From: Malacoraja senta | Taxonomy: Eukaryota | Reading direction: 5' to 3' | Length of the DNA stretch: 54,998 bases | Assembly (NCBI GenBank): GCA_038087875.1 | Contig: CM075989.1 | Coordinates: 25,422,001-25,476,998, forward strand | In this document: piece by piece, positions 1 through 54,998 of the stretch | Layout: the number at the start of each line of letters is the position of its first letter | Position numbering within the stretch: the stretch's first letter is position 1 | Program-made: the position numbers and the translations under genes | Notes under the pieces: generated by a model | Database searches by the model: none | What the model was told of the DNA's origin: nothing | The model's input: only the letters and a program-made list of their open reading frames with translations

Positions 1-1409
<1,409 letters not shown>

Positions 1410-1715
1410 AAGGTACTGTACAAGTACTTTGCATCTGTTATCACCAAGGAGAAGGACATGGGGGACAGTGAGATCAATGTGGAGAGTACTGATATGCAGG
1501 GCAATTTGAGAGTAAGTAGGAAGAGGCGCTGGGACTCTTGAAGAGCATTATGTTGGATAAATCTCCACAACCTGATGGGATTTAACACAGGTTATTGAGA
1601 GCGGCAAAGTTTGCCTCTTCTCTAGCCACAGATGCGGTCCCGGAGAAATGGAGAGTAGCTAATGTTGTTCCTATTTTTAAGAAGGGATGCAGGGAATTAT
1701 TGGCCTGTGAGCTTT
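1410..1715 (+). mobile_element. Degenerate CR1 ORF2 fragment
   Basis: YFASV-TKEKD, DKSP-PDG and W-VANVVPIFKKG-like remnants. Confidence 0.7.
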
Positions 1716-2415
1716 AACATTTTGTCATAAATCTTTTCAGCATTCATGACCTAAATATTAACTTTGGGTCCGAGCGATGACTTTGGTTGGCAATCACAAA
1801 ACAAAGCTCCACAACACATCTCATTCAGAATGTCATATCAGCGGCCACACACTGAAAAAATAACAGTTCAGCAATAAACATTTAGGACATATGGAAACAC
1901 TCGGCAGGTCCGACAGTACCTATGGAGAGAGAAACAGGCCTTTTGGTAATCTGTATGTGTTTTAGTTTCAAGCTTTAAGAAACGTTGTTTTCATTTGTTA
2001 AAGAAAATGTCTCAATCCAAGAGTTCTTGTTTGCTGTGATGTGTGTGCTGTTAACCGGGTATTGGTCCACCCAGCCACCCATGCTACTGGCTACTGAAAC
2101 ACAATGGGTTCCATTTTAGTTGGAATTTCAATTGAGATTCAAAGTTACCATCTTGACAGCCACCCCATGCTATTACCTCCCTAATCTGCACTGTGCAATA
2201 CAGAACAAACAGTTTGGTTACATGCAAGGCTATGTGATATCTGTCTTGCAGTTACATTGTATTTAAATTCATAATTCATTGCAAGAATACAGGAAGCTCC
2301 TGCTGTTTTTCCATAGAGGATTCCTAATCTGCTGAGTGATTCCACCATTTTCTGTTACTATTTTGTACAAAGACTAGCTGTTTCATTTTAAATTCCAGAC
2401 AATGACCTATTACCT

Positions 2416-2581
2416 ACATAGAACATCGAACAGTACAGCACAGGAACAGATCTTTTGGCCCTCATGTCCATGCTGAACATGACTCTATGATAAACTGACC
2501 TCCTCTTCCTGCACTGATACATATCCCTCCATTCCTTGCAAATCTATATGCCTATCTAAAAGCCTCTTAAATGCCACTATC
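2416..2581 (-). mobile_element. Old CR1-type 3' end, target of the Tx1 insertion (resumes at 8974-9010)
   Basis: catagaac...tacagcacaggaacag tail and catatccctcc...tctaaaagcctcttaaatgccactatc, continuing as acatctgcctccaccacc after the insertion. Confidence 0.7.
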
Positions 2582-2838
2582 TTTTGTTTATTTTTTTATT
2601 TCAAAATAGACTTTGTTCAAGTAATAAATATATACAATACGTGAACCGTGCGAAAAATTCATCCGACATTTTCGGAGGCTATACAAATTGTTCAATACAG
2701 TTAATACATTTTTTCAAATTCCACAGATCTGTCCCCCACCCATGCCACTCATGTGGCCCCCTGGCGTGGGATACCTTCCCTTATTTTGAGGGGCGTCTCC
2801 ACCATACTGTGCCCCCCATGTCCAGCAGTGGAAGGACC

Positions 2839-5800
2839 CTAGACTGTGGCCCTCCCCCACCGAGCCTTGTCGTTGGTTGCACCAAGCTTCAGTGCGTCCC
2901 TCAGCACGTACTCCTGCAGTCTGCAGCGGGCCAGTCGGCAACATTCCCTGACGGACATCTCGCTCTGCTGTGTGGTGAACAATGCTCGGGCAGACCAAAG
3001 AGCATCTTTTGCCGAGTTGATGACCCTCCAGCAGCACCCGATGTCAGTCTCTGAATGTGTCCCTGGGAACAGTCCGTAAATCACAGAGTCCTCTGTGACG
3101 GAGCTGTTCGGGATAAAGCGTTCCAGGGACCCTTGAATACTTCTCCAGACTCTTTTTGCAAATCCACACTCTGCAAAGAGGTGGGCAACCGTCTCCTCTC
3201 CATAGCAGCCGTCCCGAGGGCAGCGTGCGCTGGCAGTGAGGTTCCGACGGTGCAGGAAGGATCTGACTGGGAGGGCTCCCCTCACCGCCAGCCAAGCCAA
3301 ATCTTGGTGCTTGTTGGTGAGTTCTGGCAATGAGGCATTTTGCCAGACAAGCTGGGCAGTCTGCTCTGGGAACCACGCCACCGGATCCATGGAGTCCTTT
3401 CCCTGCAGTGCCTGCAGGACGTTCCGTGCTGACCACTGCCCAATGGACATGTGGTCAAAGGTGTTGGTCCGGAAGAACCTTTCCACAGACAGATGGTGCG
3501 GCAATGTCCAGCTGACTGGCACATTGTGTGGCATCTGCGCCAGGCCCATCCTTCGCAACACCGGGGACAGGTAGAACCTCAGCAGGTAGTGACACGGTGC
3601 CCACGTGCCTTGGTTCTACACTCCGCCTGATGCAGCCACACACAAAGATGGCCATCAGGGTGAGGGCGACGTTGGGCACGCCTTTTACCCCCGTTGTCTG
3701 CTGACTTGTACATTGTGGCCCGTCGCACCCGGTCTATCCTTGACCCCCAGATGAACTGGAAGACGGCCCGGGTGATCCCTGTGGCGTAGGAGGGAGGGAC
3801 AGGCCACACTTGCGCCAAGTACAGCAGCCCCGAGAGCACCTCACACCTGATGACCAAATTTTTTCCGGTTATGGAGAGGGAGCGTTGCCTCCACAGCTCC
3901 AGCTTCTTCCCCACCTTGACTATCCGCTCCAGCCAATTCTTGTTACACGCCTCAGCCCCCCCGAACCAGATCCCCAGCACCTTCAAGAAGTCAGGCTTGA
4001 TGGTGAAGGGGACAGAAATTCGGTCGGGCCAGTTGCCAAATAGCATGGCCTCGCTCTTCCTGCGGTTCACCCTGGCTCCCGTGGCCGACTCAAACTGGTC
4101 GCAAATACTAATCAGTCTGCGGACCGACCCTGGATCCGAGCAGAAGACAGCGACATCGTCCATGTACAGGGAGGTTTTGACTTGAATGCCCCCACTGCCT
4201 GGCAATGTCACTGCTCTTATGCTCGCATCCTTCCTGATGGACTCGGCAAAAGGTTCAATACAGCAGACAAACAAGACAGGAGAGAGAGGGCACCCCTGCC
4301 TGACTCCAGACCTTACAGGGAAACTGTCTGATTTCCACCCATTGATTTGGACTGCACTACGGATATTGGGGTAGAGCAGTTTGATCCAATTTCGGATTCC
4401 CTCCTCAAAACCCATTTTGGAGAGCACGTCCCTCATGTACGTGTGCGATATCCTGTCGAAGGCCTTCTCCTGGTCCAAGCTGACTAGGCAGGTATCCACC
4501 CATCTGTCCTGCACTTGGGCGATGGTATCTCACAGCAGCACTAGGCTGTCTGAGATTTTCCTGCCAGGTACAGCACAGGTTTGGTCCGGGTGGATCACCT
4601 GTCCCAGAGCAGACTTGACCCGGTTGGCGATGGCCTTAGACAGGATCTTATAATCTACATTCAACAATGTGATGGGTCTCCAATTCTTTATGTCCTTCAT
4701 CTCCCCCTTCTGCTTGTAGATTAGGGTGATGCTGCCCTTCCTCATCGAGTCTGACATGCTGCCGGCTAGAAGCATGTCGTTGTACACTTCCAGCAGGTCC
4801 GGGCCCACCCAGTCCCACAGAGCTGAATACAACTCGGCCGGTAAGCCATCACTTCCGGGAGTTTTACTCGAGTCAAAGGAACGGATGGAGCCAGTCAGCT
4901 CCTCTAGGGTCAGTAGTTGCTCCAGACTCTCCCGCTTGCTGTCCTCCAAGACCTCCGTGATAGAGGACAGGAAGTTTTGGAAGGCGGTGCTGTCTGTGGC
5001 CTTTTTGTCATACAAATCCGTATAAAAGGATTTGCAGATCCTCAGCATATCCGTCTGCAAGGATGTTACCGAGCCGCCCTCCTCCCTAAGGCTGTTCATC
5101 ACAGAGCTTCCCCTGTGAACCTTATGGAAGAAGAAACGTGAGCACGTCTCATCCTGCTCCACATGGCGGACCCTGGATCGGAAGATGATCTTGGAGGATT
5201 CAGAGGTAAAGAGCCGGGCTTGCCGGTCCTTCACCTCTCTAAGTTCCTCCCTCACATCCACCCCTCTCGACTGCAGAAGGAGCAGTTGTTGCAAATCTGT
5301 CTGGAGTTGGCATAATTCCCTCTGACTCTCTGAACTCTTTTAACTATGAAGAACCTCTTAATGTTCTCCTTGGTTGCTTCCCACCAGAGTGTCGGGGAGT
5401 CAAAGAGGGGCCTCACCGTTCTCCAACATGCGTAGTCCCTCTTTAGCTCCTCAACGTTCTCTGCGGTCAACAGTTTCATATTTAACTTCCACGTCCCTCT
5501 GCCTGCCTTCTGGTCCTCCTGTAGGTGACAGAAAGCCCGAAGGAGGCAGTGGTCAGAGAAGAACACCGGCGTGAGGTCGGTGTGTCTCACCGTGACAGCC
5601 TTCGTCGTGAAGACAAATGTACGATCTCGACCAGGTGAACTGCGGCTGGGACCCGCCTGCAGGGTTGCTGAAGGCATCATCACCAGGTGAACTGCTGCTG
5701 GGACCCACCTGCAGGGTTGCTGAAGGCGTCGTGCAGCTTTGCATCTTTGACCGTCTCCATGAGGAACTTGGACGTGCTTGTCCAGTCTGTTGTCGGCACT

Positions 5801-7279
5801 GCCGGATCGTCCAGCCGCATCGATGATGCAGTTGAAGTCACCGGCCAGAACGAGCTGCCGGGACGTGGCCAGCAGCACTGGGAGCTGCTGGAGAACGGCC
5901 AGCCGCTCGCTCTGCACGGGTGAGGCATACACATTAATCAGCCGGAGCGGAGAACCACGGTACATAACATCCACCATGAGGAGACGGCCCCCAACCACCT
6001 CCCTGACCTCAGTGATGGCGAAGTTCCCTCCCCGCAGCAAGATCCCCAGGCCAGAATCGCAACAGTCATTGCCCCCCGACCACACCGACTGTCCGTGGAG
6101 CCACCATCGCGACCACCTCCGATAGCAACGGAGGTGTGGCAGCCCGCACTCCTGAAGAAAAGTCACATCTGCCTTGACCTTGGCCAGGTACTGTAAGGCA
6201 TTAACACATAGAAACATAGAAAATAGGTGCAGGAGTAGGCCATTCGGCCCTTCGAGCCTGCACCGCCATTCAATATGATCATGGCTGATCATCCAACTCA
6301 GTATCCCGTACCTGCCTTCTCTCCATACCCCCTGATCCCTTTAGCCACAAGGGCCACATCTAACTCCCTCTTAAATATAGCCAATGAACTGGCCTCAACT
6401 ACCTTCTGTGGCAGAGAATTCCACAGATTCACCACTCTCTGTGTAAAAAATGATTTTCTCATCTCGGTCCTAAAAGACTTCCCTCTTATCCTTAAACTGT
6501 GACCCCCTAGTTCTAGACTTCCCCAACATCGGGAATAATCTTCCTGCATCTAGCCTGTCCAACCCCTTAAGAATTTTGTAAGTTTCGATAAGATCCCCCC
6601 TCAATCTTCTAAATTCTAGCGTGTACAAGCCGAGTCTATCCAGTCTTTCTTCATATGAAAGTCCTGCCATCCCAGGAATCAGTCTGGCGAACCTTCTCTG
6701 TACTCCCTCTATGGCAAGAATGTCTTTCCTCAGATTAGGAGACCAAAACTGTACGCAATACTCCAGGTGTGGTCTCACCAAGACCCTGTACAACTGCAGT
6801 AGAACCTCCCTGCTCTTATACTCAAATCCTTTTGCTATGAATACTAACATACCATTTGCTTTCTTCACTGCCTGCTGCACCTGCATGCCTACTTTCAATG
6901 ACTGGTGTACCATGACACCCAGGTCTCGTTGCATCTCCCCTTTTCCTAATCGGCCACCATTCAGATAATAGTCTACTTTCCTGTTTTTGCCACCAAAGTG
7001 GATAACCTCACATTTATCCACATTATACTGCATCTGCCATGCATTTGCCCACTCACCCAACCTATCCAAGTCACCTTGCAGCCTCCTAGCATCCTCCTCA
7101 CAGCTAACACTGCCCTCCAGCTTCCTGTCATCCGCAAACTTGGAGATGTTGCATTCAATTCCCTCATCCAGATCATTAATATATATTGTAAATAACTGGG
7201 GTCCCAGCACTGAGCCTTGCGGTACCCGCGCAGTGCTCTTTATACTGCGCACGTTTAAAGATGCCAGTTTTAGCTCCAT
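2839..7279 (-). pseudogene. Tx1 ORF2 (AP endonuclease, reverse transcriptase, C-terminal CxxxC..HLF.EC motif), disrupted
   Basis: ATG at 7279 gives MELKLASLNVRSIKSTAR, resuming after the CR1 insert as CVNALQYL..FLQE..GDFNC..SDH; RT motifs PGSDGLP, WRPITLLNVDYKI, LDQEKAFDR, GVRQGCPLSP, YMDD; several frameshifts. Confidence 0.92.
6209..7226 (-). mobile_element. Young 5'-truncated CR1 nested in the Tx1 endonuclease
   Basis: VPQGSVLGP, KFADD and LVRPHLEYCVQFWSP, ending in GEKAGTGY*; (TTTCTATG) tail; near-identical to copies at 24.2, 28.2, 44.0 and 53.3 kb. Confidence 0.95.
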
Positions 7280-7290
7280 TGTCTTTAGAG

Positions 7291-8747
7291 TCACTGACCA
7301 TTCTCGTGTCCCCTCATGCCCACCGCTTCGGTGAATTGCCTCCGCTTTCTTGGGCTCAGGAACCCGGTGCCGGCATCCTCGATGAGGTGGGTTTCCTGTG
7401 GCGTAACCCAAGGTGTCGTTGGGGGGGGCCTACTCGTTCCACCCTCTTCTGGGCGCGCTGCTGCCTCCATCTCCTGTAGTTGGGGTATGGTGGCTGGTTC
7501 AGGGGTTGGATACCCTCGGCCGCTGCCCTCATTCCGATGTCCTGGGGCTGGAGCCCATCGGCCGCTGCTCTGCTCTCGGTCTCCTGGGGCTGGGGGATGA
7601 TCGGCGTGGCCTTTCTCTTTTCCTCCCCTGTTTTCTTCCTCTGCCTCCATCGTTGGGACTTCCCGGTCGCCTCATCCTCCGATGAGGAGAGGTTGCTGCC
7701 TTCTGTCAGGGAGAGAGATCTTTTTGGGGATTTATTTTTGGACTTACCAGCCCTTTCCGACCTCGGCTCTTTCGGCTGAACCCTCTGGTGCTTCTTGTAC
7801 GTCACCGTCGTCCATTTATCCTGCTGTTCCCCCTCCTCCATTGACTCTCCCTCCTGGGCAGGGTGCTGGGGGCCTCCTTCCGGCACTTGGGGGCTCGAGC
7901 TGGTCGGGCTGTCCTCGTCCCTGTTCCCCCTTTCTGCTGGGGTCTTGGCAGTGGTGGGGGGTGTCTCACCCACCCTGGAGGTGCTGGCAGCAGCCCCTCT
8001 TGTCGCCTGAGCATAGGTGCAGGCTCTTTTAGGGCAGGCCCTGTAAAGGTGGCCTGCCTCCCCGCACAGGTTGCAGTTCTTGCTGGCCTGACAGTCCTTT
8101 GTCTCATGGCCCTCCGTCTTGCAGTTCTTGCAGACAACTGCAGTGCATTGGACCATCACATGCCCAGGCTTGTTGCATTTCCTGCACAGTCTGGGCTGCC
8201 CCACGTAGCTCATGTATCCTCGGTTTCCTCCAATCGCGAAAACCGAGAGAGGGTGGAGGATTGCTCCGTCCTTGTACACCCTCAGCTTTACCTTCACTTG
8301 CCGCTTGCTCGTCCAGATCCCATTCAGGTCCTTCACGTCCACGCAGTTCCATGTTCCCTCAACGTAACGAGCAAGGAAGGTGAGGACATCCACTACGGGC
8401 ACATGTGGGTTGAACATGTGCACCATGATCATCCTGTCCTTCTGGGTGGGGGGGATGAAGAGCGGCTGCACTTTCAGTAGCGACAGCGGAGCTTCATTTC
8501 CCTTCTCCCGGAAGTCTTCCATCAACTTTTGCCTTCCCGTCGGATACTTGAAGGTAACATCAAAGTATCCGTTACCCGGGAAGTCCTGGAGGCAGTAGAT
8601 GTCCTTGGCCTCAAATTTGCAGGCCTCTAGCAAGACCTTCTTCACGAACAGGTCTCATGAGAAGGGGGTCCCCTTGCTGAGGTCCTTAACGCTGATTCTC
8701 AGGGTATTGCGGATACCCTGTACTCCCGCTCCAGTTGCTGCTGCCAT
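7291..8747 (-). pseudogene. Tx1 ORF1, zinc-knuckle (ZCCHC3-like) protein
   Basis: ATG at 8747 gives MAAATGAGVQGIRNTLRISVK, with an in-frame TGA near 8655; knuckles CRKCNKPGHVMVQC, CKNCKTEGHETKDC and CNLCGEAGHLYRAC; 3' end uncertain because of a frameshift. Confidence 0.9.
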
Positions 8748-8855
8748 TGTGGCTGAATGAGGTGTTAGGTTGGTTACCCAACCAGCATGGATCCACCTCT
8801 AAGCCCGCAGCTGACCGACTCCTCGTCACCGATTTCGCGCCGCGATCCACGGCCC

Positions 8856-8899
8856 TTGTCCCCAAGGGACCGCCAGAAATGTTCTAATAAGAACAGATA
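8856..8899 (-). ncRNA. U2 snRNA-like segment (about U2 nt 37-86) in the Tx1 5' UTR
   Basis: Minus strand TATCTGTTCTTATTAGAACATTTCTGGCGGTCCCTTGGGGACAA versus U2 TATCTGTTCTTATCAGTTTAATATCTGATACGTCCTCTATCCGAGGACAA: 13-nt exact match and two hairpins at the stem IIa and IIb positions. Confidence 0.65.
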
Positions 8900-8917
8900 G
8901 TCTCTTTTACTCAAATA

Positions 8918-8973
8918 CTCATCCTGGGAGAACCTCCTTGGTGATCAAGGTCTCTCCCCTGCCAGGTAAGTAT
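8918..8973 (-). ncRNA. U1 snRNA 5' fragment (nt 1-56) forming the 5' end of the Tx1 element
   Basis: Minus strand ATACTTACCTGGCAGGGGAGAGACCTTGATCACCAAGGAGGTTCTCCCAGGATGAG; 49/56 identical to vertebrate U1 as recalled, first 21 nt exact; no Sm site, so not a functional U1 gene. Confidence 0.93.
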
Positions 8974-9294
8974 TAAATGCCACTATCACATCTGCCTCCA
9001 CCACCCTCTGTGTAAGTGTGTGTACATGACAGTGGTCCTACAGATCTGCTGACTTTCCACGCTGAGACACACCATAGAGCTATACTGGGATCTCTCTGCC
9101 TCTGAAGATGAAGCTTAAAATGGCCCTGAACTCCTCAGTCTTTGGACATATGGATTGGCTGCAACCTGCCATAGATCACTCAGAACCGATAGTTTGCTGC
9201 AATCACATTGTGAAAGAGACTCCATTTAAAGTCAGGACAATTCAGCCCAACTGGGGAGTGGACAGCAGGCACCACATCACGCTGATTTGCCTCA

Positions 9295-9765
9295 GCCACC
9301 AAACACGACATCCAGAGGCTGCAGCGAATCGTCTGATCAGCTGAGAAGGTTATTGGCTGCAACCTTCCCTCCATTGACGAACTGTACACTGCAAGGGCCA
9401 GGAAGCGAGTAGGTAAGATCATCTCTGACCCCTCTCACCCTGGCCACAAACTCGTTGAGCAGGTAAGATCATCTCTGACCCCTCTGGAAGGCGACTCCGT
9501 ACTGTCGAAACTGCCACAGCCAGACACAAAAACAGCTTTTTTCCACGAGTAGTAGCTCTACTCAATAACCAAAAATTCATAGCCTCGTTTTGCTCTGGTA
9601 TTTTATTTAATTCACATCTTTAATCAATAATATTTTATTATTAATGTTTCATGTGTTATGTGTCATTCCTAACTGTCACTGTATTTCATGTTGTCACTTG
9701 TGGGCGGAGCACCAAGGCAAATTTCCTGTATGTGAATACTTGGCCAATAAACTTATTCATTCATT
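9295..9765 (+). mobile_element. Rex-Babar-type LINE 3' fragment
   Basis: AEKVIGCNLPSIDELY..DPSHPGH..PSGRR..KNSFFP..LLN; AATAAA followed by an (ATTC)n tail. Confidence 0.8.
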
Positions 9766-10806
9766 TAGTCGAACTTCCAGTTTCAGCACTCACAAGTCAT
9801 ACTGGTTTCACAACTAACTCACTTTGGGAATAAATCACAGGAACACTCCACATGACGTCTCGTTCATTTCACCCCACTTCCCTTTCCCACTCACAATGCG
9901 CCTTTGCCTCCCATCACCTTTCTCTCCTCTCTTCCTGCTTACTTCACACTTCTGCCCCTCTCTTTTCCAGCCTCTGCTTTTGTACAACTTACCACCTCCC
10001 CACTCCCCCTCTGTGTCCACCATGCCATCCCACTACCTGCTGTCTTCCCTGATTGGCGGGGCAGAAGCAATGTGCTGTGATCCAGCTGATGTCATGGTGA
10101 TGTCACCCTGACTACCTGTGAGCTCAGGGCCTGCATTGTGACTTGTGACTGGTCTGTCTCCTTTTCAACAGCCCTCTCTGCCTCGTCTTCCAAACAGTTG
10201 CGTTTTGTGTTCAATACAGATAAAGGGAGCGCTTTTCAGATGTTTTGAAAGCCCTTGCAAATATTTTATCCTGAACCTTCAGAAACGAAAACAACCAGTT
10301 GAAGCTTCCATCTCAATGAATTCCATTTTCTTTTATTTAAACTCTAGATCAGTGCTATTTGACACCGATGACGAGGTAAAAATAATCCATTTTAACTCTG
10401 AATTGCATTCTATTTTTTTTGTCAGGCTGTCTGTACATTGGTGACACCAAGGAACAAGCTGTTTCAAAGAGACAGGGGTCTCATTTCCGCTAGTAGGTAG
10501 ATGGAGATAGATCTGCACGAGCCAGACAGTTTGTGCATACTCACTAAACCACTGACCTCCCTTTCCCTTGCTGGAGAGGTTGCATATATTAAAGCAAAAT
10601 CACATCAGGCTACATTGATTTGGTTTATTGATAAGGTGAATGAGGGTAATTCACTTGATATTCTGTATTTCCATATTTCGGCCCATCGATTCTATGCAAG
10701 CTCACAGAGAAATCCCAGCCCCCATTAATTTACTCTGTATCCTATTCTCCGACATTGCCTTGAATTAATTCCAGATTCCACCACTCACTTTACTGATCAA
10801 TTAACC

Positions 10807-11159
10807 TGAAGGTCGCGGCACCCGGTGGTCGAGCTCCCTCGTCAGAAGTCGAGACTGTCACGTGACAGGGGCTTTTTTATAGTGTTCTTTGGAACGACAA
10901 AAACTTTAAAAACGTTTCTCTCAACCAAGTGCACATCTATTTCAAATGCTGTTTTGTTAATAAAACTACCCGCTTGGTCTCGCTACAATTGGCGACCCCG
11001 TCAATCCAATACGTTTCTTTTGGATCTGCTACTATGGAAGCAGCCACTAACCTCAACGCCAACCCAGCCCAGCAGAACGCAGTTTCGCTAAAGCTGCCTG
11101 TTTTCTGGATGGCACAACCTCACGTATGGTTTCAGCTCTACCCGCTTTGTCTTGCTACA
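10807..11159 (+). mobile_element. Internally deleted Gypsy LTR retrotransposon (5' LTR, PBS, gag start, 3' LTR tip)
   Basis: LTR-like TG..AATAAA..CGCTACA (10807-10987); PBS TGGCGACCCCGTC (tRNA-Trp-like); gag start NAVSLKLPVFW..QPHVWFQ; the LTR end is repeated at 11138-11159. Confidence 0.75.
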
Positions 11160-13299
11160 AAGGTGTCTAGCAACAAGACAGAGAATTATGGTAGAAACAA
11201 GCAACTGCAGATGCTGATTTACAAACAAAGACACAAGGTGCTGGAGTAATTGAGCAGATTATGGTGTTAGCTGTTTTGTTTCAGATTGGAGGGAGTTTAC
11301 TGAGGTTTAGCACTGTTGTCTTTGATGAACATTAATATCTTAGCCTTGGGTTCTGGCAAAATTCTGTTGCTAACATTGAGTACGATTGTGGTCGAGCTCA
11401 AGGGGACGCTGGAAGGATGCTTCAATGGCAGTAGTGCACGTTCATCTTCAAAGTGTCCCCCAGAGGTATGAAGGGAAATATATTAGTGGGAAGAATAAGG
11501 AGAACAGATATGAGTGTAAAGGGAGTGTAAGAACAGAAAGACATGGGCTTGAATCTTTGAAGTAGTTCAGAAATCATGTGGATTCATGGCCTTTAATTCT
11601 AGCTGTTTATAGAGCACAAAATCCAGGAGGTTAAGTGCTCTATAACGTACAATAATGTGCACCTAATAAGGTACTAATTTAGTCTCAGGGGGAATATTTT
11701 CTCCAATTCTGCTACCTTAATCTATGAAGGTTATGGAGAGTAGTATGGGGATTTATGACAGTGTTTTGGCATTTGTTTATTATTGTCACGTGCTTCAAGA
11801 TACAGGAGGACTCCCTGGGCCACAGCATGGAGTAGTAACAGCAATGGGTCTTGAGAGAGAAGTTTGTAAATTCAACATGCGGGGCGCTTCCACCCAGAGT
11901 TGCTTTGGCCTCTGCCCATGCTATGTAGTTACGCTCTCTGGGTGCACCGCTCCCCGGTTAAACCACTCACCTGGTGCCGAGAGACAGCTGCAGAATTCAA
12001 TGCACATTGAGAGGTTCACATCCCCATTGGGAAAACGCAACTAGTCATTCAGAGAGCTACAGTCAGTCAGAGAAAGGAAATGGTCAGAGGAAGATGTCTG
12101 ACACCATGCAGATGGTCACACCACTAAGGGAAAGGTGCATGGAGGAGGTTCCCCATGGCGATCGACACTGCTGCTGTGAGGAGTTGTGGAGGCAACAATT
12201 TGTTGGAGGGAGCGGACAATGGTGTCGGGGGGAGTGGACATTGGTGTTGGAAGAACCAGGCATTGGTGACAGAGGGACGGAGAAGTTTCCCATGGGGCAG
12301 AGGAGCAACAGGCCAACTGGAAAGCTCCAATGTTCTTCCTAAACTGTACCTAAGATGTTCAACCCGGAACTAATGTGGTGTAATGGGAACACGTTACCAT
12401 GGCCCAGATCTGCAAATGCAGTGGGAAGTCAACTATGCAACACTGCCTACTTGGCTCACTGTCTGAGGAGAAGCCATGTCTTGTCTGAGCCAATTTATCA
12501 CTTTTGCTTTATACCTATCAATAGAAACATCTATAATATTGTTGAATAGATATACAAAGTAAAAAAACAATCCGAGTTTTCCTAAGGAGGAGGGATGTAG
12601 CATTGCATTGGCCCACAGAGATCCCGCCGTTTATACTAATCCCATCTGGATAAGGGGCTAGCTCATGGATTGTAGACAGAATGGTCGACTTTTGTGCCAT
12701 ATCTTTTTATGATTTATATGATTTTCTCTAAGGTTTTTCCTCAAAAAAGGCTAAAATGGGATTTCACAGAGATGATTGAAATAAAACATTTGGATGGAAT
12801 TTATTATGGAATATATCCAATGGCTAAAGAATTTATGTTAGGAAAAAAATGATTTAAGGTGAATGGTAAATGTTTGAGGTGACATGAAACAAGCATTTTC
12901 ATCCGGTGGTTGGTGAGTGTTTAAAATGCTCCGTCTCCTGGAGACGTGGGAACAGATTGAACCTTCAAACAGAAATTGGGGTAAAAAATGCTGTAAGGTG
13001 GGGAAGGAGCATGGCGATTGGGATGCAAAGCCAAGGCAGGCCCAATGGGCTGAATGGCCTCTTTCATTATGTACACTATGGCAGGAAATACCTAAATATA
13101 AAGGACTAGAGAAGAATCCAAGGCATTTGATGACATCTAAGGGAATTAGCAAGCACAGAAGAGAGCGCTGCCTGTCCTGTCTTGCTTCATTTCAGTGTAA
13201 GGTATACATTTCTTCCTAGCCTGGCAATTTACCCTTTATTTATCTTTGAATATCTTGAATATCTCCTCTTTGTTTAACATTTCCTATACTTTCAGTGAA

Positions 13300-13570
13300 C
13301 TCCTGCATTTGGAGTATTGTGTACAGTTCTAAACACCCTATTACAGGAAGGATGTGGAGGCTTTGGAGAGAGTTCAGAGGAGGTTTACCAGAATGCTGCC
13401 TGGATTAGAGGATATTAGTTATCTAAAGAGATTGGATAAACTTGGATTGTTTTCTCTGGAATGTCAGAGATTGAGAGGATATATAAAATGTTGCGAGGCA
13501 AGGTTAGGGTAGACGATCAGAATCTTTTTCCACAGGGTGGAAATGTCAAATATGAGGGGCCATGGCTTGA
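13300..13570 (+). mobile_element. Degenerate CR1 3' RT fragment
   Basis: HLEYCVQF..YRKDVEALERVQRRFTRMLPG remnants. Confidence 0.75.
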
Positions 13571-13580
13571 ACATTTGAAA

Positions 13581-15191
13581 GCATGTGCGGACGTGGCACC
13601 GACGGATGAGAGGCCAAAGCAAAGAAGTCTAAGCCAAAGAACCGAATGGAAACGAGGCCGAAACGCCAATAAACCGAATGAGTACAAAGACGAAACGCCT
13701 ACTAACTGAAACGATGGGACGCCTAAATGCAAACTAACCGAAAGGGCGGGATGCCTAAAAGCCAACGAACTGAAAAGCTGCGTTGCCTAAAAGCAAACTT
13801 ACCGAATGGCCGCTCTGTCAAAACGCCACCTACCCGAAAGGCGGCGTCGCCTACACGCCAACGGACCGACTGCCGCTCAACAGAAAAGTCCAATAACGGA
13901 CATGACGTTGCCAGGGGGCAGGACCTCTCAGCGATTGGTCCAGACCCCCGCGTCCATCACATCACTGTGAAGGCATGAACATTGTCCCACACCTACGCTC
14001 CACCCAACCCACAGCCCGCGGAGGGTGGTCATGGGCGAGTGGGGGCTGTCCTGAGGGATGCGCACCTTCGGCCGCTATCAACTTGGTGCTTGGGTTCAGA
14101 TTGTTCAGTCACCTATGGCTTGTGTGGGAAAAGGACCCCCACGCTCCCATCACCCCTTCTCTCTCCCCTCTTCTCCCTCTCCCTTCTCTCTCTCCCTTCT
14201 CTCCCTCCCTTCTTTCTCTCCCCCAGAGAATGTGTTTGTCCCCCATGTTTTCAAAGCGATTTACTCTGCCCCGAGCCGTCTATCCCCACGGCCGGGATGA
14301 ATCACCCGGTGTGGGTGTCAGAGTCTGGGGGTCGGGGGGGGGGGGTGGAATCACCCTGGTGTGGGGGTGTGACTGTGGGACGCTCCCGCTGGTGGAGATG
14401 AAGGAGAGAGAGAAGGGGGAGAGAAGGGGAGTGAGAGAACAGAGAGAGAGGGGGGGGGAGAGAGGAGGGGAAGAGAGAGGAGGAGAAAGAGAAGGGGAGA
14501 GAGAGAAGGGAGGGAGAGAAGGGAGAGAGAGGGGGGAGGGAGAGAGAAGGGAGAGAGGGGGGAGAGGGAGAGAGAAGGGAGAGAGGGGGGAGAGGGAGGA
14601 GAGGAAGAGAGAGAGGAGGGGGAGAGAGGGGAGGAGGAGAGGGGAGAGGGGGAAGAGAGGAGGGGAAGAGAGGAGGAGAGGGAGAAGGGAAGAGAGAAGA
14701 GAGGGAGAGAAGGGTAGACGGAGGAGAGAGAGGAGGAGAGTGAGAAGGAGAGAGAAGAGGGGAGAGAGGAGGGGAGGGGAGAGAGAGGAGGAGAGAGAGA
14801 AGAGTGGAGAGAGGAGGAGGGAGATAAGAGGGGAGAGAGAGGACAAGAGAGAATGGGAAGAGAGGGAGAGAGAGAAGAGGGGAGAGAGAAGGGGGAGATG
14901 GGAGTGTGGGTGTCCTTTTCCCACACAAGCCATAGGTGACTGGGCAATCTGAACCCAGGCACCAAGTTGAAAGCGGCCGAAGGTGTGCATCCCTCGGGAC
15001 AGTCCCCACTCCCCCACGGCCACACTTCGCGGGCTGCGGGTCGGGTGGAGCGGAGGTGTGGGACAGTGATGTGATGAACGCGGGGGTCTGGACCAATGGC
15101 TGACAAGTCCCGCCCCCCGTCAACGTCATGTCCATTATTGGACTTTTCTGTTGAGCGGCAGGCGGTCCGTTGGCGCCATGTCCGGGTACCC
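13581..15191. mobile_element. Non-autonomous foldback-like DNA element with long inverted arms and 16-bp subterminal repeats
   Basis: About 13856-14220 is the reverse complement of about 14860-15175; both ends share CGGACRTGGCRCCRACGGA; the left arm has a 16/32-bp periodic array; no TSD recognised. Confidence 0.65.
14400..14900 (+). repeat. Polypurine (G/A) low-complexity tract
   Basis: About 500 bp almost exclusively G and A. Confidence 0.95.
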
Positions 15192-17665
15192 AATGGAGGA
15201 AAAGCAAGCGTCAATTACGTAGGCTCAGCCCACGTAATTGACGCTGCCTCGCTCTCCATCCACTTTAGCTAGCTTCAGCAGCGGCGGCGCAGCTCTGGAT
15301 TCCACCGCTGGCGGCGCTGACTTTCCAGCCGCGGGCGACGCTGACTGGTAGTTTGATTCATTGATTTGTTTCGGCAGATTCGGAGGCTCTGGGCTGCTGA
15401 GAGCTCCCAATTGAGCCCCACGCTGGAGTAATGTACTCTCGGCTCAGGTAGATCTACCCCAGGTGGAGGGGGGAGAGAGGGGTGGAGAGAGAGTAGAGGG
15501 GTGAGGGGGGAAGTAAGGGGTAGACGGGGAGGGGGGTGTGAGGGGGAATGGAGAATGGGGAGAGGCGGAGGTCCCTCACGGTCCCAGCGCAGTGCTCCCG
15601 CCCCTCCAGTCGCCGTGCTTCACGCACACAGCCCCTGCTCCACCCCCCTCTCTGCCAATACAGAGAGGGCCGAGCCGGGGTTTGCAGCAATGTTTACAAA
15701 CCTCGTCCTCAGCACACGCGTTCGCCCGGACCCCGGCATCCGCTTCTGCCGCCGGCCCGCTCCCTCCCTTCTCCTCTTCCCTTCCCTCCCTCCCCTCCCT
15801 TCTTCCCTCCCTCCCTTCTCTCCTTCCCTCCCGCCCTTTTCACCTTCCCTCCCTCCTTCCTCTGTACCAGAACCTATAATATGTAACTCCATCTCCCAAT
15901 CTCCATCTCTAGCCAATCTTTGATTTGCTTCACAAATTCCCCATTTTCACAATGCATGAGTCAGCATTGCATAATTAGATGTAAAAGTATATACCAGATA
16001 CAGTCAGAATCGTGGAGAAATATACCATGTAAACAAGCCATTCAGCCCGCATAGTTTGTGCAAACAATCAACTACCCACTTACAATTGTTCTACATTCAT
16101 CCCATTTATTGATTTTTGCTCCTTATAACTTCTCTCCATCAATTTTCCAAATCGTCGTCTCTGAACATTCCTCCTGATACCGTACACAATCAAACTATCC
16201 GACACAAAGATATAATCTCCACCTCTATAAGTATAACCTCTGGGCCTATCTGATAAGCAACTCACTATCCAAATGTACCATTTCAACCCAACTATCCAAT
16301 CACATTACACACACTCTTCCCACGCATACAATATCTAAACCCCTCCGACACTCCACACCTCTCGTACATTCCACTATCCACACCCCTCCCACATCACATC
16401 CCAACCTTCCCACTGCACATCCCCACTCTCCAAGCCACAGACGCCTCATTGTGCACACGCCACCATTTCCTTGTACATACGTACTCTACGATACAAAATC
16501 ATGAACACACTTTGACACCCAGACCTGAGCACAGTCCCCATTCAGCCAAGAAGTAGAACACTCTTTCCAAATTCCTTTCGTATACATCACTCAGCTCTTT
16601 GCACAAACCATAAACCCCTGCTTTTCCACACTTGCCCCAACAGTCCCTGATATTCACCCAACACACCAGCCACATAAAAAGCTCGCCATTGTTCATGGCA
16701 TAACTCAGCCTGCACCATCCACGCACAGACACCATCTCCATCAAACCACAAACTGCTACAATCTGTCTGCACACCCCTACTATTTAATTACATCACACAC
16801 ATATCACTATCAGATCCAGTTAATCACACTGATCATTGTCTGATCTCCGACCCACAACTCTATACTCCTCCTTATCCACACCCTGCTATCTTCTCACCCA
16901 CACTCATAAATGAGGGGAAGCTGCATTAGATAGGAAAGAGTGAGACAATTTAGAGACCAAAACAGCAGGCAGCATTATTTCTGAATGAATACTTTGCATC
17001 CATTTTCATGGAAGTTGCAGTGGCATGCCGGGCAAATGAAGTAATCGTGGTTATAAACTAGGAAGAATGTGAAGTGCATAGAACAATACAGCACATGAAC
17101 AGGCCAGTGACGTCCGGTGAGGTCAATGGCTGGTGAGGCACTGGACAGTATCAGTGGCCCGGCCTTCCCTATATTGATCACCGCGTCTCCCCGGGGAGAG
17201 AGAGGGGTGGAGCCGCGGCTGTGTGCGTGAAGCACGGCGACTGGAGGGGCAGGAGCGTTGCCCCGCAGGGCCGGCCTTAGGAGATGCGGGGCCCAATTGG
17301 GAAAAATTTTGGCAGGTTCAAGCTCTATAGAATCATAGAAATACAAATAAAGTCTATTATAGACTTTATATCTCTATGGTAGAATGGAAAGCAATCAAAA
17401 CGTGCGCTTAAAAAGTGCCTGTGAGTTAATGGACCACACAGATCCAAGCTACATTTTAATATAAAATTGCATACATATAAGCCTACAAGTAACAAACAAA
17501 ATCTGTAGATCACCTCTGAAAAGAACATAGTTACAATACCACCTGTTTTAGTGACTGAAATGAAAAAAAAGTGATTTAATTAACTAGATCCTGGCAAATC
17601 AATAACTATTGGCAAAAAAACAGTCCAGACATTAAATTTTAGGCTTCAGCCCCGTCCTACCCTTT

Positions 17666-17707
17666 TTTGTTTGTTTGTTTGTTTGTTTGTTTGTTTGTTT
17701 GTTTGTT

Positions 17708-17765
<58 letters not shown>

Positions 17766-17788
17766 CGTGCGCGTGCGCGTGCGCGTGC

Positions 17789-17836
<48 letters not shown>
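17666..17836 (+). repeat. Compound microsatellite (TTTG)n-(TG)n-(CGTGCG)n-(TG)n
   Basis: Directly visible; about 17713-17836 is uninterrupted purine-pyrimidine alternation. Confidence 0.97.
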
Positions 17837-17840
<4 letters not shown>

Positions 17841-17963
17841 GTCAAGAGTGAACAGCTCCTTCTGGGTGTCAACAGAAAGCATTTGCGGTTGCAGCATGGC
17901 CAGAGGCTGCCATCACTATAAACAGCAGAGTCACTTCAAAGAGGGAAACGTATCTTTTTCTAA

Positions 17964-18158
<195 letters not shown>

Positions 18159-18266
18159 TGAAAAGGGTGATGGGAAACTAAGTCGTTGCCCTTCAGAGCA
18201 ATTTACAGACGTTATCCAGGGGTCTTCCACTGGGAAATGGGAGAAACAGCAGAATCTAGAATAGCT

Positions 18267-20165
18267 TAGAAACATAGAAACAAATAAGAAAGGTGCAGGA
18301 GCAGGCCATTCGGCCCTTCGAGCCAGCACCGCCATTCATTGTGATCATGGCTGATCATCCACAATCAGTAACCCGTGCTTGCCTTCTCCACATATCCCTT
18401 GATTCCGCTAGCCCCTAGAGCTCTATCTAACTCTCTTTTAAATTCATCCAGTGAATTGGCCTCTACTGCCCTCTGTGGCAGAGAATTCTACAAATTCACA
18501 ACTCTCTGGGTCAAAAAGTTTTTTTCTCATCTCAGTTTTAAATGGCCTCCCCTTTATTCTTAGACTGTGGCCCTTGGTTCTGGACTGCACACAATACTCC
18601 ACATGTGGTCTCACCAGGGCCCTGTACAACTACAGAAGGACCTCTTTACTCCTATGCTCAAATCCTCTTGTTATGAAGGCCAACATGCCATTAGCTGTCT
18701 TCACTGCCTGCTGTTCCTGCATGTTTACTTTCAGTGACTGGTGTACAAGGACACCCAGGTCTCGTTGCACTACCCTTTTTCCTAATCTGACACCATTGAG
18801 AAAATAATCTGCCTCCTTGTTCTTGCCGCCAAAGCGGATAACCTCACATTTATCTACATTATACTGCATCTGCCATGCATCTGCCCACTCACTCAACCTG
18901 TCCAAGTCACCCTGCAACCTCCTAGCATCCTCTTTGCAGTTCACACTGCCACCCAGCTTTGTGTCATCTGCAAATTTGCTAGTGTTACTTTTAATCTCAT
19001 CATCTAAATCATTAATACATATTGTAAATAGTTGCGGCCCCAGCACCGAGCCTTGTGGCACTCCACTCGCCACTGCCTGCCATTCTGACAGGGACCTGTT
19101 TATTCCAATTTTCTATTCATATCAATACCCTATCCCCAATACCATGTGCTCTAACTTTGCCCAGTAATCTCCTGTGTGGGACCTTATCAAAGGCTTTCTG
19201 AAAGTCTAGATACACTACATCCACTGGCTCTCCTTCATTCATTTTACTTGTCACATCCTCAAAAAATTCCAGAAGATTAGTCAAGCAAGATTTCCCCTTT
19301 ATAAATCCATGCTGACTTGGACCAATCCTTTTACTGCTATCCAAATGCGCCGTTATTACTTATTTAATAATTGACTCCAGCATCTTCCCCACCACCGATA
19401 GGGAATATGCCCTTTTTCCCCATTTTCTCTCTCGCTCCTTTCTTGAAAAGTGAGATAACATTAGCTACCCTCTAATCCACAGAAACTGATCCTGAATCTA
19501 TAGAACATTGGAAAATGATCACCAATGCATCCACGATTTCTAGAGCCACTTCCTTGAGTACCCTGGGATGCAGACCATCAGGTCCTGGGATTTATCAGCC
19601 TTTCGTCCAATCAGTCTACCCAATACTATTTCTCGCTTAATGCAAATTTCTTTCAGTTCCTCTGTCTCCCTATATCCTCTGTCCTCTAGTACATCTGGGA
19701 GATTGTTTGTCTTCCTTAATGAAGACAGAACCAAAGTACCTGTTCAACTCTTCTGCCATTTCCTTGTTCCCCATAACCATTTCTGCCTTCAAGGGACTCA
19801 CATTTGTCTTTACTAATCTTTATCTCTTAACATACATAAAGAGGCTTTTACTATCCTTCTTTATATTCTTGGCCAGCATACCGTCGTACTGCATCTCTTC
19901 ACCCCTTATTGCCCTTTTTGTTACCTTCTGTTGTCTTTTGAAAGTTTCCCAATCCTCTGGCTTCCTGCTATTCTTTGCTATGTTATACACTTTTTCTTTT
20001 AGTTTTATTCCAACCCTAACTTCCCTTGTCAGCCACAATTGCCTCTTACTCCCCTTAGAATCTTTCTTTGGAATGAAATTATGCTGCATCTTCTGGATTA
20101 TGTCCAGAAATTCCTGCCATTGCTCTTCCACCGTCATTCCTGCTAAGATTCTTTTCCAGTCAATC
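18267..20165 (-). mobile_element. CR1 LINE, 5'-truncated with internal deletions
   Basis: QHGFIKGKSCLTNL, DFQKAFDKVP, GVPQGSVLGP, KFADD; sequence jumps near 18585 and 19115; (TTTCTATG) tail. Confidence 0.9.
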
Positions 20166-20251
20166 CTTTTCCAATCGAAGTAGATTTTTAAAAAATCTCC
20201 TGAGATATATATCTACCAAGATCTACTCAGCACTTTCACGGACCAAGCCTA

Positions 20252-20541
20252 GGGCGGCACGGTGGCGCAGCGATAGAGTTGCTGCCTTGCAGCACCAGTG
20301 ACCTGAGTTTGATCCCGACGGAGTTTGTACATTCTCCCCATGACCGCGTGGGCTTTCGCTGAGATCTTCGGTTTCTTCCCACACGCCAAAGACGTACTGA
20401 TTTGTAGAATAATTGGCTTGTTATAAGTGTAAATTGACCCTAGTGTTTGTAGGGCAGCGTTAATGTGCGGGGATCGCTGGTCGGCAGGGACTCGGTGGGC
20501 CGAAGGGCCTGTTTCCACGCTGTATCTCTAAACTAAACTAA
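20252..20541 (+). mobile_element. tRNA-derived SINE (HE1/V-SINE-like)
   Basis: GGCACGGTGGCGCAGCG A-box head, GAGTTTGTACATTCTCCCC..GGTTTC core, CR1-like tail GGGCCGAAGGGCCTGTTTCC and (CTAAA)n. Confidence 0.85.
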
Positions 20542-21384
20542 TATAATCCTTTCTACTTAAACTTACCCTGAATTAGAATATAGAATGGTACAGCACAGGA
20601 ACAGGCTTTTCAGCCCATCATGTCTATGCCCATCATTATGCCAATTTAAACTTATCCCATTGGCCTGCATGTCCCTCTTTTTTCTGCCTGTTCTTGTGTC
20701 TGTTCAAATGCATCTTCAATGTAAATATTGTATCAGTTTCGACTACCTCTGTAGAAATCATGCCTCAAAAATGTCTTTAAACTTTTTCCCTCTTACCTTA
20801 AGCCTTAAGTATTTGACAAATCTTTTATATATTGCCTTTTCAAATACATTGACTTCTCTGTTAACTTCTGACTTCTCCTTTCTGACAAAATTTCCCCTCT
20901 GTGTTTCATTTGCTTTGTTTTATTGTTTCATTTCCATTCACCACTGTAGGGACAGTTATTAAAAACTCACAATTAAATCTTTTAAAACTGGCATTGCGAT
21001 AGAATAAATATTTTACCAAAGGAAGAAACTATTGCCCAGTGATGACCCAAACCCTGTACTCACACAATTTAACACTTTTTGCACATTTTTTACTTACTTC
21101 CTTTTCAGAAGCTATACTAGATTCTGCTTTTTTCTCCTGTTTCTAGTTTTTTTAGTGTTCAAAATATATACAACTTTCTCTTTTAATGTCTCATGGTCTG
21201 AGAACATACTTGGTGGTGCTAATCTACTTAGTTTCAATATCTTCTTCATCTGCAAACTAACCTCAGTCCTTTGGCTCCAGGGATTCTGCAAAGTCTTTTA
21301 TTGTCATGAAAATAAAAACTGAAAATTAAAAATAAAAAAATAAAATTGTTCAACAGGTCAGCCAGCAGCTGTGGAAAGAGAAGT

Positions 21385-21683
21385 GGTCAGAAGAGCAGTT
21401 GGTAAAGCTGCTATTGGAGATCCGGGTTCAATCCTGATCCAGGATGCCAATAGTTCAGAGTTTCCACATTCTCCCAATGGTCGGTGATCCGGTTTCCTCC
21501 CACATCCCAAAGACTTATGGGTTTGTAGGTTAATTGACCGCTGTAAATTGCCCCCAGTGCGTAGGGAGTGGATGTGAAAGTGGATAACAGAATTAGTTTG
21601 AACGGGTGATCGATGGTCAGCGGCACTCAGTGGGGCAAAGGGCCTGTTTCCGTGCTGCATTTCGAAACTAAACTGGACTAAAC
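21385..21683 (+). mobile_element. Degenerate HE1/V-SINE-like SINE
   Basis: GGTTCAATCC B box, GGTTTCCTCCCACATCCC core, AACTAAACT tail. Confidence 0.75.
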
Positions 21684-22350
21684 CTGCATCTTAAGGGGCT
21701 ATGGAAGGAGCGTGGTCCTTGTACCCGACACTGCCACTGTATGAGTTGGTGAAGGAATGCTCGGAGAGAAGCAAAAGACTGTTAGCCAGAGGGTAGTGAA
21801 TCTGGAATTCATTGCTACAGATGGCGGTGGAGGCCAAGTCTTTGGGTATTTTTAAGTTGGAGATTAGTAAGGGTGTCAAAGGTATCCAGAAGAAGGCAGG
21901 AGAATGGAGTTGCAAAAGGAAAGATAGATCAGCCTTGATGGAATGATAGAGCGGACTCAATTGCCCAAATGGCTTAATTCCGCTCCTAAGATTTATGAAC
22001 TTACGAAAAGCTACTGCAAGCCCACTGGTGCGCAGCCAATACGTTGGATTGTTGGCTAGTTCAGCATCCATTGCCAGTCCTTGTCCATCATGTGTAATTG
22101 GCCAATATCACTGGCAGCTTTCTCTGCAGGTCCCTGTGCTGAAAATCAGCATGCATAGCTGGTGAATACTGCAGATTGGTATCAGAGATTCCCAATGGAG
22201 CTGCACTGGCTCTTGCTCAACCTCACACTGCCATTCAACGTGTAGAACTAGTTTTATTTAAAGATACAGCATGAATGCAGGTCCTTCACCTCACCTAATC
22301 CACACCGACCATCAATCACCCTTTCACACTAGTTCTATGTTATTCCACAT

Positions 22351-23124
22351 TAATAATAATAATAATAATAATACATTTTATTTATGGGCGCCTTTCAAAA
22401 GTCTCAAGGACACCTTACAGAATTTAACAAGTAAAGAACATATAATCGGAGTAAAATAAATTATAAAGACATCACCAATACACAAATTAAAGACAGAATT
22501 CGATCCAAAGACAAAAAATCAGAAACACAATGTGAAGAGAGAGCAGCGGCAGCTAAACCGCGCCAGCGTACACTCTCCCTTCCGACAGCCATCTTGGACA
22601 CAGACTAAAATAGTCACTTACACACAAAAATCAACCCCCAAAATGGTTACCACTGTGGGGGAAGGCACAATGTCCAGTCCCCATCCCCAGTTCTCCCAAA
22701 GTCAGGCCTATTGAGGCCTCCGCTATTACCTCTACGGAGGCCCGATGTTCCTGGCCGTTCTCGCCGGGTGCTGTTGCCCCGGCGTCGGGAGAGTCCTCTC
22801 AGCGGCTGGGCCACCTGGAACGGCCGCATTCCTTACCGGAGACCGCGGCTTCCAAAGCCGGCAAGGCCGCGCTGGTTTGGAGCTCCCAGGCTCCTGATGT
22901 TGAAGTCGGCGCCGCCCACTCCTCTCCGCAGACCCGCAGCCCGGAGGTGTTGAACTCGGCGGTCACAGCTCACCGGAGCTCCAGCGCGTCGATCCAGTGT
23001 GGCAACCCAGGCAAGGCATCGCCCGCTCCGCTCCGCGATAGCGCTCCAGCGCTGTGCCGCCACCGAAGCCGAGGTGCTGGGCGGTCCCCGCCAGGAAACG
23101 GCGCTCCACGCCCGCTGGTAGGCC
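22351..23124 (-). mobile_element. Non-coding element with L2-type tail, inserted into a minus-strand SINE (22255-22350 and 23125-23330)
   Basis: Minus strand GTAAGGTGTCCTTGAG..AAAGGCGCCCATAAATAAAATG(TAT)n tail; GC-rich body; the flanking SINE halves join up. Confidence 0.7.
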
Positions 23125-24171
23125 AATTTCTCATCCACTACACACTAGGGGCAGTTTACAGAGGCCAATTATCCTGCAAACCTGCACGTCTTTGGGATGT
23201 GGGAGGAAACCAGAGCATCCGGAGGAAACCCACGCACCCACAGGGAAAACCTACAAACTCCACACAGACAGCACCCGAGGTCAAGATCAAACCCGGGTCT
23301 CTGGTGCTGTGAGGCAGCGAATCTATCAGCTGTGTAACATCTCTGGAGAACATGGATAGGTGATATAGGGTGCCGACCTGAAACGTCACTTATCCTTGTT
23401 CTCCAGAGATGCTGCTTGACCCACTGTCTTTCTGTGTTAAGGTCTTATTTCTGCCACAAGGGAGCAAGCAGTAATGCGCCACCAGAGGGCAGCAGGGTGC
23501 TGTCACTGAGAGATGTTGAGAGCATTATTGAGAGCATCTATCTGCTCACAAATAATTCACTGCACCCCAGTCATGTGCACTGCACCCCCCGAGTTGTTCC
23601 CTGCACCCCACGAATAGTTCCCTGCACCCCATGAAAACTGCTCTCCTGTAGGTAGTTTTCTTGCACAGTGAGATGCCACAGGAACAGATGTATTGAAGTG
23701 CTTGCAAGGCAATTTTTAACAGTTAGTGGTTCTGTGCTGAGTTTTGGGGACAGACCAGAGCAACACAGTGGGCAATGTGTGCTTTTGGCCACTGGCTCCA
23801 TAGACCCAGGTTCAATCCTGGTTGCTGGTGCTGTCTGGAGGGAGTTTCTGTGTTCTCCCTGTGACCAAGTGTGTTTCCTCCAGGAACTTTGGTTTTATGC
23901 CCCATCACAAGGATGTGCTGGTTGTTAGATTAAATTACCCAAAGCATAGATGGCTAATTGGATTGTTAAATGCCATGCATGGGTGCTAGATGATAATTTC
24001 GGGAAGAGATTACTGTGAGAGCTGCCTAATAGACCTCCTTTTTTGTTGTCAAGAAATGTTTGAAACATGGACTCTGGACTCTGGGAAATGGAAAAGATGG
24101 CAGTGAAGTAGCAAATATAATTCAGTCAGATTTAGCAGTTATGGAAAAGAACAAAGATAGAACAAAGAAAA

Positions 24172-25253
24172 GAACAAAGAGTAGGAGTAAATGGGTCCTT
24201 TTCAGAATGGCAGGCAGTGACTAGTGGGGTACTGCAAGGCTCAGTGCTGGGACCCCAGCTATTTACAATATATATTAATGATTTGGACGAGGGAATTGAA
24301 TGCAACATCTCCAAGTTTGCAGATGACACGAAGCTGGGGGCAGTGTTAGCTGTGAGGAGGATGCTAGTAGGAGGCTGCAAGGTGACTTGGATAGGTTGGG
24401 TGAGTGGGCAAAAGCATGGCAGATGCAGTATAATGTGGATAATTGTGAGGTTATCCACTTTGGTGGCAAAAACAGGAAAGTAGACTATTATTTGAATGGT
24501 GGCCGATTAGGAAAAGCGGAGATGCAACGAGACCTGGGTGTCATGGTACACCAGTCATTGAAAGTAGGCATGCAGGTGCAACAGGCAGTGAAGAAAGCGA
24601 ATGGTATGTTAGCATTCATAGCAAAAGGATTTGAGTATAGGAGCAGGGAGGTTCTACTGCAGTTGTACAGGGCCTTGGTGAGATCACATCTGGAGTATTG
24701 CGTACAGTTTTGGTCTCCTAATCTGAGGAAAGACATTCTTGCCATAGAGGGAGTACAGAGAAGGTTCACCAGACTGTTTCCTGGGATGGCAGGACTTTCA
24801 TATGAAGAAAGACTGGATAGACTCGGCTTGTACTCGCTAGAATTTAGAAGATTGAGGGGGGATCTTATAGAAACTTACAAAATTCTAAGGGGTTGGACAG
24901 GCTAGATGCAGGAAGATTGTTCCCAATGTTGGGGAAGTCCAGAACAAGGGGTCACAGTTTGAGGATAAAGGGGAAGTCTTTTAGGACCGAGATGAGAAAA
25001 AAAAATTCACACAGAGAGTGGTGAATCTGTGGAATTCTCTGCCCCAGAGGGTGGTTGAGGCCAGTTCATTGGCTATATTTAAGAGGGAGTTAGATGTGGC
25101 CCTTGTGGCGAAAGGGATCAGGGGGTATGGAGAGAAGGCAGGTACAGGATACTGAGTTGGATGATCAGCCATGATCATATTGAATGGCGGTGCAGGCTCG
25201 AAGGGCTGAATGGCCTACTCCTGCACCTATTTTCTATGTTTCTATGTTTCTAT
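24172..25253 (+). mobile_element. Young 5'-truncated CR1
   Basis: RT C-terminal motifs; (TTTCTATG)n tail. Confidence 0.93.
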
Positions 25254-25370
25254 AGACAGGAATAAAAAGTTCTACATGGGAGAAAGGCTAATTTTATCCC
25301 TGGGGAAATATAAACTAAGGAAACAGCAGAGAGTGTGGGATTCTGAGTATCATTAATAGAGGGAGAGAGG

Positions 25371-25851
25371 TGTAGCAGCAGATTTTTATATCATTCAAGA
25401 GATTACTCCCTCTCGCCACTAAGTTGAACTACATGGTTAAGGAGAATGTCGTAATACGCATGTGAGCTCTCCGTGAGACTTTCAGAGCTTCTTCACAGAT
25501 AAATCTTCATAGACTTTTGATTAATAGTTTCTTTATTGTTGATGAAAAACAAAAAGGTATATCCAACCTAATACTCAGACTCGTACACTTTAATCTTCGT
25601 CAAACTCCAGCATATCGCTTAAACATTAGAAAACTCCTCGTGTCTCGGTTAAACATCACATGGTCGAAGAGTTAGCTTTCCCCATGCGAGTTCAAAACTA
25701 AACTAAAAACTAAGCTTCTGCGCAAGAAACCTAGCTCCAAACACGCCCTAGAATACGTCATAAATACCACCCACATAATAACGGGCAGTCTAAAATTTAA
25801 AGACACATGCCTTAATTAATGACACACAAAATAAGCCAAATGGCCACCACA
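25371..25851 (-). repeat. 3' LTR of the BEL/Pao element (481 bp)
   Basis: Its last ~100 bp match 29567-29665 with 4 substitutions and one 2-bp indel; AATAAA present on minus. Confidence 0.9.
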
Positions 25852-25947
25852 TACCGGCCCCTAATTGTTCCGAGTATATAATGAGGCAATTATTAATAAA
25901 CATCAAAAAAGTAGCCATGAAGGCTTAACATATATCAAAAGCAAAAA

Positions 25948-26013
25948 GTCGGGGCATTGAACCCCGGTCTCCCGCGTGACAGGCGGGAATACTAACCACT
26001 ATACTAACGAGAA
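25948..26013 (-). tRNA. tRNA-Asp(GTC)-derived unit lacking the 3' acceptor strand, followed by T5
   Basis: Minus strand TTCTCGTTAGTATAGTGGTTAGTATTCCCGCCTGTCACGCGGGAGACCGGGGTTCAATGCCCCGAC-TTTTT; about 5 differences from vertebrate tRNA-Asp nt 1-66 as recalled; A box, B box and anticodon GTC (25978-25980) intact; cannot form an acceptor stem. Confidence 0.9.
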
Positions 26014-26039
26014 AAATAGCATGCTGTATATATCAGCAA

Positions 26040-28250
26040 TCAGAATTCTTCATCGACACTTCCATCTTCACTTTTGCCTTCTAGAAGCAAGCATAACTTG
26101 GTTATTGGTCTTATTAAAACACTGTTTTTAGTTTGAAATCGTACCGTACGCACCAAACCCTTAACATCAGGCACGATTTCTAGTATTCTCCCCATCAGCC
26201 GAGAACCTCATGATGCTGTGGAATCAACCACCAACACAATGTCACCTGGAACAAAATTCCTTTTAATTCTTAACCATCGTTGTCATTCTTGGATCAAAGG
26301 CAAATACTCTTGTATACATCTCCTCGAAAAAAGATTTGCCATATATTTTACTTGTTTCCATCTGCGTCTCATATACAAGTCTTCTTTTACAAAAATCCCA
26401 GGTGGTAGTGTTGGATTGGTCTTCAGCAGAATATGATTTGGTGTAAGTACTTCTACGTCTTTCGGGTCATCAGAATTCTTAGTAATAGGTCGATTATTTA
26501 AAATTGCTTCAACTTCACAAAACAAAGTCTGTAATCCTTCGTCATCTAGAATTTGTTGTTTAAGAACAGAGCGCAGCACATTTCGTACCATGCGAATGAA
26601 CCGTTCCCACATGCCACCATGATGAGAACACTTCGGAGGGTTAAAGTTTCATCTTATTCCTTGATGAAGCATAGTTTTCTGGATTTTATCCTGATTTAAG
26701 CTTTTAAGCGCCTTCTTTAGTTCTCTTTCCACTCCAACAAAATTTGAACCGTTATCTGATCTTAACGATGAAACTTGACCTCGTCGACAGATAAATCTCC
26801 TTAATGCATGAATACAGGAGCCTGTGTCAAGCGTAGATGCAACTTCAAGATGCACTGCTCTACTTGCCATACAAGTGAAGATCACACCATACCTTTTCAC
26901 AAAGTCTTGTCCTCTTTTAAACTCTATAGGACCGAAATAATCCACCCCCACATCTGTAAACGGAGGTTTATCCAGTGTGATCCTTTCTAGAGGTAACTCT
27001 GCCATCTTCTGTACACCAAATCTCCCACGTGCACAATACAATATTTTATTATTTTTCTTGCGGCGGAATTAGCCTTGATAACCCAATATTTTTAACAAAG
27101 CTGGGATAACATATAATTTCTTCCTCCATGTCCAATCCGTTCATGAATATGTCACAATAATAGTGTCGATATGTAAAAGTCCTTCGAGAGAATAATAGGG
27201 TGTTTAGCATCTTCAGGCATTGCCAATTTATTTAGGCGACCTCCCATCCTCAGAAGTCCTTCCTCCAATACTGGGTCAAACTTGTACAATTGACTGTCTC
27301 TTTTTACCCCATGTACTACAGCTTCTAATGTTGATATCTCTTCTTTATATTTCTGTCTTTGACAGAACGAGATAATCGTATTTTCCGCCTTGAGGAGATC
27401 ATCAAGACGTAAATCCTGTACGCCATATGATGCCTTAAACTTGCATCTGGCTTCCAACCTTTTTCTTCCGTATATCAGGATCTTCTTCAAGGATACTTTC
27501 AGTAATCCGTCTTCTTTTCCGAGCAAACAGTAATAATCTTGTTTTTAGTTTAAGAAACCAGGCTACTGCAGTTATCAATTTATTTTATGATGAAAAGTGG
27601 GTAATTAAATCATTTATGGTATTTGATGAATCTTTAGCAATTACGTTCACCGTAAAACGTTGTTTAATTTCCGGATCATTAGCAGAGATTTCACATCCCA
27701 GTTCAAGTTTTGGCCATTCTCTGTTTGACTTACAGAGAAACTCTGGTCCATTGATCCTCTCTTGTTGCTTAAGAAGCAGTTTGCTGTCAGCCCTCTAGAG
27801 GCTTGATCTGCAGGATTTTCTTTTGTGTTAACCTATTTCCATTGTGAAACATTAGTAGCTCCCAATACAATAGAGACTCTATTCGCTACAAATGTCATAA
27901 AGCGTTTGTTTTCATTATTGAAGTATACAAGTACCGTAGTGCTATCGGTCCAGAAGATAGATTCTTCCAGTTGAAGCTGTAGTTCCTTTTGCATCATTAT
28001 GTCAACTTTAACAGCCAAGACTGCCGCAGTAAGTTCCATTCTGGGAATTGTCATTTGTTTCAATGGTGCCACTCTGGCTTTTCCCATCAAGAATGCAACA
28101 TGTATTTCATTGTTATCATTTTCCAGTCTTAAATACGAAACAGTACCATAGCCACTTTCACTGGCATCTGAGAAATTATGCAACTGTGCACTTCTGATTT
28201 TACCAAAGCTTTTAGGCTTTATGCACCAGTCCACCTTGAATTTTGAAATC
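26040..28250 (-). pseudogene. BEL/Pao pol C-terminal part (RNase H region, integrase, DUF5641-like tail), disrupted
   Basis: QLHNFSDASESGYG, KARVAPLK..TIPRMELTAA, FWTDS, GVDYFGP, RAVHLE, SDNGSNF, LNNRP, RPITKLCLL; stop at 26040-26042. Confidence 0.92.
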
Positions 28251-29566
28251 ATTGGACAAAGTCAGCATGGATTTACGAACGGTAAATCATGTCTGACGAA
28301 TCTTATAGAATTTTTCGAGGATGTAACTAGTAGAGTGGATAGGGGAGAACCAGTGGATGTGTTGTATCTGGACTTTCAGAAGGCTTTCGACAAGGTACCA
28401 CATAAGAGATTAATATACAAACTTAAAGCACACGGTATTGGGGGTTCAGTATTGATGTGGATAGAGAACTGGCTGGCAAACAGGAAGCAAAGAGTAGGAG
28501 TAAACGGGTCCTTTTCACAATGGCAGGCAGTGACTAGTGGGGTACCGCAAGGCTCAGTGCTGGAACCCCAGCTATTTACAATTTATATTAATGAGCTGGA
28601 TGAGGGAATTGAAGGCAACATCTCCAAGTTTGCGGATGACACTAAGCTGGGGGGCAGTGTTAGCTGTGAGGAGGATGCTAGGAGACTGCAAGGTGACTTG
28701 GATAGGCTGGGTGAGTGGGCAAATGTTTGGCAGATGCAGTATAATGTGGATAAATGTGAGGTTATCCACTTTGGTGGCAAAAACAGGAAAGCAGACTATT
28801 AACTAAATGGCGGCCGATTAGGAAAAGGGGAGATGCAGCGAGACCTGGGTGTCATGGTACACCAGTCATTGAAAGTAGGCATGCAGGTGCAGCAGGCATT
28901 GAAGAAAGCTAATGGTATGTTAGCTTTCATAGCAAAAGGATTTGAGTATAGGAGCAGGGAGGTTCTACTGCAGTTGTACAGGGTCTTGGTGAGACCACAC
29001 CTGGAGTATTGCATACAGTTTTGGTCTCCAAATCTGAGGAAGGACATTATAGCCATAGAGGGAGTGCAGAGAAGGTTCACCAGACTGATTCCTGGGATGT
29101 CATGACTTTCATATGAAGAAAGACTGGATAGACTCGGCTTATACTCGCTAGAATTTAGGAGATTGAGAGGGGATCTTATAGAAACTTACAAAATTCTTAT
29201 GGGGTTGGACAGGCTAGATGCAGGAAGATTGTTCCCGATGTTGGGGAAGTCCAGGACAAGGGGTCACAGCTTAAGGATAAGGGGGAAATCCTTTAAGACC
29301 GAGATGAGAAAAAACGTTTTCACACAGAGAGTGGTGAATCTCTGGAACTCTCTGCCACAGACGGTAGTTGAGGCCAGTTCATTGGCTATATTTAAGAGGG
29401 AGTTAGATGTGGCCCTTGTGGCTAAAGGGATCAGGGGGTATGGAGAGAAGGCAGGTACGGGATACTGAGTTGGATGATCAGCCATGATCATATTGAATGG
29501 CTGTGCAGGCTCGAAGGGCCGAATGGCCTACTCCTGCAACTATTTTCTATGTATCTATGTATCTAT
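28244..29566 (+). mobile_element. Young 5'-truncated CR1 replacing the 5' half of the BEL element
   Basis: SQHGF..SCLTNL through GEKAGTGY*; (TATCTATG)n tail. Confidence 0.95.
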
Positions 29567-29959
29567 GAATACGTCATAAATCCCACCCACATAATAACGG
29601 GCAGTCTAAAATTTAAAGGCACATGCCATAATTAATGACACAAAATAAGCCAAATGGCCACTACAAGAGGTTATGTAACGTCTTTTTAAAACACTGTAAA
29701 AAGTTCACTCACCTTTGCAAATAGGTCTCAGACATATAATTGGATTACTATTCCTATTGCAACTCAGCAACTTCAGGAAGGTTCGTAAGGTTCCAGGGAG
29801 AGTACAGAAGTTATTTGGTCAGATATTTGCAGGTTTGAGGGAATTCAGCTGCAAGGTTAGACTGAGATTCTCCATGATGCAATGAAAGTTCAGAGGAGAT
29901 TTGGGGTCTACAACAATTAGAGTTACGAAGGATAACTCCCCTTTTCATTCACACACGAA

Positions 29960-30730
29960 CTTTTCTAACCTGTCCTCCTCCATTGCCACAGGCAAACTGG
30001 AAGAACAGCACCTCATATTCCATGGGTAGCTTATGACCCAATGGTATGATCCAATTGAAGTAATTCCCCCCCCTCCCATTCCTTCTCTCTTTCCTGTGCA
30101 CCTGGCACACCCTGGTGTCCAGCCATTTCTCCCATTATGCCACCCCCTCTTCTACATTCCCCCTGTCTCCTTCTACCTACATCTCTCCCCCAGTTTTACA
30201 TTTCACTGCTCTTCTCTATCTGACATCCTTTTTTTCCCCGTTTTATCTCTCACCTTTGTCACTTGCACCACCCATCTGCCATTTAAATCCCCATGTAGAC
30301 ACAAAATGCTGGAGTAACTCAGTGGGACAGGCAGCATCTGTGGAGAGAAGGAATGGGTGATGTTTCAGCGTTTCGGGTCGTGACGTTTCGGGTCGAGGGG
30401 AAGAAGGGTCTCGACCCGAAACGTCACCAATTCCTTCTCTCCAGAAATGCTGCTTGTCTCGCTGAGTTATTCCAGTATTTTGTGTCTACCTTTGATTTAA
30501 ACCAGCATCTGCATTTCTTTCCTACACATTTAAATATCCCCCCATTACTTGCCATTCTTGTCTCACCTCCCCCTTTTTTGCTAGCTTTTTCTGCTTAGAA
30601 TCAGTCTAAAGGAGGGTCCCAAGCCAAAACATTGTCTGAACTTTCCTTCTACAGATGCTGCCTGACCCACTTAGTTACTCTAGCACTTTGTGATTTGCTC
30701 AAGATTCCAGCTGTTCTTTGTGTCTCCATT
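29960..30730 (+). mobile_element. Penelope-like 3' fragment with nested palindromic pLTR-derived repeat
   Basis: KLEEQHLIF..G(S)L-PNGM GIY-YIG-like C-terminal remnant; inverted repeat 30295-30489; degenerate GAAGAAGGGTCTCGACCCGAAACGTC core. Confidence 0.65.
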
Positions 30731-32077
30731 TGCAAATTATCTTTGGCTACTGGTATGATTTTGGAGGAATGAAAGATGGTGATACAATCTATTAAAGTAG
30801 GAGAAAGAAATGTACTCTGCTGGCAAGAGAGTGTTAACATGTTTAGTGGACACACTTCTAGAGAGAATCCTGTAGGGCAACACAAATTATTGTTTAATTA
30901 TTGTTCAAAGAGGCACAGTTTCATTGATGCAAGATCACAACCCAAAACATCAGGCTGCTGATCTGCGAAGTTCCTCCAGCAGTTTGTTTTTGCTCTAGAT
31001 TACCACATGTTTAGTTTCTTATGTCTCCATTGTTTAATTAAGTTCAGTCAGCATTTGACAAGGAATGATCATGTCTGAAAAGGACACAAAGTGATGGAAT
31101 AACTCAATGAGTCAGGTAGCATCTCTGGAGAACATGGGTTACTCCAGCACTTTATGTCCTTTTGTGTATTAACCACATCTGCAGTTCATTGTTTCTACAA
31201 TGATCTTGTTTGAGAAGATCACAAAGAGATTCATCAAGGTAGGGCAGACACAATGTGGTTTACACATTGGCAAGTGGCAGACGAAAGTCCAACATAGGAT
31301 GGGAAATTGGATTTATCTTGGGGAGGACAAACAGGCCAAGGGAATACGTGGCGTACTGTATGTTTAAGACCGGTTTGCAAAGGTGAGTGCAACTTTTTAC
31401 TGACTGAGGATTTGTAGCTACATTATGTAAAGGTCAGGATTAAAAGTTTGCCAATGTAACCACAATGGCCCTTACATTGTTAGTGAGGAAGAAAGGCTTA
31501 GGTTGCTGGAAGCCAGCAGGGGACCGAGGTTAGTCAGTACTGAGATGTTAATCCTCACTAACCTCCAGTCATTCTGTATTTATTTTACTCCTTTTTAAAC
31601 GATTCAATCAGTGACCTCCACCTCCAGATAAAATCACATCAAAATCTGCCACCTTTTAGCACACACTCCACTAGTTTGAAGATATGAGAATTGCATGTGT
31701 GTCAGCTTACAGTGAGTTGTTTGAAGAACAAATGAGCATCTTGCTTGCAGCCGAGTAGAGCAGGCATTTGTGCATCTGTTGACAGATGGATCTTGGCAAG
31801 CCCTTTGTAATGGTTTCACCTCGGAACGTCACAATACACACTGCAATACAATGCAAGAACACTGCAGTGCAGCACTCTATTACACTACCATAACATTGTG
31901 GTCCACTGCGTTACAACATCGTAGCACTGCAGGATAGGTCGATATGACAAACCATATCGCTGCAGTACAGTACTATATTGCCATATTACAACTCTGCAAT
32001 AACACTGGAGTGCACTTTAATGCGAGGCCCCAAAACTGCAGTACACTACTATATTGCAGTAGCATTACACGGCTGTA

Positions 32078-32478
32078 TTACACAGCTCTTTGTAACGGAT
32101 TTCGGTTATAGTGGACGGTCCAAGTGACGGCTGCCAAAGCTACCCCCGACCCGCGCCTCCTCCCCGCCCCGAGGGCCGCAATCCTCGCCTCTGCCCGGCT
32201 ACCAGCAGCTGGGTCGTTAACTCACCTGAATTCCAGGCCCAGTTCCGGACCGAGATCTTGACCTGAAACATCACCTATCCACATTCTCCAGAGATGCTGC
32301 CTGTCCTGCTGTGTTACTCCAGCACCTTGTGTCTATTTGTGCATTAACCAGTAACTACCGTTATTTGTTTCCATTATTTCTACAATGATAATACCTTACT
32401 CGGTTATAGCAGACAATCGGCAAGCAGAATCACCTCACTCCCCACCCCATGGTCCGTTACAACAATGGTTTACTGTAC
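32078..32478. mobile_element. Possible Tc1/mariner (Tigger-like) MITE with a nested repeat
   Basis: Ends TACA..TTGTAACGGA and GTCCGTTACAAC..TTTACTGTA; repeated CGGTTATAG motif. Confidence 0.4.
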
Positions 32479-33449
32479 CACCATACTGCAGTATAGCACT
32501 GCGTTACACTGGCACAACACTACAGTACTTTGTTACATTAGGATTATACTGGAGTATACCGAGTAAAAATCTGGAGTATACTCGAGTAAAAATCTAAACA
32601 TTGCAGTTTCTTCCATAGTGTGACACCCACAACTGCATGGAGCACTCCTGCTGTGGACAGACCAGTGCTTTCTATAGTTGGACCATAAACTCTCTGATCT
32701 TATTTTCTGTGCCTCTGCTGAGGACAAGTATCTCACTACTTTTGGCGATTCTTACACAAGTGTACCTAGGTCCCACTATTCCTCAGTACTTCCTAGGGGA
32801 ACCATTCATTACATATTTCTAGCATTATTATTCCTTTCAAAATATACTATCCCATGTCTTTAATGATTAAGTTCCATCTGCCATTTCTCTGGTCATCTAA
32901 CTTATTAATATCACAAACTATCCTGACTTTCAACACCACCACCAATTTTCATGTCATCTGTGCCTGACTAAATATACCTCCTGCATTCACATGCACATCA
33001 TCCCTTTGGTACTTATGTGTCACAGGATGCCGATCACAAACAGCCCGCTGTCACCCTTGGTCTCATGTTATGGAGCCAATTTCAGATCCAACTTGCCAAG
33101 CATACCATTGGCCTCTTCAGGGTCAGCCACCCACATAGAACTTTGTTAAAGGTTTATTGAAGTTCATCAACCACACCACACTCATTGACAATTTTAATTA
33201 CCCTTTCAGAAATTCTATTAGATTAGACAGGGATTCCCATTAAAAAAGTTCTGATGATGATGATCCTTGACTAATCCCTAGCATTTCAATTTAAAATGAA
33301 TCCATTCCCATTATAACATATTGCAGCACCACATTTCAGTACATACTACAACAGAATACAGTGTACTTTACATTAGAGCACCACAAGGATGTGAAAGCTG
33401 TATAAGGAATTTTAATTGAAATAATTAGGTGCATAAATGGCTTATTAAT

Positions 33450-33985
33450 TCATGTTCATAAGTTGTACGAGCAGAATTAGGCCATTCGGCCTATCGTCTA
33501 CCCCGCCATTCAATCATGACTGATCTATCGTTACCTCCCAATCCCATTCTCCTTCCTTATCCCCATAACCCCTGACACCCTCACTAATCAAGATTCTGTC
33601 AATCTCTGCCTTAAAAATATCCATTGATTTGGCCTCCACAGCCATCTGTGGCAATGAATTCCACAAATTCGCCATCCTCTGACTAAAGAAATTCCCCCTC
33701 ACATTATTTCTAAACGTATGTCCTTTTGTTCTGAGTCTATGGCCTCTGGTCCTAGACTCTCCCATTAGTGGAAACATCCTCTTCACATCCATTCTATCCA
33801 GGCCTTTCACTGTTTAGTAAGTTTCAATGAAGTCCCCCCTCATCTTCCAGCGAGTAAACGCTCATCGTGTGTAAACCCAATCATTCCTGGGATCAGTCTC
33901 AGTCTCCCAACCTGTCCAAGTCCTTGTGCAGAGTCCCTGCTTTCTCTAAACTACCTACTGTAGTGGGAACTATCTTTGTATCATG
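33450..33985 (-). mobile_element. Degenerate CR1 3' end
   Basis: MKGLDR..SRTRGH..FFSQR..NLWNSLPQ. Confidence 0.8.
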
Positions 33986-34009
33986 GTTTTTGATTTCTCC
34001 TTCCTCTAG

Positions 34010-34177
<168 letters not shown>

Positions 34178-34514
34178 TAGAGAAAGAACCTTTCTGGGGA
34201 CATCTTTGCTGATTTTCGACCAACATGATCCAACCAACCCCACGAGAAGTCTGAGTGAGAAACTCTTGCTGCATTGTGACTAGTTTGAGAGACCGCTGGA
34301 TTGTTGTTGATAGTTTTGAAGACAGTGGGAGAGCAGCCATCTTGCTCAAAGCAAGAATCAACTTTTGTTTTAATCGACGGGAAGAAGTTGAGTGTGTTTT
34401 TTAATGTTGCTGATTGTGGAGGAGGTACATTAGTTTGAAGCATTCCAGAGAGGAGCAGCAGCAAGCAGGAAGTGTAAAGAGGAGTTGTTGGAAACACAAA
34501 GGAGGCAGGGTGGA

Positions 34515-35829
34515 TCACCCGATGTGCTGTAGCTGTATGATGTGGGAGCTGGTGGACCCCTTGTGGTTCCTGGTGACCACATCTACAATAAGAGTTGGTT
34601 GATTGAAGAACACAGCCTCAAAGTTGACGACCTGGAGTCTGAGCTTCAAACACTGAGGCACATCAGGGATGGGGAGAATTACTTGGACGCTGTGTTTCTA
34701 GAGGTAGTCACACCGATTAGAGTAACTGCTTCCAACGTGGTCCGTGGTCAGGAGGAGGATGTGATTGTAAGTGAGGTAGGCAAGGAAATAGAGGTAAGGG
34801 CAGTGTTAAAGGAACCCCAGCCCTTGAGCTTGTCAGGTGGGTCTGAGATTCTTGATCCCTGTGTAGGAAGGATGAGCAATCTAACCAGGGCATCATGATT
34901 CGGGGGGGGGGGGGGGGCATTCAAGAGGGGAGAGAGGGAAGAAAAGCATAGTTGTCATTTGGGATAGTATAGTTTGGGGAGTAGACACTATTCTCTGTCA
35001 CGAGGATCGGGAGTCCCAAAGGTTGTGTTGCCTGCCTGATGCTGGGTTCGGGACCTCTCTTCTAAGCTATAGAGGAACTTGGAGTGGTAGGGAAAATATC
35101 TAGTTTGGACTACTCCAAATGTGATGATCTACTGGACATTCTTAATGGGAAAGTAGTGGGCAGAAAGGCATGTCATGCATGGTTTGAGGAGCAAAAACCT
35201 GTAGTTTACAATGCCAAAATTGATAAGTTGAGAATAAACAAGGTGCACAGAGTTGCTTATTGGTTATTGGAGTATGATGATGCGACTGATGATATGCCAA
35301 TGTACCAGCTAGCAACTGATCTTCTCCATAAAGTCTTGGTCTATTGCTAGAAATTGTAATTTATTGTGGGTATATGTGGGTACCAATGACATAGGTAGAA
35401 TGAGGAAAAGGGTTCTGCTAAGGGAATTTGAGCAGCTAGGGGCTAAATTGAAAAGTAGAACCAAAAAGGAAATAATTTCTGGATTGCTACCTGAGCCACA
35501 AGCAAATTGGCACAGGGTTGAGAACATTAAAGAGTTGAACGTGTGGCTCAAAGATTGGTGTGGAAGAAGTGGTTTAAATTTGTGGGATATTGGCACCAAT
35601 ATTGGGGAAGGGGGGAGCTGTTCTCAACGTGACCCGGCTGGGACCTGGGTCCTGACAAACTACATAACCAGAACTAAATAGTGGGGAGGGGGTCATCAAA
35701 TTGGAAATGTGTGGATGAAGTAAAGGGAAGGAGAGTGCAGGAGAGGCTACAGAGTTTGTCGAGCATAAGGCGACCGTGGCTGACAAGGGAAGTCAAAGAC
35801 AGCATAAATCTAAAAGAGAAGGCATATAA
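34515..35829 (+). mobile_element. Old CR1 (ORF1 zinc finger and SGNH esterase, start of ORF2), continuing at 37734-38222 and 42139-42520
   Basis: CCSCMMWE, WDSIV, VYVGTNDIGR, IISGLLPEP, PWLTREVK; interrupted by three younger insertions. Confidence 0.8.
35104..35365 (+). repeat. Dispersed duplicate of 36975-37242 (transposon coding exon fragment)
   Basis: Near-identical sequence with a net 6-nt deletion. Confidence 0.95.
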
Positions 35830-37733
35830 TAACGATGTTACAAAACCTACCTTCAGCGGCGCTCCAGATCTGCCACTGGCTGTGCGTTCGACTCCAGAGC
35901 CTTTGAGGGGGGGGGGGGGGATTAAAATGCAGGTTTGTATTGCTTGTCGGAGAGGGATTTCCTCGGGCTGCCAGTTGATGAAGAAAAATCGATCGGACTT
36001 CCGTTCCGGGTTTTTTTTTGTTTTTGTTTTAAAAAAATTAAAAAAATCGCTGGACAATTTAATCGCTGGATTAAAGTAAAAAGCGACTTCTAACGCCCTC
36101 AACACCTTCAACGTCACAGATCGCAATATCAGGACAAAACAAAAGGTACGTCGTTTATTTCACATATAATCTTGCTTCTTCGGGTGGCTTTAGTTTAATT
36201 TTATGATGGGAAAATGTTATTTAGTCCCCATACGAGTCGGCCGTGTCTTGCCTGCCGATATGGGCTTAACATTCACGGCAACGGCAACGTTCCAATCGAT
36301 CACATTCCAGAAACACCCACTCTCAAGATGATTAAAATTCTCTATTTTTTGGGACAATCATGTCATAAGAACATCTAAATCATCTATATTTTGTGTTATT
36401 GTCTATCCATAATCAATATTTTTATACTAAATATCCACAACAGTTTTAGTCACATGCATTGTGCAAAAAATAATAATTTTGATTATATTGAGAGTGGATG
36501 TTTCTAGATTAATTTATGGGAATTAAACATTAAATTCCTTCCATTTGGCAAATAAGTTCATGACAGTGAGATTTAAAAATCATGTTATATTGTGAATTCT
36601 TGTGTGAATGGGATCAGTTTGTTATTTGGATACTTAGGCTATTTAAAAATGTTAGCCTTTTCTTAAGAAATGGATTGATGTTTAGATCTAGTAATTAAAT
36701 TTAGATGAATTGATTAGATGAATTTAATTGATTTGATGAAACTAATGAATATGAATTTTTTGTTGGGTATTTACTATTTGTTTTAGCGTTTAGCTTTATC
36801 ATTTCTACCTTTTTTCTAAAACTGCAAATAATAACTTGTTTCTGTTAATGCTGTTCAGTGTTTCTTTTCCTTTATATTTTAAACAGATGTCTCCGAAGAA
36901 GAAATGCAAAATTGTCAATTCAAATGCCCAGCAAAAGAGACTGATTTAGACAGCATTCGCAGAGATTATCCGAATTTGGACTACTCCAAATGTGATGATC
37001 TACTGGACATTCTTAATGGGAAAGTAGTGGGCAGAAAGGCATGTCATGCATGGTTTGAAGAGCAAAAACCTGTAGTTTACAATGCCAAAATTGATAAGTT
37101 GAGAATAAACAAGGTGCACAGAGTTGCTTATTGGTTACAATCTGAGGAGTATGATGATGCGACTGATGATATGCCAATGTACCAGCTAGCAACTGATCTT
37201 CTCCATAAAGTCTTGGTCTATTGCTAGAAATTGTAATTTATTTACCTATCTGTTACGGACTTACAGCATATAATACAATAATATTAAAGTTCTGATCTTG
37301 AGAATATCATATTTTTGAATTTTCAAGGCAGTCTGGGTGTTACTATTTCCATGACAACGGTCAATTTTGTAATTAGCTACAATTAGGTAACTAACTAATT
37401 ATATGCTTTAATTTCAGGTCATCCAAGTAAGATGTTTTATATTTGTTTCAGAATGCTTCAATCTATAATTACTGAAAATTTCATTCAGTTTTCTTAATTT
37501 TTAAGAAAGCTATGGGCTTTTGACTGTCCTCGATCACAGCTTTTGTGTTAAGTCAATGGAAAAGCAATAGGGAACAAGATGCAAATTTCCGAGTATGAAA
37601 ATGGCCATAACATTTTTAATACTGAAGATATGAAAGTGAATTAGGTGTCAAATTAAAGTTCTTTTTATGCTTTATCTGATGGGATAAATTACAGGCTTGA
37701 TTTTTAAATTCTCAAAATTTTGTAACATTCCTA
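35830..37733 (+). mobile_element. Non-autonomous DNA transposon (hAT-like?) with 7-bp TSD
   Basis: TSD CATATAA (35823-35829 and 37734-37740); imperfect TIRs TAACGATGTTACAAAA and TTTTGTAACATTCCTA; the host CR1 reads through once the element is removed. Confidence 0.85.
36887..37227 (+). pseudogene. Transposon-borne terminal exon encoding a Spindlin/Tudor-like domain
   Basis: Strong acceptor tttcttttcctttatattttaaacag, frame open to TAG; VVGRKACHAWFEEQKPV...MYQLATDL resembles Spin/Ssty repeats (by eye). Confidence 0.55.
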
Positions 37734-38227
37734 CATATAACATTACAAACATTAGTGGGAAGCTAGAGAATTTGGAAGCTTTTAAAAACCAACTGAAGGT
37801 AACTAAAAAGGCAATACGTGGAGAAGAGGAAATATGAAATTAAGCAAGCCAATAATATAGCAAAAATTTCCTCAGATATATTACGAGTAAGAAGGAGGCA
37901 AGAGTGGACATGAGAGTGCTGGAAAATGATGCTGGAGAAGTGATAATGGGGATTAAAGAAATGGCAGATGAATTCAAACTTTTTTTTGCATCAGTCTTCA
38001 CAATGGAAGACAACAGCAACGTGCCTGAAATTCAAGAGCGTCAGAGGGTGAACGTGAGTGAAGTGTCTATTACTAAGGAGAAGGTGCTTGGGAAGCTGAA
38101 AGGTCTGAGTTGGATAAGTCACCTGGACCGAATGGCCTGCACCCCAGGCTTCTGGTAGAGGTGGCTTTAGAGATTGTGGAGACATTAGATGTGATCTTTC
38201 AAGAATCACTCCAATCACTCCAATCAG

Positions 38228-41200
38228 GAGTCCACCCCTCCAGACGTCCACATGTGTGCCAGGTGCATCGAGATGGGGTTCCTAAGTGACCGTGTTAGGA
38301 ACCTGGAGCAGCAGCTCGATGACTTCTGTCTGATCAGGGAGAGTGAGGAGGTCATAGAAAGGAGTTATAGGAAGGTGGCCACTCCAAGACATCGGGAGGC
38401 AGACAAGTGGGTCACGGTTAGGAAGGGCAAGGGGCAGAGGCAGGGACTAGTGAGTACCCCGGTGGCTGTACACCTTGAAAATAAGTACTCCTGTTTGAGT
38501 ACTGTTGGGGGGACAGCCTTCCTGGGGGTAGCAACAGCGGCCGGGCCTCCGGCACAGAGACCGGCCCTATTGCTCAGAAGGGTAGGGAAAAGAAGAGGAG
38601 GGCAATAGTAATAGGGGGTCGGTTAGGGGGTCGGATAGGCGATTCTGTGGACGCAGTCAGGAGACCCGGATGGTAGTTTGCCTCCCTGGTGCCAGGGTCA
38701 GGGATGTGTCTGAACGCGTCCAAGATATCCTGAAATCGGAGGGAGAGGAGCCTGAGGTTGTGGTACATATAGGTACCAATGACATAGGCAGAAAAAGAGA
38801 AGAGGTTCTGAAAGGAGAATTTAGGGAGTTGTGAGGAGAGTTAAGGAGAAGGACCGCAAAGGTAACAATCTCAGGATTACTACCTGTGCCACGCGACAGT
38901 GAGAGTAGGAATGGAATGAGGTGGAGGATAAATGCGTGGCTGAGGAACTGGTGCAGCGGGCAGGGATTCAAATTTCTGGATCATTGGGACCTCTTTTGGG
39001 GAAGGTGTGACCTGTACAGAAAGGACGGGTTGCACTTGAACCCGAGGGGGACCAATATCCTGGCGGGGAGATTTGCAAAGGCTACTGGGGAGACTTTAAA
39101 CTAGAACGGTTGGGGGGAGGGACTCAAATAGAGAAAGCTAGTAGAAAATGGGAGGCAGGAGGCAGAGAAGGGAAGCACTTGGACCCAAAATGTAGGGGAG
39201 AAAGAAGAAAAAGATAATAAACAGAGAATAAGTGGTGGTGGGTTTCTTAAATGTGTATATTTTAATGCTAGGAGCATTGTAAGAAAGGTGGATGAGCTTA
39301 GAGTCTGGATTGACACCTGGAAGTATGATGTTGTGGCGATCAGTGAAACATGGTTGCAGGAGGGCTGTGAATGGAAACTAAATATTCCAGGATTTCGTTG
39401 CTTCAGGGGTGATAGAATTGGAGGGGCAAGAGGTGGGGGTGTTGCATTGCTTGTCAAGGAAGATATTACAGCAGTGCTTTGGCAGGATAGATTAGAGGGC
39501 TCGTCTAGGGAGGCTATTCTGGTGGAACTGAGAAATGGGAAAGGTGTAGCAACACTTATAGGGGTGTATTATGGACCGCCAAATGGGGAGCGAGAATTGG
39601 AAGAGCAAATATGTAAGGAAATAGCAGATATTAGTAGTAAGCACAAGGTAGTGATTGTGGGAGATTTCAATTTTCCACACATAGACTGGGAAACACATTC
39701 TGTAAAAGGGCTGGATGGTTTGGAGTTTGTAAAATGTGTGCAGGATAGTTTTTTGCAGCAATACATAGAGGTGCCTACTAGAGAAGGGGCAGTGCTGGAC
39801 CTCATGTTAGGAAATGAGACGGCAGGTGGCGGAGGTATGCGTTGGGGAGCACTTCGGGTCCAGTGATCACAATACCATTAGTTTCAATATAATTATGGAG
39901 AGGGTCAGAACTGGACCTAGGGTTGAGATTTTTGATTGGAGAAAGGCTAACTTTGAGGAGATGCGAAAGGATTTAAAAGGAGTGAATTGGGACATGTTGT
40001 TTTATGGGAAGGATGTAGAAGAGAAATGGAGGACATTTAAAGGTGACATTTTAAGAGTACAGAATCTTTATGTCCCTGTTCGGTTGAAAGGAAATAGTAA
40101 AAATTGGAAAGAGCCATGGTTTTCACGGGAAATTGGACACTTGGTTCGGAAAAAGAGAGAGATCTATAATCATTATAGGCAGCATGGAGTAAATGAGGTG
40201 CTTGAGGAGTATAAAGAATGTAAAAAGAATATTAAGAAAGAAATTAGAAAAGCTAAAAGAAGATATGAGGTTGCTTTGGCAAGTAAGGTGAAAGTAAATC
40301 CAAAGAGTTTCTACAGCTATATTAATAGCAAAAGGACAACAAGGAATAAAATTGGTCCATTAGAGAGTCAGAGTGGACAGCTATATGCAGAGCCAAAAGA
40401 GATGGGGGAGATATTGAACAATTTATTTTCTTCGGTATTCACCAAGGAGAAGGATATGGAATTATGTGAGGCAAGGGAAACAAGCAGAGTAGCAGTGGAA
40501 ACTATGAGATTCAAAGAAGAGGAGGTGCAGACACTTTTGAAAAATATGAAAACGGATAAGTCTCCAGGTCCTGACAGGATATTCCCTAGGACATTGAGGG
40601 AAGTTAGTGTAGAAATAGCAGGGGCTTTGACAGAAATATTTCAAATGTCATTAGAAACGGGAATAGTGCCGGAGGATTGACGTACTGCGCATGTTGTTCC
40701 GTTGTTTAAAAAGGGTTCTAAGAGTAAACCTAGCAATTATAGACCTGTTAGTTTGACGTCAGTGGTGGGCAAATTAATGGAAAGGATACTTAGAGATAAT
40801 ATATATAAGCATCTGGATAAGCAGGGTCTGATTAGGAACAGTCAACATGGATTTGTGCCTGGAAGGTCATGTTTGACTAATCTTCTTGAATTTTTCGAAG
40901 AGGTTATTAGATAAATTGATGAGGGTAAAGCAGTGGATGTTGTCTATATGGACTTCAGTAAGGCCTTTGACAAGGTTCCTCATGGAAGGTTGGTTAAGAA
41001 GATTCAATTGTTGGGTATTAATGGTGGAGTAGCAAGATGGATTCAAAAGTGGCTGAATGGGAGATGCCAGAGAGTAATGGTGGATGGCTGTTTGTCAGGT
41101 TGGAGGCCGGTGACTGGTGGGGTGCCTCAGGGGTCTGTGTTGGGTCCACTGTTGTTTGTCATGTACATCAATGATCTGGATGATGGTGTGGAAAATTGGA

Positions 41201-42138
41201 TTAGTAAGTATGCAGATAATACTAAGATATGTGGTGGTGTGGATAATGAAGTAGAGTTTCAAAGCCTACAGAGAGATTTAGGCCATTTGGAAGAGTGGGC
41301 TGAAAGATGGCAAATGGAGTTTAATGCTGATAAATGTGAGGTGCTACATCTCGGCAGGACAAATCAAAATAGGACGTACATGGTTAATGGTAGCGAATTG
41401 AGGAATGCAGTTGAACAGAGGGATCTAGGAATAACTGTGCATAGTTCCCTGAAGGTGGAATCTCATGTAGATAGGGTGGTAAAGAAAGCTTTTGGTGTGC
41501 TGGCCTTTATAAATCAGAGCATTGAATATAGAAGTTGGGATGTAATGTTAAAATTGTACAAGGCATTGGTGAGGCCAATTCTGGAGTATGGAGTACAATT
41601 TTGGTCGCCTAATTATAGGAAGGATGTCAACAAAATAGAGAGAGTACAGAGGAGATTTACTAGAATGTTGCCTGGGTTTCAGCAACTAAGTTACAGAGAA
41701 AGGTTGAACAAGTTAGGTCTTTATTCTTTGGAGCGCAGAAGGTTAAGAGGGGACTTGATAGAGGTCTTTAAAATTATGAGCGGGTTAGACAGAGTTGACG
41801 TGGATAAGCTTTTCCCATTGAGAGTAGGGAAGATTCAAACAAGGGGACATGACTTGAGAATTAAGGGACAGAAGTTTAGGGGTAACATTAGGGGGAACTT
41901 CTTTACTCGTAGCTGTGTGGAATGAGCTTCCAGTGGAAGTGGTGGAGGCAGGTTCAATTTTATCCTTTAAAAATAGATTGGATGTGTATATGGACGGGAA
42001 AGGAATGGAGGGTTATGGTCTGAGTGCAGGTAGATGGGACTAGGGGGAAGTAATTAAATAATAATAAAAAATTGTTCGGCACGGACTTGAAGGGGCGAGA
42101 TGGCCTGTTTCCGTGCTGTAATGGTTATATGGTTATAT
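38228..42138 (+). mobile_element. Nearly full-length CR1 (most of ORF1 plus ORF2 EN-RT), inactivated
   Basis: ORF1 CARC/esterase HIGTNDIG; ORF2 YFNARSI, ISETWL, GDFNFP, SDH, KSPGPD, QHGF, DFSKAFDKVP; catalytic YADD changed to YADN, stops near 40680 and 40914, frameshift near 39815; (ATGGTTAT) tail. Confidence 0.95.
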
Positions 42139-42759
42139 AGGAGGCTGGAAAGTTGCAAATATTCAAGAAGGGAGCAAAGCAGAAGAGTGGAAACTGTAGA
42201 CCGGTTAGCCTGACTTCAGTGGTTGGTAAGATTTTAGAGTCCATTATAAAGGATGAGGTTTCTGAGCACTTAAAAGCAAATCTTAAAGTAAGGCAAAGTC
42301 AACATGGATTTGTGAAAGGGAGATCTTGTCTGACAAATCTGTTAGATTTCTTTGAGAAAGTAAATAACAGGATAAACAAAGGAGAGTCAGTGGATGTTGT
42401 TTACCTGGATTTTCAGAAGGCCTTTGATAAGGTGCTGTACGTGAGGCTGCTAAAGAAGATGAGAGCCCATGGTATCAGAGAAGATATTAGCATGGATAGC
42501 AAGTTGGCTGAATGGCAAACCACTTATTTCCATTTCACTTTCCTCCTACTATTCCAGTACCTTGGTTGCCAGTTTTTCTTTGATATCTTTCTTTAGTACC
42601 CAGTTTTGAAGAGCTTCCCTGGACTACAAGAGTCAGTAGGATGTGGTAACACAAAGGGAGGTAGCAATCACAGTGATTCCTTACCACACCCAAGGACGTC
42701 AGTTGTACTTTCCAGCAAGATTACTAATCAGCGGTCCAGGCGGAATCAAGCAACAATAC

Positions 42760-43130
42760 CGTGTCACATAGAGTCAAAGAGTCATACAGCAAGGAAAATT
42801 TGCCCATGCCGACCAACATGCCCCATCTATACGAATCCCACCTGCCCGCATTTGGCCCATATCCCTCTAAACCTTTCCCTTCCATGTACCTATCTAAATG
42901 TTTCTTAAACGTTGCGATCGCACCTTCCTCAACTACCTCCTCCACAGCTCGTTCCATATATCCACCATCCTTTGTCTAAAAAAAGTTACCCCTCAGGTTC
43001 CTATTAAATCTTTCTCCTCTCACCTTAAACCCATGTCCTCTGGTTCTCGATTCCCCTACTCTGGGTAAAAGATTCCGTGCATTTACCCTATCTATTCCTC
43101 TCATGATCTTGCACACCTCTCCAAGATCTG
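42760..43130 (-). mobile_element. CR1 3' end fragment
   Basis: FKKHLDRYMEGKGLEGYGPNAGRWD plus tail. Confidence 0.8.
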
Positions 43131-43249
43131 TATGTCTAACTCAGCGCTGACTCCTGCTTGGGCCAAGACATTTATAGCATAGGTATATACTGTGCACTTT
43201 ACATTGGAAATAATCTCACAAATGGTAGTAATTACTTCTCTTCACAGGT

Positions 43250-43890
43250 TTTTATAGAGTCAGTATCATACACCGTGGAAACATGCCCTTTGACCCAACT
43301 TGCCCACACTGACAAACATATCCCGTCTACACTAGTCCCACCTGCCTGAAGGTCTTGCAAACCCCCTTTTGGTGAGAGAATTAAACAAAAATCACAGCCA
43401 TTTGAGTGAAGAAATTTCTCCTTAACCTTTCCTATCCATGTACCTGTCTAATTGTTTCTTAAACATTGCAATAGTCCCTGCCGCAACTACCACCTCTGGC
43501 AACTCATTCCATACACTCATCACCCTTTGTATGAAAAAGTTACCCCTCAGATTCTTATTAAATATTTTCCCCTTCATCTTAAACCTATGTCCTCTGGTTC
43601 TCAATTCCCCTAATCTGGGCAAGAGACTCTGCGTCTACCCGATATATTCCTCTCATGATGTTATACACCTCGAGAAGATCACCCCTCATCCTTCTGTGTT
43701 ACAAGGAATAGAGTCCCAGCCTACTCAACCTCTCCCCATAGCTCAGACCTTCGAGTCCTGGCAACATCCTCGTAAATCTTCTCTGTACCCTTTCCAACTT
43801 GACAACATCTTTCCTATAACGTGGTACCCAGAACTGAATGCCATAATCTAAATGCGGCCTCACCAATGTCTTATATAGCTGCAACATTAA
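43250..43890 (-). mobile_element. CR1 3' fragment
   Basis: LVRPHLDY..ERVQRRFTRMLPG..WNELP. Confidence 0.82.
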
Positions 43891-43972
43891 ATCTGTGCAC
43901 ACTCATAGGGTGTGAGTGTTGTAGAGTCCGAGAGAGATACAGCACAGAAACAGATCCTTTGGTCCACTAAGT

Positions 43973-44539
43973 CATAGAAACATAGAAAATAGGTGCAGGA
44001 GTAGGCCATTCGGCCCTTCGAGCCTGCACCGCCATTCAATATGATCATGGCTGATCATCCAACTCAGTATCCTGTACCTGCTTTCTCTCCATACCCCCTG
44101 ATCCCTTTAGCCACAAGGGCCACATCTAACTACCTCTTAAATATAGCCAATGAACTGGCCTCAACTACCTTCTGTGGCAGAGAATTCCAGAGATTCACCT
44201 CTCTCTGTGTGAAAAATGTTTTCCTCATCTCGGTCCTAAAAGATTTCCCCCTTATCCTTGAACTGTGACCCCTTGTTCTGGACTTCCCCAACATCGGGAA
44301 CAATCTTCCTGCATCTAGCCTGTCCAACCCCTTAAGAATTTTGTACGTTTCTATAAGATCCCCCCTCAATCTTCTAAATTCTAGCGAGTACAAACCGAGT
44401 CTATCCAGTCTTTCTTCAAATGAAAGTCCTGACATCCCAGGAATCAGTCTGGTGAACCTTCTCTGTACTCCCTCTATGGCAAGAATGTATTTCCTCAGAT
44501 TAGGAGACCAAAACTGTACGCAATACTCCAGGTGTGGTC
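43973..44539 (-). mobile_element. Young short CR1 3' fragment
   Basis: Near-identical to 6209-6780. Confidence 0.92.
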
Positions 44540-44965
44540 CATGTCAACCGCCCTGTTTTGCTGGCAAGGCGAACATTTATTGCTTAACCTTAATTTTCTT
44601 TGAAATAAGTGACTTACCAGATCATTTTGACATTAAGCCATGTTTAAATTATGTCACAGCTGAACCAAGTAAGAGCATCAGAAGGATTTTAACGAATCGG
44701 CTAGTTTTTTTTATGAGAATCCAGTGATTTTACAATCACCTTTATGGGAAACCTGGTTTTCACTTCACATTTTATTCCTTGAACTTTCAATCACTAGCTA
44801 TGCTAGTGGGATCTGCCTCCGAACCGACGGTCCAAATCTCACCAAATTGGTCTACTAACTTAATCATGGCGCTGCCAGAAGCCAGCAATGTTGAATAACT
44901 TAATAGATAGATGTACAATTATTCCTATACTTATATTATATCCCCCATTGTGTGTTTTTGAACAG

Positions 44966-45073
44966 TACAAGAAGTTTTTCAGCGACAGCCACACCAAGTT
45001 GACCATCTATCAACGCTTTGCTGCTGGATCTCTTGCAGGTGTCACTGCTCAGACCATTGTCTACCCAATGGAG
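44966..45073 (+). CDS. SCaMC-like carrier exon (equivalent to exon 7)
   Basis: CAG acceptor, GTAAC donor; 108 nt; [36 protein letters not shown]. Confidence 0.96.
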
Positions 45074-45194
45074 GTAACATCCATGCTAAAGAAGGGCTTC
45101 TGAAGTTCAGGCAATTGTTGATGGATGTGTTGGTCAATCCAGTATCAACAAAGTTGGAATTGCTCACAAAAACCTCTTTCAGAGAGAAATGTAA

Positions 45195-45485
45195 TTTAGT
45201 TATAGTTTAGTCACACAGCATAGAAGCAGGCCCTTTGGCCCACCAAGTCCACGCCAACCATCAATCACCCATTCACACTAGTTCTATGTTATCCCATTTT
45301 ACAGAAACCAATGAACCTACCACCCACACATCTTTGGGATGTGGGAGGAAACTGGAGCATCCGGAGAAAACCCATATGGTCACAGGGAGAACGTACAAAC
45401 TCCCCACAGATAGCATCCGATGTCAGGATTGAACCCAGGTCTCTGGCACAGTGAAGCAGCAGCTCTACCAACTGCGCCACTGTCG
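45195..45485 (-). mobile_element. HE1/V-SINE-like SINE
   Basis: Minus strand ACAGTGGCGCAGTTGGTAGAGC A box, GGTTCAATCC B box, V-core and CR1-like tail. Confidence 0.85.
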
Positions 45486-47864
45486 TCCTGTAGTAACGAG
45501 CAACGAATCTGAGGTTAAATACAGTACAAAAACAGACCCTTTGACCCAATGTCCGTGCCAACCAAGGTACTTTTCTAAGCAAGTCCCATTTGCCTGTGTT
45601 TGGCCCAAATATCTCAAAACATTTCCTATACATATTCCTGTCCAAATGTCTTTAAACTTTTTTAATTGTATCTGCCTCTATCACTTTATCTGGCAGCATG
45701 TTTCACAAGCTCACCACCCTCTGAGTGAAGGACCCGACCCATAAGATCCTCTTTAAATCTTTCCCTTTTAACCTGAAACCTCTGCACTCCACCTGAGAAG
45801 ACAAATGGTTTGTTTGTTCTGAAAGGCGGCATTTCCAGCAGTGCAGCATGCCTTCAGCACGACACTGACTTATCAGCTCAATGTCTGTGCGATAGGAAGT
45901 CAATCCATAAAATTTCCTGGAAGAATGGAAGATAAAATGGAAAAACAGTTCATTTTTAAATGATGAGATAGTTATAAATGTTGATATCTTGAGTAGTGAG
46001 TTAAGTGGATTAGAATTCAAATGCAGATGGTATTAGAAAGGTAAACAATTACTGAGAGTTGCAGCACAGAAATATTGGTCATGGTTTATTATCATCTTAA
46101 CTAGGGTACAGTGAAACTGTGCAGGTAGATCGTACCATACACGAGTACAATGGTAGTGAAAAAAAATAAATTACAGCTGCAGAGAGAGTGCAGATGGGCT
46201 TACACTATTATATTTTGGTAAAGTTAGATCTTATTGAAATATATTGCAACGTTTAAGAAACATTTAGACAGGTACATGGATAGGATAGTTTGAGATGAAT
46301 CTGGGCCAAATGCAGGCAGGTGGGACTAGTGTAGATGTGGCTTGTTGGTTGGTGTGTTTTCACACATTATGAATATCTCTTTACAGAGGTCCAAATTTTC
46401 CAAAATTATAGTGCTCAAATTTGATATAGCCTGTACACCAAATACAAATGTAATAAAAAATAAACATGTTATACAGTACCAAATTTCAATCAGATTACAA
46501 TACATCTGAAACACAAAAACGAATTTTGAAGTTGTTACATGAAGGAAGGACCATCCTCCAATATTTATTTTGGGAGCCTACAGAGTTTGTCGTGCTGTTG
46601 GCCATGAAAAGCTCATTTAACCATCACATTTCCTCAAGGTTTTTGGAGTATGTTGTTTGCGAGCACTTGAAGTTTTTGTTGGATCAGATTTCTGAGAATT
46701 CTGTGGCGATGTCTGCAAAGCAGCATTGCTGTTAAAGGTCAGCGAGCTGACAGAAACCTTTGTGTCGTTGTGAGTAACAGCACATGTATGTACTGTAAGT
46801 GAACATGTATTTGAATGCAGCCAGCCTGCTGCTCTTCTCACAACATAATGACTGTAAATTGACATCTGTTGTCATTCTAATAATATAAACGCTGGCCTAC
46901 AGATCCTAAGAGGACAGCAGAACTGGAAGCTGGCTCTTGACCAATCTAGAACTCAAGGATTGAACATCAGGATTAAGGAGAAATCTCTTCACTCAAGTGG
47001 CTTTGAATTTTTTTTAAATTCTCTTGCCTAAAGGGAGTGTGCAAGACCATTGGCATGTGGGGATCAGGCAGGAAAGAGGATGAGTAGGGTGATCAGATAC
47101 AGTTCTGTAAGCTGTTGCAAGTAAGAATGTCATTGATTTGTGGTCTGTATATTTGATAATTAAACACAACTCTATTTCAAATTAGTTCCATGGCTTCATG
47201 ACATTTTCTCACAACTATTTCTTATTTTCTATGGCAATGGCATTCTTGCGATTCCCAAGACTTGACATAAAGAACCAATCCCCTGAAGGCTTTAATAAAT
47301 TAACAGAACATATTTGATTTAATACTTCAGATCGCCATGGCTTCTGTATGCTTTTTAACAGTTTTGATGTGGTTCAGAGAAGCTCACTATTCCTCAGAGT
47401 TTTGTGTCCTCCACAAACGTTGTGTTTGGCCTTTTGCACCTAATCCAGGTGAATAAATATCACAAAAAGCAGCTGCTAATGCTTTGCTTCTACTGATTTT
47501 CTTGCACTGGCTGGGAGTTTTGCAGCCATTGGCCACTGAATCCAGACCTCTGATGTTGTTCTAGAGAGTGTGGATAGGTGACGTTTTGGATCAGGACTTT
47601 CATCAGACTCAGTTGTTTCTCTTTAATACTGTTGACTTGTCTGATATAATATTTTATTAAAGGCCTATCCGAAACCCACATTAGCAAATGTAATTGCGGC
47701 AATCACCTGCATTTTGTTTGGCTTTCTTTTTTGGGAAACTCAAATCACTGCAGGATCATTACAGAAAAAAAAGATTGCTTTTGAAATATTACTGTTTAAA
47801 AATCCTCTTCATCCAGAATCATTACTGAGATCATGAGTTTAATGAATATTTCTTCATGGTTTAG

Positions 47865-48149
<285 letters not shown>

Positions 48150-48301
48150 TGATGATATTATAGAAACATACATGTCTTGAGATGGACCATTGGGGGTATT
48201 TAAAAAGGAAGAAGATACATTTTAGAAAGATCAGGGAAGAGAGCATTGCAGTTCTGGCAGCAGAAGAGATGAGGCCTCTGGGACAGATCATTTTGATTGG
48301 C

Positions 48302-48468
48302 AGACAATAGACAATAGGTGCAGGAGTAGGCCATTCGGCCCTTCGAGCCAGCACCACCATTCAATGTGATCATGGCTGATCATCCCCAATCAGTACCCCG
48401 TTCCTGCCTTCTCCCCATATCCCTGACTCCGCTATTTTTAAGAGCCCTATCTAGCTCTCTCTTGAAAG
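48302..48468 (-). mobile_element. Short CR1 3' tail copy
   Basis: (AGACAAT)2 AGGTGCAGGAGTAGGCCATTCGGCCC 3'UTR. Confidence 0.85.
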
Positions 48469-48985
48469 CTTTGTTTTGTATATGATACAAACAGATCAGA
48501 TCACACTATAAAAAAAAATACAACCAAACTCAAGTAGAATAGATAGAGCGACTGGGGAAGATACAGGGTGCAGAATATCAGTTCCATCAAAGTCCAAAGT
48601 CTGCGATGTAGTTGAGGTGAATCGGGCAGTACCCTACCTTATTGAAGGAATGTTCAGAAGTCTGATGATGAGGGGAAGAAGCTGTTCCTGAGTGTGGTAG
48701 TTCCTGAGTGTGTGTTCCTGAGTGTGCTTTTAAGCTTCTGTATCTTCTGCCAGATGGGAGCAGGGAGGAGGAGGAATGACCCGGGTGAGACAGGTCTTGG
48801 GCAATATCATTATCTCACATACCTAACATTCTACTCTCCTAAGCTGCTACTGAAAGCCATTTGGCCCATTCTCACAGACCATGCATCACTAATGGACTGA
48901 CATGTTTGTTTTGAGTTGTCTCCACTTTCTATCCTGTTATGCATATTACTCATTGTTTGTGTATTTTCTTCTCATTTGATTACAG

Positions 48986-49136
48986 AGTTCAAAGAAAGCC
49001 TATTGCCAGAAATATGGGCAAAGCCCAAATGACCCTGGTATGTTCATCCATCTTGGCTGCGGCACCATCTCCAGCACCTGTGGACTGCTGGGCAGCTATC
49101 CCCTGGCACTCCTCAGGACCAAGATGCAAGCACATG
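48986..49136 (+). CDS. SCaMC-like carrier exon (equivalent to exon 9)
   Basis: CAG acceptor, GTAAGC donor; 151 nt, phase 0/1; SSKKAYCQKYGQSPNDPGMFIHLGCGTISSTCGLLGSYPLALLRTKMQAH. Confidence 0.96.
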
Positions 49137-50423
49137 GTAAGCTCTTTCTCCTCAGTTCAAGATTCCTTCATTAAACACATCAAGTAATGTGGTGATCTGC
49201 TTACCGAACAAACCCACTGGGAATCTGTGTAACTGTGACTGAAGCTAACTTGTCAGTCAGCCTCTAAAGTATACGTTATTGGCAGGAGCAAAGCATTGAG
49301 GAATAGTTTGATGCATTGATCTGGAGGCAGAGGAACCATGGCAGCCATGGGTTACATGAAGTCCCAAGAGGAACTCAGCGGGGCAGGCAATATTTGTGGA
49401 GGGAATGGACAGCTGAATGAGCCTTGAGAACCAGAAACAAGAGTCTGAAAAAGGGTCCCAATCCAAAAGGTCACCTGTCTATTCCCTCAACAGATGCTGC
49501 CTGACCATAAAGTTCCTCCAGCACTGTTTTGCTCAACATATTCCAACATTTCCTTGTGACTTCCTTGATATAGCAGTTTTGTGAAATGTGTGATATCCCA
49601 GATGCCTCTCAGTGGCACAGTGGCACCAGGTGTCAGCATGAAACCATCACTCACCTCATCCAGTGAATTTGCCTGTACTTAAGGCAAGAAACCGAGAGCT
49701 TGGGCTAGGGACTAAGAGACACGGTGATCTCTGTGCTGCTGCTGGTCAGCTCCAAGCGCCATCACAACAGACCGTGCAGTAACAACCTACCTTCCCATTC
49801 CCAATATGGTACAGCCTTTGGCTTAAATCTGATGGCAAACACCAGATACATTTTTCCAAGTTTTGTTAAACACCTTGACCAGAATGGTGTATATTTCCGA
49901 GCAATCCCAGCATCCTGAGTGCACAGAACAGGAAGATCGCCGATTTAACCTTGTGTTCTTACTTTACTGTCTTCCTGTCCAGTCAATCATTTCAGCCCGA
50001 AGGCCCAATATCCCATGAGAATGTCGGGGACAATGATTTGCTTGGGAATCTGGAAGATTGATTGAGAAACATGGAAACCTGACCAGCCAGTGCCAGCTGG
50101 TTGCCTCCTATCAACTTGGTTGGCCCCTTACCAACCTGGTTGCCTCCTTGCCAACCTGTTTGGTTGCCAGTTGCCTCACATCTCGCAGCAGATTGGTCCT
50201 GGATTCCTGAGAGATAATTGATCATTCCCACCTTCAGATGTAAGAGTTTGGGGACCAGGTTTCACATAGAATTACCCACACCCCTTGAATGATTGCCCTA
50301 ATGCCTGGTTACTTTCTGGGTTAAGCTTTTACCTGTCCACACCGAGATCATGCTTTGAAACTGTACTTGCCAATGGGTTAAGTTGTTCCAATGTGTAATG
50401 CACAGGATGTTTTCTTTCTATAG

Positions 50424-50608
50424 CTGTTGTCTCAGACAGGGCACAGGCGAGCATGGTTCAACATATCATCACCATCATGGAAGAGCAAGGCTTGAGAGGG
50501 TTTTATCGAGGATTCACACCCAACTGCATGAAAGTTGTCCCTGCCGTGAGCATCAGCTTCGTTGTCTATGAGCAGATGAGGGATCTTCTTGGTCTCACCT
50601 ACAATTAA
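50424..50608 (+). CDS. SCaMC-like carrier terminal coding exon (equivalent to exon 10)
   Basis: TAG acceptor, phase 1; AVVSDRAQASMVQHIITIMEEQGLRGFYRGFTPNCMKVVPAVSISFVVYEQMRDLLGLTYN*; TAA at 50606-50608. Confidence 0.96.
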
Positions 50609-51423
50609 TCAGCAGAAAATGTCTCAAAATGTAACTAATTCTTCCCATATTTCTCTTCGATCCTGACTTGGAAAATGGGAGAAGAAGTTGAATAATGGAA
50701 GGAAACAAAAGCCATGTTGAGGAGCTGAAAGTTCTACCTCAGTCCAGATTCAGGCAGACAGAAACCACTTCATCAGCTGTCACATTATCTCAGTCTCTAT
50801 ATACCAAAGATCATTCAACCAGTAATCACACCCAGTCTATGCATCAGAGGTCAGCTCAATAGTTAACTCATTAGGACCATCAAAAGACCAGCAAATCTAT
50901 GAGAAAGCAGAGAGCCAACTAAACAGCTGGTCAATTAAAAGTTAGTTATTCACCATTTCATATCGAACTAAACAACCAACAGGACAGCTAACTCATCAAA
51001 GTTTGCCAACCAAACTTCAGCAGGCCTGTTAAGCAGAAATTCAAAAGCCAGCAAACTATCAGGTTGCCAGTTAACCAGGAAATCATTAACAGCAAGCAGT
51101 GAAAGATACCCAGTCCAAAGGTCAAGTTACCAACAGTTTAAGGGTCAGTGAACCAATATGAATATTAGATAACTAAATAACAATCCAACCCAAATTAACT
51201 ATCAGAGAATCAGTTATCTAACTGGATATCAGGTAACCTATCAACATATGGCCAGCTGACCAAATAACATAAAAGATTACCAAGGTAACCAACCAGCTAA
51301 TCAATCAACAGAAGACTAGTTAACTAGTCAATGGAAGATGCAAACCAATTTATGGCCAGCAAATCAACTAGCCAACCAACCATCTAGGTATAGGAAGGTC
51401 AGCTATCCATCAAAATGCCAGGA

Positions 51424-51429
51424 AATAAA
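51424..51429 (+). terminator. Candidate polyadenylation signal
   Basis: First AATAAA I found downstream of the stop codon; no transcript evidence. Confidence 0.3.
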
Positions 51430-52079
51430 CTGGTATAAGGCTCGGAAAGATTCCAGTGTGAGCAAATAACTTAATATATATAACCAACCAATGGAATGTC
51501 AGTCAATCATTAGGAGTCAGATATTAAACAATTTGAATCCCAATAAGCCAACTATCGAGTCTATCAAACCAATAACATGACCATTGCTCCTTAGATAACC
51601 AATTAACCAATTAATGGAAGGCATGCTATCCAACTAACCTAAGGAGAGCCAAAGAAGATTAGCTGAACAACCAAACTAAGGACAGCTAACCTGCCAACAT
51701 AGCAGCAGCTAATCTACAACCAGATGATAACAAACCAACATGTCAGCCAAACCACAATCAGTCGAGCAGCTAATCAAGTTAGAAGGCTCACAAACCAATC
51801 AGTATTACTCCAGCTAAGTAAGGAACATGGCAACAAACCAAGTAGGCATATGAACTAGCCTATCACACTAACAAGCAGGCCAGTTAATAGTCAGGCCAAC
51901 TAATCAACCATCAGAAGACTTGATCATCAGTTGCTAATTGAGGTCAAATTACCCGTCAAAACCTCAATGATCTAACTACCAAAGAATTGGAGGACGAGCG
52001 AAGCAACCATGACAGTAAAATAACCTTGGAGGCTTACATTCACAGATTCTTAAAGACAACAAGACATCTCACTAGTTTA

Positions 52080-52505
52080 CTCTATTTGTTGAGGCATTGA
52101 ATATAAAAGCAGAGAGGTTATATTGGAACTGTATGTGGAAGTCTGACAGTAGCTCGATTAATCATCTGGTCACGTTAAAATATGTGATTTCAATGGAAAC
52201 GGGGATCCTGAGGATGTTGCCAGGACTGGAAAATCGTAGCTGTGAGGAATGATAGGATAAGTGGGGGTTGTTCTCTGGGGAACAGAGGAGGCTGAGGGAA
52301 GGCGAACTGAAGAGAATAAAATGATGAGAGTCTGAAATAAATAGAGAGGACAGGGGTGAAACATTGTGGCATAGATTTGAAGTAATTGGTAAACAGATTA
52401 AAGGAGGTATTGAAGAAAACTTTTTTCAGGCAAGGATGCTGCATCTATAGCTCACTGCTGGAAGGGTGGGAAGGAGAGAGACCCTTGCTGCATTTAAACA
52501 ATATA
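52080..52505 (+). mobile_element. Highly degenerate CR1 3' fragment
   Basis: GIEYKSREVILELY and RMLPGLEN remnants. Confidence 0.7.
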
Positions 52506-53260
52506 GCAAAACTCCGATATCTGCTATCAGATCAATCAGAAATCCCGATGGTTCAGCATCTTTGATCTTCCTATTTGCTGGGACTGAGATCTTGTATTCC
52601 CTTCCTACTCACTGGGGCATGGATCCTGCACTTCCATTTAAGTCTTGTGCTCTCTTTACATTCACCAGGTTCACTGGGAAATGTATTATAAAGCCAGCAG
52701 TCTGCTAATCCAGCACCTCTGTTGCGCCAAGTGTGCCCTGTTAGTGGAGTTTTACTGGACCTGGATAATTCACTGCAGGGTTATGGAACTTGTGCCAGAA
52801 AAGGATTTAGGTTTGGTAGCTACTTTTTACATGAGTACAGACACGATAGGCTAGATAGCCTCTTTCTGTATCATAAATGTTTTGTGATCCTAAATGTGTG
52901 AAATATTTTAATTCTCGGATACGAAATAAAGACATTGAATGTAAAAAAGCATCAAACTCTCACTATAATGGTATTTACTTTCTGTAGCATTCTCTCCACC
53001 CGCACTCACATTTATATTTCCATCATAAATGTTAATATTGTTTAGAATAGGGACAGGTTTGGATGTTAGGGGAAGATACTTAATTGGGACAAGGCAGATT
53101 ACAATGTCATTTGGCAGAAGCAATAGAAGGTGGATTCGGATCAGTAGTTATTGGCTACATCCACAGATGACATGTTGGACTAGTTTAAAACCCAGCTGAT
53201 CAAAATGCAGGATCAGGATGTTACAGGATAAGTCCCCAGGGCCTAATCGGAACTGTGGTG

Positions 53261-54590
53261 AAGTGGTGAAATCATTGGACAAAGTCAGCATGGATTTACG
53301 AAAGGTAAATCGTGTCTGACGAATCTTATAGAATTTTTCGAGGATGTAACTAGTAGAGTGGATAGGGGAGAACCAGTGGATGTGTTGTATCTGGACTTTC
53401 AGAAGGCTTTCGACAAGGTACCACATAAGAGATTAGTATACAAACTTAAAGCACACGGTATTGGGGGTTCAGTATTGATGTGGATAGAGAACTGGCTGGC
53501 AAACAGGAAGCAAAGAGTAGGAGTAAACAGGTCCTTTTCACAATGGCAGGCAGTCACTAGTGGGGTACTGCAAGGCTCAGTGCTGGGACCCCAGCTATTT
53601 ACAATTTATATTAATGAGCTGGATGAGGGAATTGAAGGCAACATCTCCAAGTTTGCGGATGACACTAAGCTGGGGGGCAGTGTTAGCTGTGAGGAGGATG
53701 CTAGGAGACTGCAAGGTGACTTGGATAGGCTGGGTGAGTGGGCAAATGTTTGGCAGATGCAGTATAATGTGGATAAATGTGAGGTTATCCACTTTGGTGG
53801 CAAAGACAATAAAGCAGACTATTATCTAAATGGTGGCCGATTAGGTAATGGGGAGATGCAGCGAGACCTGGGTGTCATGGTACACCAGTCATTGAAAGTA
53901 GGCATGCAGGTGCAGCAGGCAGTGAAGAAAGCGAATGGTATGTTAGCTTTCATAGCAAAAGGATTTGAGTATAGGAGCAGGGAGGTTCTACTGCAGTTGT
54001 ACAGGGTCTTGGTGAGACCACACCTGGAGTATTGCGTACAGTTTTGGTCTCCAAATCTGAGGAAGGACATTATAGCCATAGAGGGGGTGCAGAGAAGGTT
54101 CACCAGACTGATTCCTGGGATGTCAGGACTTTCATATGAAGAAAGACTGGATAGACTTGGCTTATACTCGCTAGAATTTAGGAGATTAAGAGGGGATCTT
54201 ATAGAAACGTACAAAATTCTTATGGGGTTGGACAGGCTAGATGCAGGAAGATTGTTCCCGATGTTGGGGAAGTCCAGGACAAGGGGTCACAGCTTAAGGA
54301 TAAGGGGGAAATCCTTTAAGACCGAGATGAGGAAAAACTTTTTCACACAGAGAGTGGTGAATCTCTGGAACTCTCTGCCACAGAGGGTAGTTGAGGCCAG
54401 TTCATTGGCTATATTTAAGAGGGAGTTAGATGTGGCCCTTGTGGCTAAAGGAATCAGGGGGTATGGAGAGAAGGCAGGTACGGGATACTGAGTTGGATGA
54501 TCAGCCATGATCATATTGAATGGCGGTGCAGGCTCGAAGGGCCGAATGGCCTACTCCTGGACCTATTTTCTATGTATCTATGTATCTATG
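53261..54590 (+). mobile_element. Young 5'-truncated CR1 with an uninterrupted RT frame
   Basis: Frame open to the stop at 54491 with FADD intact; (TATCTATG)n tail; inserted in an older CR1 (DKSPGP before, REAREEIAEAL after). Confidence 0.95.
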
Positions 54591-54998
54591 TCCCACGTTA
54601 TTCAGGGAGGCAAGAGAGGAGATTGCGGAGGCCTTGATGAGGATCTCCGGTTCTTTCCTAGCCGCAGGCGAGGCCCCAGAGGCATTAAGGGAAGTAAGAA
54701 GAATCCAGGGAACTATAGACAGGTGCGCCTCAGGTCAGTGGTAGGGAAACGACTGAATGAGAATTCTTCAAGATAGGGTTTACTTTGATTGGAAGAAAAT
54801 TGACTAATTAGGGATAGCCAGCACAGCTTTGTAGGCAGCCTGTCATGTCTTACTAATATGGTTGACTTTTCGAGGAGATGATAAAGGAGATTGGTGAAGG
54901 TAGGTTGTTGTTGTCTACATGGATTTTAGTAAGGCTTTGATAAGGCCTCTCATGGTAGGCTGATCCGGAAGATTAAGATGTATGGGATTTATGATGAC
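54591..54998 (+). mobile_element. Older CR1 ORF2 fragment
   Basis: NPGNYR-V-L-SVVGK, SCLTN, YMDFSKA remnants. Confidence 0.8.

What the first reader, a model, noticed from the sequence alone, without database searches (positions are those of the whole stretch)
8856..8987. Autonomous-type Tx1 LINE with a chimeric U1+U2 snRNA-derived 5' head
Seen: the element begins exactly at U1 nt 1, directly inside a 14-15 bp TSD. It carries U1 nt 1-56, an 18-nt linker and then a U2-like segment. Changes in the U1 part extend pairing (CCTTG-ATCAC-CAAGG). The U2 part is diverged but keeps hairpins at stem IIa (TTAGAA-CAT-TTCTGG) and IIb (GTCCC-TTG-GGGAC). Known: Tx1-clade Keno elements target U2 genes, crocodilian SINEU elements have U1/U2-derived heads and are thought to be mobilised by Tx1, and one-off snRNA-LINE template-switch chimeras exist. 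Inference: the structure-preserving divergence suggests a heritable family head built by successive snRNA capture. It could derive from a master copy transcribed from an snRNA promoter, or act as an snRNP mimic that protects or routes the RNA.
Basis: partly seen in the sequence, partly recalled or inferred. Interest (0 to 1): 0.9.

Follow-up and report, generated by a model that had tools for sequence, protein, structure and literature searches.

The report
LINE family with swappable snRNA cap
A family of jumping genes in a vertebrate genome starts with the first 56 bases of the host's U1 spliceosomal RNA stacked on an older piece of U2, and this cap has been swapped several times for other host U1 or U2 copies; similar RNA-capped elements are already described in crocodilians.

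Summary
Observation confirmed. A broken Tx1-type LINE (window 8973-2582, minus strand, 15-bp TSD) starts at U1 nt 1 and carries U1 1-56, an 18-nt linker and decayed U2 nt 37-84. The head is a family trait: 56 linker sites in the genome, 43 joined to U1, 3 to U2, 10 unread. It also occurs in runs of three coded organisms.

The 'structure-preserving' U1 changes are the host's own U1 alleles, and the U2 stem IIa hairpin is not predicted to form.

All five variable non-CpG head positions match variable positions of host U1 (P about 3e-5). Six of 26 independent copies carry extra or alternative U1/U2 pieces. The cap is therefore inherited and also repeatedly replaced, most likely by template switching onto cellular snRNA. 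No head lies behind a U1 promoter. Five of 26 copies sit at one spot of another repeat, and relatives abut U2 at the Keno site.

Kojima 2015 describes U1- or U2-headed Tx1 families and U1+U2 SINEU-2 in crocodilians. This scan earlier noted U2-headed Keno-type LINEs in other genomes. Verdict: a new variant of a known kind.

The parts
8973..8987 (-). 5' target-site duplication, 15 nt (last base shared with U1 nt 1)
   Evidence: family D13, 100% identical to 2567-2581
8918..8973 (-). U1 snRNA nt 1-56: 5' single strand and stem-loop I, a host U1 allele; the exchangeable cap
   Evidence: Rfam E 1.1e-8; 53/56 to the host's main U1 gene; same stem/loop haplotype as host U1 retrocopy L057 apart from one CpG change
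8900..8917 (-). Family-specific linker with the fixed cap junction (younger junction type). Predicted to pair with U1 nt 2-7. Origin unresolved
   Evidence: 56 genomic sites at <=2 mismatches, 0 in the reversed control; folding; no significant U2 similarity
8858..8899 (-). Old U2-derived layer, about U2 nt 37-84. Begins with a 13-nt exact match (8899-8887) at the Keno/Utopia insertion site, refolded into a hairpin 8896-8879, then a IIb-like G-C hairpin
8748..8857 (-). Rest of the 5' UTR, CpG-rich, conserved in the family
7356..8747 (-). ORF1 (two ZCCHC3-type RNA-binding domains, zinc knuckles); premature stop after codon 30 in this copy
   Evidence: Pfam PF23057, PF23058, PF00098; ATG at 8747
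2839..7279 (-). ORF2 (APE endonuclease, reverse transcriptase, zf-RVT), broken into several frames and interrupted
   Evidence: Pfam PF03372, PF00078, PF13966; nearest named RTs 50-54% identical, from amphibians; a protein named 'transposon TX1 149 kDa protein' at 42%
6210..7226 (-). Nested 1-kb RT-coding fragment of another LINE (CR1-like by recall), a later insertion
   Evidence: copies L019, L020, L022 join across the gap; RT domain
2582..2838 (-). 3' UTR and A-rich tail
   Evidence: 40 scored family 3' ends at 93-96% among 2647 rough candidates
2567..2581 (-). 3' target-site duplication

Best explanation
This is a dead copy of a Tx1-type, Keno-related LINE family with a layered snRNA head. 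SHOWN: an old, decayed U2 (37-84) layer and a linker are fixed in the family. On top sits a cap that is U1 1-56 in most copies and a fresh U2 piece in a minority lineage. The U1 cap carries several different host U1 alleles behind one fixed junction, and further U1/U2 pieces are stacked on some copies. INFERRED: the element moves by target-primed reverse transcription. When the RT nears the 5' end of the element RNA it often switches template to cellular U1 or U2. Inside the existing cap the switch is homology-guided: the cDNA anneals to host U1 and copies on to U1 nt 1, which keeps the junction and swaps the allele. At the very end the switch is an end-to-internal jump that adds a new piece. 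Products that become source copies pass the new cap on, so the cap is both inherited and periodically refreshed. INFERRED, weaker: the RNA is made from flanking or internal promoters, not an snRNA promoter, and the cap mainly acts as a stable 5' hairpin and landing pad, not as an snRNP.
For: Family: 43 of 56 linker sites join U1, 3 join U2, 10 unread. 16 of 26 independent copies start exactly at U1 nt 1, 8 start 3-11 nt in, and 2 have the U2 junction. All 5 non-CpG polymorphic cap sites (22, 26, 33, 34, 39; minor letter in >=3 of 25 copies) are among the 9 polymorphic sites of 30 host U1 loci, P=3.3e-5. All four combinations of stem pair 26:39 (T-A or G-C) and loop type occur, although the pair flanks the loop. 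Starred sister copies L005/L014 differ at nt 22, and both letters are host alleles. The loop type has no signal on the body tree (5 changes; 498 of 1000 shuffles as low), while the whole haplotype has some (9 vs 12.1; 6 of 1000). Six of 26 copies have extra or alternative snRNA pieces (L002, L016, L024, L030, L091, L096). In L016 and L030 the extra U1 piece is a different allele from the cap behind it. In L024, U2 1-49 lies inside the flanking repeat, whose sequence continues at the nearby 3' end L097. Seven sites join U2 to the linker, 5 with one shared junction. No promoter association. Keno kinship: family-like tails abut U2 nt 37 in 3 of 30 U2 loci (L077 54/59, L088 368/423, L089 41/52). 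Precedent: recurrent U1/U2 additions and within-head U1 replacement in SINEU-2 (PMC4494074).
Against: DNA cannot tell RNA-level switching from DNA-level gene conversion. The body tree is poorly resolved (2 of 17 branches starred), and about a third of body control columns also lack tree signal, so the loop result is weak alone. The commonest cap loop allele was found in 0 of 22 promoter-bearing U1 genes read and in only 1 of 8 other U1 copies. It may thus be inherited within the element, or its gene is extinct or unassembled. Sites that tolerate change in U1 could vary in both sets for structural reasons, which weakens the P value. The first 30 loci were picked by a query that held the U1 cap, so they are biased to it; 10 of 56 sites were not read. 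In human L1, no U1/L1 template-switch chimeras were found among 33 U1 copies (PMC4476161), so frequent U1 switching is not a general LINE trait.
Confidence: 0.68

Rival explanations
1. One U1 capture, then strict inheritance. Allele variety comes from DNA-level gene conversion between a few source copies and U1 genes, or from parallel change at tolerant sites.
For: The haplotype has tree signal (6 of 1000). The older junction goes with the G-C stem in all 6 copies with a scored cap. One insertion (duplicated, L016/L017) lies about 2 kb from a U1 gene.
Against: It does not explain extra U1/U2 pieces in 6 of 26 copies or the U2-capped lineage. It needs paired double changes to recur with the host's letters.
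Confidence: 0.17
2. A source copy sits in a U1 gene and is transcribed from the U1 promoter, which explains the starts at nt 1.
For: 16 of 26 copies start at nt 1; snRNA promoters lie upstream of the RNA (PMC4494074).
Against: 0 of 29 promoter-plus-start sites coincide with the 56 linker sites, and 0 of 36 flanks are promoter-like. One master cannot give five or more cap haplotypes plus a U2-capped lineage. Caveat: six promoter sites were not read downstream and the assembly may miss copies.
Confidence: 0.06
3. The head is a selected snRNP mimic that binds U1-70K or U2 proteins to protect or route the RNA.
For: Stem-loop I is intact: 98.7% of cells paired, one compensatory pair. The cap persists across copies 2-13% diverged and in runs of three coded organisms.
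Against: The compensatory pair is host U1 variation. There is no Sm site or stem-loop II, U2 stem IIa is replaced by another hairpin, and the branch-point-pairing bases are changed. A U2-capped lineage without the U1 junction spread too.
Confidence: 0.08
4. A one-off U1-LINE template-switch chimera at this locus.
For: One-off snRNA-LINE chimeras are known (PMC4476161).
Against: 43 of 56 sites share the U1 junction.
Confidence: 0.01

Closest known systems
Crocodilian Tx1-Mar families with snRNA heads: Tx1-2_Crp, Tx1-2B_Crp, Tx1-4_AMi (U1 head), Tx1-11_Crp (U2 head). Kojima 2015, PMC4494074; parts 1-4 of 5 of the main text read, figure and supplements not available
   Same: Autonomous-type Tx1 LINE, Keno-related, with a U1- or U2-derived 5' end and a preference for a fixed spot, in antisense, in another repeat.
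   Different: Here U1 is stacked on an older U2 layer in the LINE itself, and U1- and U2-capped lineages share one junction. The preferred repeat is a GIY-YIG-like (Penelope-like, by recall) sequence, not Mariner-N4_AMi. The cap alleles are this host's, so the U1 capture is local. Sequence homology to the crocodilian heads was not testable.
SINEU-1 and SINEU-2 (same paper)
   Same: 5' U1 + 3' U2 layout (SINEU-2, junction near its nt 53-58), recurrent 5' additions of U1/U2, replacement inside the U1 head by another U1 sequence, no known promoter.
   Different: SINEUs are short and non-coding and were reported only from crocodilians; this element has two ORFs and about 5.4 kb.
Keno (U2-specific Tx1 LINEs), as described in PMC4494074 and PMC4640811 (passages read)
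   Same: APE-type Tx1 element. A truncated near-identical tail and two sister tails abut U2 at nt 37/38 (PMC4640811 puts the shared Keno/Utopia 3' flank at about nt 39), and the head's U2 layer starts at that site.
   Different: Not U2-specific: 0 of 14 3' flanks read lie in U2, and only 2 exact tail-plus-U2 motifs were found genome-wide.
U6/L1 and other snRNA-LINE chimeras (PMC4476161, passages read)
   Same: Template switching from LINE RNA to an snRNA; internal starts on 3'-truncated snRNA as for U5.
   Different: Those are single dead-end copies, mostly U6, and no U1/L1 chimera was seen in human. Here the product is a heritable family head with a fixed junction.

Membership tests
Tx1-clade non-LTR retrotransposon | Two ORFs: ORF1 with RNA-binding domains and zinc knuckles; ORF2 with APE endonuclease, RT and C-terminal zinc domain | tested here: met
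Tx1-clade non-LTR retrotransposon | A-rich 3' tail and target-site duplication | tested here: met
Tx1-clade non-LTR retrotransposon | RT groups with named Tx1 elements in a phylogeny | tested here: inconclusive
   Similarity search only: hits have the Tx1-type domain layout and one is named TX1 protein (42%). No tree with labelled references was built; element names were not available.
Keno | Specific insertion into U2 genes at about nt 37-39 | tested here: not met
   0 of 14 3' flanks in U2; residual use of the site in 3 of 30 U2 loci and 2 exact motif hits
Keno | RT in the Keno lineage | not tested
   No verified Keno sequence in hand
snRNA-headed Tx1-Mar | U1- or U2-derived 5' head shared by the family | tested here: met
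snRNA-headed Tx1-Mar | Preference for Mariner-N4_AMi or related transposons | tested here: not met
   The shared flank is a different repeat, a GIY-YIG-like lead; no Mariner reference was compared directly
snRNA-headed Tx1-Mar | Sequence homology or common descent with the crocodilian families | not testable with these tools
   Repbase sequences and the paper's supplements were not available
SINEU | Short (<500 bp), non-coding retroposon | tested here: not met
   Two-ORF element; ORF1 follows the head in 20 of 20 long independent loci
SINEU | U1/U2 head with recurrent 5' snRNA additions | tested here: met
   6 of 26 independent copies
U1 or U2 snRNA gene | Upstream snRNA promoter, full-length RNA with Sm site | tested here: not met

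The most novel reading that the evidence does not exclude
The element uses host U1 snRNA as a routine second template. It has no promoter of its own and is read through from flanking DNA. Its linker pairs with the U1 5' end (its own or a cellular U1), and most full-length insertions get their first 40-56 bases by a homology-guided switch onto cellular U1. The 5' end would then be set by U1, not by a transcription start, and dated copies would record past U1 paralogues. The tree signal of the cap would reflect which U1 alleles were expressed when each subfamily was active. Pairing of U1 nt 1-7 with the linker beats shuffles in both junction types (2-22 of 400 in six non-independent copies; post hoc).
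Probability: 0.2. Interest if true: 0.75.

Novelty: new variant of a known kind. Interest (0 to 1): 0.42.

Why it matters
Kojima 2015 left open how snRNA-headed retroposons are transcribed and why they keep gaining U1/U2 pieces. This family is a second vertebrate case, in a protein-coding LINE, with copies only 2-6% diverged and host U1 alleles as natural markers. That makes both questions directly testable by CAGE and by a marked-cap retrotransposition assay. It also suggests a route from a U2-targeting Keno-like ancestor to snRNA-capped elements with relaxed targeting, and so to the origin of SINEU-type heads.

Tried and rejected
Rfam at gathering scores found only a tRNA in the window; U2 was not listed even at E<=10, so the host's U2 was used as reference.

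Structure-preserving divergence of the U1 part: rejected. U2 stem IIa: rejected. The Sm-like stretch that Rfam aligned in the window copy rests on a letter found in 2 of 14 aligned copies: rejected. Linker as decayed U2 nt 13-36: tempting by eye, not significant. L024 as an insertion into a U2 gene: rejected, the same repeat continues at the nearby 3' end. A U1-promoter master: not found. Binding of free U1 to the linker in trans: best duplex site in 2 of 4 copies, not in the two older-junction copies, so inconclusive.

Expression: no RNA holder listed. The one raw RNA run, from another coded organism, gave 42 reads and none at 8696-8911; this is no evidence either way.

Pfam found nothing in the 63-aa target-repeat peptide; the Atlas gave only a GIY-YIG lead (score 0.90, family on 15% of members). 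No labelled Keno protein could be identified, so no clade tree was built.

Ten linker sites, most 3' ends and six promoter-bearing U1 starts could not be read, so TSDs were seen for only a few copies and the cap census is incomplete. Rows dropped before counts: 10 of 36 loci as segmental duplicates; 6 short loci from the 20-row tree; CpG columns and cap sites 53-54.

Literature searches for a prior description outside crocodilians returned none. Repbase entries, subscription papers and the SINEU paper's figure and supplements were not seen and may hold such a family.

Full report
THE OBSERVATION. On the minus strand the window holds a LINE from 8973 to about 2582, between two exact 15-nt repeats (8973-8987 and 2567-2581). 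It has an ORF1 with two ZCCHC3-type RNA-binding domains and zinc knuckles and an ORF2 with APE endonuclease, RT and zf-RVT, the Tx1 layout. This copy is dead: ORF1 stops after codon 30, ORF2 lies in several frames, and a 1-kb piece of another LINE is nested at 6210-7226. The first base is U1 nt 1 (Rfam U1, E 1.1e-8). U1 nt 1-56 are followed by 18 linker bases and a U2-like stretch. The genome is 1.94 Gb. That it is a cartilaginous-fish-like vertebrate is my recall-based inference from its repeats; no call shows it.

IT IS A FAMILY HEAD. The 5' region finds 165 candidates, of which 40 were scored. The linker-plus-U2 motif occurs at 56 sites and at 0 in the reversed control. Of these, 43 join U1, 3 join U2 and 10 were not read. 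The 3' end has about 2647 rough candidates, so most copies are probably truncated. I read 36 heads, 26 after removing 10 segmental duplicates. Sixteen start exactly at U1 nt 1, 8 start 3-11 nt in, and 2 have a U2 junction. The first 30 loci were chosen by a query holding the U1 cap and are biased to it. Long copies differ 1.8-5.7% from the majority letter outside CpG, older short ones up to 13%. Contigs from three coded organisms also hold the head. One runs to 8973 and then into an unrelated flank, one crosses the U1 junction, and one carries the L030 junction and may be the window's own species.

THE U1 PART IS HOST U1. The window's cap matches the main gene at 53 of 56 sites. Copies carry different alleles. 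The five non-CpG sites that vary among caps (22, 26, 33, 34, 39) are all among the nine that vary among host U1 loci (P 3.3e-5). All four combinations of the 26:39 stem pair and the enclosed loop occur. On a 20-row body tree the whole haplotype shows signal (9 changes against 12.1; 6 of 1000 shuffles), the stem pair some (18 of 1000), nt 22 little (56 of 1000) and the loop none (498 of 1000). Against over-reading this: the tree is weak (2 of 17 starred), some body columns lack signal too, and the commonest cap loop allele was seen in only one host retrocopy. The simplest reading is inheritance with repeated replacement behind a fixed junction.

ONGOING CAPTURE. Six of 26 copies carry extra or alternative snRNA pieces: U2 upstream of the cap (L002, L024), a second U1 piece of a different allele (L016, L030), or U2 at the junction (L091, L096). 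In L024 the U2 piece lies inside the flanking repeat, which continues at the nearby 3' end, so it is an addition and not an insertion into a U2 gene. Seven sites join U2 to the linker, five with one shared junction, so a U2-capped lineage exists. The order of the two caps cannot be told.

THE U2 LAYER. It scores 27 against 14.9+-2.2 for shuffles (3 of 2000 in the window copy; 0-3 in six copies). The core is 13 identical bases, U2 nt 37-49. Similarity continues weakly to about nt 84 (anchored test 2-32 of 500), best in the oldest copy; the linker is not significantly U2-like. Stem IIa is not predicted (pair probability <=0.01 in 4 of 4). A different 7-bp hairpin covers the conserved U2 bases at >0.9 in 13 of 16 copies and shows no covariation. 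U1 nt 2-7 are predicted to pair with the junction or linker (>0.5 in 14 of 16 copies), more than in shuffles (2-22 of 400). This test is post hoc and the copies are related.

PROMOTER AND TARGETS. None of 29 U1 promoter-plus-start sites coincides with a linker site, and 0 of 36 flanks resemble U1 or U2 upstream DNA. Family-like tails abut U2 at nt 37 in 3 of 30 U2 loci, the site used by Keno and Utopia (PMC4640811, passages), but 0 of 14 3' flanks read lie in U2. Five of 26 heads sit in antisense within about 30 bp of one repeat that occurs 6 times in 271,150 background bases. Its peptide has only a GIY-YIG lead; the name Penelope is recalled.

MECHANISM. Shown: layered head, fixed junction, host alleles in the cap, extra snRNA pieces, a U2-capped lineage, no promoter link, relaxed targeting. 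Inferred (0.68): during target-primed reverse transcription the RT switches to cellular U1 or U2, by homology inside the cap or by a jump at the end, and some products found new source lineages. Rivals: plain inheritance with DNA conversion (0.17), snRNP mimicry (0.08), a U1-promoter master (0.06), a one-off chimera (0.01). The boldest reading not excluded (0.2) is that the switch to U1 is routine and defines the element's 5' end.

COMPARISON. Kojima 2015 (PMC4494074; parts 1-4 of 5 read; figure and supplements not seen) reports autonomous Tx1-Mar families with U1 or U2 heads, a U1+U2 SINE (SINEU-2), recurrent U1/U2 additions, replacement within a U1 head, and antisense preference for another transposon. 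It reports SINEU only from crocodilians and calls their transcription an open question. In human L1, no U1/L1 chimeras were seen (PMC4476161, passages). This element works like the snRNA-headed Tx1-Mar families. It fails the membership tests for Keno (not U2-specific) and SINEU (coding), and descent from Tx1-Mar was not testable. Eight literature searches found no description outside crocodilians; Repbase was not searchable. Earlier notes of this scan describe U2-headed Keno-type LINEs and a spliced-leader-headed system in other genomes (unchecked). None matched this sequence or this genome.

VERDICT. New variant of a known kind: a U1-on-U2 head in the LINE itself, with allele evidence that the cap is exchanged. 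Interest 0.42.

Noticed in passing
L011, L022, L024, L094, L095 (5' flanks); L029 (via a truncated copy); L097, L106 (3' flanks): Insertions cluster in antisense within about 30 bp of one abundant repeat that codes for a GIY-YIG-like (Penelope-like, by recall) peptide: 5 of 26 heads, against 6 occurrences of that stretch in 271,150 background bases.
   Followed up: partly
L002 and L096, 5' flanks: Two copies sit at the same base of another repeat (29 of 29 flank bases identical), and both begin with a U2 piece of different extent.
   Followed up: no
window 8973-9010 and L108: The window's target repeat is also hit at about the same spot in the opposite orientation.
   Followed up: no
L029 and L098: A full-length copy inserted about 33 bp inside the 5' end of a truncated copy of the same family, with a 9-nt duplication.
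   Followed up: partly
L091: Composite 5' end: a U1 piece, then a short piece matching the element's own ORF1, then a U2 piece, then the linker.
   Followed up: no
L078, L079, L084, L087: U2 genes that begin at nt 37/38 behind A- or T-rich runs with no match to this family's tail; possibly a second U2-targeting family.
   Followed up: no
L088: A sister Tx1 element at the U2 site has a 1-kb insert with short inverted ends in its 3' UTR, possibly a DNA transposon.
   Followed up: no
L016/L017 and L051: Family copies lie within 0.2-2 kb downstream of U1 genes.
   Followed up: no
G000 C2142, C4067, C657, C1554, C2580 (near 211673), C3150: Six U1 promoter-plus-start sites that match neither the U1 stem-loop pattern nor a linker site; their downstream sequence is unread.
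   Followed up: no
L031-L060: The host's U1 genes are polymorphic in stem-loop I, including a compensatory 26:39 pair and two loop types.
   Followed up: partly
window 25948-26008 (-): tRNA match (model 6-65 of 71, anticodon GTC) cut short and followed by a T run.
   Followed up: no
window 224-1072, 28152-28802, 39132-41925, 53262-54491; 14395-14898: Further LINE RT or endonuclease fragments and a long GA-rich array.
   Followed up: no

Follow-up and report, generated by a model that had tools for sequence, protein, structure and literature searches.

Within a CR1 LINE fragment in the genome of Malacoraja senta lies a short DNA transposon that had been described as retaining an exon with a Spindlin-like fold. 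The locus raises the question of whether such a domain belongs to a transposase, what it may do there, and whether the copy at hand still makes any use of it. The window (the whole stretch of DNA that was analysed) is 54,998 nucleotides long, and all positions refer to it unless a locus is named.

The transposon in the window

The element is a non-autonomous, internally deleted, hAT-like DNA transposon of 1,904 bp (35830-37733, plus strand), inserted in the CR1 LINE fragment. Its boundaries are as follows.

35823..35829 (no strand): left target-site duplication (TSD), CATATAA; ends compared, flanks fused in related CR1 copies
35830..37733 (plus): hAT-like transposon body; multi-copy family, both ends match a 4.27-kb autonomous element
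35830..35845 (plus): left terminal inverted repeat (TIR), 16 bp
37718..37733 (minus): right TIR, 16 bp
37734..37740 (no strand): right TSD, CATATAA; ends compared, matches the left TSD

The preliminary description had reported a 1.9-kb element with imperfect TIRs and the TSD CATATAA, and its coordinates proved exact; the two 16-bp repeats differ at three positions. In related CR1 copies (in the window near 19980, minus strand, and at locus L106) the two flanks are directly joined, and since these copies carry the flanks without an element between them, the CATATAA 7-mer is a real duplication.

The proposed splice sites (donor GT at 36146, acceptor AG at 36885-36886) likewise turned out to be real. 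The donor site reads GTAAGT in most copies, and one contig, from one public run, is joined across exactly the intron of the window element, with 29 letters on its short side. The kind of this run is uncertain, and it was flagged as probably DNA. No record holding the element in the public contig search is on record as RNA, and contigs cannot show expression. The intron does not separate coding exons but sits in the 5' untranslated leader. The gene remnant is arranged as follows.

35830..36145 (plus): first exon, presumably non-coding; the frames of its three ATGs each end 5' of the donor
36146..36886 (plus): GT-AG intron within the transposase gene's 5' leader; donor kept across copies, one contig joined, homologous leader in the autonomous element
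36887..36931 (plus): transposase start codon and codons 1-15 (basic, NLS-like); match to residues 1-15 of the 978-aa ORF
36932..36933 (plus): deletion junction, two bases left, frameshift; parent codons 16-880 absent
36934..37227 (plus): transposase codons 881-978 and stop (one codon deleted); accessible only via the internal ATG 36904
37018..37224 (plus): single Spin/Ssty-like Tudor domain (predicted from profile and model)
37051 (W), 37078 (Y), 37129 (Y) (plus): presumed cage codons of the window copy; the conserved Y/F codon near 37168 is deleted

A second piece of the same sequence lies nearby.

35104..35365 (plus): most of the domain-coding stretch, repeated locally; scores highest against the window copy (501, next copy 449)

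This piece of 262 bp, situated 0.46 kb upstream of the element in the same CR1 and without TIRs or TSD, shares the private changes of the window copy and has a few matching bases at each end. It was likely a templated insertion during DNA repair after the element had arrived, as judged from the sequence.

The wider neighbourhood contains an exon of a mitochondrial carrier gene (34010-34159; Pfam Mito_carr, E 1.4e-9), which we take to be SLC25A23/24/25-like. The element lies 1.7 kb downstream of this exon on the same strand, probably in an intron, and its donor and acceptor lie in the sense direction of the carrier gene. Fragments at 26283-28261 (minus strand), interrupted by a CR1 copy, presumably derive from a BEL/Pao LTR retrotransposon pol gene, and 2839-8654 (minus strand) holds what we take to be a broken Tx1/L1-like LINE (ORF1 with zinc knuckles, endonuclease, reverse transcriptase).

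An autonomous parent type in the same genome

The autonomous parent supposed in the preliminary description has its type represented in the same genome: a 4.27-kb element with one 978-aa ORF (16 wider loci), whose transposase core is predicted to be Hermes-like. One longer protein relative was found first and led to 94 genomic matches. Ten of the 16 fetched loci encode a 978-aa protein differing by 0-5 residues, three loci encode the identical protein, and eight of 15 other autonomous copies are at least 99.7% identical to one reference copy; from these sequences the intact 978-aa family looks very recently active. The autonomous element shares TIR type and the 7-bp TSD with the window element, to which it is 93% identical over the right 800 bp; the left arm is only 65-78% identical, and the true parent of the window copy is therefore probably a sister subfamily.

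Among 1.84 billion representatives searched for homologues, 1,030 proteins reached E <=1e-10, with named relatives including Hydra, Patella, Littorina, Capitella, Myxine and cyprinid fishes. Elsewhere in the family, several ends and fragments cluster around one autonomous copy at locus L065 (G000:C17:9334500-9344499), with a further left end a few hundred bases beyond its right end, and autonomous copies sit within other short inverted-repeat elements (L062:2196-2380 and 6634-6818; L071). Further deletion derivatives of smaller size, several in number, are seen in contigs from related organisms (L064:3024-3103 fused to 5961-6336).

The deletion junction and the leftover frame

In the window copy the loss of parent codons 16-880 left two bases behind, so that the start codon, the ATG directly 3' of the acceptor (36887), and the domain lie in different frames. 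From this ATG, 27 of 30 copies reach a stop after 20 codons and two extend slightly further, still in the wrong frame; one copy is unreadable. An in-frame mini-protein from the start codon was accordingly rejected (0 of 29 readable copies read through into the domain), as was a coding first exon, the three upstream ATGs of which stop early without reaching the 113-codon terminal frame. This frame, earlier described as intact, is indeed open, but it is not a natural exon product, as it opens with 16 codons from the start of the transposase gene read in an incorrect frame, and only the following 97 are codons of the transposase C-terminus.

One way to use the leftover codons would be for the deletion family to make a free Tudor protein of 107-108 residues from the internal ATG 36904 by leaky scanning, which would regulate the autonomous transposase in the manner of internally deleted P-element repressors. 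Of 28 readable copies, 18 have this frame uninterrupted, splicing of the intron is possible (on the evidence of the one contig, probably DNA), the same deletion joint occurs in contigs of three organisms, and stops are slightly rarer than expected (6 vs about 12, P 0.056). On the other hand, the frame is broken in 10 of the 28, a better-placed ATG lies 17 bases upstream, and it is the other frame that holds the basic N-terminal signal. Compared with the family majority, 28 copies carry 38 silent, 122 replacement and six stop changes and 10 indels, and dN/dS of the remnant is 0.97, or 1.03 on distinct changes (binomial P 0.85-1.0; near-duplicates L010 and L012 left out). The window copy has moreover lost the conserved Tyr/Phe codon 959. 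We consider a free regulatory protein very improbable.

The claim that the window copy retains a functional exon could thus not be upheld, given the out-of-frame junction, the lack of detectable selection and the lost aromatic codon. Judged from these sequence data, its domain is best read as a passive remnant and not a selected mini-protein, and the copy itself is likely a dead derivative.

TSD length and target sites

The DNA search of the same genome gave at least 51 matches from the best 40 of 4,781 candidates scored, and the best full-length non-autonomous copies are 88-93% identical to the window element. TSD length was tabulated across the 30 best-scoring genomic copies, with the window copy counted and two near-duplicate pairs included. 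An exact 7-bp TSD was found in 20 of them and an exact 6- or 8-bp TSD in none; one has a TSD with one mismatch, and nine have damaged ends or no clear TSD. All eight autonomous copies with both ends located (16 fetched) have an exact 7-bp TSD.

TSDs of hAT elements are usually 8 bp, and groups with 5, 6 and 7 bp exist. The earlier remark that 7 bp is atypical for hAT elements holds in that the usual 8 bp is not met here, but the length is a trait of the whole family, and hAT-like elements with 7-bp TSDs are in print, judging from the available text on the Repbase '7-bp TSD' hAT entries and on fungal hAT7 (PMC4455052; PMC12730594).

The target sites, compared in 54 distinct copies, are loosely palindromic, with C first in 29, G last in 28 and A/T inside. 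No target bias was seen when the flanks of 28 autonomous and 26 non-autonomous copies were compared with 434 background windows for GC, CpG ratio, CpG-island-like windows and repeat content, in a test of low power that concerns DNA composition only (near-duplicate loci L010, L012, L041 and L053 left out). CpG-island-like windows, for instance, occurred in 3 of 28 autonomous flanks, 2 of 26 non-autonomous flanks and 23 of 434 background windows. The right end of the element was found in two of 40 background 10-kb stretches (hand-picked round coordinates, not a random draw), from which it follows that ends of this or related families may number thousands.

Class of the transposase

Pfam searches with the 978-aa protein gave no matching family, and neither a PF05699 dimerisation domain nor a BED finger appeared up to E 10; a THAP domain match was likewise absent from Pfam. 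A profile search of the PDB with the transposase core found no relative by sequence. With the predicted structure of the core (pLDDT 90.5), all of the first 11 Foldseek rows were Hermes (best E 1.9e-6). VIA-align placed Hermes first (Z 17.1, rmsd 3.8, 345 residues; next Z 10.1) with the P element transposase far behind (Z 8.0, rmsd 6.8). The transposase is thus predicted to have a DDE RNase H fold with a large helical insertion, similar to that of Hermes.

The residues D429, D506, C531-x2-H534, R608 and E784 are kept in 28-29 of 29 long homologues. C531 and H534 are present in all 29, and a CxxH after the second Asp is, we assume, a hAT feature. An Arg-Trp motif at the start of the insertion domain presumably is another; here the conserved R608 is followed by Leu in 60 of 62 sequences, so that this motif is absent, and an invariant Pro-Trp is found at 669-670. 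As the Arg-Trp motif, PF05699 and the BED finger are all missing, the family is filed as hAT-like.

Among known animal groups, hATw has 7-bp TSDs and was first described from Hydra. By description this Repbase group would fit the parent family, and many of the transposase homologues are Hydra records. The name hATw was not found in the available part of the supplement of PMC12730594. The fungal hAT7, which clusters with Ac/Tam3 according to the available text, is unlike the parent family, and a Tudor domain is not mentioned for groups with 7-bp TSDs in the text available from PMC4455052 and PMC12730594.

A Spin/Ssty-like domain at the C-terminus

The last 70 residues of the 978-aa transposase are Spin/Ssty-like by profile and model. 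The domain is no peculiarity of the window copy: 108 of 114 homologues long enough to hold the domain have it, including elements of Hydra and molluscs. Four of the six others keep the first part and then diverge, one has a degenerate match and one has none. Conservation is 41% in the domain, 47% in the core and 32% in the linker, and domain and core co-diverge (rho 0.82 for 25 sequences, pairs not independent).

Sequence evidence comes from a 66-sequence profile (alignment A4, in which 66 of 107 sequences were kept with a 55% identity filter). Searched against 177,635 PDB sequences, it ranked 17 spindlin rows first, at E 1.1e-4 to 0.014 (values that sum two repeats), and the next unrelated row followed at E 0.96. 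A first, less diverse profile had placed spindlins at E 0.11-0.33 only; from alignment A1, four of 58 candidate tails had been left out as near-duplicates or for an extended tail. Against the three repeats of the host spindlin the profile-profile probability was 91.9%. Host repeats 1 and 2 beat all 887 and 971 scored shuffles, with repeat 1 (15.7 bits) above repeat 2 (10.6 bits), and repeat 3 failed to score above shuffles. The host gene for the three-repeat spindlin was found with equal scores at G000:C1:146910001-146913122 and C1031:213027-216144, one of which may be an assembly duplicate.

Single sequences were less informative. The cut-off of Pfam PF02513 was reached by no single member (one of 54 at E 0.064; none of 66 at E 0.1), and the window frame gave no match to it. 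Single members more often match PTM_DIR17_Tudor (9 of 66, best E 4.5e-6). The window frame alone matched only DUF6012 in Pfam (E 0.13) and nothing in the PDB, and in the ESM Atlas an unnamed entry at 0.75; a second Atlas search listed a PTM/DIR17 Tudor (0.80) and Spin/Ssty (0.79), which we treat as leads only.

In the predicted structure (pLDDT 93.4) the domain forms a barrel of four strands, after which come a helix and one short strand. Spindlins occupied ranks 2-5 and 7-11 in Foldseek, all at E above 0.03, and in a wide structural search the RDM15 Tudor (Z 6.1) tied with Spindlin-4 (Z 6.0). In a second look with VIA, rows 1-24 were spindlins (Z 6.3-7.2), mostly superposed on Spindlin repeat 2, the best rmsd values being 1.8-2.3 A over 63-66 residues. 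All Z values of the domain stayed below 8, and the RDM15 and BAHCC1 Tudors were about one Z unit behind spindlin.

We conclude that the Tudor-type identity of the domain is secure and that its closest kinship with Spin/Ssty is well supported, with the Pfam cut-off not reached. The preliminary description had thus rightly proposed a Spin/Ssty Tudor-like fold at a transposase C-terminus, borne out by the profile (E 1.1e-4) and by the predicted model on Spindlin1 repeat 2; the domain occurs across the family, and spindlins come first in the profile search. The MYQL/MYQL resemblance to SPIN1 behind that proposal was a good guess as to the fold, but the match was partly luck, as the four residues vary across homologues.

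Candidate functions of the domain

The K4me3 cage of Spindlin1 consists of F141, W151, Y170 and Y177, according to the available text of PMC3967050. In the profile alignment W920, Y929 and Y946 of the transposase align with F141, W151 and Y170, and an aromatic residue stands at these positions in 107, 105 and 107 of 107 homologues. For the fourth position the profile alignment pairs P962 with Y177, whereas strand position and conservation suggest F959; residue 959 is aromatic in 93 of 107. The most conserved residues of the domain are the aromatics at the cage-equivalent positions.

We favour, with a probability of roughly 0.55, the reading that the window element is a deletion copy of a 7-bp-TSD transposon whose parent type joins a Hermes-like DDE transposase to a Tudor domain, both folds being predicted. 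The likely ligand of this domain is a methylated lysine or arginine, with a histone tail as its most probable carrier. The full-length transposase would bind the TIRs, cut, and insert the element into loosely palindromic sites of the form C-(A/T)5-G, the stagger being 7 bp. The aromatic pocket would hold the methylated residue, and the Tudor domain, on its long helical linker, might fasten the complex to nucleosomes bearing the mark, whether at the donor or at the target. Movement of the window copy would have taken place in trans.

A different role would be that of a structural or DNA-binding SH3-like barrel of the transpososome, comparable to the C-terminal domains of retroviral integrases and without methyl reading. 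Such barrels are common, the structural matches include Tn7 TnsB and TraI domains (Z 4.0-5.5), one hairpin of the domain is rich in lysine, and the flank test showed no insertion bias. It is at odds with the cage-equivalent aromatics being the most conserved positions, with the top sequence and structure matches all being methyl-mark readers and with a neutral net charge (11 basic and 11 acidic residues), and we regard it as unlikely, if to be taken seriously.

The domain might instead read a methylated non-histone partner or mimic the host Spindlin, thereby countering silencing rather than picking targets, e.g. by competing with SPIN1 at the element's own chromatin or by capturing piRNA-pathway proteins that carry methyl-arginine. 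According to the available part of a recent report, SPIN1 uses its Tudor repeats to repress young transposons (10.64898/2026.08.20.746118). The profile places host repeat 1, which has the methyl-arginine pocket, above repeat 2, and the missing target bias would also fit. The domain is, however, found in Hydra and mollusc elements too. To our knowledge, three-repeat spindlins have not been described in Hydra and molluscs, and an anti-silencing role appears distinctly unlikely to us.

Returning to the methyl-binding Tudor domain, the more specific proposal that a working single Spin/Ssty methyl-histone reader steers the hAT-like transpososome by chromatin state is a tentative one that we put at somewhat below even odds. 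The whole scenario, in which an old, widespread animal hAT-like lineage is guided by this reader and its repeat, once captured and triplicated, gave rise to the three-repeat spindlins that now silence young transposons, is speculative, and we give it little credence. That cnidarian and mollusc elements carry one mobile Spin/Ssty-like repeat also bears on the origin of spindlins. As the intact family looks very recently active, with identical 978-aa proteins at three loci, transposition and targeting are testable in cells. The value of the locus lies in this intact, recently mobile parent family, the window copy likely being an ordinary dead derivative.

Comparison with known systems

The parent transposase resembles Hermes and other hAT enzymes (PDB 6dwz, 4d1q, 8edg, 2bw3) in its predicted DDE RNase H fold with a large helical insertion, in the CxxH after the second Asp, in its short TIRs and in having non-autonomous deletion derivatives. 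It differs from them in that identity is about 10%, PF05699 and BED-finger matches are lacking, no Trp follows R608, the TSD is 7 bp, and a Tudor domain is present at the C-terminus.

With Spindlin 1-4 (PF02513; PDB 4mzh, 4uy4) the domain shares a significant profile match, the predicted fold, three cage-equivalent aromatics and a terminal helix-D-x3-GDL pattern. Unlike these proteins, which have three repeats in tandem, the transposase has a single one, with about 15% identity and a score below the Pfam cut-off, and its loop after strand 3 is nine residues longer and contains an invariant Trp.

No publication describing a fusion of a spindlin or Tudor domain with a DNA transposase was found in a search that covered few subscription papers or Repbase Reports. 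In the available text of a 2025 study, Gypsy-10_Ec32 is called the first reported transposable element with a Tudor domain (PMC12477816), and fusions of chromo and PHD domains with transposition enzymes, including hAT-chromodomain fusions in a sponge, appear in the part available of 10.1101/2021.11.30.470311, the supplements of which may list more. Chromovirus integrases, Gypsy-10_Ec32 and the sponge hAT-chromodomain fusions are, as far as the available descriptions go, alike in having a reader-type domain fused to a transposition enzyme. These known fusions are retrotransposons or lineage-restricted chromo or PHD cases, whereas here a DNA transposase lineage carries a Spindlin-like repeat in several animal phyla. 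Retroelements are already known to be tethered by chromatin readers; if a cut-and-paste transposase bears a conserved Spindlin-like domain, DNA transposons would join them, and the domain would represent a natural, removable targeting module.
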